Assembly (NCBI GenBank): GCA_030018805.1
Contig: JASEHL010000003.1
Location: 1 to 49,600, forward strand
Direction of reading: 5' to 3'
Source of the DNA: Patescibacteria group bacterium
GTDB taxonomy: Bacteria > Patescibacteriota > Minisyncoccia > Moranbacterales > UBA11712
DNA length: 49,600 bases
In this document: positions 1 to 49,600 of the stretch, piece after piece
How positions within the stretch are numbered: the first letter of the stretch is position 1
Layout: every line of letters begins with the position of its first letter
The notes under the pieces: generated by a model
The model's input: only the letters and a program-made list of their open reading frames with translations
Databases searched by the model: none
What the model was told of the DNA's origin: nothing
Program-made: the position numbers and the translations under genes

Positions 1-20
1 CTTCGCCTAAAGGCGAGGGA
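1..20. repeat. Hairpin resembling an IS200/IS605-type end or REP, truncated at window edge
   Basis: TTCGCCT-AA-AGGCGAG imperfect stem; no transposase inside the window. Confidence 0.3.
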
Positions 21-80
21 ATTTCTCCCATTCCCCGAGGGGGACATTAAAAACTAATAAAAATCTATCACGAAAAAAAG

Positions 81-118
81 AAAAAGGGAAGCCGCTCGCG
101 TTCAGACGACTTCCCTTT
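81..118 (-). terminator. Rho-independent terminator after ORF 134-313
   Basis: Minus strand AAAGGGAAGTCG...CGGCTTCCCTTT stem followed by T runs. Confidence 0.7.
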
Positions 119-133
119 ACAATCCCCCATTAT

Positions 134-313
134 TTAACCGCAAAGCGAACATTCTTGTCTGGCTCTATGCCCGCATAAATCCATCGGTTCTTTTCCGCCC
201 TCGCCTGCGACATAGAGAAATCGATCTCTGATTTCGCCTTGGGGAATTTTACAGCCTTCCGGAAAATCGAATTCTGCCGGAACAACAACTTTTTTCTCGA
301 CTATTTTCGCCAT
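134..313 (-). CDS. Small hypothetical protein (59 aa, C-terminal Cys/His), downstream of Ile-rich attenuator
   Basis: AGGAGG RBS at 320-325 before ATG 313; MAKIVEKK...LCGHRARQECSLCG; followed by terminator. Confidence 0.65.
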   Translation of the reverse strand: MAKIVEKKVVVPAEFDFPEGCKIPQGEIRDRFLYVAGEGGKEPMDLCGHRARQECSLCG

Positions 314-341
314 TTTTTTCCTCCTGATTTGTTTTGAGAAC

Positions 342-372
342 AAAAAAACCCGGCGGTTGCCGAGCCGGTTTT
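342..372 (-). terminator. Attenuator terminator 1
   Basis: Minus strand AACCGGC-tcggcaacc-GCCGGG followed by T7, lying between leader peptide and RBS of ORF 134-313. Confidence 0.75.
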
Positions 373-394
373 GGATTCAAGTTTGTCTCTTCAC

Positions 395-472
395 TCAAAA
401 CGAAAACTCACTCGACAACTTCAGTCGGGTAATAATAATGCTGATAATTATCGAGAAGTTTTTGAAATTCAT
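395..472 (-). CDS. Putative attenuation leader peptide, Ile-rich (MNFKNFSIIISIIITRLKLSSEFSF)
   Basis: Translated by hand; 6 Ile in 7 codons; coding segment GTTGTCGAG can pair with terminator segment CTCGGCAAC. Confidence 0.7.
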   Translation of the reverse strand: MNFKNFSIIISIIITRLKLSSEFSF

Positions 473-480
473 TAGTCTTG

Positions 481-508
481 ATTATACGCGATATTGAAAC
501 TTAGTCAA
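481..508 (-). promoter_or_regulatory. sigma70 promoter for Ile leader
   Basis: TTGACT (503-508), 16 nt, TATAAT (481-486); ATG 8 nt downstream. Confidence 0.75.
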
Positions 509-571
509 CTTCTGGAGTTGGGGACGGACGTATAATGACGACCGGCCCCGGAGATATTTCTTCGGAAAAAA

Positions 572-871
572 TTATCTGGATGACGGGAAGAGCGCTTTGT
601 GGTAAAAATGACGGGCATCGGCCGGGAGAGTTTCCATAGCCTGAAGAACGTCGCCTTTAAAATGCGCAACTTTGCATCCAAAGCGCCAGGGCGTGATTAT
701 GCCAGGACCCACCATTTTAATGCCATCAAGCCCCAGTGATTCCATAAGAGACAACACATCCTGCGCGGAGCAGTCACTTCCCTTAGGAACATGAATAACC
801 TTTCTCCTGCCACCGATAACTTCGTCAAGCGTCCGTATTTTCCCCTGCAGCGTACATTTTCCTACGTCCAT
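572..871 (-). CDS. Hypothetical protein (~99 aa)
   Basis: ORF 572-880; AAGGAGG RBS is best spaced for ATG at 871; upstream TTGACC-17-TATTGT promoter-like site (919-947). Confidence 0.6.
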   Translation of the reverse strand: MDVGKCTLQGKIRTLDEVIGGRRKVIHVPKGSDCSAQDVLSLMESLGLDGIKMVGPGIITPWRFGCKVAHFKGDVLQAMETLPADARHFYHKALFPSSR

Positions 872-993
872 AAATAACATCCTCCTTATAAAAGCAAGTT
901 TGCTTTTTATTTGGATTTACAATACATGTTTATCGTCTTGCGGTCAACAGCAATTATCCATAGCAGAACACACAACTCATAATATAATTATTT

Positions 994-1015
994 GTTATCC
1001 AGTTAACTGGATAAC
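994..1015. promoter_or_regulatory. Perfect 22-bp palindrome, candidate operator
   Basis: GTTATCCAGTT|AACTGGATAAC. Confidence 0.4.
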
Positions 1016-1033
1016 TGGAGAGAATGTCAATAT

Positions 1034-1068
1034 AAAAAAGGGGCCGGATTGATTTGCATCCTGACCCC
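1034..1068 (-). terminator. Rho-independent terminator downstream of ORF 1222-1446
   Basis: Minus strand GGGGTCAGGAT...ATCCGGCCCC followed by T6. Confidence 0.6.
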
Positions 1069-1221
1069 ATATCCCCGCGGTGGGTTCATTCGCCTTGCCT
1101 AAGGGCGACTTTCCGCGATGAATTTTCGCTTTGCGTGGGTTTATCTTCCGAATTTTGGAAGAATTCCGCAAAGCTTTCGGCAGAGAAAATTTTTCACCTC
1201 CTTTGCGCCTTTGCGCTTTTT

Positions 1222-1446
1222 CTACAGCGGGATAATGTTATCCTCGCTTGGTTGGCGAACCGGTTCTCGGCTATCGGGCTGTACTTCAATTACTCTTGGA
1301 CCATTTTCTTTTTTCCTGCAGGATATGCACTTGATTGAGCCGTCGCCCGGATCAATCCTGAAGCCTTTAACTATTTTTCCGGCTTCATTTTGACAAATAT
1401 CCCCGCATTTACAGCACATCCATTCTCCCTCTGGTTTTTTTGGCAT
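1222..1446 (-). CDS. Small Zn-ribbon-like protein (74 aa), downstream of Leu/Val attenuator
   Basis: AAGGAGAGG RBS; CCKC...CISC motifs. Confidence 0.7.
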   Translation of the reverse strand: MPKKPEGEWMCCKCGDICQNEAGKIVKGFRIDPGDGSIKCISCRKKENGPRVIEVQPDSREPVRQPSEDNIIPL

Positions 1447-1487
1447 GATGCCTCTCCTTTCGGCATAATATTTTTTCAGTGGAGTAT

Positions 1488-1518
1488 AAAAAACTCCGCT
1501 GTTTTTCGCCGAGCGGAG
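1488..1518 (-). terminator. Attenuator terminator 2
   Basis: Minus strand CTCCGCT-cggcgaaaaac-AGCGGAG followed by T6. Confidence 0.75.
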
Positions 1519-1548
1519 GGTTCTATCTTCTGAATTTATCGAAATTTT

Positions 1549-1659
1549 CTAGTTGACTAATTTATAAAACCATCTGCCCAGTGAAAAACGCACCACGACG
1601 AGTAGCAGCATAAGAACTAGCAAAGTCTGGAAAGAATTTTTCACTATAGCAGATTGCAT
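1549..1659 (-). CDS. Putative attenuation leader peptide, Leu/Val-rich (MQSAIVKNSFQTLLVLMLLLVVVRFSLGRWFYKLVN)
   Basis: Translated by hand; 10 of 11 consecutive codons are Leu/Val (two CTA); downstream GTTTTTCACTGGGCAGATGGTT is largely complementary to terminator 5' side AACCCTCCGCTCGGCGAAAAAC. Confidence 0.7.
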   Translation of the reverse strand: MQSAIVKNSFQTLLVLMLLLVVVRFSLGRWFYKLVN

Positions 1660-1669
1660 AACAGTTGTT

Positions 1670-1698
1670 AGTTTATCAAATCAGCGGAAAATCGTCAA
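1670..1698 (-). promoter_or_regulatory. sigma70 promoter for Leu/Val leader
   Basis: TTGACG (1693-1698), 17 nt, TAAACT (1670-1675). Confidence 0.7.
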
Positions 1699-1750
1699 CC
1701 CCGTTAGAAATTTTACCTATTTGCCTAAGAAACGGCATTTCTAACGGGGT
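1698..1750. repeat. MITE-like inverted repeat element
   Basis: 14-bp IR ACCCCGTTAGAAAT...ATTTCTAACGGGGT; related IR at 44191-44284. Confidence 0.6.
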
Positions 1751-1759
1751 CAAGAGAAG

Positions 1760-1768
1760 TTATCCACA
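1760..1768 (+). promoter_or_regulatory. Perfect DnaA-box sequence
   Basis: TTATCCACA; single copy, function uncertain. Confidence 0.35.
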
Positions 1769-1776
1769 AGAAAATT

Positions 1777-1806
1777 AAAGGGAGACAGCATAAGATCCGT
1801 CTCCCC
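1777..1806 (-). terminator. Probable terminator after ORF 1851-2135
   Basis: Minus strand GGGAGACGG...CTGTCTCCC followed by TTTAATTTT. Confidence 0.55.
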
Positions 1807-1850
1807 GAGGCTAGTTTGCCCATTTATTTAGGTTTGCTAAGAGGTCGACT

Positions 1851-2135
1851 TTAGCTTTTCCACCAGGCAGCCCTAGCTTGGCCCGTCATACTAAGACAAA
1901 TCCGATAAAACGCGAAAATGTCTTTCGCTTTTTCCAGGGCTTCCCTGACTTCGACATTTTTCATTAAGAATGTCCTTATTTGCCCGCGATTCGCAAGCTC
2001 ATAATCCGAGAAATTCCTCATGGCCAGTGAAAAAAGTGTTTCCCCATGAGAAATTACCTTGCGAGGAGTGCTTCCGCAGAGAGGCCTTCCGATTTTCTCC
2101 ATTAAACCAAAATACCCACTTCCATTTTTTTGCAT
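1851..2135 (-). CDS. Hypothetical protein (94 aa), downstream of aromatic attenuator
   Basis: AAAGGGGAAGG RBS-like sequence before ATG 2135; reading frame uncertain (A7 tract after start). Confidence 0.5.
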   Translation of the reverse strand: MQKNGSGYFGLMEKIGRPLCGSTPRKVISHGETLFSLAMRNFSDYELANRGQIRTFLMKNVEVREALEKAKDIFAFYRICLSMTGQARAAWWKS

Positions 2136-2182
2136 AGCCTTCCCCTTTAGCTGGATTAGCCGTACGACGTGTTTTAAAGAAC

Positions 2183-2213
2183 AAAAAACCGGCCCGTTGG
2201 CCGATTTTGGTTT
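2183..2213 (-). terminator. Attenuator terminator 3
   Basis: Minus strand AAAATCGGCC-aacg-GGCCGGTTTTTT. Confidence 0.75.
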
Positions 2214-2234
2214 GCTTATAATTTCTTCGAAAGC

Positions 2235-2333
2235 TTATGCTTTATTCAAAATTCTACTCAAACCAAAACCGGCCCGGGGTCTAAACCAGAAAAAGAAAAA
2301 ATAGGAATTGATTTTGGTTCGATTGGAATTCAT
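2235..2333 (-). CDS. Putative attenuation leader peptide, Phe/Trp/Tyr-rich (MNSNRTKINSYFFFFWFRPRAGFGLSRILNKA)
   Basis: Translated by hand; YFFFFWF run; coding segment GGCCGGTTTTGGTTT (2260-2274) pairs with terminator 5' arm AAACCAAAATCGGCC. Confidence 0.75.
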   Translation of the reverse strand: MNSNRTKINSYFFFFWFRPRAGFGLSRILNKA

Positions 2334-2339
2334 AATCTT

Positions 2340-2380
2340 AACTTATCATCTCTTGAAATCTTCGTCAAGCATGCTATCAT
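2340..2380. promoter_or_regulatory. Overlapping divergent sigma70 promoters
   Basis: Minus: TTGACG (2363-2368)-17-TAAGTT (2340-2345). Plus: TTGAAA (2353-2358)-16-TATCAT (2375-2380), 4 nt before peptidase ATG. Confidence 0.6.
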
Positions 2381-2384
2381 TTTT

Positions 2385-3530
2385 ATGCCTATGCCCAGAG
2401 TAATTTTCGCCTCCACCCGCGATTCCGACATGCACTACGCGGTGAAAACACCGATCACCAGCTCTTTTTTCTATTTGGAAATAGGAAATAGAAAATTGGC
2501 TTTGCTTGACAAGCGTGATTTCGGTCTCCTAAGGTTTATCCTAAGGCCGAACCTTAGGATAAAAGAAATTGCGCTCGAGCCGCTTTTTGAAAAGGCCGGG
2601 AAATTGAAACATAAAACCTCCGACCGCAACAAGCTGGCCTACCTGATTTTTAAGAAATACGGTTTAATGGGGCGAAAAGTTCAGGTTCCCATCCACTTTC
2701 CCCTTGATATGGCTGATTTTTTGCGTGCTCGTGGCGCGAAACTCGTACCCACTTTTCCGTTTTTTCCGGAACGAGCCAGAAAGACCAAGGAAGAAATAAG
2801 CTGTATCGAAGAGAACCTTACGCATACGAAACTTGCTTTTCGGACAATAGAAAATATACTTCGCCGATCAAAAATAAAGAAAAACAGAATTTACTATCAA
2901 AATAAAATTATTACCAGCGAATTTCTGAAGCAGGAAGTCGAGAAGGCACTCGTTGAAAAAGGAATGTTTGATATGCTGGGAATGATTATTTCTTCGGGAG
3001 AGCAAACCGCCATTCCCCATCATATTGGAACTGGCCCGATCAGGCCTCATCAGCCGATTGTTTGCGACATATTTCCAAGGCATCGCCAATCGGGATATTT
3101 TTCCGATATGACGCGAACTTACGTCAAAGGGAACCCGAGTGAAAAAATAATGCGTATGTATAAGGCTGTTCTCAAGGCCCAACTCGCCGCCATGAAAAAA
3201 ATCCCTGTCTCGCCGGCAGGCGGGCGCGCCGGCGTCAGGGCGAAAGAAATTTACGAAGCGGCGGCAAGTGTAATTATCAAATCAGGTTTTGACGTTGGGG
3301 AAATTGGGCTTACTCACGGCCTTGGACACGGAGTCGGCCTGGACATCCACGAAAAACCGAGTCTCAAACCACTTTCGGAAGATATTTTGGAAGCGGGGAA
3401 TATTATAACCGTTGAACCGGGATTATATTATCCTGGCATAGGGGGAGTACGAATCGAGGATATGATTCTCGTCACAAAAACCGGCTTCAAAAATCTGACA
3501 AATTATCCGAAAAAATTAATAATTCCTTAG
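2385..3530 (+). CDS. Xaa-Pro aminopeptidase / M24 family metallopeptidase
   Basis: [33 protein letters not shown] motifs. Confidence 0.92.
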
Positions 3531-3635
3531 CCTTTTCTAAGGCTTAACCTTAGAAACCCATAAAAAATTTTGTACAATTAATTTTGCTATAGCAATTTTA
3601 TTTGTATAATATATTTTTTCGGAAACATATAAAGA

Positions 3636-3666
3636 AAAGGCCGGACCACACGGGTCCGGTTTTTTA
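3636..3666. terminator. Terminator hairpin between convergent genes
   Basis: CCGGACC-acacg-GGTCCGG flanked by A and T runs. Confidence 0.7.
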
Positions 3667-3669
3667 ACG

Positions 3670-3954
3670 TCAGAAATGAGCCGCATCGCGGATGTTATGC
3701 ACTTCAAGCAATAACAACGAGTACATTCTCCACGCCAGTCCATTCAGAGAGCAAAGAAGGGATGTCAGCCTATAAATATTGGCGTTGTCCCAACAATCCC
3801 AGCAAAAAAAGTTTTTAATGGTGGCAAGTCCCAGAATATGAATTTCATCCCCTGGCCTCGCATATGTCCTCCCGCAAATTCGACACGTATATGTCAGCAG
3901 CGCCGGTTGCTGGGACGCTATTGCTACTCCCACCTGCCCATAGCTCGGATGCAT
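3670..3954 (-). CDS. Hypothetical protein with two CxxC motifs
   Basis: AGGGAGG RBS; CRIC and CWDC; TTGACT promoter-like site at 4041-4046. Confidence 0.6.
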   Translation of the reverse strand: MHPSYGQVGVAIASQQPALLTYTCRICGRTYARPGDEIHILGLATIKNFFCWDCWDNANIYRLTSLLCSLNGLAWRMYSLLLLEVHNIRDAAHF

Positions 3955-4135
3955 AGACGCCTCCCTGTTAATAAAATTCTGATTTCAGAATCCATTATCG
4001 AATTATTGGAATAAGTATATCTTATTATAATTTTTCAAAAAGTCAATTCCTTATACTGTTTGAAAGTGAACAATAAAAATTCCTAATATTGATATTAGGA
4101 ATAGAATATTTATATTATCTAAAGAAAAAAATTAC

Positions 4136-5806
4136 CTAAAACAACCCTTTTATCCTCCCCCTGTCATCAACATCAATCCTCTCCGCCGCCGGTGTTTTGG
4201 GAAGACCGGGCATGGTCATGATGTCGCCGGCGATGGCCACGATGAAACCCGCTCCGTTTGAAACGCGAATTTCCCTCACATTCAAAGTGAAATTTTTGGG
4301 TCGTCCCAGTTTTTTCGGATCGTCCGAAAGGGAAAATTGCGTTTTGGCAATGCAAATCGGAACTTTGTCGAGGTGAAACCTCGACAGCATGGCCATTTGT
4401 TTTTTGGCTCCCGGAGAAAATTTCACATCTTTAGCTCCATATATTTCTTTCGCGATCGTTTCGATTTTTTCCGGTATGGATTTTTTCACGTTATAAATCG
4501 GCGCAAATTTCAACTTTTCTTTACCCGCAACTGATATAACCGTCTTAGCAAGTTCGATTCCGCCCCGACCCCCTTTTTTCCAGACTTCCGAGCGGGCGAT
4601 TCTCGCTCCCAAATTTTTTGCAATATTCTCCACAAATTGAATTTCTCTTTCTGTATCCGTTGGAAAAATATTGAGCGCCACAACCACGGGAACACCGAAT
4701 TTTTTAAGATTTTCAAGATGCTTTTCAAGGTTTGCCATCCCATTCGAAAGCGCTTTTATATTTTCCTTGATGAGATTTTCTTTCGGCACTCCCCCATTGT
4801 ATTTGAGCGATCGGACAGTTGCGACAATGACCGCAGCATCTGGTTTCAGTCCCGCCATTCGGCATTTGATGTCGAAAAATTTCTCCGCCCCAAGATCGGC
4901 TCCGAATCCGGCTTCCGTGACGGCAAATTCGCCGAGCTTCAGAGCGTATTTCGTCGCAATGATGCTGCTGCATCCATGGGCAATATTTCCAAACGGCCCG
5001 CCGTGAATGAGCGCCGGAGTATGTTCAAGAGTTTGGACCAGATTGGGTTTGAGCGCGTCTTTCAAGAGGGCGACCATGGCTCCTTCGGCTTTGAGAGAGC
5101 GCGCGTATACCGGTTTTCCGGCGCTTGCGAGTCCGATGACAATTTTTCCCAGCCTTTTCTTGAGATCGGCTATATTCTCGGAGAGGCACAGAATCGCCAT
5201 AATTTCCGAAGCGGCGGTGATGTCAAATCCGTCTTCCCGCGAAAAAACACCAGACTTTTTTTCAATTCTTATGGCAATTCGTCTCAACGCCCGGTCATTG
5301 AGATCAAAACACCTCTTCCAAGAAATTTTTTGCGGGTCAATTTGAAGCTTATTGCCAAAATAAATATGGTTATCAATGAGAGACGCGAGAAGATTGTTGG
5401 CCACCGTCACCGCGTGAATATCGCCGGTGAAGTGCAAATTGATGTCTTCCATCGGCATTACCTGCGCGTATCCTCCGCCCGCCGCGCCGCCTTTCACACC
5501 CATGCATGGACCAAGCGACGGCTCGCGAAGCGCCAGCACCGCTTTTTTTCCAAGTTTCCAAAGGGCTTGAGCAAGACCGATGGAAGTTGTCGTTTTTCCC
5601 TCTCCGGCCGGCGTGGGATTGACAGCTGTCACAAGAATCAGCTTTCCATCGGGTCTTTTCTTGATTTTTCCCCAAAGTTCCGGCGCGAATTTTGCTTTAT
5701 ATCCGTCATAAAGCTCCAGATATTTTCCCCCTACGCCAATCTTCGCCGCAATTTCGCGGATGGGTTTCATTTTTGATTTTTGAGCAATTTGAATATCCGA
5801 GAGCAT
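4136..5806 (-). CDS. fhs: Formate--tetrahydrofolate ligase
   Basis: [53 protein letters not shown]. Confidence 0.97.
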
Positions 5807-5911
5807 CTTTGATTATTTACGAATTACATATCCTATTTTAAAAAATTTTCAAAAAGTACTCAAATATATCCACGTGGATGGAAATGAGTACTCTTTTCCA
5901 ATCCTGTTTTT

Positions 5912-6412
5912 TTATTTTACCACTTTATATTTCACCGCTATTGAGTTCTTGTTCAGTTTTTCGACTCCAACAAGTTTCAAATCAACGTCAAAATCCCCAC
6001 CAAAAACCCCGAGGCCGTCGCCGAAAATTTTGGGCTCGATCGTGAGCCATATTTCGTCGATTAATTTTCGCTCGAGAAATTGGGAGTTCATATATGTTCC
6101 CCCACCAAGAATTGCCGACTTGTATCCCATTTCTTCCAGTTCCGCGAGAACTTTTTTTGGTTCGCCCGTCACCCATTTCACGTTTTCTTGTTTCGGAGGA
6201 TTTTTTTCAAGCGTAAAAACAACATTTAATCTTCCCGGCAGAGGATTCTTAAAAGTAAAAAAAGTTTTGTCGCCCATGATAACAACGCCATGCTCTTTCG
6301 ACACGGCCGCGAACATTTTTTTGTCCTCTTTGGATGTCCAATTCGGAAAATGGTCGCTTGATTTCGCGATTTTCCCGTCGGCCGTCACGGCCATCATTAA
6401 TATTATTTTCAT
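5912..6412 (-). CDS. folA: Dihydrofolate reductase family protein
   Basis: VIMGDKTF, PLPGRLNVV, ILGGG motifs; directly after thyA; start moved to MKIILMM. Confidence 0.85.
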   Translation of the reverse strand: MKIILMMAVTADGKIAKSSDHFPNWTSKEDKKMFAAVSKEHGVVIMGDKTFFTFKNPLPGRLNVVFTLEKNPPKQENVKWVTGEPKKVLAELEEMGYKSAILGGGTYMNSQFLERKLIDEIWLTIEPKIFGDGLGVFGGDFDVDLKLVGVEKLNKNSIAVKYKVVK

Positions 6413-6456
6413 CCTAACATTCAATGTTAGGGTTTCCCTAACATTGAATGTTAGGA
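6412..6456. repeat. Perfect 21-bp inverted repeat made of two smaller hairpins
   Basis: TCCTAACATTCAATGTTAGGG-ttt-CCCTAACATTGAATGTTAGGA fills the thyA-folA gap. Confidence 0.8.
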
Positions 6457-7449
6457 ACCCCCAACGTTAACGATCTCTGCTTTGATCGCCGGATGCGGGT
6501 CATAGCCTTCCAAAGTGAAATCTTCATAGATAAAATCGTCGATGTTTTTTTCGTCTGGATTCAACTTGAGCGTCGGAAAAGGCCGCGGCTCGCGCGAGAT
6601 CTGCTCTTTCACTTGCTCGAAATGATTGGAATAGATATGCACGTCGCCGAAAATATGGACGAATTCTCCGGCCGGAATCCCTGTTACTTGCGAAACCATG
6701 AGAAGAAGCAGAGCGTAGCTCGCGATATTGAACGGCACTCCCAAGAAAACGTCCGCGCTGCGCTGATACATCCCGAGATTCAATTTGTCGTTCACGACCG
6801 CGAACTGGAAAGTTGTGTGGCAAAAAGGCGGCACCTCGTTGCGGTTCTGGGGCGAGGCCATGGAATAGATGAAATCCGGATTCCAGGCGGAAACGCAATA
6901 TGATTTCCGATAAGGCTTGTCTTTGAGACCTTTGATGCAATAATCCAGCTGATCGATGAGATGCCCGTCCGCCGCCGGCCATTTGCGCCACATCCGGCCG
7001 TAAATCGTCACGAGATCGCCCCATTTTTTCACGAATTCGCTCGCCGCCGGTTCGGATTTCAGTTTCGCAATGAAATCTTTTTGTTCCATATCTTCTTCCG
7101 GCGCACTTTCGAGGCACCATTTGTGATATTTTTTCCAGGCCCACTCGTCCCAGATGTGAACATCGCGGTCGACCAGATATTTTATGTTCGAATCTCCCAT
7201 CAAAAACCACAAGAGTTCTTCAAAAATTCCCCGATAGAAAACTTTTTTCGTCGTGAGTAGGGGAAAGCCCTGGCCCATGTCAAATCGCATCATCCGCCCG
7301 AAGACGGAGCGAATGAACGGCAGTTTCTCGCCTTTTTTTCTGTATTGTTCCTGTACTTCCGGCGTCAAAAACAGTTTTTTGTCCGAACCGTTCTCTAAAA
7401 TGTCTTTGAGGAGATTGAGATATTGGTATTCGGGATGGTTTTTTTTCAT
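6451..7449 (-). CDS. thyA: Thymidylate synthase (divergent)
   Basis: FPLLTTKK, ELLWFL, IWDEW, PFCH, YQRSADVFLGVPFN, HIYSNH. Confidence 0.92.
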   Translation of the reverse strand: MKKNHPEYQYLNLLKDILENGSDKKLFLTPEVQEQYRKKGEKLPFIRSVFGRMMRFDMGQGFPLLTTKKVFYRGIFEELLWFLMGDSNIKYLVDRDVHIWDEWAWKKYHKWCLESAPEEDMEQKDFIAKLKSEPAASEFVKKWGDLVTIYGRMWRKWPAADGHLIDQLDYCIKGLKDKPYRKSYCVSAWNPDFIYSMASPQNRNEVPPFCHTTFQFAVVNDKLNLGMYQRSADVFLGVPFNIASYALLLLMVSQVTGIPAGEFVHIFGDVHIYSNHFEQVKEQISREPRPFPTLKLNPDEKNIDDFIYEDFTLEGYDPHPAIKAEIVNVGGS

Positions 7450-7453
7450 CTTA

Positions 7454-8533
7454 TTATAACCCTAATAATTTCACCATCTGTTCGATGAGCGAAAGCGCCA
7501 CCGGCGGAGCAAGAAGACTGTAGACCTCGACGCCTTCGTCGTCTTTCACGACAAAAGGCTTTTCGATTGTTTTCACCTTGCCGCTGGCTTCGTCGAATTC
7601 ATAAACATACTCCGGCGTAATTTCATAGTCATCCACGTAATCTTTGGCATTGTCCACTGGAACAGCGTTTCTGATGAGACCCTTTTGGATTCCATGAAGA
7701 GAGAATATTTTGGCAATCAGCTTGTCATCAAGCTCCAGTCTCTCGCGGATAGACTCAATTCCCATCTCATCTCCTTCTTTCCCGTACATTCTGGACCGTT
7801 CGTGATCCGGATTGTCGCAAATGAGGTAAAATTTTCCGTCTTTCTTGTCATACTCGACTTCCTGCGTCGTAAACAGTTTCAAATTGCGAGGCGTGTGGCA
7901 AATAGGGCAGACTCTCCGGTATTTCATCCGTTCGTCAATCACTGCTTCCGGAATATCAATAGCGATGAAAATATCCGGATCCTCGCGGTAATCAACCAAC
8001 TGTTTGAAAAACAGGGAATAGGAAACCTGGTCCAGGTTTCTCGGAAAACCGTCAATGAAAATCGTTTTTTTGCCGATTTTGTCAATTTCGCGTTTCACGA
8101 GCGCCATGACGAATTCGTTCGGAAGAAGCGTTTTTTGATCTCGAGAGAAAAGCGCCTCGAGCGCCTGCTCCGGAGTGATATATCCGCGATAGTTCTTGTG
8201 AAGATAATCAAGGAGCTCTTTTTTATAATTCTCGTCCTCGACCGCCTTGTGGAGCTCCCGCACGATGTCTCCCACGGAAAGATGGGCGATATAATCGCGC
8301 CCGAAAATTTCTATGAGAAGCTTGGTGTACGTCCCTTTTCCAGCGTTCTTTTTGCCCAGAAGATAAACAATGAAAGTTTTTCCTGAATCGAAATATTTCT
8401 TGAGCTTTCTGATATCGTCTCCGGCTTTGGCTTGGAAGTATTCTTTTCTTTCAGAAAGATCCGAGAGATTGAATTTTTTGGTTATGCCTTCCACTTTTGT
8501 CTTGAAAAGCGGAAATTCTTTTTCGTATTTCAT
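7454..8533 (-). CDS. Nucleoside monophosphate (adenylate kinase-like) kinase, enlarged
   Basis: P-loop GKKNAGKGT, HLSVGD, IDGFPRN, Zn-lid RRVCPIC...CDNPDH; start moved to MKYEKE. Confidence 0.8.
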   Translation of the reverse strand: MKYEKEFPLFKTKVEGITKKFNLSDLSERKEYFQAKAGDDIRKLKKYFDSGKTFIVYLLGKKNAGKGTYTKLLIEIFGRDYIAHLSVGDIVRELHKAVEDENYKKELLDYLHKNYRGYITPEQALEALFSRDQKTLLPNEFVMALVKREIDKIGKKTIFIDGFPRNLDQVSYSLFFKQLVDYREDPDIFIAIDIPEAVIDERMKYRRVCPICHTPRNLKLFTTQEVEYDKKDGKFYLICDNPDHERSRMYGKEGDEMGIESIRERLELDDKLIAKIFSLHGIQKGLIRNAVPVDNAKDYVDDYEITPEYVYEFDEASGKVKTIEKPFVVKDDEGVEVYSLLAPPVALSLIEQMVKLLGL

Positions 8534-8621
8534 TGGTTCGCTGTTTTTGTTATGAGTTATAAAAACATTAGCCGCCCTAGCTAATAATAGAATTTTAACA
8601 GAATAAAAAAATTTGGGCAAG

Positions 8622-8650
8622 AAAAAAGCCCGGGCGTGTTAGCTCGGGCT
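8622..8650 (-). terminator. Rho-independent terminator
   Basis: Minus strand AGCCCGAGC-taacac-GCCCGGGCT followed by T run. Confidence 0.7.
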
Positions 8651-8656
8651 GGGTAT

Positions 8657-8686
8657 TCAGAGAAAACCTGTGAAATAACCGTACAT
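8657..8686 (-). CDS. Candidate 9-aa micro-peptide MYGYFTGFL
   Basis: GGGAGG (8692-8697) 5 nt before ATG; stop just before terminator. Confidence 0.35.
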   Translation of the reverse strand: MYGYFTGFL

Positions 8687-8774
8687 GGCGTCCTCCCGGT
8701 GCGTACGGTGCACCTGCCGCGGTGTTGCGCGGCGTTTGGGGTTAGTGCCAGACTTGCTTTATAGCATCACCTCC

Positions 8775-9272
8775 CTACAGCTTCTGCTCCTGAATATTAG
8801 ATAATTCAATGTATGGCCTTTCGCCAGGGGAGTAGTGCCAAACGCCCCTAATGATATATCGCTTAGACTCATTAAGAGGATGTGCCTGGCTTTTTTTGAA
8901 AACCGCCAGCACATAATGATCCTTGCGGCCTCTACCAACAAGGTCAATCGTATCGTTCAGGCCAAATGACCGGACCTCATAAAAAGTGGCTGCATACGAA
9001 AGACCGAAGATTTTGTCCGGCGAGGCCTTCCGGCAAAAGCCGATTATTTCAATCATATCTCCATTCTTCGGCATTGTGAGGGCCGCCAGAGCGAACGCGT
9101 CGATCCTCATATCCGTCAAGCCGGAAAGCCACTGGATGGAATAAAATTTCGCTGACTTTTCCGTCTGCTTGGCGGCTGGCCGAGTAATACTGTAGGCCAC
9201 AATGATGACCAATGCGAAGGTTAAGACCGCAAAAATTGCGACGACACGCCAACTGGATTTTGCTCTCGACAT
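8775..9272 (-). CDS. Hypothetical membrane-anchored protein
   Basis: N-terminal hydrophobic helix VVAIFAVLTFALVIIVAY; ORF extends to 9308; own TTGACT/TAAAAT promoter-like site near 9345-9373. Confidence 0.65.
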   Translation of the reverse strand: MSRAKSSWRVVAIFAVLTFALVIIVAYSITRPAAKQTEKSAKFYSIQWLSGLTDMRIDAFALAALTMPKNGDMIEIIGFCRKASPDKIFGLSYAATFYEVRSFGLNDTIDLVGRGRKDHYVLAVFKKSQAHPLNESKRYIIRGVWHYSPGERPYIELSNIQEQKL

Positions 9273-9492
9273 AACTCTCAATCCCCCTCTGGAGAATATT
9301 TTTTTCAAGTACTATATTTATTGCGACTCGCTGCCGCAATGGTGTATTTTATCATAAAAAAACAGCCAAGTCAATGGCCGTGAAACAAGTCCTAAATAAT
9401 GGCTTAAATAAAGCTTTTTGCGGTTTTACCAAAGTTGAACTTTTTTTAACTCCGAATAAATTCGGAGTTTTTTAAAGTTCGACTTTATTTTT

Positions 9493-10509
9493 TCAAGGTT
9501 CGACCTTAAAAATAGTTTGTCCCTTTTTCGTCATCTCAAATTTCAATTCGCCATATTCCATCGAGCGGTCGGGATTGATGGTGATTTCCACTCCCAATCC
9601 TTCCATCGTTTCCGGCTGGAAATATTGATCGAAGACGAAATTGCCGAGAGAATAATATATTTTTTTGCCCTGATATTCTTCACTTGCCTGAATCACGTGC
9701 GGATGCGTGCCAATCACCGCGTCCGCTCCGGCATCAATGAAACGATAGGCGAGTGCGCGAACGGAATTTCCTGGGTCTCCCGTTTTATATTCCGTTCCCC
9801 AGTGCGGACAAACGACAACGACGTCCGACTGCTCCTTGACGGATTTTATTTCTTCAATCGCCGTTTCGGCCGAGTCTGGAACTGAATAATTATAACTTAC
9901 GAAACCGAGTTTCACGGAATTTTCTGTTCCCAGAGTTGAACTCTGGGATCCATCAAAATACTCCACTCCCGTCTCGTCCAGATATTTTTTTGTCTGCTCC
10001 ACTCCCTTTTCGCCTTGATTCAAGATATGATTGTTCCCCAGATTCACGAGCTTGATATTATTCTCCGCCAAAACTTTTGCCACGATCGGGTCGAATGTGA
10101 AAACAAAATTCTTACTCTCGCCCATTTTCGTATTTACGCTGGTTGATTTATTGCTTGTAATTGGCCCTTCAAGATTTCCAACAACGAGATCGTATTCGGA
10201 TAGTTTCTCTTTCATCGGCTCGAGAACATAATTATATTTTCCACTGCCATATTTCGCCACTGCCTCCCGAATATGCCGGTCGAACATCATGTCCCCAACA
10301 AAAAGAATTTTCACCGGCTCGCCGGCTTGGATACTCGACGCTTCGGCAGTCTCAACAGGCAAATCGACCGCGTCTTGCATCGAAGACATATCTTTTTGCT
10401 CCGGCGCTTTTTCTTCTTCCGCTTGTTTTCTTAAATCAACGTTTTTCACGCATCCGGAGAGGAAAAAAGTGCCCAAGATTAAAATAAAAATAATTTTTAC
10501 ATTTTGCAT
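9493..10509 (-). CDS. CapA family metallophosphoesterase lipoprotein
   Basis: Lipobox LSGC; FVGDMMF, GNLEGP, LGNNH, HWGTE, GTHPHV, YSLGNFVFDQ. Confidence 0.9.
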   Translation of the reverse strand: MQNVKIIFILILGTFFLSGCVKNVDLRKQAEEEKAPEQKDMSSMQDAVDLPVETAEASSIQAGEPVKILFVGDMMFDRHIREAVAKYGSGKYNYVLEPMKEKLSEYDLVVGNLEGPITSNKSTSVNTKMGESKNFVFTFDPIVAKVLAENNIKLVNLGNNHILNQGEKGVEQTKKYLDETGVEYFDGSQSSTLGTENSVKLGFVSYNYSVPDSAETAIEEIKSVKEQSDVVVVCPHWGTEYKTGDPGNSVRALAYRFIDAGADAVIGTHPHVIQASEEYQGKKIYYSLGNFVFDQYFQPETMEGLGVEITINPDRSMEYGELKFEMTKKGQTIFKVEP

Positions 10510-10516
10510 TGCATTG

Positions 10517-11371
10517 TCATTTTACATTTTGATTTTTGCATTTTTCACTCGGTTTGCAAATAAAGATTATATCCTCTTTTTCGTCCGTCCGAAAAATCTC
10601 GATGTTTCTTTTGGCGAGTGCATTCAAAACTGCTTCCGTCGGATGCCCATAAGAATTGTTTTTGGAAACGGAAATGATCGCGTCTTCGGGACTCGCTGTG
10701 TCGAGAAACGCTTCGCTTGATGAATATTTCGAGCCGTGATGGGCAACTTTCAAAATATCGACATCAATACTTTCCCCGCCCTCTAAAATTTCTTTTTCGG
10801 CAGGGGATTCGATATCTCCGGTGAAAAGAAAGAAATTCTCTCCGTAATCAAGCCGAGCAACCACCGATTTGTCATTTCCTTCGCCGACCAGGGGATCGAC
10901 TTTTTCGGGAGGTCCGATGATTTTCATACTCACGTCATTGAATTTCACTTCGGTTCCGCGCCAGACTTCGAGTGTTTCAACTTTATTATAGGAAAGCACA
11001 TCCTGCCATTCTTTGAAAACTTGCGTATCCTTTTCCGCGGCGGTCGTCAAGACTTTTCCAATTTTATAATTCCTCGCGACTTCAACAAGTCCCGCGAGAT
11101 GGTCCTTGTCCGGATGCGTCATGATGACGATTTCGATTTCGTCGTCGAAATAAGGAAGATACTGCCCAAGCTTCGCCAGCTCCGTTTTCCCGCTCGGCCC
11201 GCCATCAATCAAGATTTGCTGTGTTCCCTTTTGGATCAAAATCGAATCCCCCTGCCCAACATCAAGAAAAACAACCTGTAGAGGTTTAACCTCTACAAAG
11301 ATTTGATAGGAAAAATAGAGAAAAATAATCAGAAGAATAGCGATTGCGAAAAAATAAAATTTATTTTTCAT
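10517..11371 (-). CDS. ComEC/Rec2-associated metallo-beta-lactamase-fold hydrolase
   Basis: LDVGQGDS, THPDKDH, TGDIE, KVAHHGS, YGHP. Confidence 0.92.
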   Translation of the reverse strand: MKNKFYFFAIAILLIIFLYFSYQIFVEVKPLQVVFLDVGQGDSILIQKGTQQILIDGGPSGKTELAKLGQYLPYFDDEIEIVIMTHPDKDHLAGLVEVARNYKIGKVLTTAAEKDTQVFKEWQDVLSYNKVETLEVWRGTEVKFNDVSMKIIGPPEKVDPLVGEGNDKSVVARLDYGENFFLFTGDIESPAEKEILEGGESIDVDILKVAHHGSKYSSSEAFLDTASPEDAIISVSKNNSYGHPTEAVLNALAKRNIEIFRTDEKEDIIFICKPSEKCKNQNVK

Positions 11372-12830
11372 CTACTTGCATGCTAAGTTTTTTATCTCTT
11401 CTTTTGAAATAATGCAGCGCTAAGAATAAAAATAAATAATAGACTATGATATATTCCCATCCGAAATTTTTGACTTCCACTGACGCCCATGACAGATTCG
11501 CCATCCATTGCACTACAAATATTTCGATTTTGAGAAGTAGATAGGGAACGAAGCCGACAAGCTTTCCAAGTGGCACGAAGATGAACCCGGCTATTCCCGC
11601 GGCGAATCCTGTTCCCATTATAGCCGGAATCGCCGGCAAAATCACAAAATTGGCAAAAGGGGAGACCAAAGAAAGTTTTTCAAACGAGTTGAGGATTATG
11701 GGCAGAACGAAAATTATGGCCGATATTGACAATATCACAGTTTCCTGAATTATCTTAGGCGCTCTCCCCTGCCAAAAAATTTTTTCAAGAAGGGGAGAGA
11801 GATAAACAATTCCGAGCGTCGCAAGAAATGAAAGCTGAAAGCCAGCGTCATATCGGAGAAGGAGTGGATTTATCGCGAGCATCGCGCCAGCTGCGAGTAA
11901 AATCGCGTTCGTGGAATTGGCAAGTCTCCCCTCTTTCATGGCCCAAATAACCAGCGCGCCCATGATGCCGGCCCTCACAGCTGAAGACGGCGCGCCGGTC
12001 ATCAAAACGAACAATACTATCCCGACAACCGCGAAAGAAAAAACCTGTTGTCGCCAGAAGCCAGGATATATTCCCAGCCACATCAGAAACGCGGCCACGA
12101 TCGTCACATTGTAGCCCGAAACCGCGACGGTATGCGTCGTTCCCGTCCGCTGAAAGGCTTCGGACAAATCTTTGGTCATTCTTCTGCTCCCGCCGAGAAG
12201 AAGTCCCTTGAGATACGCTCCTTCCGGATCGGGAAAAATTTGCGATAATTTTTCCTCGAATTTGTTTTTGATATTCAGGATAAAATTATAAAAAGCATTT
12301 CCTCTATTACTACCAAGTATTAGAACGTTTGCCTTGTTGCAGATTCGATGGATTCCGTCTTTCGCGAGATACATTTTATAGTCAAAACGAGAGTTTTCGT
12401 AATTCTTCGGCTCCTGCAAAATACACTTCACTTTCAGTTCATCTCCGTAATTATAACTCGGATAAATATCTGAATTTATCAGTATCTTATCTCCATTCCC
12501 GTTCCGAACGACAATTTTTTGGTACGTTTCGCTTATTTCCGGCTCCTGAATCACCATGGCTGAAAAATCCGCCGGGCCCAGCTTTTGGTTGGCTAAATTG
12601 TTTTTTGCCGTATCAAGTGAAACATTTGTCCGCCATATTCCGAGAGCCAAAAACAAAACAGCCGCGCTGACGACTATTATCACTTTATTTTGGTGATTGA
12701 TCACGAATAGCGCGAGCGCTGACGCGAACAGAATCAGAACAGAATAATTCTCGATTAGAAAAAACGAGGCCGCAAAGACCCCGCCCAAAAAACTCAAAGA
12801 CAAAACGAAAAATATTTTAGATTTTGTCAT
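11361..12830 (-). CDS. comEC: ComEC/Rec2 competence membrane protein
   Basis: HTVAVSGYNV, SAVRAGIM, GFQLSFLATLG; multiple TM segments. Confidence 0.92.
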   Translation of the reverse strand: MTKSKIFFVLSLSFLGGVFAASFFLIENYSVLILFASALALFVINHQNKVIIVVSAAVLFLALGIWRTNVSLDTAKNNLANQKLGPADFSAMVIQEPEISETYQKIVVRNGNGDKILINSDIYPSYNYGDELKVKCILQEPKNYENSRFDYKMYLAKDGIHRICNKANVLILGSNRGNAFYNFILNIKNKFEEKLSQIFPDPEGAYLKGLLLGGSRRMTKDLSEAFQRTGTTHTVAVSGYNVTIVAAFLMWLGIYPGFWRQQVFSFAVVGIVLFVLMTGAPSSAVRAGIMGALVIWAMKEGRLANSTNAILLAAGAMLAINPLLLRYDAGFQLSFLATLGIVYLSPLLEKIFWQGRAPKIIQETVILSISAIIFVLPIILNSFEKLSLVSPFANFVILPAIPAIMGTGFAAGIAGFIFVPLGKLVGFVPYLLLKIEIFVVQWMANLSWASVEVKNFGWEYIIVYYLFLFLALHYFKRRDKKLSMQVDEK

Positions 12831-12875
12831 AAATCATTTTACTTTAGTATATTAATATACTAAAGTATTTTATTT

Positions 12876-13103
12876 TCAGGCAGATTTTTCTATGTCGATT
12901 ATTTTCGTCCTTGCGCTTTTCCCTCCGGCGATATTCACCAGGCTTTTTGGCACCTTGAAATAATCCGCGAGAAGCTGGATGACTTGTTCATTGGCTTTTC
13001 CCTTCTCCGGAGGAGCGGTGACTTTCACCTTATACTCGGCGTCGGAAATTTTCACGACTTCGTTTTTCCCCGCCCGCGGAGTCACTTTCACATATATTCG
13101 CAT
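12876..13103 (-). CDS. DUF167 / UPF0235 (YggU-like) protein
   Basis: VKVTPRA, APPEKGKAN, GGKSARTK. Confidence 0.85.
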   Translation of the reverse strand: MRIYVKVTPRAGKNEVVKISDAEYKVKVTAPPEKGKANEQVIQLLADYFKVPKSLVNIAGGKSARTKIIDIEKSA

Positions 13104-13116
13104 ATATTTTAGATTC

Positions 13117-14016
13117 CTAATCTCGTTGATTAGGAAAGATTATTTTCCCTTTTTTATCAACAAAAATCACTTTCAATTTTTCCTTTCGCGCGTGCTCAAG
13201 CCCCTTCTTGAGGCCCATTAGAACCAAAACTTTCGCCCGTCCGTCGGCCCACTCGGCTTTTTTGTGAAGAACTAGAACCGACTGAATTTCAAAAGAAAAC
13301 TTTCCCGGATTTTGGGGATTCACGAGATGATGGACATTTTTGCCCTTGTGCTTCCATCGCCTTTTTATCACGCCGGAAGTGGCAATCCCGTGATCGGAAA
13401 TGCAAACCGCCGCGTTTTTGTTCCGCGCGCCCTCTATCGGCAATCTCCATTTTTCTCTCTTTGCATCACGTCCGGCAGCATACGCGTCTCCGTTCACGTT
13501 GATGAAAAAATTGTTCCAACCTCTTTTTTTCAAAAATTCCGCCGCCCGATCAATGATATATCCCTTGGCAATCCCCGAAAAATCTATCCGCCGGCCAAGA
13601 AATATCTCGTTTTTTTTCACCTTGAGATCAAAAGGCAGGTCTTTCAGTTTGCCTGACATCGGCTTCGGATTCATATTCCCCGTGTCTTTGCTTTTGTATC
13701 CGATACTTTCCAAAACTTCGATTACCCGCGGGTCATATAGCCCTTCGCTTTCCCGATTATAAAAAAGCGCCCTTTTGGCGAGATAAATCATATCCGGCGA
13801 CGCTTTTTGCCAAACGCCAAGATTGCGGTTTAGTTTCGAGAGCTCACTTTTCGGATTGAAACGGCAGAATATTTTTTGCTTTGCAGAATAAACTTCTTTT
13901 ACCTCTTTCAGGTCTTTTCTTGCTTTCTCTCTGGCTTTTTTGTCCTCAATGACAATTTCAACGTGAATATCCGCGCCCAAAGCCTTAAAATTCAATTTTT
14001 CAACTGACGTGCCCAT
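13117..14016 (-). CDS. apbE: FAD:protein FMN transferase
   Basis: SELSKLN, DFSGIAKGY, IATSG, HHLVNP, ADG motifs. Confidence 0.88.
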   Translation of the reverse strand: MGTSVEKLNFKALGADIHVEIVIEDKKAREKARKDLKEVKEVYSAKQKIFCRFNPKSELSKLNRNLGVWQKASPDMIYLAKRALFYNRESEGLYDPRVIEVLESIGYKSKDTGNMNPKPMSGKLKDLPFDLKVKKNEIFLGRRIDFSGIAKGYIIDRAAEFLKKRGWNNFFINVNGDAYAAGRDAKREKWRLPIEGARNKNAAVCISDHGIATSGVIKRRWKHKGKNVHHLVNPQNPGKFSFEIQSVLVLHKKAEWADGRAKVLVLMGLKKGLEHARKEKLKVIFVDKKGKIIFPNQRD

Positions 14017-14029
14017 AGTTCTCTATCGC

Positions 14030-14413
14030 TTATGATGTTTTAGTCTTGCGATCAGGCGAAGCTGGTTGCTTCACGGTCGGCGCGGGAGTCACAGGCATAG
14101 TGGAAGGACTGGGAATCGGATCGCTGGGCGCTATCGTGCTGCTGGCGGGATTTTGTTTTGTCGAATCCGGTTGGGTTTCAGGCATAGCCTCTTCCGAATT
14201 GCCATCAGAGGGATCCAGGTTTATATTCTCCTTGAAGCTGGAAATGTTAACATCGGATTGCCTTTCTCCTGAATCCTCGAGGAGTCTTGCCTGGTCTTTA
14301 CCCCGGATAATAAAAACCGCGATTGCGGCCAGTAGAATGTTTATGGTAAAAACGAAGATTTTCACGCTATGTTTTCTTAGTCTATTCAGCATAATCTGGC
14401 AATTATGCGCCAA
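14030..14413 (-). CDS. Membrane-anchored Pro/Ser/Thr-rich protein ending DRKTKTS
   Basis: One N-terminal TM segment, low-complexity linker, directly upstream of apbE. Confidence 0.65.
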   Translation of the reverse strand: MAHNCQIMLNRLRKHSVKIFVFTINILLAAIAVFIIRGKDQARLLEDSGERQSDVNISSFKENINLDPSDGNSEEAMPETQPDSTKQNPASSTIAPSDPIPSPSTMPVTPAPTVKQPASPDRKTKTS

Positions 14414-14451
14414 TGTATAAAACCAAACTAAAATATTTGGATAGGATTATT

Positions 14452-14706
14452 TTAGTTTACCCTGTCCTTGATTTCCTGCTTTACCTTGTCGTCAATCTGG
14501 TCGGGTAGAACATCGCCCGGCGGATTATGTTCGGTCGCTTCGCGGTAAATAATTTTTTTTGCCTTGGCCATCGCTTTTTTGAGAATATCTTTTTCGGGCT
14601 TGCTGACAGTCAGAGAAAAAGGAGAGAAACTCACGGAAAAAATTCCGCCAAGCCAGGCGACAGCGATAGCTAGAATAATTATTAAGAGAAAAATTTTTTT
14701 GAGCAT
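14452..14706 (-). CDS. Hypothetical membrane protein
   Basis: MLKKIFLLIIILAIAVAWLGG; ORF track extension to 14742 runs into repeat. Confidence 0.6.
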   Translation of the reverse strand: MLKKIFLLIIILAIAVAWLGGIFSVSFSPFSLTVSKPEKDILKKAMAKAKKIIYREATEHNPPGDVLPDQIDDKVKQEIKDRVN

Positions 14707-14715
14707 AATTCTTGA

Positions 14716-14808
14716 AATTTTCAATTTACAATGAATTTTCAATGTTTGAAAATTGAAAATTTAGAAATTGATCATTGATTGAAAATTGTGAATTGAAAAT
14801 TGAAAATT
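14716..14808. repeat. AT-rich heptamer-based stem-loop repeat, copy 1
   Basis: TTTTCAA/TTGAAAA units; 60 nt (14749-14808) identical to 40841-40900. Confidence 0.85.
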
Positions 14809-14810
14809 AT

Positions 14811-15512
14811 TCATCTTACCTCCACTCTCCCAAAATACTTTTTAATATTCTTCGCTATTTTTTCTAAATCCAGCTTTTTCTCTTTCGTCCTTTTTTTCAG
14901 ATCCGGATCAAGAATTTTCCCCTTGTCTTCAAAGGCCTGCAGAACGTATTTTTTCGCGCCCTCAAGCCATTTACCAATTTTTTCAAAATCGCTTTCGACG
15001 TGCAAGCCAGGAACGACTGTTGTTCGAAATTCATAGTCAATTCCGGAATTCCGGATGAGGTTGACACTTAAATTTATACGCTCCAAATCTATCTTGGAAT
15101 TCGCCGTTTTGGCGTAATTTTCAAGATTATTTTTTATGTCCATCGCCACAAAATCAAGCAATTTTCCCTCGTATAAGGCTCGCAGGACATCGGGGCGGGC
15201 GCCATTCGTGTCCAATTTTACTTTATAACCAAGATCTTTTATTTTCCGTACAAAATCCACTATATCCGGCTGAATTGTTGGTTCCCCACCGGTGATGCAT
15301 ACGCCCTCCAACTTACCCCTTCTTTCTCTTAAAAATTTAAAAAAATCATCTTCCAAAACCGTTCCATGTTCCATGTTCCATGTTCCATGAACAACAAGTT
15401 CCGGGTTGTGGCAAAACGGACAGCGGAAATTACAGCCCACAGTGAAGACTGTCGCGGCGATGTGGCCGGGATAATCAATGAGTGTCAGTCTTCGCAAACC
15501 ACCAATCGTCAT
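14811..15512 (-). CDS. nrdG: Anaerobic ribonucleotide reductase activating enzyme
   Basis: TLIDYPG, CNFRCPFCHNP, ITGGEPT, LDTNG, EFRTT; follows nrdD; start moved to MTIGGL. Confidence 0.92.
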   Translation of the reverse strand: MTIGGLRRLTLIDYPGHIAATVFTVGCNFRCPFCHNPELVVHGTWNMEHGTVLEDDFFKFLRERRGKLEGVCITGGEPTIQPDIVDFVRKIKDLGYKVKLDTNGARPDVLRALYEGKLLDFVAMDIKNNLENYAKTANSKIDLERINLSVNLIRNSGIDYEFRTTVVPGLHVESDFEKIGKWLEGAKKYVLQAFEDKGKILDPDLKKRTKEKKLDLEKIAKNIKKYFGRVEVR

Positions 15513-15586
15513 GGAGCATGGAACATGGAGCATGGAATAAAACATGGATTAATCCATGTTATGTGTTCCATGTTCCATGTTATGTG
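15510..15586. repeat. CATGGAA/TTCCATG heptamer stem-loop repeat
   Basis: Related arrays at 15361-15391 (inside nrdG) and 38551-38612. Confidence 0.75.
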
Positions 15587-15591
15587 AAATT

Positions 15592-17757
15592 TCAGACCAC
15601 AAACTCTTTCCGGTCCCCGTACTCCGTCGCTTTGCCGGCGTTCCATTGTTCGACCGGGCGGATGTAGCCGACGATGCGTGAATAGACTTCGCATTTTTGC
15701 TCGACGACGCACTTCGGGCAAAGAGTGTGCTCTCCCTCAAGATAGCCGTGCGACGGGCAGATGCTGAAGGTGGGAGAAAGAGTGAAATATGGAAGGGAAT
15801 AACTCTCGGAAATGACTTTCACAAGTTTCTTGGTTGTTTCAATGTCCTGAATCCTTTCTCCCAGAAATCCATGCAGCACCGTTCCGCCCGTGTATTTCGT
15901 CTGCAGCGGTTCTTGCAATTTCAGCGCTTCAAAGAAGTCCTCGGTAAAGTTGACCGGCAATTGGGTCGAGTTCGTGTAATACGGTTCAATCCCTTTCTTT
16001 TCCCCAACCTGACCGTTGGCGAAAATCATGTCCGGATATTTCTTGCGGTCTTTTCTGGCAAGCCGGTAAGAGGTTCCTTCGCCCGGAGTGGCTTCGAGGT
16101 TATAGAGATTTCCCGTCTCTTCCTGATATTTCACGAGGCGATCACGCATATGCATCAGAACTTCTTCCGCGAATTTCACGCCCTTCTCCGAAGCAGTGGT
16201 TTCTCCCATGAAGTTCTTGAGAGATTCGTTCATTCCGATGATGCCAATGGTCGAAAAATGGTTTGCCCAGCAATTGCCCCGGCGTTTGTAGACGCTGTCG
16301 AGATAAAATCTCGCGTAAGGATACAATCCTTTTTTTGTGAAACTGTCGATGATCTTCCTTTTTGTTTCCAGGCTTTCCTTGGCAAGCTCCATAAGCCTGT
16401 CAAGCCTCGCGAAAAAATCTTTTTTGTTTTTCGCCAGGTATCCGAGGCGAGCCATATTGAGCGTCACTACCCCAATGGAACCGGTCAGGGGGTTGGCCCC
16501 GAAAAGCCCGCCTCCGCGCTTATACAGTTCACGGTTATCAATCCGCAGGCGGCAGCACATCGAGCGGGCGTCCTCGACATCCATATCAGAATTTATGAAA
16601 TTGGCGAAATAGGGAATGCCGTATTTAGCGGTCATTTCCCAGATTGGCTTTAGATGATCATCGTCCCAGTTGAATCCTTTGGTGATGTTATACGTCGGAA
16701 TCGGAAAAGTGAAAACGCGGCCGTTCGCATCGCCCTCGGCCATCACTTCGGCGAAAGCTTTGTTTATCATATTCATTTCCTCCTGAAATTCTCCGTATTT
16801 TTCTTTCTGCGGCACGCCGCCGATCAGCACTGATTCTTCCGCCAGCATCTTGGGAGGCACAAGATCAAGCGTTACGTTCGTAAAGGGCGTTTGAAAGCCA
16901 ACGCGCGTGGGCACGTTGATGTTGAAGACGAATTCCTGCATGCATTGTTTCACGTCTTTGTAGGAAAGATCATCATAGCGGACAAACGGGGCCAGAAGCG
17001 TATCAAAGTTGGAAAATGCTTCCGCGCCGGCCACCTCACCTTGCAAAGTATAAAAAAAATTCACCATCTGCCCGAGAGCGGTCCGCAAGTGTTTGGGCGG
17101 CTTGCAGGCAATTTTTCCCGCGACTCCAGTGAAACCGCGGCGCAGAAGATCCTGAAGATCCCAGCCGCAGCAATAAGCGGCGATTTTGTCGAGATCGTGG
17201 ATATGAAAGTCTCCTTCGTCGTGCGCGTCGCGGATGGCTTTCGAGTAAACGCGGTTGAGCCAATATTTCGAACTGACGATTGAAGAAATATAGTTGTTGA
17301 GTCCCTGAAGAGAATAGCTCATGTTGGCGTTTTCCTTCACCTGCCAGTCAATTTCCTGAATGTATTTGTCGACGAGGTCAACCGCTTCTTTGAGAGATTC
17401 CTCTGACTCGCGGATTTTCCGGTGCTGTTCGCGATAGAGTATGTAGGCTTTGGCCGTTTCCTCAAAATCAAGAATCATCAAAACTCGCTCAACAAGGTCT
17501 TGGATTTCTTCGATTTCGGGAACATAGCCCACCTTGTAGTTTTTGTTGAGCAGCTGTACTACTTTTCCGGTGACTTTTTTTGCTTCTTTTTCTTTGCCTT
17601 CTCCAGTTTCAGCAAAAGCCTTGAGCACCGCTTTCGTAATCTTAGCCTCGTCGAAAGCCACCACACGTCCATCGCGCTTGACCACCCGCGTGATGCGGTT
17701 CCGGAATCCCCCTTCGCCCCTTTTGACCATTTTCTGGCCCTTTTTTACGGCAATCAT
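15592..17757 (-). CDS. nrdD: Class III anaerobic ribonucleoside-triphosphate reductase with ATP cone
   Basis: VVKRDG ATP cone, HIHDL, SMCCRL, EATPGE, CPSH...CPKC, YSRIVGY glycyl-radical loop. Confidence 0.96.
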   Translation of the reverse strand: MIAVKKGQKMVKRGEGGFRNRITRVVKRDGRVVAFDEAKITKAVLKAFAETGEGKEKEAKKVTGKVVQLLNKNYKVGYVPEIEEIQDLVERVLMILDFEETAKAYILYREQHRKIRESEESLKEAVDLVDKYIQEIDWQVKENANMSYSLQGLNNYISSIVSSKYWLNRVYSKAIRDAHDEGDFHIHDLDKIAAYCCGWDLQDLLRRGFTGVAGKIACKPPKHLRTALGQMVNFFYTLQGEVAGAEAFSNFDTLLAPFVRYDDLSYKDVKQCMQEFVFNINVPTRVGFQTPFTNVTLDLVPPKMLAEESVLIGGVPQKEKYGEFQEEMNMINKAFAEVMAEGDANGRVFTFPIPTYNITKGFNWDDDHLKPIWEMTAKYGIPYFANFINSDMDVEDARSMCCRLRIDNRELYKRGGGLFGANPLTGSIGVVTLNMARLGYLAKNKKDFFARLDRLMELAKESLETKRKIIDSFTKKGLYPYARFYLDSVYKRRGNCWANHFSTIGIIGMNESLKNFMGETTASEKGVKFAEEVLMHMRDRLVKYQEETGNLYNLEATPGEGTSYRLARKDRKKYPDMIFANGQVGEKKGIEPYYTNSTQLPVNFTEDFFEALKLQEPLQTKYTGGTVLHGFLGERIQDIETTKKLVKVISESYSLPYFTLSPTFSICPSHGYLEGEHTLCPKCVVEQKCEVYSRIVGYIRPVEQWNAGKATEYGDRKEFVV

Positions 17758-17779
17758 TTTTTTGTTTTCACCCCCAGAA

Positions 17780-17850
17780 ATTAGAAGTTAGATGTGAGAA
17801 TTGAGATGTGAGAAAATTTCTCACCTCCCACCTCTCATCTCTCACTTCCC
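17780..17850. repeat. GTGAGAA-type heptamer stem-loop repeat overlapping nrdR stop
   Basis: Related inverted copy at 18300-18390, so nrdR is bracketed. Confidence 0.7.
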
Positions 17851-18296
17851 GTCGTTAGCTTTTCCGCTTCTTTTTTGAAACTTTCCGCGCTGCCGAATGA
17901 TTTATATACCGAAGCAAAACGAAGATAAGCTACGTCATCAACGACTTTCAGTCTTTCGAGCACAAAACCGCCTATTTCTTTTGAGGATATTTCACAGTCG
18001 CCATTCTGATTCAGTTTATATTCTATTTCATCAACCATTTCTTCAATTTTCTTGTCATCAACCGGCCTTTTTTCAAGAGCTTTTTTGATTCCCGCCTCCA
18101 GCTTATCGCGATTATAATCCTCCTTTCGCCCGTCTTTTTTTACCACAACGAAATTCAGAAGTTCCAATTGTTCATACGTGCTGAAACGCTTTTGGCATTT
18201 CAGGCACTGCCTGCGTCTGCGAATGACTTTTCCATCCGTTGATTCCCGTGAATCAATAACTTTTGTTTCTGGATGAGAGCAAAAAGGACAAAGCAT
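17835..18296 (-). CDS. nrdR: Transcriptional repressor NrdR
   Basis: MLCPFC...VIDSR...IRRRRQCLKC, VVKKDG, VAYLRFASVY; true start at MLCPFC. Confidence 0.95.
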   Translation of the reverse strand: MLCPFCSHPETKVIDSRESTDGKVIRRRRQCLKCQKRFSTYEQLELLNFVVVKKDGRKEDYNRDKLEAGIKKALEKRPVDDKKIEEMVDEIEYKLNQNGDCEISSKEIGGFVLERLKVVDDVAYLRFASVYKSFGSAESFKKEAEKLTTGSER

Positions 18297-18419
18297 ATTT
18301 GGGAATTGAGAGGTTAGAAGTGAGAGGTGGGAATTGAGAGGTGGGAAGTGAGAAATTTTCTCACATCCAACTTCTATTTTGTGAGAATTAATAAGGGATA
18401 TCCGCAAGGACCCCTTTTC

Positions 18420-18435
18420 ACACTATATCTTGTGT
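18420..18435. promoter_or_regulatory. NrdR box
   Basis: ACACTATATCTTGTGT matches NrdR-box consensus, just downstream of nrdRDG promoter. Confidence 0.8.
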
Positions 18436-18446
18436 TCTTATAGGAA

Positions 18447-18513
18447 ATTTTACCACAATCATAAAAAGCCTGTCAAACAGGCGTATTTGCGGGAAAATTA
18501 TGAGTTATCCACA
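18447..18513 (-). promoter_or_regulatory. nrdRDG promoter with upstream DnaA box
   Basis: TTGACA (18471-18476)-18-TAAAAT (18447-18452); TTATCCACA at 18505-18513. Confidence 0.65.
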
Positions 18514-18647
18514 GGAGAAACGGGTTACCGCTTTCATCGAGATAATAAATGCACATAGTTATTGTAGTCTGAAATTAGGGAAATGAGCGACCCCTTAAGA
18601 AGCATCGTGAGAAGAAAATTTTGATCGAAACACTTTGAGCGACAAGT

Positions 18648-19331
18648 TTAAGTCAAATTTTTCGCAAAAAAATATTGTATCAGATATCTCAAAAAAATTT
18701 GCCGACTGGAGTTTTCCAAATAATTCTTTGACAAAAATAATTTTTTGTAACAGCTTTCCCGAAAAATGAAAAACCTGGGACTTTCCTCCGGATAACAATC
18801 TATTAATCTTCCGATCTCATAACAAAAAACTATTACCGTACACTTTTTATCAATATATTGGAATTTATCCAAAAAAAACCTGAATAATCTAAGCCACTGT
18901 TTTTCGTAGGCTCCAACAAATATGATTATCGTCGAAAACTTTTTTAGAAATGGTCCCTTTATATCAAAATAATTACCGGCAATAAAATTTCTCTTTAATC
19001 CTTTGTTATTTTTTTGGGCGATTCTGATTTTTGAATAATCTTTGTCAATTCCGAATGGTACTACCTCTTTGGATGAAAAAGAATGAATATATCCGCACAA
19101 AATACCGGTTCCGCATCCCATATCCAAGCACTTGCCCCTTTTTGCAAGCGACAGCAGTGATTCATAAATACCGAAAATAGAGTTTACATCCTGTTTGTTG
19201 TGCCCGTTTAAGGCCCATTCCTTTTTTGAAAAACTAAGCAAGAAATCGATTCGCTTTTTTTTAGTTTGCAAAGAGGATGCACTGTTTCGCGAATCGGACA
19301 ATTCCACATTAACACAATGTCTTAACGCCAT
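18648..19331 (-). CDS. Class I SAM-dependent methyltransferase
   Basis: CLDMGCGTG motif I, FGIDKD; C-terminus uncertain. Confidence 0.7.
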   Translation of the reverse strand: MALRHCVNVELSDSRNSASSLQTKKKRIDFLLSFSKKEWALNGHNKQDVNSIFGIYESLLSLAKRGKCLDMGCGTGILCGYIHSFSSKEVVPFGIDKDYSKIRIAQKNNKGLKRNFIAGNYFDIKGPFLKKFSTIIIFVGAYEKQWLRLFRFFLDKFQYIDKKCTVIVFCYEIGRLIDCYPEESPRFFIFRESCYKKLFLSKNYLENSSRQIFLRYLIQYFFAKNLT

Positions 19332-19437
19332 ATGTAATTTTTTTTATTTTCATAATGAGAAAAGCAGGTTTTATCCGTTCGGCATATTAATAGTAGCTCT
19401 TTTTTGGTTTGCGCCGATTAGTGTATACTATCATACC

Positions 19438-20409
19438 TCATCTAAAAAAGGAATATGGACTGAATAAAAAAGATATTATGGATCCCTTCAAAATTATGGT
19501 GATTATCACCCCTAGAAAGAGCCAGACAGCAAACGGCATTCTTTGCATGTGGTCTTTTTTTTGTGAATATGAGAATATCAACGCGATCAATGGGAAAGCT
19601 GCAAAATATACCAACGAGCTCCTTGCGGCTAGTGCCATTTTCCCCAGGATGCCTTGATTCTGGATTGCCACATAAACTATGAAAATCAGAGAAAGCGAGC
19701 CCAAAACATAATTCATTCCCAAGGCCCGCCGGATATACCCAGAGGCTCCGAGTATAATTAATAAAAGGCCCGATGACCACCACTGATTTTGGTTGGTATG
19801 GTTAGCAACCGCCTGCCGGAGCATCTGGAAGACTAAAAAAATTAAAGAAAATGAAACAAAGCTCTTTAAAAGAGTCTGGTAATTGCTTTCAAAATAAATT
19901 TTAATTTCTCTGAATAGAAACTTAATCTTGCCCAGCGATAATGGATATCTTGTAGCATCTTTAAAAATTAATATCAAATTTTGCACGAATAAAAACAACA
20001 AAGCGGGAATGAAAACATTAATCAAGAGGGCAAGGGACGGAAAGTAAAACAGATATGACCGCCAATAATGCGTCAAAGGTAACAATAAGGAAAAAACAAA
20101 GAATAATTTGGCATCTCCGGCTGACCAAAGTTCGAAATACCAAAGGACATAGCCAAGCGCCAATGCAATAAAAGCGTTAAGAAGCGCCTTATAGATATAG
20201 GCATAGGAAATAAAACTGGTTATTTTTGAAAAAAACGGTAGATAAGCTGCTAAAAAAAGGCTGAGGAATAAAACAAGGTAGACGATTAACCCCCAGGCCA
20301 ATCCCCGCAAAATCCATTTATTCCTAATTTTGCCAAACTTAAAATCCTGGTAGCTGACAACACCGCCTATCAGAAAAATGACCGGTAACATTAAATAGTC
20401 AAGAAGCAT
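19438..20409 (-). CDS. A24 (prepilin/preflagellin-type) aspartic peptidase
   Basis: SYQDFKFGKIRN, SAGDAKL (GxGD-like), C-terminal MPFAVWL; polytopic membrane protein. Confidence 0.75.
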   Translation of the reverse strand: MLLDYLMLPVIFLIGGVVSYQDFKFGKIRNKWILRGLAWGLIVYLVLFLSLFLAAYLPFFSKITSFISYAYIYKALLNAFIALALGYVLWYFELWSAGDAKLFFVFSLLLPLTHYWRSYLFYFPSLALLINVFIPALLFLFVQNLILIFKDATRYPLSLGKIKFLFREIKIYFESNYQTLLKSFVSFSLIFLVFQMLRQAVANHTNQNQWWSSGLLLIILGASGYIRRALGMNYVLGSLSLIFIVYVAIQNQGILGKMALAARSSLVYFAAFPLIALIFSYSQKKDHMQRMPFAVWLFLGVIITIILKGSIISFLFSPYSFFR

Positions 20410-21331
20410 TTCTGATTGGTTTTAATTCTTCGTCTCCATAATGCTGCACATATAATTTCCAGATGCCTTCGCACTGCTGAAAAAGATCACATCCCGCGCA
20501 TATTTTTGTTTTTATCCGGGCTATCTGCCTTCTGGATCCCTCAACGTCGGAGTTAACAAAGTCCGGCGCCAAATGCTGGGTATAAAAAATTTTTGATTCG
20601 AGCAATTCACTTATTTGATCAAGGTGGTTTTCAAAATGGCATAGCGGCACATAACGCACGTGCCAATGTGCTTTTTCTCCCTTTCTTAAATCAAGCAGTT
20701 TCAGGATATATGGCGCGGCTTGAGAGATCTTGGGAACGAACTTCAAGAAATTATCGTTAACTGCGCCATACTGCGGATCAACAAAAATAAATTCCGAGTT
20801 GTTGATTCCCAGATCAAGGATCAATTTCCCGATCCTCTCCAATTGGCGATAATTTTGCTTGACGATCGTTGTGTTCGTTCCCAATTCTTTCAAGCCCGCA
20901 GACCGAACGTTGCTTATCCCGCGCATAAGCTGGTCAAAACTGCCCCTTGCTTGAGTCAAGGAATCATGCAGCTCGGCGGTATGACCGTGAATGGAAAAAA
21001 TAAGATCGGTGAGGCCCGCGCGAATCATTCTATCGGCAAAATCTTTATAGGCAAACATCCGGCCATTCGTGGCCATGACGATATTCTTAAACTTCAAATT
21101 CCGCGCGAAAGAGATTAAATCGATGATATCCGGCCGTATGGTCGGCTCCCCACCAATCAGTTCTAAGTATGTATTCCCTTGTTTTCTAGCCACTGTCATC
21201 TCCCCTATGATACGTTTAGTGCTTTTGGAATCCAACTCATGCTTGTTGGAATTAATGCAAAACTGGCATGAATTGTTGCATTCATACCCCATAATGATTA
21301 CGGTTTTTTTGATCTTACGATTTTTTTTCAA
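20399..21331 (-). CDS. Radical SAM protein, HxsC-like
   Basis: CNNSCQFC, GGEPT, TNGRMF, HDSLT, C-terminal CxxC-x4-CxG. Confidence 0.85.
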   Translation of the reverse strand: MKKNRKIKKTVIIMGYECNNSCQFCINSNKHELDSKSTKRIIGEMTVARKQGNTYLELIGGEPTIRPDIIDLISFARNLKFKNIVMATNGRMFAYKDFADRMIRAGLTDLIFSIHGHTAELHDSLTQARGSFDQLMRGISNVRSAGLKELGTNTTIVKQNYRQLERIGKLILDLGINNSEFIFVDPQYGAVNDNFLKFVPKISQAAPYILKLLDLRKGEKAHWHVRYVPLCHFENHLDQISELLESKIFYTQHLAPDFVNSDVEGSRRQIARIKTKICAGCDLFQQCEGIWKLYVQHYGDEELKPIRNAS

Positions 21332-22238
21332 CAGAGATGATGGGGTGATGGTAATTATCAGAGATTTTTAGCGCGTGAGATGTTTGAACGGGTCTGAATT
21401 CTTTTGGGCCGAATAATTCAAGATATTTCTTGTGTATTCCTAAGCAAAATTCCTTTACTTTGCACTTATCGCATTTATTCAAATAAGCGACTTCGTCTTC
21501 TCCAAGAGTCCGCCACACAAACGGCCAAAATTCTTCGGATACTGTGCATAACGGCAGGTGGTATAATCGGATATTCTTGTACTTTCTAAGATACGGCATT
21601 AATTCTTTCAAATCGGATCCAAAATCACTATAAGTAAGGCGCACGGATTTTAGATTTTCAACAGCCTGCCCTTCATACTCCAAAAATATTATCACAATTC
21701 TGTGTATTGTAGGAAATTTTTTCAGCAGAGAATCGAGCGTTTTTCGCAAATTTTTATGCGTGAATTTCGTGGCAACCAGCCTGATTTCTATTTCTTGATC
21801 CGGTCTTCGCAGCGACAAAATATTCTCTATTCCACCCAGTGTCTGTTCAAAACTTCCTTTTATCCTGGTCACTGCGTCGTGAGACTTAGAGTCCGGACCA
21901 TGAACCGGGATAATAAAGCTGACTTTGCCCAGTGCGATGCAGGCCTTAGTGAAATCTTCATAGAAAAAGCGCCGGCCGTTGCTCAAAATATTTATGCGGG
22001 ATACGGGAAACTTTTTTTGCAGATAATTTATGATGGTAAGGAAATTCGGCTGCATTGTAGGCTCTCCGCCGGTCAAGTAGATACTTTTTATATTATCTTC
22101 TTCGCCCCCAATCTTCCATTTCAAATATTTCTTGATTGACGCCAGGTCAATAGGCTTTTCCCGTCGGAAATTCGGGGGATTGGTGCACATCACGCAATTA
22201 TTGTTGCATTGGTTCCAGAAAGGAATTTCGAGATGCAT
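21315..22238 (-). CDS. Radical SAM protein, HxsC-like
   Basis: CNNNCVMC, TGGEPT, SNGR, HDAVT, LYHLPLC, CDKCKVKEFCLG. Confidence 0.85.
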   Translation of the reverse strand: MHLEIPFWNQCNNNCVMCTNPPNFRREKPIDLASIKKYLKWKIGGEEDNIKSIYLTGGEPTMQPNFLTIINYLQKKFPVSRINILSNGRRFFYEDFTKACIALGKVSFIIPVHGPDSKSHDAVTRIKGSFEQTLGGIENILSLRRPDQEIEIRLVATKFTHKNLRKTLDSLLKKFPTIHRIVIIFLEYEGQAVENLKSVRLTYSDFGSDLKELMPYLRKYKNIRLYHLPLCTVSEEFWPFVWRTLGEDEVAYLNKCDKCKVKEFCLGIHKKYLELFGPKEFRPVQTSHALKISDNYHHPIISVEKKS

Positions 22239-22265
22239 ATTTACTAAACAAAAAAATATTATAAT

Positions 22266-24239
22266 CTACCTTGTCGTTGCTTGCTGAATATTTTTTAGGT
22301 TTCCTCGGCTTTTCAAGAAGTTATGCTGACAGGCTAATCTTTCCATTTTCCCCGCCCCATTTTTTTCATAATATATCCTTGTCAGCCCGTTGCAAGCACA
22401 TAAAAAAACACACCTTTGGCAAAAATCTTGTTTGATCTTATACTTATCGGAAAAAACAGCTTTAGCGCTTTCTTGTTTTTTATCGATTCGGATTGAATAG
22501 TCCTCGCCATAGCTTTGGAAAAGCTTTTCAAATCTGGCTTTCGCGTTAAAAATGAAAAGCTTTTGATTGCGAAACAGATCGTCACAAAATACGCATAATG
22601 GGAAATCAAAAAACCCTATCTGATCAAAATTATTCGCTATCTTTTCGATTTTACTGAACTGCGGCGCAAGCTTTTCGTAATCTGGCGCAAATACTTGATA
22701 ATTTTCGGATGCTCTGCCGTCAGGTAATAATTCCAGTAGGTGCCATCTCTTTACGCCGAGCCCGCTGATAAACTCTCCAATTTTGTTTAATTCCTTATAA
22801 TTTGATTTCAAAACTACCGTGTTAACACCAACTTCAAGATTTTCCACTTCAAGGGCATTTTTTATGCCTGCCAAAGTTTGATTAAAAGATCCCACTACAC
22901 GAGTGATGTCATCGTGCAAGGCGTGTTTATGACTATAAAGTGAAAAGTTAACGGAATCCAAACCCATTTCTTTTGCCCTTTGCGCAAATCCAAGATAAGC
23001 AAACATCCTGCCATTAGAGGAAATCCTGATGCGGGTAAAGCCAATTTTCTTTAATTCTGACAAAAGATAGTAAAAATCTTTTCGAATTGAAACTTCCCCA
23101 CCTAAGATCTCTATTTCTCTATGCCCTTTCCTGTATCCCCTTTCGGCATCCAATGTCAGCTCGCCGGTGGTTCTGTCACTTGCGCGGCTGTCCGCGGAGC
23201 AGAAAATACAATTGTTATTGCAAGAAAAACCGGTCAATATCGAATAGATTTGATGTTTCGGCTTAATCCTTTTTTGAACTTCCGCCTTCTTGTTTTCATT
23301 CCTAATTACCGGCTTTAATTCGCTTAACCCGTATTTTTCCGCATAAATTCTCCAGATACCGGCGCATTTTTTAAAATAATAACACTTTTTGCATTCCGAC
23401 GATTTAATTTTGGTTTTTGCATGAAATTCTTCCGTAGCCAGTTGATAGCTTGTATCTTGACCCGAATCAACAACTCCAATATTACTTGGCTGATTTATTT
23501 TTTGCTGCTCGATAAGAATGTTTTCGTAACCTTTCAAAAAACAAAGTGGAATGGAGCCGCAAGTGGTTATGTTGAAATTTATTCCTTTTTGAGAACATTT
23601 CCGCAAAGCATTTTGAAAATATTTTTCAACTTTGGAAAGCCGGGGATAAATATATACATTTTCAAGGGCAGCTCCTGCCGGATAAATAAAAGAAAAAGTA
23701 ATATTTTTTATTTCAGGAAAATTTTTTGAAACGTAATCCACGAATTGCGGCAGGTGCCGGTAATTATGAGAAGTGATTAAATGATAAATTGATAAATTTC
23801 TACATCCCTTATCAATCAAGTTTTCTATGCCTTTGATGGTCTTTTTGAAAGTGCCTTTTCTCCCGACAAGCTGTTCTGAAATTTTTTCCATGTGGGAGTG
23901 CAAAGATATGGAAAAAAAAACAAAAAAATTCCCAGTAGCTGCAGACAAGAGGCTCTTGGCAATTTCAATATCAGCAAGGCGAACTCCGTTGGTTAATATA
24001 TTTGCTGATTTATATCCCAGCCTTTTCGCCAGATCTAATATTTTTTTTAGGTCATTCCTCAAAGTCGGCTCTCCTCCATCAAAAGTGACTTCTTTGTATC
24101 CCTCTTTTATTTTTTCTAATAAAATTCTTCGAATTTCTTCAAAGCTCAAGAAAGAAATTTTTTTATTCTTGCCTAACCTGACGCAAAATGCGCATTCTTG
24201 GTTGCAATCTCCAAGAATTGCCAAGTATAGATTTTTCAT
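22266..24239 (-). CDS. Tandem double radical SAM protein (two HxsC-like domains)
   Basis: CNQECAFC...GGEPT...CKKCYYFKKCAG then CNNNCIFC...GGEVS...CQRCVFLCACNG. Confidence 0.85.
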   Translation of the reverse strand: MKNLYLAILGDCNQECAFCVRLGKNKKISFLSFEEIRRILLEKIKEGYKEVTFDGGEPTLRNDLKKILDLAKRLGYKSANILTNGVRLADIEIAKSLLSAATGNFFVFFSISLHSHMEKISEQLVGRKGTFKKTIKGIENLIDKGCRNLSIYHLITSHNYRHLPQFVDYVSKNFPEIKNITFSFIYPAGAALENVYIYPRLSKVEKYFQNALRKCSQKGINFNITTCGSIPLCFLKGYENILIEQQKINQPSNIGVVDSGQDTSYQLATEEFHAKTKIKSSECKKCYYFKKCAGIWRIYAEKYGLSELKPVIRNENKKAEVQKRIKPKHQIYSILTGFSCNNNCIFCSADSRASDRTTGELTLDAERGYRKGHREIEILGGEVSIRKDFYYLLSELKKIGFTRIRISSNGRMFAYLGFAQRAKEMGLDSVNFSLYSHKHALHDDITRVVGSFNQTLAGIKNALEVENLEVGVNTVVLKSNYKELNKIGEFISGLGVKRWHLLELLPDGRASENYQVFAPDYEKLAPQFSKIEKIANNFDQIGFFDFPLCVFCDDLFRNQKLFIFNAKARFEKLFQSYGEDYSIRIDKKQESAKAVFSDKYKIKQDFCQRCVFLCACNGLTRIYYEKNGAGKMERLACQHNFLKSRGNLKNIQQATTR

Positions 24240-24244
24240 AGGGG

Positions 24245-25156
24245 TTATTCAATGGGCCTAAATTCAGACCAGCCGAACATTTCGGGGTATTCTTTCCAGG
24301 GACCTTCACAAATATCAAATTTTTTGCACCTGCGACATTCCGGACCCTTGGCTTTGCCTATCGTCTTTCGATAGTTATCGTAATCAGAAATGGTAAACTC
24401 AATATCAAAAACGCTTGCCCCGGGTATGATCTTTTCCGCGATGCATTCTTCGTAATTCGACATAAGGCAATATGGAATAGCCTCGGTCATGACCATCTTG
24501 CGAGCCCTCATGCCAATGTCCAGCGCTGCTTTCACATAAGGAAGTGCTTCCTTTTTTCTAGGAACGATTATTTTTTTATTCTCGGCTGCCTGGCCGGTGA
24601 TATGCACGAAAGCGAATTGGAATTGGTTGACATCAAGCTTCACTAAAAGCTCGGCAATCTGCGGAAGTTGCCGATAATTCAGTTTTGTTACGACCGTATT
24701 GGTGATCACTCTTTGGCCCAAACCCCGCAGATTCTTGATGCCTTGGACTGTTTGCCCGAAGCTGCCCTCGAAACCGGTCAACTGGTCATGGGTTTTTGAA
24801 TCAGAACCGTGAAGCGCTGGCGCGAATTCATTTGCTCCGGCTTTGATTGTTTGAACGCAGAAATCAGGATACGCGAACATTCTGCCGTTAGTTTGAATTT
24901 GAATATTTGAAAAATTATTTTTTTTGGCAAATCTGACAATCTTCAAAAAATCGGGGTGAAGCGTCGGTTCACCGCCGGTCAAGACTATCTCGTCTTTGCC
25001 GGATTTTGCTGATTCCCTGATAAATTTTTTAATCTCTTCAATTTTTTTGGAGGCCGTCCTTTCCCTTTTTCTGCCTTGGACGCAAAAGAGGCAATGGTTA
25101 TTGCACTGAAATCCGACTTTTAGGTCAACCCTTTTAATTCTAGTATTATCTGACAT
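24245..25156 (-). CDS. Radical SAM protein, HxsC-like
   Basis: CNNHCLFC, TGGEPT, QTNGRMF, AIPYC, CRRCKKFDICEG; start moved to MSDNTR. Confidence 0.88.
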   Translation of the reverse strand: MSDNTRIKRVDLKVGFQCNNHCLFCVQGRKRERTASKKIEEIKKFIRESAKSGKDEIVLTGGEPTLHPDFLKIVRFAKKNNFSNIQIQTNGRMFAYPDFCVQTIKAGANEFAPALHGSDSKTHDQLTGFEGSFGQTVQGIKNLRGLGQRVITNTVVTKLNYRQLPQIAELLVKLDVNQFQFAFVHITGQAAENKKIIVPRKKEALPYVKAALDIGMRARKMVMTEAIPYCLMSNYEECIAEKIIPGASVFDIEFTISDYDNYRKTIGKAKGPECRRCKKFDICEGPWKEYPEMFGWSEFRPIE

Positions 25157-26114
25157 AAAAAAATATCTTCTTAGGTTCATGTCCAATAAAAGAAACTTTG
25201 ATATCATTATTTCTCATAAAATCAAGGATGGGTTTATTTTGCTTTGCTATAGCGGTGTGACAGAAAAGCTGGTTCCCATCTGCCACAGGATTTAGATGAA
25301 TATTGATTTTCACTGATTTTAAGTCCATTGATTGCGGAGCAAAACGATATGTAAACATAGTATCAAAATTTTTTCTGTCATATATCTTATGCTTTCGCAC
25401 CAGCGTTTTAAAATTGTCATATGTCCGATCCTCCTCGGAATGTCCAAACGCTTCATATTTTGCCAGCAAAAAATCCATCTGTTTTTTATCGGGAAAATGC
25501 GAATATTCGTATATCTTCAATCCAATATCTCCATTCATCAAATCAATGGCAATTGCATCTATTTTATTATCAAAAATAATTGAATTGACCAATTTGTTGT
25601 AAGTAATGCCGAATGTTTCACTTATTTTTTCCAATATTTTGATGATATAAAAAGGATCGTCGATTTTGCGATTTATATTGCCAAAATAAATTTTTGTCCG
25701 CAGATGCTTGTCCTTGCTGAGTTCTAGCCCGAACTGAAAAAGCCAATTGCTATTTTTATTAAAAAAATCCGCCACTTTTTCAACTTTTCTCACATTTTGC
25801 AAATAAGCATATTTTCCGGAATCCTCTGCAAAATCAAACGCATCAAGTATGTTTTTTAATCGTTTCATTTTGAAGTCCTTCAAATTTCCATGAATATTTT
25901 TAGGGAATAATAAATTCAGCACCCTAATTGTAGAATTAATATTTCCATCCTCCCCGACAACAAAAGAAAATTCATTAAACAGCCTTGTTTTTCTCTCCCG
26001 GGATTTCGTATAACCGGAGTAGATCAGCTTCAATATCTCGAACGAATCAACTGCGTCAATCCGCAAAATACGGGACAGATGGCTCAAAAATAATCCTGTT
26101 TGTTCGCTGTTCAT
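25146..26114 (-). CDS. Hypothetical protein, possibly ABBA/PT-barrel prenyltransferase-like
   Basis: Coding supported by operon coupling; repeated KIY strands (RTKIYF, GLKIYE, SVKINIH); function is inference. Confidence 0.5.
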   Translation of the reverse strand: MNSEQTGLFLSHLSRILRIDAVDSFEILKLIYSGYTKSRERKTRLFNEFSFVVGEDGNINSTIRVLNLLFPKNIHGNLKDFKMKRLKNILDAFDFAEDSGKYAYLQNVRKVEKVADFFNKNSNWLFQFGLELSKDKHLRTKIYFGNINRKIDDPFYIIKILEKISETFGITYNKLVNSIIFDNKIDAIAIDLMNGDIGLKIYEYSHFPDKKQMDFLLAKYEAFGHSEEDRTYDNFKTLVRKHKIYDRKNFDTMFTYRFAPQSMDLKSVKINIHLNPVADGNQLFCHTAIAKQNKPILDFMRNNDIKVSFIGHEPKKIFFYVR

Positions 26115-26116
26115 AA

Positions 26117-27181
26117 CTAAAAGGGGAAATTTTTATATAGCGTATTAATGTATTCTTTTCCGTTTCTGCCGGTTGTGCTGATTTTTTTTAAATATTTGTT
26201 TGTTATGACTCTAAATTCATCTTCTATTTTTCCTAGATTGGAAATAATTTCATGAATACTGCCGAAATGCCTTCTGCGACAATCTGTGCAATCTTGATAT
26301 TTGACCTGTTCGTTATCCATATTGCAAGCAAAAAGATCTTTCTTCAGGCCCCGGCGGACATCACCGACGGCAAAGTTGTCAGAGGAAGTCAAAAAAGGAG
26401 AAAGGAACACTTTGCCGCTTGTTGAAACCTCATAGGTATTGAAGCATGTCTCGGGCTGTTGACTATTTTCTGCATTTTTTAATGGTGTTTCCAGAAAATT
26501 TACGAGAAAAATAAAATTCCCGCGGGACAGTTTGTCGACGATATAATCCCAAATTTTTATATAGTTGTCCTTAGCCAATGCTACACTTTCTTCATCCCAT
26601 TTGTGTCGTTCATCATTAATCCACTCCATCCGAAAAGATCTCACACCCAATGAATAGAAATATAAAAAGCTCTCATAGAGTTCACCTGCTTGCAAAGGGT
26701 GCAGGCACAATGCAACATAATATCTGTCAGCCGGAAAACTATCAATCAATAACTTTAGCTTAGGAATCGCTTTTTCAAAAGACCCTTTTTTATTTTGAAA
26801 ATGGCGAAACTTGTCATGTAAATCTTTCTTTCCGCCAAAAGAAAAAGCTATTCCGACTTGATGTTTTTTGAAAAAAGAAATTAGATCGCTGGTAAGCATG
26901 ATACCATTTGTTCCGACACAAACGAAAACATCTCGTTTTCGGTCTTTGGCTTCCTTTAAGATATAGTATATTGAACTTTTCAATAATTCGGGAAATAGGC
27001 AAGGCTCGCCACCATATAAAAAAATAATAAGGCGGCCCGTTTTGGTGCTATTGGCGAAAAAAAACTGCACTGTTTCCCGCAGTTTCTTCAAATTTATTAT
27101 TTTGTCGTCCTTACGGGCAAAACAATAGCTGCAAGATAAAGGACATTTCGTTGTAACAGCAATTTTTAATTTTCTAGGCAT
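26117..27181 (-). CDS. Radical SAM protein (anSME/SPASM-like maturase type)
   Basis: CPLSCSYC, YGGEP, GTNG, HDKFR, C-terminal Cys. Confidence 0.85.
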   Translation of the reverse strand: MPRKLKIAVTTKCPLSCSYCFARKDDKIINLKKLRETVQFFFANSTKTGRLIIFLYGGEPCLFPELLKSSIYYILKEAKDRKRDVFVCVGTNGIMLTSDLISFFKKHQVGIAFSFGGKKDLHDKFRHFQNKKGSFEKAIPKLKLLIDSFPADRYYVALCLHPLQAGELYESFLYFYSLGVRSFRMEWINDERHKWDEESVALAKDNYIKIWDYIVDKLSRGNFIFLVNFLETPLKNAENSQQPETCFNTYEVSTSGKVFLSPFLTSSDNFAVGDVRRGLKKDLFACNMDNEQVKYQDCTDCRRRHFGSIHEIISNLGKIEDEFRVITNKYLKKISTTGRNGKEYINTLYKNFPF

Positions 27182-28070
27182 AAAATTTTAATAAGGCTAT
27201 TCCTTGCTGGTCCGAATTAGTAAAGGTGTGAAGCACGGTATCATCCCGATATATGAAAACTTTATTGCCTTTTTGCCTAATCTTATTTCCGAGCCTGAAA
27301 TAAAGAAACGATTTTTCAATTTTTATTCCTACCGGCCGGTTCCGGGGATAAGCTGCTCTTAAGATAAAGCATTTTGAATATTTTATGACATTTTTTTCAG
27401 CTAAGCCATCGAATAAGATTAGAACACGATCGTCAAAAAGCTTATTAAACCATACAGCCAAAGGCATCGAAAGAATTTTTTTTAAACGAGCCGCAAACGA
27501 AGGCTCAATCTTTTCTATCGCTTTGTATATCTTTTTATTGTACAGCTCCGTTTTTTTGCAGTCCAAGCTACACGGAGCATGAAAACTTAAAAAATCATTG
27601 GAAATGGAGTGGAAAAGATTATTAAGATAAAAAGGAGCTTGCTTAATCTCCGATTGCCTCAAAAAAGCCTTTACTATCCCTTTTTGCGTTTTCTTGAAGT
27701 AGTTGCCTATGCAGCATTTGGGATATCCCAAGTCGCTTGCGAACTTTTTCTCGTCCGTTTCGGACGGTAAACGAGCGCTGTTTTCAGGATCATTTAATTT
27801 ATAAAAATCAGCTATTTTTCTCTTTCGCGCCACATAGATATATCTCACCCCCGCATGCATGGCATAGCCAGTCCTGTCTTCCGCAACAGCTGTATGAAGT
27901 TTGTTCCTTCTAATCACCTTTAAAAACGGGCTGTAAGAATCGCCCGCATCAAGGTTTAGTCTTGTCAAAGGCTTGACACCTCCTAAGACGGCAAGAACAT
28001 CGGGCAACGACCTGTTGAATGGCTGGTATCGCGGATTAAAATATTGAGGAATGGTATCATATATCATCAT
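27174..28070 (-). CDS. Hypothetical protein with LGYPxCC motif (DUF483-like)
   Basis: LGYPKCC and FHAPCSLDC motifs; overlaps both neighbours. Confidence 0.6.
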   Translation of the reverse strand: MMIYDTIPQYFNPRYQPFNRSLPDVLAVLGGVKPLTRLNLDAGDSYSPFLKVIRRNKLHTAVAEDRTGYAMHAGVRYIYVARKRKIADFYKLNDPENSARLPSETDEKKFASDLGYPKCCIGNYFKKTQKGIVKAFLRQSEIKQAPFYLNNLFHSISNDFLSFHAPCSLDCKKTELYNKKIYKAIEKIEPSFAARLKKILSMPLAVWFNKLFDDRVLILFDGLAEKNVIKYSKCFILRAAYPRNRPVGIKIEKSFLYFRLGNKIRQKGNKVFIYRDDTVLHTFTNSDQQGIALLKFYA

Positions 28071-29235
28071 CAAATCGATATATCCTTTTAAAATCAGCAT
28101 TTTGCTCCCTTAAAAGCGTTTCGCTTATAGAAAGCATAGCCCCATTGAATAGACGTGAATATAGACATATTGTTTCGAGACCGGCCGCCACGTTTTCTCC
28201 CTTTGCTATACAATAAGCGAAAGTGGCTATTTTACACAAACAATGGGGCAAAAAATCGCATCGTCGGCATTTGGGGAAAATTTTATCGATTTCATTTTTT
28301 GTTTTCGTCAAAAAAGTCAAGCGCTTTCTCTTGTCAATACCGCTTTCGATATTCCCGAAAGCATACGGCTTTTTCTGTTTTTGGTTCAATCCAAGAAGCC
28401 GTCCGCAAGAATAATAATTTTTATCCGGTGACAATAGCAACGAATCGCAAGTCCTGTTGCCGCTCTTTTTCCTGCTTAGCAACACACTTTTTATCGCCGG
28501 GACAAAAAACATTTCGTTTTTTTTCTTCTTGCGAAAAACATTCAAGTAATAAGCTGAAAAATCTTTCAGGAATTTTCTTAGTTTTACTTCGTACTTTTTA
28601 CCTATGGGTGCGTTAACATCTGCTTGAAAGTCAATCATCCTAAAACCAGACCTTGCCAGATGTTTGATATTTTTTGCCAGGCAATCGATCGTACTTTCCG
28701 TAAAGACACAACTGATCATCAATATGGTATTTGATAAGTTCACTCGGCTGAGATTATTGGCAATAACATCGTAGGATGATTTTTGAGAGCCTCTTATTTT
28801 CCGGTAAAGGTCATGAACCTGTTTAGAGCCATCTAGACTGACTATAACTAGAACACCGTGCCGATTTAAAAAATTAATCTTTTCCTGATCGATAAGCAAG
28901 CCGTTAGTGCTCAAAATAAATTGTCTGCTGACATTGGGATATTTTTTAGCTGCGTGCTTTATGATAGTCTTTATTTTTTCATATTCCAAAAGCGGTTCGC
29001 CTCCAAGAAATTGAATCACTTTTTCTTCGCCTCCATCAGCAAAAAAATCATCTATACTTTTTACGCATTCCCCTGTGGTCAGCGCTCCTTTGTGGTCTTT
29101 TTTTCTTACATAACAATAAGTGCAATCCATATTGCACTTATCAGTGATAAATAACTTTAGAGTTTTTAGGCTATCCCTTCGAGAATGGCTAAGTTGTAAC
29201 GATTTTTTTTGATGCATTGAGCCATAATCCTCCAT
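28057..29235 (-). CDS. Radical SAM/SPASM-like protein
   Basis: CNMDCTYC, LGGEPLL, STNG, SLDG, C-terminal CRRCDFLPHCLC. Confidence 0.88.
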   Translation of the reverse strand: MEDYGSMHQKKSLQLSHSRRDSLKTLKLFITDKCNMDCTYCYVRKKDHKGALTTGECVKSIDDFFADGGEEKVIQFLGGEPLLEYEKIKTIIKHAAKKYPNVSRQFILSTNGLLIDQEKINFLNRHGVLVIVSLDGSKQVHDLYRKIRGSQKSSYDVIANNLSRVNLSNTILMISCVFTESTIDCLAKNIKHLARSGFRMIDFQADVNAPIGKKYEVKLRKFLKDFSAYYLNVFRKKKKNEMFFVPAIKSVLLSRKKSGNRTCDSLLLSPDKNYYSCGRLLGLNQKQKKPYAFGNIESGIDKRKRLTFLTKTKNEIDKIFPKCRRCDFLPHCLCKIATFAYCIAKGENVAAGLETICLYSRLFNGAMLSISETLLREQNADFKRIYRFDDDI

Positions 29236-29260
29236 TCGAACTTAACCGATTACGCAGATA

Positions 29261-30151
29261 TCACTGCAAATGACCAAAATAGCAATACTGGTGAGCGAAA
29301 TTACCGATAACATCTTTACTGACGCAATATGCCGGATCCTGATTAAGGACATAGCGGCAAACCTGCGGCAAAACATTATCTTTATCCTGAATTACCTGAC
29401 ATTTACTTGAATCGCCGGAATCAAGTGCCTTCATGAATTGGGCTCCGGATATACATGATTCTTTTTCATCCGTAAGCCCTTGACAATAACTTTCGTCTCG
29501 CGTAAGCGCCGCCTGGCAAGATTTCTTGCCCGGTTCCTGACAGACGTTTCCGCTTTTTTGCGCTAATCCCGCCAAGAAATCATCCGCCTTGATAATTTTC
29601 TCCGTTAACCCCTTTTTCAAATTACTGTTATCCGGAGCATATTTATTGATGTATTCATTGAAATCCGCCAACACGCTATCAGACACATTTTTATCTCTTG
29701 TAAGACGTAAAAAAACATCTTCATACCAAACCGTTTTATAGCAAACGAGCTGCGCATTCTTCTCGAGGTCCTCAAGGTCTTTATTTTTGTTCTCGCTGTT
29801 TATGGGAGAGCCACAATCAGTGTATTTGCCGGAGATCGCGGCCTTGCAAGAAAAATAACTACTTAGGGAGGCTATTATTGTCGATCCGCTAAACACAGGG
29901 CCTTCTGCATTGAATTCAGGATTTTTAGTTTCAAGCGCCCACTTGATTTTGTCATCCGTAAGCACAAAATTTTTTTCACATTGCTGTCTCTCTTCCTCTG
30001 TTTTATAAGGAGGATCACCCGAAACAGAAGGTTTGGATATCCCTATTTTTTTATTGTTTAAGTAATGGATAAAATAAATCGTTCCCGCAGAAATAATTAA
30101 AACAAGAGCTATTAACGAGATTAAAATCAATTTTCGCTTATTGGCAAACAT
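29261..30151 (-). CDS. Membrane-anchored extracytoplasmic Cys-rich protein
   Basis: N-terminal TM segment; 12 Cys, closely spaced toward the C-terminus. Confidence 0.75.
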   Translation of the reverse strand: MFANKRKLILISLIALVLIISAGTIYFIHYLNNKKIGISKPSVSGDPPYKTEEERQQCEKNFVLTDDKIKWALETKNPEFNAEGPVFSGSTIIASLSSYFSCKAAISGKYTDCGSPINSENKNKDLEDLEKNAQLVCYKTVWYEDVFLRLTRDKNVSDSVLADFNEYINKYAPDNSNLKKGLTEKIIKADDFLAGLAQKSGNVCQEPGKKSCQAALTRDESYCQGLTDEKESCISGAQFMKALDSGDSSKCQVIQDKDNVLPQVCRYVLNQDPAYCVSKDVIGNFAHQYCYFGHLQ

Positions 30152-30194
30152 ATTTTATTTTAAATTTTTTAGCTTATCAATTGCCCCCTAACTA

Positions 30195-30464
30195 TTATGG
30201 GCACCAGCCTCCACTACAATGAGCGCTATGCGACCCGTGCGAACCATGCGACCCGTGCGAGCTATGGGAACTGTGATTGGAATGAACACAATTCGCCTGA
30301 CTCTGATCGGCTTTCATTAAGCCGGCAGCGGCCATTCCCGCCACAAATAATCCCATACCGATTTTTCGGATGTTCTTTTTCGAAATTTTTCCTTCCTCTT
30401 CATTCAGAAAAGCTGTGATATTTTTTTTGGTTTTGGGAAATTTGTTTTTTTGTTTCATGGCCAT
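30195..30464 (-). CDS. hxsA: His-Xaa-Ser repeat precursor peptide (HxsA-type)
   Basis: HSN-HSS-HSS-HGS-HGS-HGS-HSA-HCS C-terminal tract, adjacent to HxsB. Confidence 0.9.
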   Translation of the reverse strand: MAMKQKNKFPKTKKNITAFLNEEEGKISKKNIRKIGMGLFVAGMAAAGLMKADQSQANCVHSNHSSHSSHGSHGSHGSHSAHCSGGWCP

Positions 30465-30515
30465 TTTGAAAAATTTATGATTTATATAAAAATTCCGTGC
30501 GCTTTTTGCGATAAA

Positions 30516-31982
30516 TCAAGATTTTGACTTACCGCTGATCCAACCCAGAAGGATTGGCTTTATTCTATCATCTTTCCTTATTTTTTGGAATAGATAATCA
30601 AAAATACCGGTGTATATCCGGCAACGGCTGCTATTGGGCAATTGCGGGAATATGTTGCCTGACTCGGCGTAATTAACGATTGGACAAGTGCCACAGTATG
30701 GCTTATAAACGCAATCGTCGCAGGCCAACCCTTCCAGACAGGATGCCAAACACATTGTTCTGATCGCCGGTTTCAAGATCAAATCCGCATAAGTATCGTT
30801 TTCAACATTGCCCAGCTTGAACAGATCTTTCCCTAGCATCCTTCCCTCATCGCAAGTATAGATATCGCCATTGTAATCATATAATAACTGTCCAATGCCG
30901 GCGCCGCACGGGGAGCGAAGCTCAAAAAAATTCGGCGTCCGTTCTGTCAGGATTTTTACGGCTATATTGGCCGCCAGGGCTTCCCGAAAAAAAAGATTTT
31001 TTTTGATATTCAAATTGAAGATATAATCCAAGCTTTTTTTATAGAACTTGACGAACTCATCGGGTTTATAGCCGATTGCCTGCCAACTTTTTTTAGCCAC
31101 TCCCAGTGGAGCCAAAGGCCGCAAAGCTATGGTATCAAGTCCAAGCTTCGCGTATTCATCTATGATTTCCCGCCAATACGGCAATGAGGATCGCGTAACG
31201 GTCAATAGCGCGGCCGGTTGATTAATGTAATATTTTTTATAGCGCTTGAGCAAATATTCAAGCCACTCTTTCGTTTTTCGCTGGCTGTTTCCTCCTAGCC
31301 AAGTCCTGTTCTTATTGTGCACTCTCTCCGGCCCGTCCAGAGAAGTGCAAAAAACCACCTTATGTTTGAAGAGATAATCTGCCTTTTTCTTGTCAAGTAA
31401 AGAAAGATTGGATACTATCCTGATTTCCAAATTTCGTTTCTCTTTCTTGTTTTTTTCCCGGGCATATTCTGTTATGAATTTCACCACCGGCCAATTGAGA
31501 AGCGGCTCTCCGCCTTGGAATTCGATGGCCAAGTACCGGTTCGGCGATTGAAAAATCAGATCAACTATCTTCCGGGCGTTTTCCAAGCTCAAATTCTTTT
31601 CTTTTTCCCATTCGGAGCAAGAACTTGTTTGGCAATAAACGCATTTGTGATTGCATCGCAAAGTCACGACGATAATATGCAAACTCGGTCCATTCTGAAA
31701 CAGATGCTTGTTCTTTTCGCGATATTTCTCGACAAATTTTTCAGTTTCTAGGTCTTCGGCAAAGAAATTTTTTCTAGCCAGTTCTTCATACCGGGAAGAT
31801 GATTTGTTCATTCTGTCTTGCGAAAAATCAGCGAATTCTTTGACTGTCAAAAAAATATACTCACCGATCTCGTTGGTAAGTAAATATTCTTTTCCCATTT
31901 TTTTGAAGCGAAAGAATCCTGATTTTTTGGGCATCGAAATCCTTTTCTTGAATTTAGATTTGCTGGAATGTGAAGTTCCCAT
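30516..31982 (-). CDS. hxsB: His-Xaa-Ser system radical SAM maturase HxsB
   Basis: LHIIVVTLRCNHKCVYC, IEFQGGEPLLN, LRSPCGAGIGQ, YTCDEGRM, SPASM Cys; start may be MPKK. Confidence 0.92.
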   Translation of the reverse strand: MGTSHSSKSKFKKRISMPKKSGFFRFKKMGKEYLLTNEIGEYIFLTVKEFADFSQDRMNKSSSRYEELARKNFFAEDLETEKFVEKYREKNKHLFQNGPSLHIIVVTLRCNHKCVYCQTSSCSEWEKEKNLSLENARKIVDLIFQSPNRYLAIEFQGGEPLLNWPVVKFITEYAREKNKKEKRNLEIRIVSNLSLLDKKKADYLFKHKVVFCTSLDGPERVHNKNRTWLGGNSQRKTKEWLEYLLKRYKKYYINQPAALLTVTRSSLPYWREIIDEYAKLGLDTIALRPLAPLGVAKKSWQAIGYKPDEFVKFYKKSLDYIFNLNIKKNLFFREALAANIAVKILTERTPNFFELRSPCGAGIGQLLYDYNGDIYTCDEGRMLGKDLFKLGNVENDTYADLILKPAIRTMCLASCLEGLACDDCVYKPYCGTCPIVNYAESGNIFPQLPNSSRCRIYTGIFDYLFQKIRKDDRIKPILLGWISGKSKS

Positions 31983-32009
31983 TTAGCGGATAAATAAGAT
32001 AAATCCCGT

Positions 32010-32228
32010 CTAGTGTTTGATCAGGCTAAGCGCATAGTTGGAAAATTCATTTCCAATCAGTTTGTCTTCCTGAGCCATAACATCGCTGATTTTGACAATG
32101 CGATAGCTCTTATTTTCGGATAAAGAAAAACTGGCCAATTGCTTGAAATCCGCGATTGCCTTTTGAATTTCCTTTGCTGGATAAATTTTTTTATTAAATT
32201 TGATTGCCGCTGTTTTCCCTTTCATCAA
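32010..32228 (-). CDS. HxsD-like small protein
   Basis: IKFNKKIYPAKEI...GNEFSNYAL, resembling N-terminal part of 32299-32742. Confidence 0.75.
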   Translation of the reverse strand: MMKGKTAAIKFNKKIYPAKEIQKAIADFKQLASFSLSENKSYRIVKISDVMAQEDKLIGNEFSNYALSLIKH

Positions 32229-32298
32229 GCTCTTTTTTTATTCCTAATTGGATTTACTATTTTGATGTTTCGCGTTATTCAAAAAAACAAGGTATATT

Positions 32299-32742
32299 TC
32301 ATCGTTTTTTGCCCGTCGGTTTCTGATTTTTTTCTTCCCAAGGGACAGCAATTCCCAGAGGATCATCTTGCCAACCAGCCTTTGTTTCTTTATCTTCGTT
32401 GGGCGATACAAAACTATTCGGCAGACCGGAAACTAAAGCCGACGCTATGATATATTCTCTTATTTTTTTATTCCGTTTGGCTATTTTGGTCCTCAAGAGA
32501 AAGTTCAGGAGTTCGTTCAAAAATTCCCCCTGCAGAGCTTCGAGTTTCTTTCCATCCAATTCTTCCTTTCCTTTGAGATGGACTTCTATTTCTTTTTCCG
32601 GATCACCGTCCAGAAATACATAGGCTCGATCCAAAAAAACATAGGCTGTGTTATAGATAGATTCCAAGGAATAGATTTTGCTGTCGAGCCAAAACACTAC
32701 TTCGTTGTTTTTCAAGTCTATTTTCGTTTTTGGATGCGACAT
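32299..32742 (-). CDS. hxsD: His-Xaa-Ser system protein HxsD
   Basis: KIYSLESIYNTAYVFLDR, GEFLNELL, IREYI; first gene of operon; ORF extends to 32769. Confidence 0.85.
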   Translation of the reverse strand: MSHPKTKIDLKNNEVVFWLDSKIYSLESIYNTAYVFLDRAYVFLDGDPEKEIEVHLKGKEELDGKKLEALQGEFLNELLNFLLRTKIAKRNKKIREYIIASALVSGLPNSFVSPNEDKETKAGWQDDPLGIAVPWEEKNQKPTGKKR

Positions 32743-32803
32743 AGAGAAAAAATTAAAAAATGAAATCATAACGGACTGAAAAGATAACTTGCCCCATTGG
32801 CAA

Positions 32804-32832
32804 ATTATAGTCTATGCGACAGAAAAAGTTAA
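32804..32832 (-). promoter_or_regulatory. Candidate promoter of Hxs operon
   Basis: TTAACT (32827-32832)-17-TATAAT (32804-32809). Confidence 0.55.
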
Positions 32833-32853
32833 GTTTTTTCTGATAAAACTTTT

Positions 32854-34242
32854 TTACGGGTTCGTTTCTATCCAGCCGCAGGATTTTTTGCCACTGGCGC
32901 TGCAGGAATCAACAGGATTTCCCCCGCAACTTCCAAGACAGTCCCAGGAAGCTTCGTAGCCGGTGGTGTCAGGGTTACTGGGAGAAGGACTGCCGCCGGC
33001 GCAAAGCTCGGCGCCGGTAAGTGTTCTGCCGTCACAAATCGGTTCTCCGTCCGATGTTCCGCACTGGCCGTCTTCCACGGGAAGTACGTTAGCAGGACAC
33101 TCTACCGATCCACAGCTATTGCTGCACGTCCACGAATCAGAGTCAATGGGACTACCACAATTCGTTCCTCCAGTGCACATGCCCGGCTGACACGCCAACG
33201 CCCCTCCACCCGAACAAATAGTTATTGTTCCGCAATTCGTTAAATCTGGAACAGGCGCGACACTGGCGCTGCATGGGGGAGAAGGATTTCCTCCGTAGAG
33301 CCCATCGCACGTCCAGGCCCAGGGATTAGTTGGACTTGAAATAAGGGGATTACCCGGAGCGCACAGCCCAGGGGTGGCTGGAGTGATCGTAGTTCCATCG
33401 CAGAATGAAAGTCCAGTCCCGCAGACTCCATCCGTTGCACCGAGGAAAAAGCTTCCCACCGCGTATGGGCTCCAGTCATACGCGTCTTTGACTCTCACGC
33501 GGTAATAGTAGGTGGAGTTGTCTATCGGAAGCGTTCCGGGCGGAACCGTGTAGGAATAAGTGCCGACAGGCATGGCAGTGGGATTTTCTACTTTGTTGTA
33601 TTGATAGCTGGCGTTATTATTTTGATAAAGCGGGGTGCAACACCAACATATATAGTAACCGCCTTCTCCACCGCCAATCCATACTGCACCACATCCGTCC
33701 GCCCAACAATTTGCCATATCGTTGCCGGAGTCCCCACAAGGTTCTCCATACCCTATTAGCGACTGATAAGCATACCAATCATAACATGCAGCCGGGTCGC
33801 CAGACGAGGCGCTGAAGGAGACGGGACAATTCACATTCGTGGAATCCGTATCGCAAGCAGGACGGGGAGTCGGCTGGATGTCACTGCTGCTTCCTCTATT
33901 ATAGGAGAAAGTGCTCTGGTACGCCTTTATTCCCGTATCATGCAAGATTGGAGAGAATGAGGGATCCTTGCTGATTTGGATTTGGTGGTAGCGAAAAGGG
34001 CTGCTCGTGGCATTTCGAGGATTACCGGGATTGATAGTTATTAAATAATTTATGATGGGGCTTGCGGGGTTGGTGAGATTGGGGTCGGGAGGCTGGACGC
34101 AAACTCCGATGTTCGTATAGGCGGCGGCTTGGGCATGGGATTTTTCCGGACAAAACCATACCAATAATAAAAGAAACATTGCAATTATATTTATCAGTGT
34201 CCAGAAGTTGCTGTACTTTGATTTTTTATTTGTCGCGATCAT
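32854..34242 (-). CDS. Secreted Cys/Gly/Pro-rich surface protein with Fn3-like segment and DGxCG repeats
   Basis: Signal peptide (SHA|QAA); YYYRVRVKD...WS; DGVCG...WTCDG and DGQCG...WDCLG repeats; TTGACT-16-TATAAT promoter at 34284-34311. Confidence 0.8.
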   Translation of the reverse strand: MIATNKKSKYSNFWTLINIIAMFLLLLVWFCPEKSHAQAAAYTNIGVCVQPPDPNLTNPASPIINYLITINPGNPRNATSSPFRYHQIQISKDPSFSPILHDTGIKAYQSTFSYNRGSSSDIQPTPRPACDTDSTNVNCPVSFSASSGDPAACYDWYAYQSLIGYGEPCGDSGNDMANCWADGCGAVWIGGGEGGYYICWCCTPLYQNNNASYQYNKVENPTAMPVGTYSYTVPPGTLPIDNSTYYYRVRVKDAYDWSPYAVGSFFLGATDGVCGTGLSFCDGTTITPATPGLCAPGNPLISSPTNPWAWTCDGLYGGNPSPPCSASVAPVPDLTNCGTITICSGGGALACQPGMCTGGTNCGSPIDSDSWTCSNSCGSVECPANVLPVEDGQCGTSDGEPICDGRTLTGAELCAGGSPSPSNPDTTGYEASWDCLGSCGGNPVDSCSASGKKSCGWIETNP

Positions 34243-34328
34243 TTTTTTATTTTTTTATTGTTATCCTCAATATGTCTTTTTTCATTATATATCGCGCAAA
34301 ATCTGAGTCAAGCAACTCACATAAAAAC

Positions 34329-34356
34329 AAAAGCGCCTTTTTGTCAGGCGCTTTTA
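34329..34356. terminator. Terminator after ftsZ
   Basis: AAAAGCGCCT...AGGCGCTTTT hairpin. Confidence 0.7.
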
Positions 34357-34382
34357 TTATATAAAAATAACGGATATATAAG

Positions 34383-35594
34383 TTATTTCTTCATTTTTCT
34401 TCGGATAAACGCGGGGATTTCGAGCTCGTCGTCTTCATCTTCGGAGATTGTACTTACCTTCGATTCAAAATTGATTTGTCTTTTCGGTTTCGGGGAAACT
34501 TTTTCTTCGATAATGAATTTCGGTTTTTCGTCAATTTCAGAAAGTACTCCGGCCAAAGGAGTCGAACTATCTTCAACGATGCTCTTCGCGACCTCTCTGC
34601 TGGAAGCTGGCATCACCCCCGCGGATTCACTTACCATCTCTGAATCAAAACCGGCCGCAATAACAGTGAGATGCAATTCTCCTTTTTTTGCCGATTCATC
34701 AATCGTCGCGCCAAAAATGACCTTGGCGTTCGGATCAATGCTTTCCGTGATAACATTGGCCGCTTCGTTGATTTCAAGCATCGTGATATCCGGACCGCCA
34801 CTCACATTGAACAGAATGCCTTTCGCGCCGTCAATGGAAAATTCAAGGAGCGGGCTGTTGATGGCCGCTTTAGCCGCTTGAGTGGCCCGATTCTCGCCGG
34901 CCGCGATTCCAATTCCCATGAGAGCGCTGCCGGCATCCTGAAGAACCGCTTTCACGTCGGCAAAATCAACATTCACTATGCCGGGCTTGGAAATAAGATC
35001 TGAAATCCCTTGAACGCCTTGCCGCAGAACATCATCCACGACCCGAAACGCATTCATAAGGGTGGTTTTCCGGTCGATAATCTGGAGAAGCCGGTCGTTG
35101 GAAATAACGATAAGCGCGTCTACTCTGTCTTTCAAATTTTCAAGGCCCTCGAGGGCAATCGCTTTTCTTTGCGCGCCTTCAAAGCTGAAAGGTTTTGTCA
35201 CAACCGCAATCGTGAGAGCTCCGGCCTCTTTGGCGACCTCGGTCACGATCGGCGAAGCTCCCGTTCCCGTTCCGCCGCCCAGTCCGCACGTGACAAAAAC
35301 CATATCCGAGCCTTTGAGAACTTCGGCAATTTCATCCCGGTTTTCTTCGGCCGCCTGGCGCCCGATTTCCGGATTCATTCCCGCTCCCAGACCCTTGGTC
35401 AGATTTTTTCCAATGTGAATTTTGTCACTCGCTTTTGAGTGATGAAGGTCTTGAGCGTCGGTGTTCACCGCCACAAATTCAACGCCGCGAAGTTTGCATT
35501 CCATCATGCGGCTAATCGCGTTTCCGCCGGATCCCCCAACTCCGACCACTTTTATCCTGGCAAAGGTTTCAATGTCCGGTTTTATTTCAGCCAT
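34383..35594 (-). CDS. ftsZ: Cell division protein FtsZ
   Basis: GGGTGTG, NVDFAD, C-terminal EIPAFIR. Confidence 0.98.
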
Positions 35595-35672
35595 ATAAAT
35601 TTATTTGGTTGCTAATAATCCAGTAAATCAATCTAGCATAATGCCTAAAAAAATGTCAAGGGATTTTCTTTT

Positions 35673-35783
35673 AAGCGCAAAGCGCAAAGCGCAAAGCCTA
35701 AACCTCAAAGCTACAGCTTAAAGCGCAAAATTTTTAGCTTTACGCTGTGGTTTTACGCTTTGAACTTTACACTTTGCGCTTTT
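35673..35783. repeat. AAAGCGC heptamer stem-loop repeat between ftsA and ftsZ
   Basis: Tandem AAGCGCA with complementary right arm; similar layout at 47930-48035. Confidence 0.7.
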
Positions 35784-35787
35784 TGTT

Positions 35788-37050
35788 TTATGGCAAAAAC
35801 TTTTTGAGCCACCCTTTCATTTTGTCGACTGTGTGGCCGATTCTGGGAAGCCCATCAATGGCCGGCAGCTTCGTTCGGAGATTCCCCGGTGAACTCATGG
35901 CCGCTTCCTCTTCTCCCCAGAGAGCCAGGCCCACCGCTGTGACGAACGAGGGCTCGTCCACCTTGTCCACAATTCCCCCAAGCTCTAAAGGAAAGCCCGT
36001 TTGAACGGGGAGCCGCAAAATCTTTTTGGCTAAATCAACCACACCCGGGAGTTTCGCCCCGCCGCCAACAAGAACCGCGCCCGCCGGAAGCATTCCCGAC
36101 CGGTTGGTTTTCCGAAGTTCTTTGTCAATCATGGTGAAAATTTCTTCGAGGCGCGCTTCGACGATTTCCGCGACATGATGGCGAGACACTTCGCCTTCCT
36201 CGTTTTGGTCGATTTCCGACAGTTTGATCTGGTCTTTTTTGCTGATATCGTCCGGAAGAGCCGAACCGTAATTTACTTTTACTTTTTCGGCGACATCAAT
36301 TGAAGTGCGAAGGCCGATGGCAATGTCATTGGTAATATGTCCTCCGCCGATCGGAACCACCCCGATCTGGACAAGATCGCCTTCTTCATAAACTGAAAAA
36401 CTGGTCGTCCCGCCGCCGATGTCGACAAGAATGACGCCTAATTCCTTTTGTCTTTTGTTGACGGAGGCTTTGGCGGCCGCCAGAGCTGAAAAAACCATGT
36501 CGTCCACTTCAACTCCGGCCTGATAGACGCATTTGGAGAGATTTTTGATTACCGGCGTTGAACCCAAAACAAGCATGGCGCTGACTTCGAGCCTGATTCC
36601 GTTCATCCCGATCGGATCCTTGATGTCTTTTTGATCATCAACAATGAAGCTTCGCGGAATAACATGGATTATTTCCGTATTTGAAGGAAGGGAAATCGTT
36701 TCCGCCGCCGTAAGGGAGCGCATGATGTCGTCTCCGGTTATTTCCCCGTCGGCTTTGCCAATCGCCACAACGCCCTGGCTTTCCTGGTACTTGATGTGAC
36801 TGCCTCCGATGCTTACAATCGCTCGGGTAATCGGGATGCCGGATGTCCGTTCGGCATTTTTCACCGCTTCGCCGATTGATTTCACGGTTTCTTCCACATC
36901 AGCCACAACGCCTCGGCGAATGCCAAAAGAAGAAGCGTTTCCAACTCCCATCACTCGAGGCTTTTCCTCTTCTTCGAATCTTTGCAAAATCACCGCCCGG
37001 ACATTGGATGAGCCGATATCAAGGCCGATTATAGTGTGTCCTTTCCCCAT
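35788..37050 (-). CDS. ftsA: Cell division protein FtsA
   Basis: GLDIGSS, VDIGGGTT, GGGHITNDIA, VGGGAKL; start moved to MGKGHT. Confidence 0.96.
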   Translation of the reverse strand: MGKGHTIIGLDIGSSNVRAVILQRFEEEEKPRVMGVGNASSFGIRRGVVADVEETVKSIGEAVKNAERTSGIPITRAIVSIGGSHIKYQESQGVVAIGKADGEITGDDIMRSLTAAETISLPSNTEIIHVIPRSFIVDDQKDIKDPIGMNGIRLEVSAMLVLGSTPVIKNLSKCVYQAGVEVDDMVFSALAAAKASVNKRQKELGVILVDIGGGTTSFSVYEEGDLVQIGVVPIGGGHITNDIAIGLRTSIDVAEKVKVNYGSALPDDISKKDQIKLSEIDQNEEGEVSRHHVAEIVEARLEEIFTMIDKELRKTNRSGMLPAGAVLVGGGAKLPGVVDLAKKILRLPVQTGFPLELGGIVDKVDEPSFVTAVGLALWGEEEAAMSSPGNLRTKLPAIDGLPRIGHTVDKMKGWLKKFLP

Positions 37051-37059
37051 GAAGATACC

Positions 37060-37170
37060 TATGCGAATAATGCTAATACATGCCAATCAACGAATTGCGA
37101 ATATTTTGCACAAGCGCGTTAGCAAGTTCGCAATTTGCGGATTAGCATTTATTCGCAGATTCGCATCGGT
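37060..37170. repeat. GCGAAT/ATTCGC-type stem-loop repeat
   Basis: Related arrays at 37571-37673 and 41541-41640. Confidence 0.6.
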
Positions 37171-37184
37171 ATTCTACCAAAAAG

Positions 37185-37562
37185 CTAGAATCCCTGCAAA
37201 AGCATTTGCTTTATATAAGGATAGAAAATAATGATGCCGATAACAATCGCGCCGACTGAAGCCAGAAGAACCGTCGTTGCCATGATGTCTTTTATGAGTT
37301 GAGCATAAGGATGGACGCGAGGCTTCAGGATGTCGACTACTCTTTCCATGATCGTGTTTATAAGCTCTATCACGAGAACTGAAAATATGACAAGAAAAAG
37401 AGCCACTTTTTGCCAATCGCGGATATCGAAAATAAACATCAAGATTATCACGAAAATTCCAATCAAAATCTCCAGCTGAAAATTCTGCTCGTTCTTGAGA
37501 ACATACTTCAATCCCCGAAAAGCATGATGGAAGCTTTTGAAAAGTTTTTTGATGTTATCCAC
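37185..37562 (-). CDS. dgkA: Diacylglycerol/undecaprenol kinase family protein
   Basis: SFHHAFRG, EQNF, ELINTIMERVVD, IKDIMA. Confidence 0.9.
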   Translation of the reverse strand: MDNIKKLFKSFHHAFRGLKYVLKNEQNFQLEILIGIFVIILMFIFDIRDWQKVALFLVIFSVLVIELINTIMERVVDILKPRVHPYAQLIKDIMATTVLLASVGAIVIGIIIFYPYIKQMLLQGF

Positions 37563-37659
37563 AATCTTGTCTACGAATTACGAATTTCGTACGAATATAC
37601 GAATCAATTTTTTCACGCTACCGTTGCACAATAATATTCATTCGTATATTCGTATTTGA

Positions 37660-38076
37660 TTAGCAATTCGTAGAGATCTTATCCTGTATCTTGTACATCT
37701 TCTTCCCGTGTTTCATTCCCAGAAGATGCAAAACGCCGTGCGACAGGACAAAAGCCAGTTCTTTTTGAAAAGCAACTTTGTTTGCTCTTGCGTTCCTTGC
37801 GATTATTTCGGGACAAAGCGCCAGTTCCCCCGCTCGAAGCGCTTCTCCTTTTTTATTATACATTGAAGAATAACTAAAGGAAAGCACATCCGTGGCTTTG
37901 TCTTTTTTTCGGTAAATTCGGTTCAAGCGCCGAATTTCTTTTTTTTCGACGAAGGCGATTGAAATCGAAAAATCTCCCGGTTTCTTTTTGGAAATGTCGA
38001 GAGTCTTTTCCACGATTTTTCGAACAAAATTTTTTTCAATTCTTTTTTTTGTTTTGTTGGCAATTTCTATCCTCAT
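37660..38076 (-). CDS. ybeY: rRNA maturation endoribonuclease YbeY
   Basis: LNRIYR, TDVLSF, HGVLHLLGMKH. Confidence 0.92.
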   Translation of the reverse strand: MRIEIANKTKKRIEKNFVRKIVEKTLDISKKKPGDFSISIAFVEKKEIRRLNRIYRKKDKATDVLSFSYSSMYNKKGEALRAGELALCPEIIARNARANKVAFQKELAFVLSHGVLHLLGMKHGKKMYKIQDKISTNC

Positions 38077-38090
38077 TCAAAATTCTTTCG

Positions 38091-38549
38091 CTATGAAACA
38101 AGTTTTTCTTCGATGATTTTTTTTACGATGCTCCCATCGGCCTTTCCTTGAAGCTCTTTCATAACCGCGCCCATGAGTTTTCCGAAACCCGTTTTGTCAG
38201 AAATTCCGAACTTCGCCATTTTAGCTTCGACGATTTTTCTTATTTCGTCATCATTCATTTGGGCCGGAAGATAACTCCCGAGAATTTCGAGTTCTTTCTT
38301 TTCTTTCTGGACAAGATCCGCCCGGCCTCCTTTTTCATATTCAGAGATGGAGTCTTTTCTCTGTTTCGCCTGGCGACGGACAACCAAAATAATATCTTCA
38401 TCGGAAAGATATTTTTCACCCTGGGCCCTTTTCTCAATCTGGTGATTTTTGATTGCCGAAATCAGAAAGCGCAAAATACCGGTTTTCTCCTTATCGGCGG
38501 ATTTGAGAGCAGATTTCAGATCATTTTCGATTTGTTGATGTATGTTCAC
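38091..38549 (-). CDS. GatB/YqeY domain protein
   Basis: KQRKDSISEY, YLPAQ, GKLMG; probable GTG start at 38549 (upstream is repeat). Confidence 0.9.
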   Translation of the reverse strand: MNIHQQIENDLKSALKSADKEKTGILRFLISAIKNHQIEKRAQGEKYLSDEDIILVVRRQAKQRKDSISEYEKGGRADLVQKEKKELEILGSYLPAQMNDDEIRKIVEAKMAKFGISDKTGFGKLMGAVMKELQGKADGSIVKKIIEEKLVS

Positions 38550-38614
38550 GTAACATGGAACACGCAACACATAACAAATTTGTTCCATGTTATGTGCTAT
38601 GTATTATGTGAATA

Positions 38615-38869
38615 TTATTCCTCCAATTTTCTCTTGATTCTTTTCAGCGCTTCTTCGTCAAATTTTCCGATTTTCTTGAGTTTGTCCACTTCCTTCTTTA
38701 TTTTGGCGCGATACTGGGCGGAAAGCCTCACTTGCCGCTTGTTTTTCGGCTTTGCGTAAAATCGATTCCCCCTGGCCGCGTATAAAACACCGCTCTGCTG
38801 GACGCGGCGAGAAAAACGCCTAATCAGGCTTTCGGATGTTTCTCTGTCCTTCTTTTTTACTTCGATCAT
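38615..38869 (-). CDS. rpsU: 30S ribosomal protein S21
   Basis: EVKKKDRETSESLIRRFSRRVQQSG; context next to yqeY. Confidence 0.85.
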   Translation of the reverse strand: MIEVKKKDRETSESLIRRFSRRVQQSGVLYAARGNRFYAKPKNKRQVRLSAQYRAKIKKEVDKLKKIGKFDEEALKRIKRKLEE

Positions 38870-38913
38870 AAAACCCCCTCTCTAAATAAGTATTGTGACG
38901 ATAGAATTCATTT

Positions 38914-39264
38914 TTAAGTTACGGGACGGATATTCTCCGATAACTTTGCGCCCCCGATCAAATGTAAATGCAAATGCCCGACTTCCTGTCCCCCGTGACG
39001 GCCGACCCGAAAAAGAAGCTTATACCCATTGCCGGAAATTTTCAAGTCTTCGGCGATTCTCTTGGCGGAAAGAATCATTCTTCCCATCAGTTTTTCATCG
39101 CTCTCTGAAACATCCGCCACACTCCCAATATGTTTTTTGGGAATCACAAGGACATGCGCCGGAGCGATTGGATTGATATCGCGAAAAGCGACAACGAGCT
39201 CATCTTCATGCAAAAACTCTGTCGGTATTTCTTTTTTTACTATTTTACAGAAAACACAATCCAT
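38914..39264 (-). CDS. HIT family nucleotide-binding protein
   Basis: DCVFCKI, HVLVIPKKH, HLHLH. Confidence 0.93.
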   Translation of the reverse strand: MDCVFCKIVKKEIPTEFLHEDELVVAFRDINPIAPAHVLVIPKKHIGSVADVSESDEKLMGRMILSAKRIAEDLKISGNGYKLLFRVGRHGGQEVGHLHLHLIGGAKLSENIRPVT

Positions 39265-39267
39265 AAA

Positions 39268-39410
39268 ATTTCTAATATCTAATTTCTAATTGATCTAATC
39301 AAATCCCAATTTCTAATGTCTAAAAAATAAATCTTATCTTGAGAAAATATTTTGGGATTTAGCATTTGGGGTTTATTTAGGTCAATTAGGTTAATTAGAA
39401 ATTAGACATT
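39268..39410. repeat. TTTCTAA/TTAGAAA-type heptamer stem-loop repeat
   Basis: Fills hisS-HIT gap; left and right arms complementary. Confidence 0.7.
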
Positions 39411-39412
39411 CT

Positions 39413-40753
39413 CTATTTTTTCAATCTTTTCTTCACCTCATCCACAACACGCGCCGCATCAACGATTTCCTGATTTCCGCTGGTCATATCCTTCACAATC
39501 ACCGTTTCATCAATCGCCTCTTTTTGGCCCAAAATAAGCGTGATTTCAACACCAAGACGATCTGCCACTTTGAGCTGTGATTTGAGGCTTCCCCGACCGA
39601 AACTTTCGGCTATCATAATCCCGGCTCGTTCAAGCGCTTCAAACATCTTGAGGCTTTTTTTCTTGGCAAGCCCTCCCAATTGCGCCAAAAATACCCGCGG
39701 TTTCGGTTCGCGGTACGCCCGAGCGCCCAGTTTCTTCATCTCGGCAGCGACCCGGTCCATTCCAATCGCAAACCCGACCGCCGGAGTATTTTCCCCTCCG
39801 AGCGTCTTCACGAGGCCGTCATATCTTCCCCCGCCGCCCAAAGCGCTGTTTTTCGCGTCTTCGGGCGACTCGGAATAAATCTCAAAAACCGTTTTTGTGT
39901 AATAATCAAGTCCCCGGACCAATCCCGGATCGAGCTCAAACGGAATCTCGAGCTCTTCGAGATACTCCAGAACTTCCTTGAAGTGCGTTCGGCATTCGTC
40001 GCAAAGATGGTCGAATGACTGGGGAGCGCCGGCCGCGACCTGAACGCATTTGTCTTCCTTGCAGTCAAGAATGCGTAGCGGATTCGTCTCAAGTCTTCTT
40101 TTGCAATCAAAACAAAACTTCTGTTTCTTTGATTCAAAATAGCGGACCAAAAGATTGCGATAATTTTTGCGGCAAGCCGGACAGCCGATGCTGTTGACAT
40201 GAACTTTCGCGTTTCTGATTCCCAGAAGATAGAGAATTCTCCACGCCATTTGAATCATTTGGATATCCAAAATCGCGTCTTGTTCTCCGAAGGCTTCGCA
40301 TCCGAACTGGAAAAATTCGCGGAATCTTCCGGCTTGAGGACGGTCGTAGCGATAGCACGGACCGATATAATAGAGCTTCACCGGCTTCGGCAGAACATTC
40401 ATGCCGTTTTGTATGTAGGCGCGAGCGACTCCGGCCGTGAATTCGGGGCGAAGGCTCACTTTTTCCCCGCCACGGCTTTGAAAAGAATACATTTCTTTTT
40501 CTATGATATCCGTTCCTTCCCCGACGCTCCTGGCAAAAAGATTGGAATATTCAAGAATGGGAACATCAATCCGCTGATAGCCGAAATCAGCCGCCGCTTT
40601 TTCGCTCACGCGCCGGATTTGCTGCCAATAGGGCTGTTCTTGCGGTAAAATGTCCCGCGTGCCGCGAAGGGGCTGAAGAAGGAGCTCTTCTTGCGGATGT
40701 GCTTTTGCCGACTTTTTTATAAATTTCTTGGTTATCTTCTTTTTTCGAGCCAT
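39413..40753 (-). CDS. hisS: Histidine--tRNA ligase
   Basis: RGTRD, LRPEFT, RYDRPQAGRFREF, LVRGLDYY, GGGRYDGL; start moved to MARKKK. Confidence 0.97.
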   Translation of the reverse strand: MARKKKITKKFIKKSAKAHPQEELLLQPLRGTRDILPQEQPYWQQIRRVSEKAAADFGYQRIDVPILEYSNLFARSVGEGTDIIEKEMYSFQSRGGEKVSLRPEFTAGVARAYIQNGMNVLPKPVKLYYIGPCYRYDRPQAGRFREFFQFGCEAFGEQDAILDIQMIQMAWRILYLLGIRNAKVHVNSIGCPACRKNYRNLLVRYFESKKQKFCFDCKRRLETNPLRILDCKEDKCVQVAAGAPQSFDHLCDECRTHFKEVLEYLEELEIPFELDPGLVRGLDYYTKTVFEIYSESPEDAKNSALGGGGRYDGLVKTLGGENTPAVGFAIGMDRVAAEMKKLGARAYREPKPRVFLAQLGGLAKKKSLKMFEALERAGIMIAESFGRGSLKSQLKVADRLGVEITLILGQKEAIDETVIVKDMTSGNQEIVDAARVVDEVKKRLKK

Positions 40754-40758
40754 AAGAT

Positions 40759-40900
40759 AATTTTCAATTATCAATTTTCAATTTACAATGAATTTTCAAT
40801 GATTCAATTCCCAATATTTGAACCTGCCTGCTCGCAAGTAAAAATTGAAAATTTAGAAATTGATCATTGATTGAAAATTGTGAATTGAAAATTGAAAATT
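40759..40900. repeat. AT-rich heptamer stem-loop repeat, copy 2, with nested CCTGCCTGC element
   Basis: 29-nt and 60-nt blocks identical to 14716-14744 and 14749-14808. Confidence 0.85.
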
Positions 40901-41530
40901 TTAGAAAAGCGCAGCTTTTCTGAACGGCCAAGCCCTCAAAAGCACTTTTCCGACAATGTCATTTCCCGGCACCGGACCCCAGGAACGCGAATCGGAACTG
41001 TAGTTGCGGTTGTCGCCGAGAACAAAATATTCACTGCCGGAAAGCTGAATAATCTGATCGCCCGAAGTCTCCTCGCTCGGAGAAAGATATCCGCCTTCGT
41101 CGAGAAAAAACCCATCCGGATTTTCATTGTTGTATATCTTCACTTCTTTGTCTTTTATCTCTATTTTTTCATCCGGAAGGCCGATAATCCTCTTGATATA
41201 GTATACCGACGGATTTTTGGGATATCGAAAAACCACCACGTCGCCGCGCTTGAATTCCTTGAACGATTTCACGGTGAAAAAATTGATTTCTTTTCCGCCG
41301 TGCGTGAAGCCGATTTCCGTCGTCTTGTAGCCCAGCTCATTGATGATGAGATATTCTTTGTCCTCGAAATTCGGTTCCATCGAAGCGCCTTGGACAAAAA
41401 ACGGCTGAACGAGAAAAACCCGCAAGGGAACGATTATCACCACCACCCAGAAAACCATCTTCACGAGCTCCCAGATGATCCCGCCGACACCGTAATCTTC
41501 TGATTGCCGGTTATTTTTTTCTTCGGTCAT
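40901..41530 (-). CDS. lepB: Signal peptidase I
   Basis: GASMEP, YIKRIIG, GDNRNYSSDSR; start moved to MTEEKN. Confidence 0.95.
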   Translation of the reverse strand: MTEEKNNRQSEDYGVGGIIWELVKMVFWVVVIIVPLRVFLVQPFFVQGASMEPNFEDKEYLIINELGYKTTEIGFTHGGKEINFFTVKSFKEFKRGDVVVFRYPKNPSVYYIKRIIGLPDEKIEIKDKEVKIYNNENPDGFFLDEGGYLSPSEETSGDQIIQLSGSEYFVLGDNRNYSSDSRSWGPVPGNDIVGKVLLRAWPFRKAALF

Positions 41531-41727
41531 AAAATGACAATACAAATGTGCGAATCTTATACAAATACACGAATATGCGAATAAAAAATTCACGTAATTT
41601 GCATATCCGCATCATTTGCATTTCATTCGCGTATTTGTATTTTACTTCCTGATAATAGCAAAAATTTTGGGGCTTGGCAAGGAGTGGTTTTCGTTATTTT
41701 CAAGGGCTTTTTACATAATGACGCTTT

Positions 41728-43281
41728 TTGGAGTATACTAGAAAAGTGCAGCCATCTGACTTTCCCAATAATAACTATTACGAAAATCCCAAGCCAGATT
41801 TTCCCAAACGGAGGAAATCCAGATTTTTCTTCTGGTTTATGATTGCCGCGATTGTTTTGGGACTCGCTTTTTTGACCGCCTTTGCGTTGGCGTATAAATT
41901 CTATTCCACCAGCCGGAAAGTCATCACCGAAAATCCGCCGGATTCTTTTTTTGGAAGCCTGACGGATATCGCGTTCTCCAAGAAGAAAATTTTGCGCGGG
42001 GAAGAGAACGGGAGAATAAATATTCTTCTTTTGGGGCTCGCGGGAGAAAATTATCCCGGAGAAAATCTCACCGACTCAATCATCGTCGCAAGCGTCAATC
42101 CGAAAACCTACCAGACAGCCATGCTTTCCGTTCCGCGCGATTTTTATGTCCGGATTCCGGACACGAATTCCTACACGAAAATCAACGCTCTTTACGCTCG
42201 CGGCCACGACCGGCACGGGAAAGAGACTGAAGGCGTTGAAGATTTGAAATCGGCGCTCACGGAAATAACGGGGCTTCCCATCCACTACTATGTCGCGCTC
42301 GACTTCGACGGATTCAAAAAAGTGATTGGCGAATTGGGAGGAGTGAAAATCCAGGTTCCGAAAGACATCCACGACGAAAGATATCCCGGCCCGAATTTCA
42401 GCTACCAGACTTTTGACATAAAACAAGGCCTGCAAACTCTTGACGGAGAAACGGCGCTCAAATACGCCCGCACCCGTCATGATGAGGACGGCGATTTCGG
42501 ACGCGCTTATCGCCAGCAACTGATTTTGGAATCCGCCCGTTCAAAAGCGTTTTCTATCGGCACGCTTTTGGATGTCGCGGCAGTGAACAATATTTTGAAC
42601 ATTCTCGGCGACCATCTGCGGACCGACGTTGGGCTTGACGAGCTGGAATCGTTTTTGGAGCTTTCCGAAAAAATCGACACGCATCTCACGATAAACAAGG
42701 TGCTCGACGCCGGCCAGCCGGACAGCCTCACGGCCGTCTCGCACGTTTTTCTCGGACGCGTTCGGGCGTTCATATTGATCCCGCGCACCGGAAATTATGA
42801 CGAAATCCAGGAGCTCGCCAAAGATATTTTCAATTTGGATCTCATCGAGCGAAAGAAAAAAGAAATCGAAAATGAAAAAGCGATCGCGACAATTGTGAAC
42901 CGAAGCGGATCGGCGAATTTCGGCCAAAAATTGGCGACTCTTCTCGGAAAAATGGGATATGATGCGAAAATAGCAAAATCTGTCGAGGTTTCACCTCGAC
43001 AAGATTCAGTTATATTTGACATTAGCAAAACTAAACCCTTTTCTCTCGAAGATATGGCCAAAAAATTCTCGGCTGAAATTTCGCAAAATTTTTCCGCGAA
43101 TCTTTCCGCCGCGTGCGCCAATGCCGATTTGTGCCTTGTTGCCGGTTCTGATTTGACAGATAACTTAGACTATGAAGAAGATACAGTCAAAGAGCTGGAA
43201 AGCGAATACGAAAAACAGCAGATTGACGAAAGGGAATATATCGAACTGTTGAAGAAGGGAAGCATTAAGAAATATAACTAA
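41728..43281 (+). CDS. LCP (LytR-CpsA-Psr) family protein with C-terminal LytR_C-like domain
   Basis: NILLLG, TDSII, SVPRD, KINA, ARTRH, DFGRAYRQQ. Confidence 0.9.
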   Translation: MEYTRKVQPSDFPNNNYYENPKPDFPKRRKSRFFFWFMIAAIVLGLAFLTAFALAYKFYSTSRKVITENPPDSFFGSLTDIAFSKKKILRGEENGRINILLLGLAGENYPGENLTDSIIVASVNPKTYQTAMLSVPRDFYVRIPDTNSYTKINALYARGHDRHGKETEGVEDLKSALTEITGLPIHYYVALDFDGFKKVIGELGGVKIQVPKDIHDERYPGPNFSYQTFDIKQGLQTLDGETALKYARTRHDEDGDFGRAYRQQLILESARSKAFSIGTLLDVAAVNNILNILGDHLRTDVGLDELESFLELSEKIDTHLTINKVLDAGQPDSLTAVSHVFLGRVRAFILIPRTGNYDEIQELAKDIFNLDLIERKKKEIENEKAIATIVNRSGSANFGQKLATLLGKMGYDAKIAKSVEVSPRQDSVIFDISKTKPFSLEDMAKKFSAEISQNFSANLSAACANADLCLVAGSDLTDNLDYEEDTVKELESEYEKQQIDEREYIELLKKGSIKKYN

Positions 43282-43285
43282 TGTT

Positions 43286-43867
43286 ATGAAAACTGTTTTC
43301 CTCGCCGGTCTCGGCAATCCGGGATCAAAATACCAAAAAACCCGCCACAACGCCGGGTTCATGCTGCTTGATTATTTTTTTGAAAAATTTCGAGAGGAAT
43401 TTGAATTTTCCCATTGGGAGCTGAAAAAAAAGCTGAACGCCGAAATCAGCGTCGGGAAAATTGGTGACGGAAAAATAATATTATTCAAATCGCAGACATT
43501 CATGAATTTGTCGGGCGCCTCTGTCGTCGCGGCAAAAAAGTACTATAAAGTGAAACTGGAAAATATAATTGTCGCCCATGATGAAATCGATTTGCCGCTG
43601 GGAACTTTTCGGATTTCGACCGGATCTTCATCCGCCGGACATAAGGGAGTGCAGAATATAATTGATGCGCTGGGAACCAAAAATTTTACCCGGCTCCGGA
43701 TCGGTGTTGATAATCGGGGAGATAAACCTTCCTTCGCCAAGGCTTCGGAGGGTAAAAAAATCCCCACCGAAAAATACGTGCTGGGAAAATTCACTTCTTC
43801 CGAAAATAAAAAACTAGAGATAGCGCTTGAAGAATCATCTGTAGAATTGAAAACAAATATAAAATAA
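43286..43867 (+). CDS. pth: Peptidyl-tRNA hydrolase
   Basis: GLGNPG, TRHNAG, FMNLSG, HDEID, GHKG, RLRIG. Confidence 0.96.
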   Translation: MKTVFLAGLGNPGSKYQKTRHNAGFMLLDYFFEKFREEFEFSHWELKKKLNAEISVGKIGDGKIILFKSQTFMNLSGASVVAAKKYYKVKLENIIVAHDEIDLPLGTFRISTGSSSAGHKGVQNIIDALGTKNFTRLRIGVDNRGDKPSFAKASEGKKIPTEKYVLGKFTSSENKKLEIALEESSVELKTNIK

Positions 43868-43890
43868 AAACGTCCCGCTTTGCGGGACTC
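43866..43890 (-). terminator. Terminator oriented for a minus-strand transcript
   Basis: Minus strand GTCCCGC-aaa-GCGGGAC-GTTTTT. Confidence 0.65.
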
Positions 43891-43930
43891 CATCATTTTT
43901 ACTTTTTACTTTTTCATTTTTAATTTGAAG

Positions 43931-44050
43931 TATGTTCTCTGTCCCGCCTGATAGTGCCGGGATCATCTGCAGTTGCAAATTACCCGAACTTACCAGAGAT
44001 GCTTAAGGAGGGGTCACATCGTCTGACTATCAGACGAGACGGAAAACACA
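43931..44050 (-). ncRNA. Putative structured ncRNA (rod-like, possibly 6S-like)
   Basis: 25-bp closing stem 44026-44050 / 43931-43955 with 4 G-U pairs and 1 mismatch on minus strand; upstream promoter, downstream terminator, no ORF. Confidence 0.55.
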
Positions 44051-44163
44051 ACTTTTTTTTCTTACGTAATTCTATCCGATTTTTTTGCGAAATAAAACCG
44101 TCCAACAGCGCTTTATACAAGCCAAATCGGACTCAAATCACAATTTCCCCACCGTGATTGTCT

Positions 44164-44191
44164 ATTATAGCAGAACCGCGGGATTTGTCAA
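44164..44191 (-). promoter_or_regulatory. Consensus sigma70 promoter pointing into non-coding region
   Basis: TTGACA (44186-44191)-16-TATAAT (44164-44169) with TG extension. Confidence 0.75.
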
Positions 44192-44284
44192 TCCCGTTGG
44201 AAAGTCTGGGTTTTTTGAGCTTTTTGACGGCTGCCCTGTTTCCAAACATTTTTGTATCTGATTACTCAATCTTTCTAACGGGAT
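44191..44284. repeat. MITE-like inverted repeat element
   Basis: ATCCCGTTGGAAAG...CTTTCTAACGGGAT, related to 1698-1750. Confidence 0.55.
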
Positions 44285-44302
44285 AAAACCCATCATTGAT
44301 AT

Positions 44303-45409
44303 ATGGAAACAACGAAAAATAAAAACGAACTTGTCTTCTATCACGCCTTTTCCTGCATCGGCGGGTTCGGACCCCAAAAGTTCAACAAACTGCTTTCTCG
44401 CTTCGGGACTCTTGAAAAGGCCTGGAGCGCGAGCCGGGAAGATTTGCTCGCCGCAGACATCGGACTGGCTGCGACAAAAAATTTTTTGGAAAAAAGAAAC
44501 GCTCTGGCGCCCGAAAAATTGTTTTCGGAACTCGAAAAAGACAACGTCGGCATCATCACCCAAAATCACGAATCTTATCCTCCACAGCTCAAGGAAATTC
44601 CTTCCGCTCCGACCGTTCTCTATGGAAGGGGAAACTTGGAAATTCTCAAAAGCAAATCCGTCGCCGTCGTTGGGTCGCGAAAATTCACGGAATATGGACG
44701 GCGAGTAACCCAAAATCTGTGCCGCGACTTGGTGCGCGCGAGACTGACGATCGTGAGCGGCCTTGCGCTTGGAATCGACGCCATCGCCCACCGCGCGGCG
44801 CTCGACGCTGAAGGCGCGACGATTGCGGTTTTGGGAACGGGCATCGACGACGCGACAATATATCCCCGCGATAATTTCAATTTGGCAAAAGATATCCTCT
44901 CGAGCGGCGGGACGCTCATCAGCGAATTTCCCCCGCGTACGCCTTCGCTTAAGCAGAATTTCCCGGCCCGCAACCGCATTATGGCCGGGCTCGCGCTCGG
45001 AACGCTCGTCGTGGAAGCCGCCGAGAGCTCCGGTTCGCTCATCACAGCGGGTCTGGCTCTTGAATTCAGCCGAGAGGTTTTTGCCGTCCCGGGGCCGATT
45101 TTTTCTCCCCAGTCGGCCGGCACAAATTATCTCATCAAAAACGGAGCGAAACTCACTGAATCGGCAGCTGATATTCTGCAAGAACTGAACCTGGACCGGT
45201 TCAAGGGCTCAATGCCCAAAAAGATTTTTGAGCCGAAGACAATCGAAGAAAAAGCCGTCTGGAACGTATTAGGCTCCGACCCTCTTCACGTTGACAGAAT
45301 TGCAAAATTGACTAAACTTAATCCAGCAGTGGCCGGTTCGACGCTCGCAATGATGGAAATCGAAGAAGCGGTGCGAAATGTGGGAGGGCAGAATTATATA
45401 AAAATGTGA
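44303..45409 (+). CDS. dprA: DNA processing protein DprA
   Basis: AVVGSR, VSGLALGID, FPARNRIMAG, EAAESSGSLIT, VFAVPG. Confidence 0.96.
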   Translation: METTKNKNELVFYHAFSCIGGFGPQKFNKLLSRFGTLEKAWSASREDLLAADIGLAATKNFLEKRNALAPEKLFSELEKDNVGIITQNHESYPPQLKEIPSAPTVLYGRGNLEILKSKSVAVVGSRKFTEYGRRVTQNLCRDLVRARLTIVSGLALGIDAIAHRAALDAEGATIAVLGTGIDDATIYPRDNFNLAKDILSSGGTLISEFPPRTPSLKQNFPARNRIMAGLALGTLVVEAAESSGSLITAGLALEFSREVFAVPGPIFSPQSAGTNYLIKNGAKLTESAADILQELNLDRFKGSMPKKIFEPKTIEEKAVWNVLGSDPLHVDRIAKLTKLNPAVAGSTLAMMEIEEAVRNVGGQNYIKM

Positions 45410-45413
45410 AGCT

Positions 45414-45431
45414 CCACGGGCAAGCCCGTGG
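45414..45431. repeat. REP / IS200-605 end-like hairpin
   Basis: CCACGGGC-AA-GCCCGTGG just after dprA stop. Confidence 0.5.
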
Positions 45432-45448
45432 CCCTCTGGTGCGTGGGT

Positions 45449-45585
45449 AAAATTAAAAATGAAAAGTGAAAAGTTAAGGAATCGCTTCGCGATGATTATT
45501 TTATAAAAAATCGTGAGCGTGCCTGTTGTTAGGCAGGCAAAGCGAACACCAAAATTTTTCATTTTTACTTTTTCATTTTTCATTT
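45449..45585. repeat. TGAAAA/TTTTCA heptamer stem-loop with nested hairpin
   Basis: Complementary arms fill dprA-topA gap; partial arm also at 43893-43925. Confidence 0.65.
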
Positions 45586-45587
45586 AT

Positions 45588-47927
45588 ATGCAACTTATCA
45601 TCGTCGAGTCTCCCACCAAAGCCCGGACCATTTCCAAATTTCTGGGCAGAGAGTATAAAGTCAAATCTTCGTTTGGCCATATTCGCGATCTTCCGCAAAA
45701 GGAAATGGGCGTTGACATTGAAAATAATTTCATACCAAAATACGTCGTCAACCGGAAAGCCCAGAAAAAAGTGAAGCCTCTCAAAGAAGAAATGAAAAAA
45801 GCCGCATCCGTGATACTCGCCACCGATGAAGACCGCGAGGGCGAAGCTATCGCCTGGCATCTTTCCGAAATACTGAAATTGAACCCGCAAGAAAAAAACC
45901 GGATCGTTTTTCATGAAATCACCAAAAAAGCCATCGAAGAAGCGCTGGAACGCCCGCGCTCGATCGATTTTCATCTCGTTGATGCCCAGCAGGCACGGCG
46001 TGTCCTCGACCGTCTTGTCGGATACGAACTTTCCCCGCTACTTTGGAAAAAAATCAAGCGGGGACTTTCCGCCGGACGCGTCCAGTCAATTGCCCTTCGA
46101 ATCATTTGCGAACGCGAGCGGGAAATTGAAAAATTTGAAAAGCAGGTATTTTGGGCTATATCTGCGATTCTCCGTCCGAAGGTTCGACCTTCGGAAGCTT
46201 CCGAAGGTCGAACCTTCGGATCGTTTGAAGCAACACTCACAGAACAAAGTGGCACAAAAATCGAGGAATCCGTCACGCTGAAGCTTTTTGCCGGAGACTA
46301 CAAGACCAAAAAAACGATTTTCGCCGATGAAAAAACAGCGCAGGAAATCAAAGCGGAACTTGAAAAAGCCGCGTATCAGGTTTCGGAAATCGCCAAAAAA
46401 GAAACTTCCCGCACTCCCCCTCCGCCCTTCACGACTTCAACGCTCCAGCAGGCGGCTATCAACTCACTCGGATTTTCCGCCAAACAGACGATGATGATCG
46501 CCCAGAAACTTTATGAACAGGGGCATATCACGTATATGCGCACCGACAGCGTGAATCTTTCCCTGCCGTCGATGCTGGCCGCGAAAAAAACGATCGAAAA
46601 GTTTTTTGGAAAAAATTACGCGCTTGAGAGCCCGCGGTTTTATAAAACCCGCGCGAAAGGAGCGCAAGAGGCTCACGAGGCTATCCGCCCGACTCATCCG
46701 GAAGTTGCGCCCGATGAGCTGAATGGTTCGCTTGACATCAATCAACACAAACTTTATCGCCTCATTTGGCGCCGGATGGTGGCCTCGCAAATGCAACCGG
46801 CAATTTTCGATTCGGTGAAAGTTTTGATAAGCGCAAAGAGCGACAAGAACGAATACATTTTCCAGGCCAACGGCTCGACGATCAAATTCGACGGGTATCT
46901 CAAGATATATGGGGATTCACCCCTCACCACTTCTCCCAACAAAAATGAGAAAGGTGAAAATCCCCCTAAAATCGATCAATTCAAAGAAGTGGTGAGGGGT
47001 AAGATACCCGTAACGGAAAATATTTTACCGCCGCTCGAAGAAAAAGAAATTTTGAATTTGGAGAAAATAAACACGACGCGAAAAGAAACCGCTCCGCCTC
47101 CCAGATACAACGAAGCGACGCTCGTGAAAGTCCTGGAAGAAAACGGGATCGGCCGGCCTTCGACCTACGCGCCGACTATTTCCACAATCATTGAGCGAAA
47201 ATATGTCGACAAAAACGAAGAGCGCCGCCTTTTCCCTCTTGAAATCGGATTTTTGGTCAATGATTTGCTCGTTGAGCATTTTGGGCAAATCGTTGACATG
47301 AAGTTCACCGCGACGCTCGAAGAGGATTTTGACCGAATTGCCGAAGGAAAAAAGCAGTGGGTTCCGGTCATTCGCGAATTCTACGAGCCGTTTCACAAAA
47401 ATTTGGAAGGCAAATCGAAGGAAATAAAAAAAGAAGACGTGCTCGAGAAGCTCGACAAAAAATGCCCCGAGTGCGGCGGCGACCTTCTGGTCCGCTTCGG
47501 AAGATTCGGAAAATTCATCGCCTGCAATAATTTTCCCAAATGCAAATATACGGAGAAAACCGCCGAAGAAAAAAAGGTTGAAGACGAAAACAGCGGCGAA
47601 ACTTGCGACAAATGCGGCGCGCCGATGGTTGTGAAGCGGGGAAAATACGGAGCGTTTTTGGGATGCTCAAAATATCCCGACTGCAAAAATATCAAGAAAA
47701 TAACATCGGACAAAACCACCGGCGTGAAATGCCCGAAATGTGAAAAGGGTGAAATTTTGGAGCGCCGCTCGCGAAAAGGCCGGCTTTTCTATGGCTGCAG
47801 CGCGTACCCCAAATGCGACTTTTCCCTTTGGAACCGCCCGACCGGAAAAAAGTGCGAAAAATGCGGAAGCTTGATGGTGTATCAGATGAAAGGAACGGAG
47901 AAATGCAGTAACAAAGAATGTAAGTAA
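45588..47927 (+). CDS. topA: Type IA DNA topoisomerase with C-terminal Zn ribbons
   Basis: IVESPTK, ATDEDREGE, SAGRVQS, ITYMRTDS, EAHEAIRP, GIGRPSTYA; start moved to MQLIIV. Confidence 0.97.
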   Translation: MQLIIVESPTKARTISKFLGREYKVKSSFGHIRDLPQKEMGVDIENNFIPKYVVNRKAQKKVKPLKEEMKKAASVILATDEDREGEAIAWHLSEILKLNPQEKNRIVFHEITKKAIEEALERPRSIDFHLVDAQQARRVLDRLVGYELSPLLWKKIKRGLSAGRVQSIALRIICEREREIEKFEKQVFWAISAILRPKVRPSEASEGRTFGSFEATLTEQSGTKIEESVTLKLFAGDYKTKKTIFADEKTAQEIKAELEKAAYQVSEIAKKETSRTPPPPFTTSTLQQAAINSLGFSAKQTMMIAQKLYEQGHITYMRTDSVNLSLPSMLAAKKTIEKFFGKNYALESPRFYKTRAKGAQEAHEAIRPTHPEVAPDELNGSLDINQHKLYRLIWRRMVASQMQPAIFDSVKVLISAKSDKNEYIFQANGSTIKFDGYLKIYGDSPLTTSPNKNEKGENPPKIDQFKEVVRGKIPVTENILPPLEEKEILNLEKINTTRKETAPPPRYNEATLVKVLEENGIGRPSTYAPTISTIIERKYVDKNEERRLFPLEIGFLVNDLLVEHFGQIVDMKFTATLEEDFDRIAEGKKQWVPVIREFYEPFHKNLEGKSKEIKKEDVLEKLDKKCPECGGDLLVRFGRFGKFIACNNFPKCKYTEKTAEEKKVEDENSGETCDKCGAPMVVKRGKYGAFLGCSKYPDCKNIKKITSDKTTGVKCPKCEKGEILERRSRKGRLFYGCSAYPKCDFSLWNRPTGKKCEKCGSLMVYQMKGTEKCSNKECK

Positions 47928-48037
47928 AAACTAACTTAGAAACTAAAATCGAAAAGCTAAAAACAACAACTTAAATTTAAAAGCTTTTAGTTTTTAGCTG
48001 CTGCTTTTACGTTTTAGTTTTTAGATTTTAGATTTTT

Positions 48038-49522
48038 ATGACTCTCGACAAACTCTATTCCCGCTACAAAAACCCCCTCAACGCCAAACAAAGGGCTGTC
48101 GTTGCCGAAGCTTTTGAGTTTTCCAAAAACGCGCACGCCGGTCAAAAAAGGAAAACGGGCGAAGACTATTTTGAACATTCCGTCCAGACGGCGGCCATTC
48201 TCGCCGAAATCGGGATGCGCTCGAAAACCACCGCGGCGGCGCTTCTTCACGATGTTCCGGAAGACACGAAATACACTCTTTCCGACATCCGCCAAAAATT
48301 CGGGGACGAAATCGCGGGACTCGTCGACGGCATCACGAAGCTCGGAAAATTCAAACTGCGGGGAGACAAAAAAGAAGTCCAGCTCGAAAACCTTCGCAAA
48401 ATTTTTCTGGCGATGGCCGAAGATATCCGGGTGGTTCTCATCAAACTCGCCGACCGGCTTCACAATATGAGGACTTTGGGCGCTCTTCCTCCGGAGAAAC
48501 AGCAAAGAATCGCGAAAGAGACCATGGAAATTTTTGCTCCCATCGCCAATCGGCTCGGAATCGGAGAAATAAAAGGCGAGCTCGAAGACTTGTCGTTCAA
48601 GTATCTTGACCCGAAAAATTTCGCGCTGGCGCGGGAAATCCTTGAAAAAGAATTCAAGGAGCAAAAAAAATACATCGACCTCGCGATTGAAGAGCTCAAA
48701 AAAGAACTCTCGGACAGCAAAATAAAAGTGATTGACGTTCACGGCCGGGCCAAGCATACCTATCGATTTTTTTTGAAGCTCAAAAAATACGACATGGACG
48801 TGAGCCGCGTTTATGACGTCATGGCGGTACGGGTGATTGTCCCAGCCATTCCCGACTGCTACGAAGCACTCGGAATTGTTCACAAAAAATATCGCCCGCT
48901 GGTCGGCCGCATCAAGGACTATATTTCCCTTCCCAAGCCCAACGGATACCGCTCGATTCACACGACTGTTTTCGGCCCAACGGGAAAAATCATCGAGGTG
49001 CAGATAAGAACGCCCCGGATGCATGACGAAGCCGAATTCGGTATCGCCGCCCATTGGATATATTCCTCGGCCAGAACCTGGCGCGACTATTTCCTTCGCC
49101 GTTATTCTCCGGAAGAAATTCCCGAGGAAGAACTGCAGTGGGTGAAACAGCTTCGCGAATGGCAAAAAGAGCTGGGGTCCGACAACATAGAATTCATGCA
49201 GGGCCTTCGGATTGATTTTTTTCAAAATCAGATTTTCGCTTTCACTCCCAAAGGAGACATCATCAATCTCCCCGAAGACGCCACCCCGATTGACTTCGCC
49301 TACGCGGTACACAGCGAAATCGGATGTCGCACCACCGGCGCTAAAGTGGACGGAAAATTGGTTCCGCTTGATTACAAAATTCGAAACGGGCAAGTGGTTG
49401 AAATTCTTGTTTCAAAAGACCTGAAAATGCCCAATCAGGACTGGTTGCGGATCGCCCGGACTTCCTACGCGCGGGGACGCATCCGCTCCCAACTGCGAAA
49501 AGCGGGAATAATGACAAAATAG
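48038..49522 (+). CDS. RelA/SpoT family (p)ppGpp synthetase/hydrolase (HD, synthetase, TGS; no ZFD/ACT)
   Basis: LLHDVPED, KLADRLHNMRT, GRAK, PKPNGYRSIHT, EVQIRT, FTPKG, DFAYAVHS. Confidence 0.95.
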   Translation: MTLDKLYSRYKNPLNAKQRAVVAEAFEFSKNAHAGQKRKTGEDYFEHSVQTAAILAEIGMRSKTTAAALLHDVPEDTKYTLSDIRQKFGDEIAGLVDGITKLGKFKLRGDKKEVQLENLRKIFLAMAEDIRVVLIKLADRLHNMRTLGALPPEKQQRIAKETMEIFAPIANRLGIGEIKGELEDLSFKYLDPKNFALAREILEKEFKEQKKYIDLAIEELKKELSDSKIKVIDVHGRAKHTYRFFLKLKKYDMDVSRVYDVMAVRVIVPAIPDCYEALGIVHKKYRPLVGRIKDYISLPKPNGYRSIHTTVFGPTGKIIEVQIRTPRMHDEAEFGIAAHWIYSSARTWRDYFLRRYSPEEIPEEELQWVKQLREWQKELGSDNIEFMQGLRIDFFQNQIFAFTPKGDIINLPEDATPIDFAYAVHSEIGCRTTGAKVDGKLVPLDYKIRNGQVVEILVSKDLKMPNQDWLRIARTSYARGRIRSQLRKAGIMTK

Positions 49523-49550
49523 TATATAGTATTTGGTATTTTTTACTCAC

Positions 49551-49598
49551 CAGTCCACCAGCTAAAGCTGGTGGGTTGAGTCGGGACTAAAAGTCCCT
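49551..49598. mobile_element. Probable IS200/IS605-family terminal hairpins; element may continue beyond window
   Basis: CCACCAGC-taaa-GCTGGTGG and GGGACT-aaa-AGTCCC; no transposase visible. Confidence 0.4.
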
Positions 49599-49600
49599 TT

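What the first reader, a model, noticed from the sequence alone, without database searches (positions are those of the whole stretch)
134..2368. Array of three amino-acid-sensing attenuators controlling small unknown proteins
Seen in sequence: three co-oriented minus-strand cassettes share one layout: TTGAC(T/G) promoter, ATG within 6-10 nt of the -10 box, a 25-36 aa ORF with a run of one amino-acid class (IIISIII; LLVLMLLLVVV; YFFFFWF), a coding segment complementary to the 5' side of a downstream GC hairpin plus U-tract, then RBS and a 59-94 aa hypothetical ORF with its own terminator. The three share no obvious sequence similarity, so the architecture is what is repeated. Established: this is the logic of ilv/leu/phe ribosome-stalling attenuators, which normally control biosynthesis or tRNA-synthetase genes. 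Inference: a likely auxotrophic CPR-type cell has a panel of charged-tRNA sensors, each releasing a different small effector. I am not aware of a description of this, but cannot search.
Basis: partly seen in the sequence, partly recalled or inferred. Interest (0 to 1): 0.9.

Follow-up and report, generated by a model that had tools for sequence, protein, structure and literature searches.

The report
Three amino-acid attenuators before tiny genes
A tiny-genome bacterium that cannot make its own aromatic or branched-chain amino acids keeps a conserved row of three classic ribosome-stalling RNA switches, but here they sit in front of very small proteins of unknown function instead of biosynthesis genes.

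Summary
Window 134-2368 (minus strand) holds three cassettes. Each has a promoter, a start codon at the likely transcript start, a 25-36 aa ORF with a codon run (YFFFFWF; LLVLMLLLVVV; IIISIII), an antiterminator/terminator pair, a ribosome-binding site and a small gene (94, 74, 59 aa).

Folding with a ribosome footprint puts the switch from read-through to termination at the end of the run in all 28 leaders examined (window plus relatives). Shuffled spacers rarely do this (187 of 3400).

The leaders, their reading frames, runs and order are conserved across genera of one family. A named Candidatus Moranbacteria record carries all three. The downstream genes differ between genomes.

In that family the only prephenate dehydratase gene (1 of 19 genomes) follows the aromatic leader. 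The only two citramalate-synthase-like genes (2 of 19) follow Ile leaders.

The window's genome lacks all six biosynthesis families tested. Its three downstream proteins match no known family.

Best reading: working leader-peptide attenuators of the phe/ilv type, uncoupled from biosynthesis. Nothing was tested experimentally. The amino-acid specificity of the middle cassette is the least certain point. Four literature searches found no description in this bacterial group.

The parts
2340..2368 (-). C1 promoter: -35 TTGACG (2368-2363), 17-nt spacer, weak -10 TAAGTT (2345-2340); ATG follows after 6 nt (leaderless start inferred)
   Evidence: -35 and position conserved in relatives
2235..2333 (-). 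C1 leader ORF, 32 aa (MNSNRTKINSYFFFFWFRPRAGFGLSRILNKA); aromatic control codons at 2303-2283
2203..2277 (-). C1 antiterminator: coding segment about 2277-2248 pairs with 2225-2203, which overlaps the 5' arm of the terminator
   Evidence: 98.4% of cells paired in 10 sequences; 31-63% when partners are slid
2179..2208 (-). C1 attenuator terminator (stem 2208-2185, then U-run)
1851..2135 (-). C1 cargo: 94-aa protein, predicted five-helix fold, no known family; GGGGAAGG ribosome-binding site upstream
1770..1806 (-). terminator of the C1 cargo gene
1670..1698 (-). C2 promoter TTGACG-17-TAAACT; ATG follows after 10 nt
1549..1659 (-). C2 leader ORF, 36 aa (MQSAIVKNSFQTLLVLMLLLVVVRFSLGRWFYKLVN); Leu/Val/Met run at 1623-1591
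1501..1589 (-). C2 antiterminator: coding segment 1589-1567 pairs with 1523-1501 (5' arm and loop of the terminator)
   Evidence: 94.7% of cells paired; covariation not above the shuffles
1486..1518 (-). C2 attenuator terminator (stem 1518-1494, then U-run)
1222..1446 (-). C2 cargo: 74-aa protein with CxxC pairs (zinc-ribbon-like by motif), no known family; AAAGGAGAGG ribosome-binding site
1034..1068 (-). next terminator-like hairpin after the C2 cargo gene, about 155 nt past its stop
   Evidence: fold z-score only -1.56
481..508 (-). C3 promoter TTGACT-16-TATAAT (11 of 12); ATG follows after 8 nt
395..472 (-). C3 leader ORF, 25 aa (MNFKNFSIIISIIITRLKLSSEFSF); Ile run at 451-431
350..428 (-). 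C3 antiterminator: 419-394 pairs with 381-356 (terminator 5' arm) and 428-424 pairs with 354-350 (terminator 3' arm)
   Evidence: 97% of cells paired; 5 pairs with changes on both sides; 0-1 when partners are slid
340..366 (-). C3 attenuator terminator
134..313 (-). C3 cargo: 59-aa Cys-containing protein, no known family; CAGGAGG ribosome-binding site
72..118 (-). terminator of the C3 cargo gene
   Evidence: z-score -3.61

Best explanation
These are three ribosome-mediated (leader-peptide) transcription attenuators of the classical phe/ilv/leu kind. They lie in a bacterium related to Candidatus Moranbacteria, a group of tiny-genome, uncultured bacteria (CPR/Patescibacteria).

How each one works (inferred from sequence and folding):
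1. Transcription starts a few bases before the ATG, so a ribosome loads on the 5' end of the RNA.
2. If charged tRNA is plentiful, the ribosome runs through the control codons into the next coding segment. That segment is the 5' strand of the antiterminator, and the ribosome melts it.
3. The terminator hairpin plus U-run can then form, and transcription stops before the small gene.
4. If the ribosome stalls on the run, the antiterminator stays folded and holds the 5' arm of the terminator (both arms in C3). The polymerase then reads into the downstream gene. The runs are Phe/Tyr/Trp in C1, Leu/Val/Met in C2 and Ile in C3.

Without any ribosome, C1 folds into the antiterminator at equilibrium. 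C2 and C3 of the window are mixed (terminator probability 0.59 and 0.64); most relatives' C3 leaders fold into the antiterminator. So the default of untranslated RNA leans towards read-through.

What is shown: the anatomy, the alternative folds, their conservation and the genomic associations. What is inferred: the leaderless start, the coupling of ribosome and polymerase, and the response to starvation.

In this genome the biosynthesis genes are gone. The attenuators gate three small proteins of no known family. Their role is unknown. My guess is that they are starvation-induced regulatory or adaptor proteins.
For: Anatomy.

Switch logic:
- The terminator probability with a ribosome on the run is at most 0.1 in 28 of 28 leaders (window plus relatives).
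- With a ribosome at the stop codon it is at least 0.5 in 28 of 28.
- Spacer shuffles give at most 0.1 in only 187 of 3400. For the window's three cassettes, 0 of 300 shuffles each reach the observed value.
- The switch point sits at the end of the run in every leader.

Conservation:
- blastn of the region against 40 relatives matched 13 genomes, almost only in the leader parts, at 68-88% identity (one weak match lay in the 99-aa gene).
- Frames and runs are kept in 10 of 10, 9 of 9 and 9 of 9 loci.
- Many synonymous codons occur inside the runs.
- The order C1-C2-C3 is kept in six genomes and in a named Moranbacteria record.

Structure:
- RNAalifold's consensus is the antiterminator in all three alignments.
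- Cells paired are 97.0% (C3), 98.4% (C1) and 94.7% (C2), against 23-63% when partners are slid.
- C3 has 5 pairs with changes on both sides.

Link to cognate metabolism:
- Among 19 family genomes the single PDT (prephenate dehydratase) gene lies behind the aromatic leader.
- Both HMGL-like genes lie directly behind Ile leaders. Their best NCBIfam models are citramalate synthase, though below cut-off.
- In another family an ACT-domain protein follows an aromatic leader.

Rarity: these are the only three such cassettes in the genome.

Weak whole-length Rfam resemblance: Phe_leader over C1 and Thr_leader over C3, both below threshold.

No promoter-like site lies between any attenuator terminator and its cargo gene.
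Against: - There are no expression data, and no sequencing run was listed. Nothing is experimental.
- The leaderless start rests only on promoter spacing. The C1 -10 matches only 3 of 6.
- C2: in many relatives the run is a mixed hydrophobic stretch of about 18-20 residues (L, V, I, F, M, A) that could equally be a membrane helix. C2 was never found next to a branched-chain biosynthesis gene. Its covariation does not exceed the shuffles (49-73 of 500).
- The C1 and C2 antiterminators are mostly invariant, so they are supported by conservation more than by covariation.
- The cargo proteins have no link to amino-acid metabolism.
- The window's C1 cargo is not poor in aromatic residues (0.117 against a background of 0.097).
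- Some related leader-like elements have no clear codon run. Part of the family may therefore sense translation in general.
- G006 and G012 lack ILVD and Iso_dh. Their citramalate-synthase-like gene is therefore not part of a complete pathway.
Confidence: 0.75

Rival explanations
1. Relics. The attenuators are left over from lost aromatic and branched-chain biosynthesis operons. They no longer regulate anything that matters, and the small downstream ORFs are incidental.
For: - The biosynthesis genes are not found in this genome nor in most relatives.
- The cargo differs between genera. The window's cargo proteins are near-orphans: 0, 1 and 0 other clusters in the word-based search and only 2 clusters in the exhaustive search for the 94-aa protein.
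- Even where a citramalate-synthase-like gene remains, the rest of the pathway was not found.
Against: - The leaders are the best-conserved DNA of the locus across genera, while the cargo is not alignable.
- Promoter, frame, run, antiterminator and terminator are all intact in 28 of 28.
- C2-type leaders were found in 15 of 18 other family genomes.
- The cargo genes have strong ribosome-binding sites.
- The 94-aa protein has full-length homologues at 56% and 36% identity.
- tblastn found no remnants of ROK, PDT or CimA genes in the window.
Confidence: 0.08
2. The conserved product is the leader itself: a small hydrophobic peptide, or the terminated leader RNA acting in trans. The precedent is the trpL attenuator of Sinorhizobium, whose RNA and peptide act elsewhere. 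On this view the downstream genes are secondary. This does not exclude attenuation.
For: - The leaders are far more conserved than the cargo.
- Synonymous variation with kept residues shows a constraint at the amino-acid level.
- The C2 peptide has a stretch long enough for a membrane helix.
- Precedent: abstracts on rnTrpL/peTrpL listed. I saw the abstracts only.
Against: - The hydrophobic stretches of C1 and C3 are only about 7-10 residues long.
- The residues kept after each run are encoded by the antiterminator strand, so RNA pairing explains their conservation.
- The association with cognate enzymes is not predicted by a peptide-only role.
- No trans target was looked for or found.
Confidence: 0.1
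3. General translation-stress sensors. The leaders report any slowing of the first ribosome (antibiotics, ribosome shortage, overall starvation), like the erm or mef/mel leader peptides, rather than specific amino acids.
For: - The equilibrium fold of free RNA is the antiterminator in most leaders, so any failure to translate gives read-through.
- Some family members have no clear run: G225, G124, and the Lys-rich variants in L054, L201 and L209.
- The C2 runs are chemically mixed.
Against: - The Ile and aromatic runs are kept across families, with 5-8 Ile codons and 7-9 aromatic codons in 11-codon windows.
- Leader type matches enzyme type in 3 of 3 cases in the family.
- Different leaders in one array carry different runs.
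Confidence: 0.07

Closest known systems
pheL/pheA and pheST leader-peptide attenuators of gamma-proteobacteria (Rfam Phe_leader RF01859)
   Same: A short ORF with a run of Phe codons, followed by antiterminator/terminator alternatives. In relative G006 the aromatic leader precedes a prephenate dehydrogenase/dehydratase gene.
   Different: - The Rfam score is 20.5 bits against a gathering score of 55, so it is not a member by sequence.
- The run mixes Phe, Tyr and Trp.
- The start is probably leaderless.
- There is no 1:2 pause hairpin, so untranslated RNA defaults to read-through.
- In the window the cargo is a 94-aa unknown protein.

The E. coli details are recalled. For PMC3082878 I saw only the listing and the start of the abstract.
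ilvGMEDA / ilvBN / leu leaders (multivalent branched-chain attenuation)
   Same: A leader rich in Leu/Val (plus Ile and Met) ahead of a terminator with a competing antiterminator (C2). A separate Ile-rich leader (C3) precedes a citramalate-synthase-like gene in G006 and G012.
   Different: - No Rfam match.
- C2 cargo is always a small CxxC protein in the loci examined, never an ilv or leu gene.
- Ile has a dedicated leader of its own.

The features of the E. coli leaders are recalled from memory.
Corynebacterium glutamicum ilvBNC three-hairpin attenuator
   Same: The leader peptide is translated from a leaderless transcript. Few hairpins decide between terminator and antiterminator (passage in PMC11857589). 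Leader peptides before trpE, leuA, ilvB and aroF are reported in that organism (passage in PMC3890552).
   Different: It is in a different phylum and controls biosynthesis genes. It has an anti-antiterminator hairpin that blocks initiation. No sequence relation was tested.
Sinorhizobium meliloti trpL attenuator with trans-acting rnTrpL RNA and peTrpL peptide
   Same: An attenuator whose own products have functions beyond the downstream operon. This is a possible reason why the leaders here outlast their cargo.
   Different: No evidence here for trans action. I saw only abstracts.
T-box riboswitches
   Same: They sense tRNA charging and control a terminator ahead of amino-acid genes in Gram-positive bacteria.
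   Different: T-boxes have no leader ORF and bind tRNA directly. No T-box match was found in the window. The only hit in the genome is below threshold and on another contig.

Membership tests
Leader-peptide (ribosome-mediated) transcription attenuators | Short ORF in the 5' leader with clustered codons for the regulating amino acid | tested here: met
   25-36 aa ORFs with 7-11-codon runs. They are kept in 28 of 28 aligned loci with synonymous changes.
Leader-peptide (ribosome-mediated) transcription attenuators | Intrinsic terminator between the leader ORF and the first structural gene | tested here: met
   Stem plus U-run in all three and in all 28 leaders.
Leader-peptide (ribosome-mediated) transcription attenuators | An antiterminator exclusive with the terminator, whose formation depends on where the ribosome sits | tested here: met
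   In silico only. The terminator probability is at most 0.1 with a ribosome on the run and at least 0.5 at the stop codon in 28 of 28, against 187 of 3400 shuffles at most 0.1. The consensus folds are the antiterminator.
Leader-peptide (ribosome-mediated) transcription attenuators | Regulated genes serve synthesis, charging or uptake of the same amino acid | tested here: not met
   The window's cargo proteins hit no Pfam or NCBIfam family. The feature is met in relatives for the aromatic leader (PDH_N+PDT in G006) and for Ile leaders (citramalate-synthase-like in G006 and G012). It was never met for C2.
Leader-peptide (ribosome-mediated) transcription attenuators | The leader ORF is translated and read-through rises when the cognate charged tRNA is scarce | not testable with these tools
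   No RNA run was listed. This needs Term-seq, Ribo-seq or reporter assays.
Rfam Phe_leader (RF01859) / Thr_leader (RF00506) | Covariance-model score at or above the gathering threshold | tested here: not met
   20.5 and 19.2 bits against 55. No family reaches its gathering score anywhere in the window.
T-box riboswitch (RF00230) | Match to the T-box model in the leader | tested here: not met
   No hit in 1-3000 at E up to 10 nor in the window at gathering score.
Type I toxin-like small membrane peptides | A hydrophobic stretch long enough to span a membrane (about 18 or more residues) | tested here: inconclusive
   C1 and C3 have only about 7-10 hydrophobic residues. C2 has about 18. No antisense RNA was looked for.

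The most novel reading that the evidence does not exclude
Moranbacteria-like bacteria carry a modular, evolvable family of leaderless leader-peptide attenuators. One RNA skeleton takes swappable codon runs: aromatic, branched-chain, Ile, Asn/Gln, and possibly Lys-rich variants. The family has been uncoupled from biosynthesis. It now acts as a panel of charged-tRNA gauges that switch on fast-evolving, very small zinc-ribbon-like or helical proteins when the host-supplied amino acid runs short. In this family these proteins tend to be poor in the cognate residue. The branched-chain unit has a second input through a conserved DnaA-box-like site at its promoter, which would tie amino-acid supply to replication control.
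Probability: 0.3. Interest if true: 0.85.

Novelty: new variant of a known kind. Interest (0 to 1): 0.68.

Why it matters
Leader-peptide attenuation is textbook biology for cells that make their own amino acids. Finding it in cells that cannot make them is unexpected. Here it is well conserved, arranged as an ordered array, and placed in front of tiny orphan proteins.

If the attenuators work as inferred:
- They show that these little-understood, probably host-dependent bacteria monitor the supply of specific amino acids through ribosome stalling.
- They suggest which amino acids matter most to these cells (aromatic, branched-chain, Ile).
- They mark a set of unknown small proteins as the cell's response to shortage. 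That gives concrete candidates for study in organisms that cannot yet be grown alone.
- They give three new RNA families, with covariance models, for annotating genomes of this group.
- They are a natural example of regulatory leaders outliving and changing their cargo.

I found no description in four full-text searches. Searches returned no paper. The top listed results (15 of 223 and 12 of 76 papers) do not concern these bacteria. The library misses most subscription journals, and paper supplements were not consulted.

Tried and rejected
- **Genome-collection pattern scan.** The two-part pattern was too loose. It returned 119 or more stretches, nearly all in unrelated phyla and taken as chance. 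Only L054 (a Moranbacteria record) was used. This spent the only scan of that collection.
- **RNA evidence.** No sequencing run was listed and no RNA holder was listed. This says nothing on expression.
- **First shuffle control.** It had a bug: the terminator's 5' arm was shuffled too. It is discarded and replaced.
- **Remnant of a Cys-rich small ORF in window 1220-1035.** Alignment scores were not above shuffles. Rejected.
- **Remnants of ROK, PDT or CimA genes in window 1-2400.** tblastn found none. Only the 99-aa gene matched its homologue.
- **Genome-wide count of leaderless genes.** Crude ORF calls gave 3 of 904 with a strong promoter at leaderless distance, against 0 in the control. Uninformative.
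- **'Attenuators replace a missing stringent response'.** Rejected: a RelA_SpoT gene lies in the window.
- **Cargo function.**
  - Pfam on 53 cargo proteins gave one clear hit (ACT_8; three other matches had E of 0.002 or weaker).
  - NCBIfam gave none for the window's proteins.
  - The protein atlas gave no usable lead.
  - The AlphaFold model of the 94-aa protein (pLDDT 79) had no PDB match at E of 0.001 or better.
- **Metagenome scan for the 94-aa family.** It gave one 1249-bp contig cut 35 nt upstream of the gene, so the leader side cannot be seen.
- **Cognate-residue depletion of cargo.** It holds in the family: cognate fractions are 0.064, 0.107 and 0.049 against backgrounds of 0.097, 0.153 and 0.077, and 4 of 5000 label permutations were as low. 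It fails for the window's C1 cargo and for Ile cargo in other families. Proteins within a group are related. I treat it as a hint only.
- **Paper supplements** were not consulted.

Full report
**What is there**

On the minus strand of window 134-2368 lie three co-oriented cassettes.

- **C1.** -35 TTGACG at 2368-2363 and a weak -10 TAAGTT at 2345-2340. ATG at 2333. A 32-aa ORF (…SYFFFFWF…) ends at 2235. Terminator stem at 2208-2185 plus a U-run. A GGGGAAGG ribosome-binding site, then a 94-aa ORF at 2135-1851 with its own terminator at 1806-1779.
- **C2.** TTGACG-17-TAAACT at 1698-1670. ATG at 1659. A 36-aa ORF (…LLVLMLLLVVV…) ends at 1549. Terminator stem at 1518-1494 plus a U-run. A 74-aa ORF at 1446-1222. 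The next terminator-like hairpin comes only at 1068-1034.
- **C3.** TTGACT-16-TATAAT at 508-481. ATG at 472. A 25-aa ORF (…SIIISIII…) ends at 395. Terminator at 366-347. A 59-aa ORF at 313-134, with a terminator at 118-72.

The ATGs lie 6, 10 and 8 nt after the -10 boxes with no Shine-Dalgarno sequence. A leaderless start is therefore inferred, not shown. No promoter-like site lies between an attenuator terminator and its cargo gene.

**Is it more than chance?**

The minimum-energy fold of C1 is a roughly 20-bp antiterminator. The folds of C2 and C3 show a hairpin inside the leader plus the terminator.

I blocked a 28-nt ribosome footprint codon by codon. In each cassette the antiterminator persists while the P-site is on or before the run, and the terminator forms once the ribosome has passed it.

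With partition functions, the window's terminator probabilities with a ribosome on the run are 0.006 (C3), 0.000 (C1) and 0.000 (C2). With a ribosome at the stop codon they are 0.86, 0.95 and 0.95. None of 300 dinucleotide shuffles of each spacer reached the stalled value. An earlier version of this control was faulty and is discarded.

Two scans of the whole 1.02-Mb genome found nothing else comparable:
- The strict scan required promoter, start, 8-50 aa ORF and terminator. It gave 4 hits, among them C1 and C3. It missed C2 because of its long terminator loop.
- The relaxed scan examined 2018 terminator-like sites. It gave 16 rows with a run of at least 4 of 7. The three highest runs (6 Ile, 5 Phe, 5 Leu) are the three cassettes.

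**Relatives**

blastn of the region against 40 related genomes matched 13 of them (11 of 18 in the same family). With one weak exception (a match in the 99-aa gene), the matching pieces are the leaders, at 68-88% identity, and not the downstream genes.

In the aligned loci:
- The -35, the distance to the ATG, the reading frame and the run are kept in 10 of 10 (C1), 9 of 9 (C2) and 9 of 9 (C3), counting the window.
- Inside the runs the residues are kept while the codons vary: ATT/ATC/ATA 36/13/7, TTT/TTC 30/17, and five different Leu codons.
- The order C1, C2, C3 is the same in six genomes.

A record titled 'MAG: Candidatus Moranbacteria bacterium …' (L054) holds all three leaders on one strand in that order, at 159, 142 and 127 bits. 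This places the organism among the candidate phyla radiation.

Covariance models extend the range:
- **C3 model.** It hit 22 of 151 genomes of the order, counting the own genome (8 of 18 in the family, and also four other families).
- **C2 model.** It hit 21 of 151 (15 of 18 in the family).
- **C1 model.** It hit 3 of 151 genomes sampled across the class.

I inspected 15 further loci from the C3 search:
- Seven carry Ile runs. Three of those I read by eye because the start is GTG or further upstream.
- Three carry an Asn/Gln run (NNNQQQNN).
- One carries an aromatic run.
- Two carry mixed I/L/F/Y.
- Two have no clear run.

**Structure conservation**

RNAalifold's consensus for each alignment is the antiterminator. 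Pair counts follow:

| Leader | Cells paired | When partners are slid | Pairs with changes on both sides |
|---|---|---|---|
| C3 | 97.0% | 23-55% | 5 (slid: 0-1) |
| C1 | 98.4% | 31-63% | 2 |
| C2 | 94.7% | 31-54% | 2; covariation not above shuffles (49 of 500) |

C1 and C2 therefore rest mainly on conservation, not covariation.

Across all 28 leaders, the stalled-state terminator probability is at most 0.1 in 28 of 28. The at-stop probability is at least 0.5 in 28 of 28. Shuffles reach at most 0.1 in 187 of 3400. The switch point falls at the end of the run in each leader.

**Link to amino-acid metabolism**

In G006 the aromatic leader is followed by small ORFs and then a 504-aa PDH_N+PDT protein.

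In G012 the Ile leader is followed directly by an HMGL-like protein. In G006 a second Ile-type leader (MKSPSRSKNIIGIIQ…) directly precedes one. The best NCBIfam models for both are citramalate synthase, the first step of a route to isoleucine, though both score below cut-off.

Among the 19 genomes of the family, PDT occurs once and HMGL-like twice, and all three sit behind the cognate leader. In another family an ACT-domain protein follows an aromatic leader.

The window's genome is rated 99.7% complete. It lacks PDT, HMGL-like, ILVD_EDD, chorismate synthase, Iso_dh and KARI, while each search found its family in 14 of 14 control genomes. G006 and G012 also lack ILVD and Iso_dh, so their enzyme is not part of a full pathway.

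**The cargo**

None of the window's three cargo proteins matches Pfam or NCBIfam.

- **94 aa.** No hit in the word-based search. The exhaustive search found two clusters, at 56% and 36% identity over the full length. The model is a five-helix fold (pLDDT 79) with no PDB match.
- **74 aa.** It has CxxC pairs and one relative cluster at 86% identity.
- **59 aa.** It finds only itself.

Of 53 cargo proteins from relatives, one had a clear Pfam hit (ACT_8). BLASTP clusters are small and follow leader type. The C2 cargo is a small multi-CxxC protein wherever I looked.

Within the family, the first cargo proteins are poorest in the cognate residues. This does not hold for the window's C1 cargo or for Ile cargo in other families. 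I treat it as a hint.

**Mechanism and rivals**

The best reading is a phe/ilv-type leader-peptide attenuator in a three-segment form. The default of untranslated RNA leans to read-through, and a ribosome that passes the run promotes termination. I give it 0.75.

Rivals:
- Relics without function (0.08). The conservation of intact leaders in many genera that lack the enzymes argues against this.
- Leader peptide or leader RNA as the real product (0.10). This is not exclusive with attenuation. Precedent is known to me from abstracts only.
- General translation-stress sensing (0.07). This is most plausible for C2 and for family members without a run.

**Comparison with the known**

- Rfam gives only sub-threshold, whole-length resemblance to Phe_leader (20.5 bits) and Thr_leader (19.2 bits), against a gathering score of 55 for each. 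Nothing in the window reaches a gathering score.
- Leaderless leader peptides are known in Corynebacterium glutamicum (passages).
- Searches for leader peptide + attenuation + Candidate Phyla Radiation, and for Moranbacteria + attenuation, returned no paper. The top listed results of two wider searches did not concern this group.
- I therefore rate this a new variant of a known kind: the mechanism is familiar, while the host group, the ordered array and the non-biosynthetic orphan cargo are not.

**Limits**

Everything here is computational. Relatives are not independent samples. No sequencing run was listed. Paper supplements were not seen.

Noticed in passing
window 1760-1768 (+ coordinates; TGTGGATAA on the minus strand): An exact match to the DnaA-box consensus (consensus recalled from memory) lies upstream of the C2 promoter. 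In relatives a box with at most 1 mismatch sits at a fixed place, 53-57 nt before the leader ATG and just upstream of the -35. It occurs in 15 of 20 C2 loci, against 0 of 10 C1 loci and 1 of 9 C3 loci. DnaA boxes are not enriched in the window as a whole: 13 against 9.6 expected.
   Followed up: partly
window 1699-1749: A 51-bp element with inverted ends (CCCCGTTAGAAAT … ATTTCTAACGGGG) sits between the DnaA-box-like site and the C2 -35. It is flanked by TTGAC on both sides, like a small transposable-element insertion that rebuilt the -35. The end motif has 4 matches (at most 1 mismatch) in the window against 0.19 expected. It also appears upstream of C2-type leaders in L189 and L197.
   Followed up: partly
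window 995-1014 and 572-871: A perfect 20-bp palindrome (TTATCCAGTTAACTGGATAA) lies upstream of a conserved 99-aa gene, which is 54% identical to a 121-aa protein of a relative. In the named Moranbacteria record that gene is preceded by a C2-like leader with a Lys-rich peptide (L054 2761-2877). The window has no such leader.
   Followed up: partly
L054 5972-6111; L201; L209 1090-1249; L034, L041, L042; L044 1501-1630: Other versions of the same leader skeletons carry different peptides. There are Lys-rich ones (MKKDAKKTNFLAGFGLSKISAA; …ILKKKFIQNFGFSLSKVF), an Asn/Gln run (…NNNQQQNN…), and a second Ile-type leader directly before the citramalate-synthase-like gene of G006. The named relative's array has at least five leader-like cassettes.
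   Followed up: partly
G000:C20:10846-11330 (+): Another strong promoter with an ATG 7 nt after the -10, a 14-aa ORF (MPRNTDHKEIATVS), a GC-rich terminator, then a ribosome-binding site and a 99-aa Cys-rich ORF. It has no codon run, and I saw no antiterminator.
   Followed up: no
window 2353-2385 (+): The divergent M24 peptidase gene (2385-3530, Pfam) starts 16 nt from the C1 -35. A promoter-like site, TTGAAA-16-TATCAT, ends 4 nt before its ATG, so it too may be leaderless. The peptidase lies next to the aromatic leader in several relatives as well, judged from the shared antisense ORFs.
   Followed up: no
window 48743-49069 (+): A RelA_SpoT domain gene (124.7 bits, open frame of 496 aa) lies in the same window. 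The organism therefore has a (p)ppGpp enzyme besides the attenuators.
   Followed up: no
G000:C56:2922-3162 (+): A sub-threshold T-box match (29.9 bits against a gathering score of 93, E 3.3e-5) elsewhere in the genome.
   Followed up: no
L012 (G006) and L015 (G012): The prephenate dehydrogenase/dehydratase gene and the citramalate-synthase-like genes that follow the leaders look like isolated enzymes. ILVD_EDD and Iso_dh were not found in either genome.
   Followed up: partly
first cargo genes of the family's loci (one search list): Cargo proteins are poorest in the residues their own leader senses: aromatic 0.064, Leu+Val 0.107 and Ile 0.049, against backgrounds of 0.097, 0.153 and 0.077. 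Of 5000 label permutations, 4 were as low. There are exceptions, and the proteins are not independent.
   Followed up: partly
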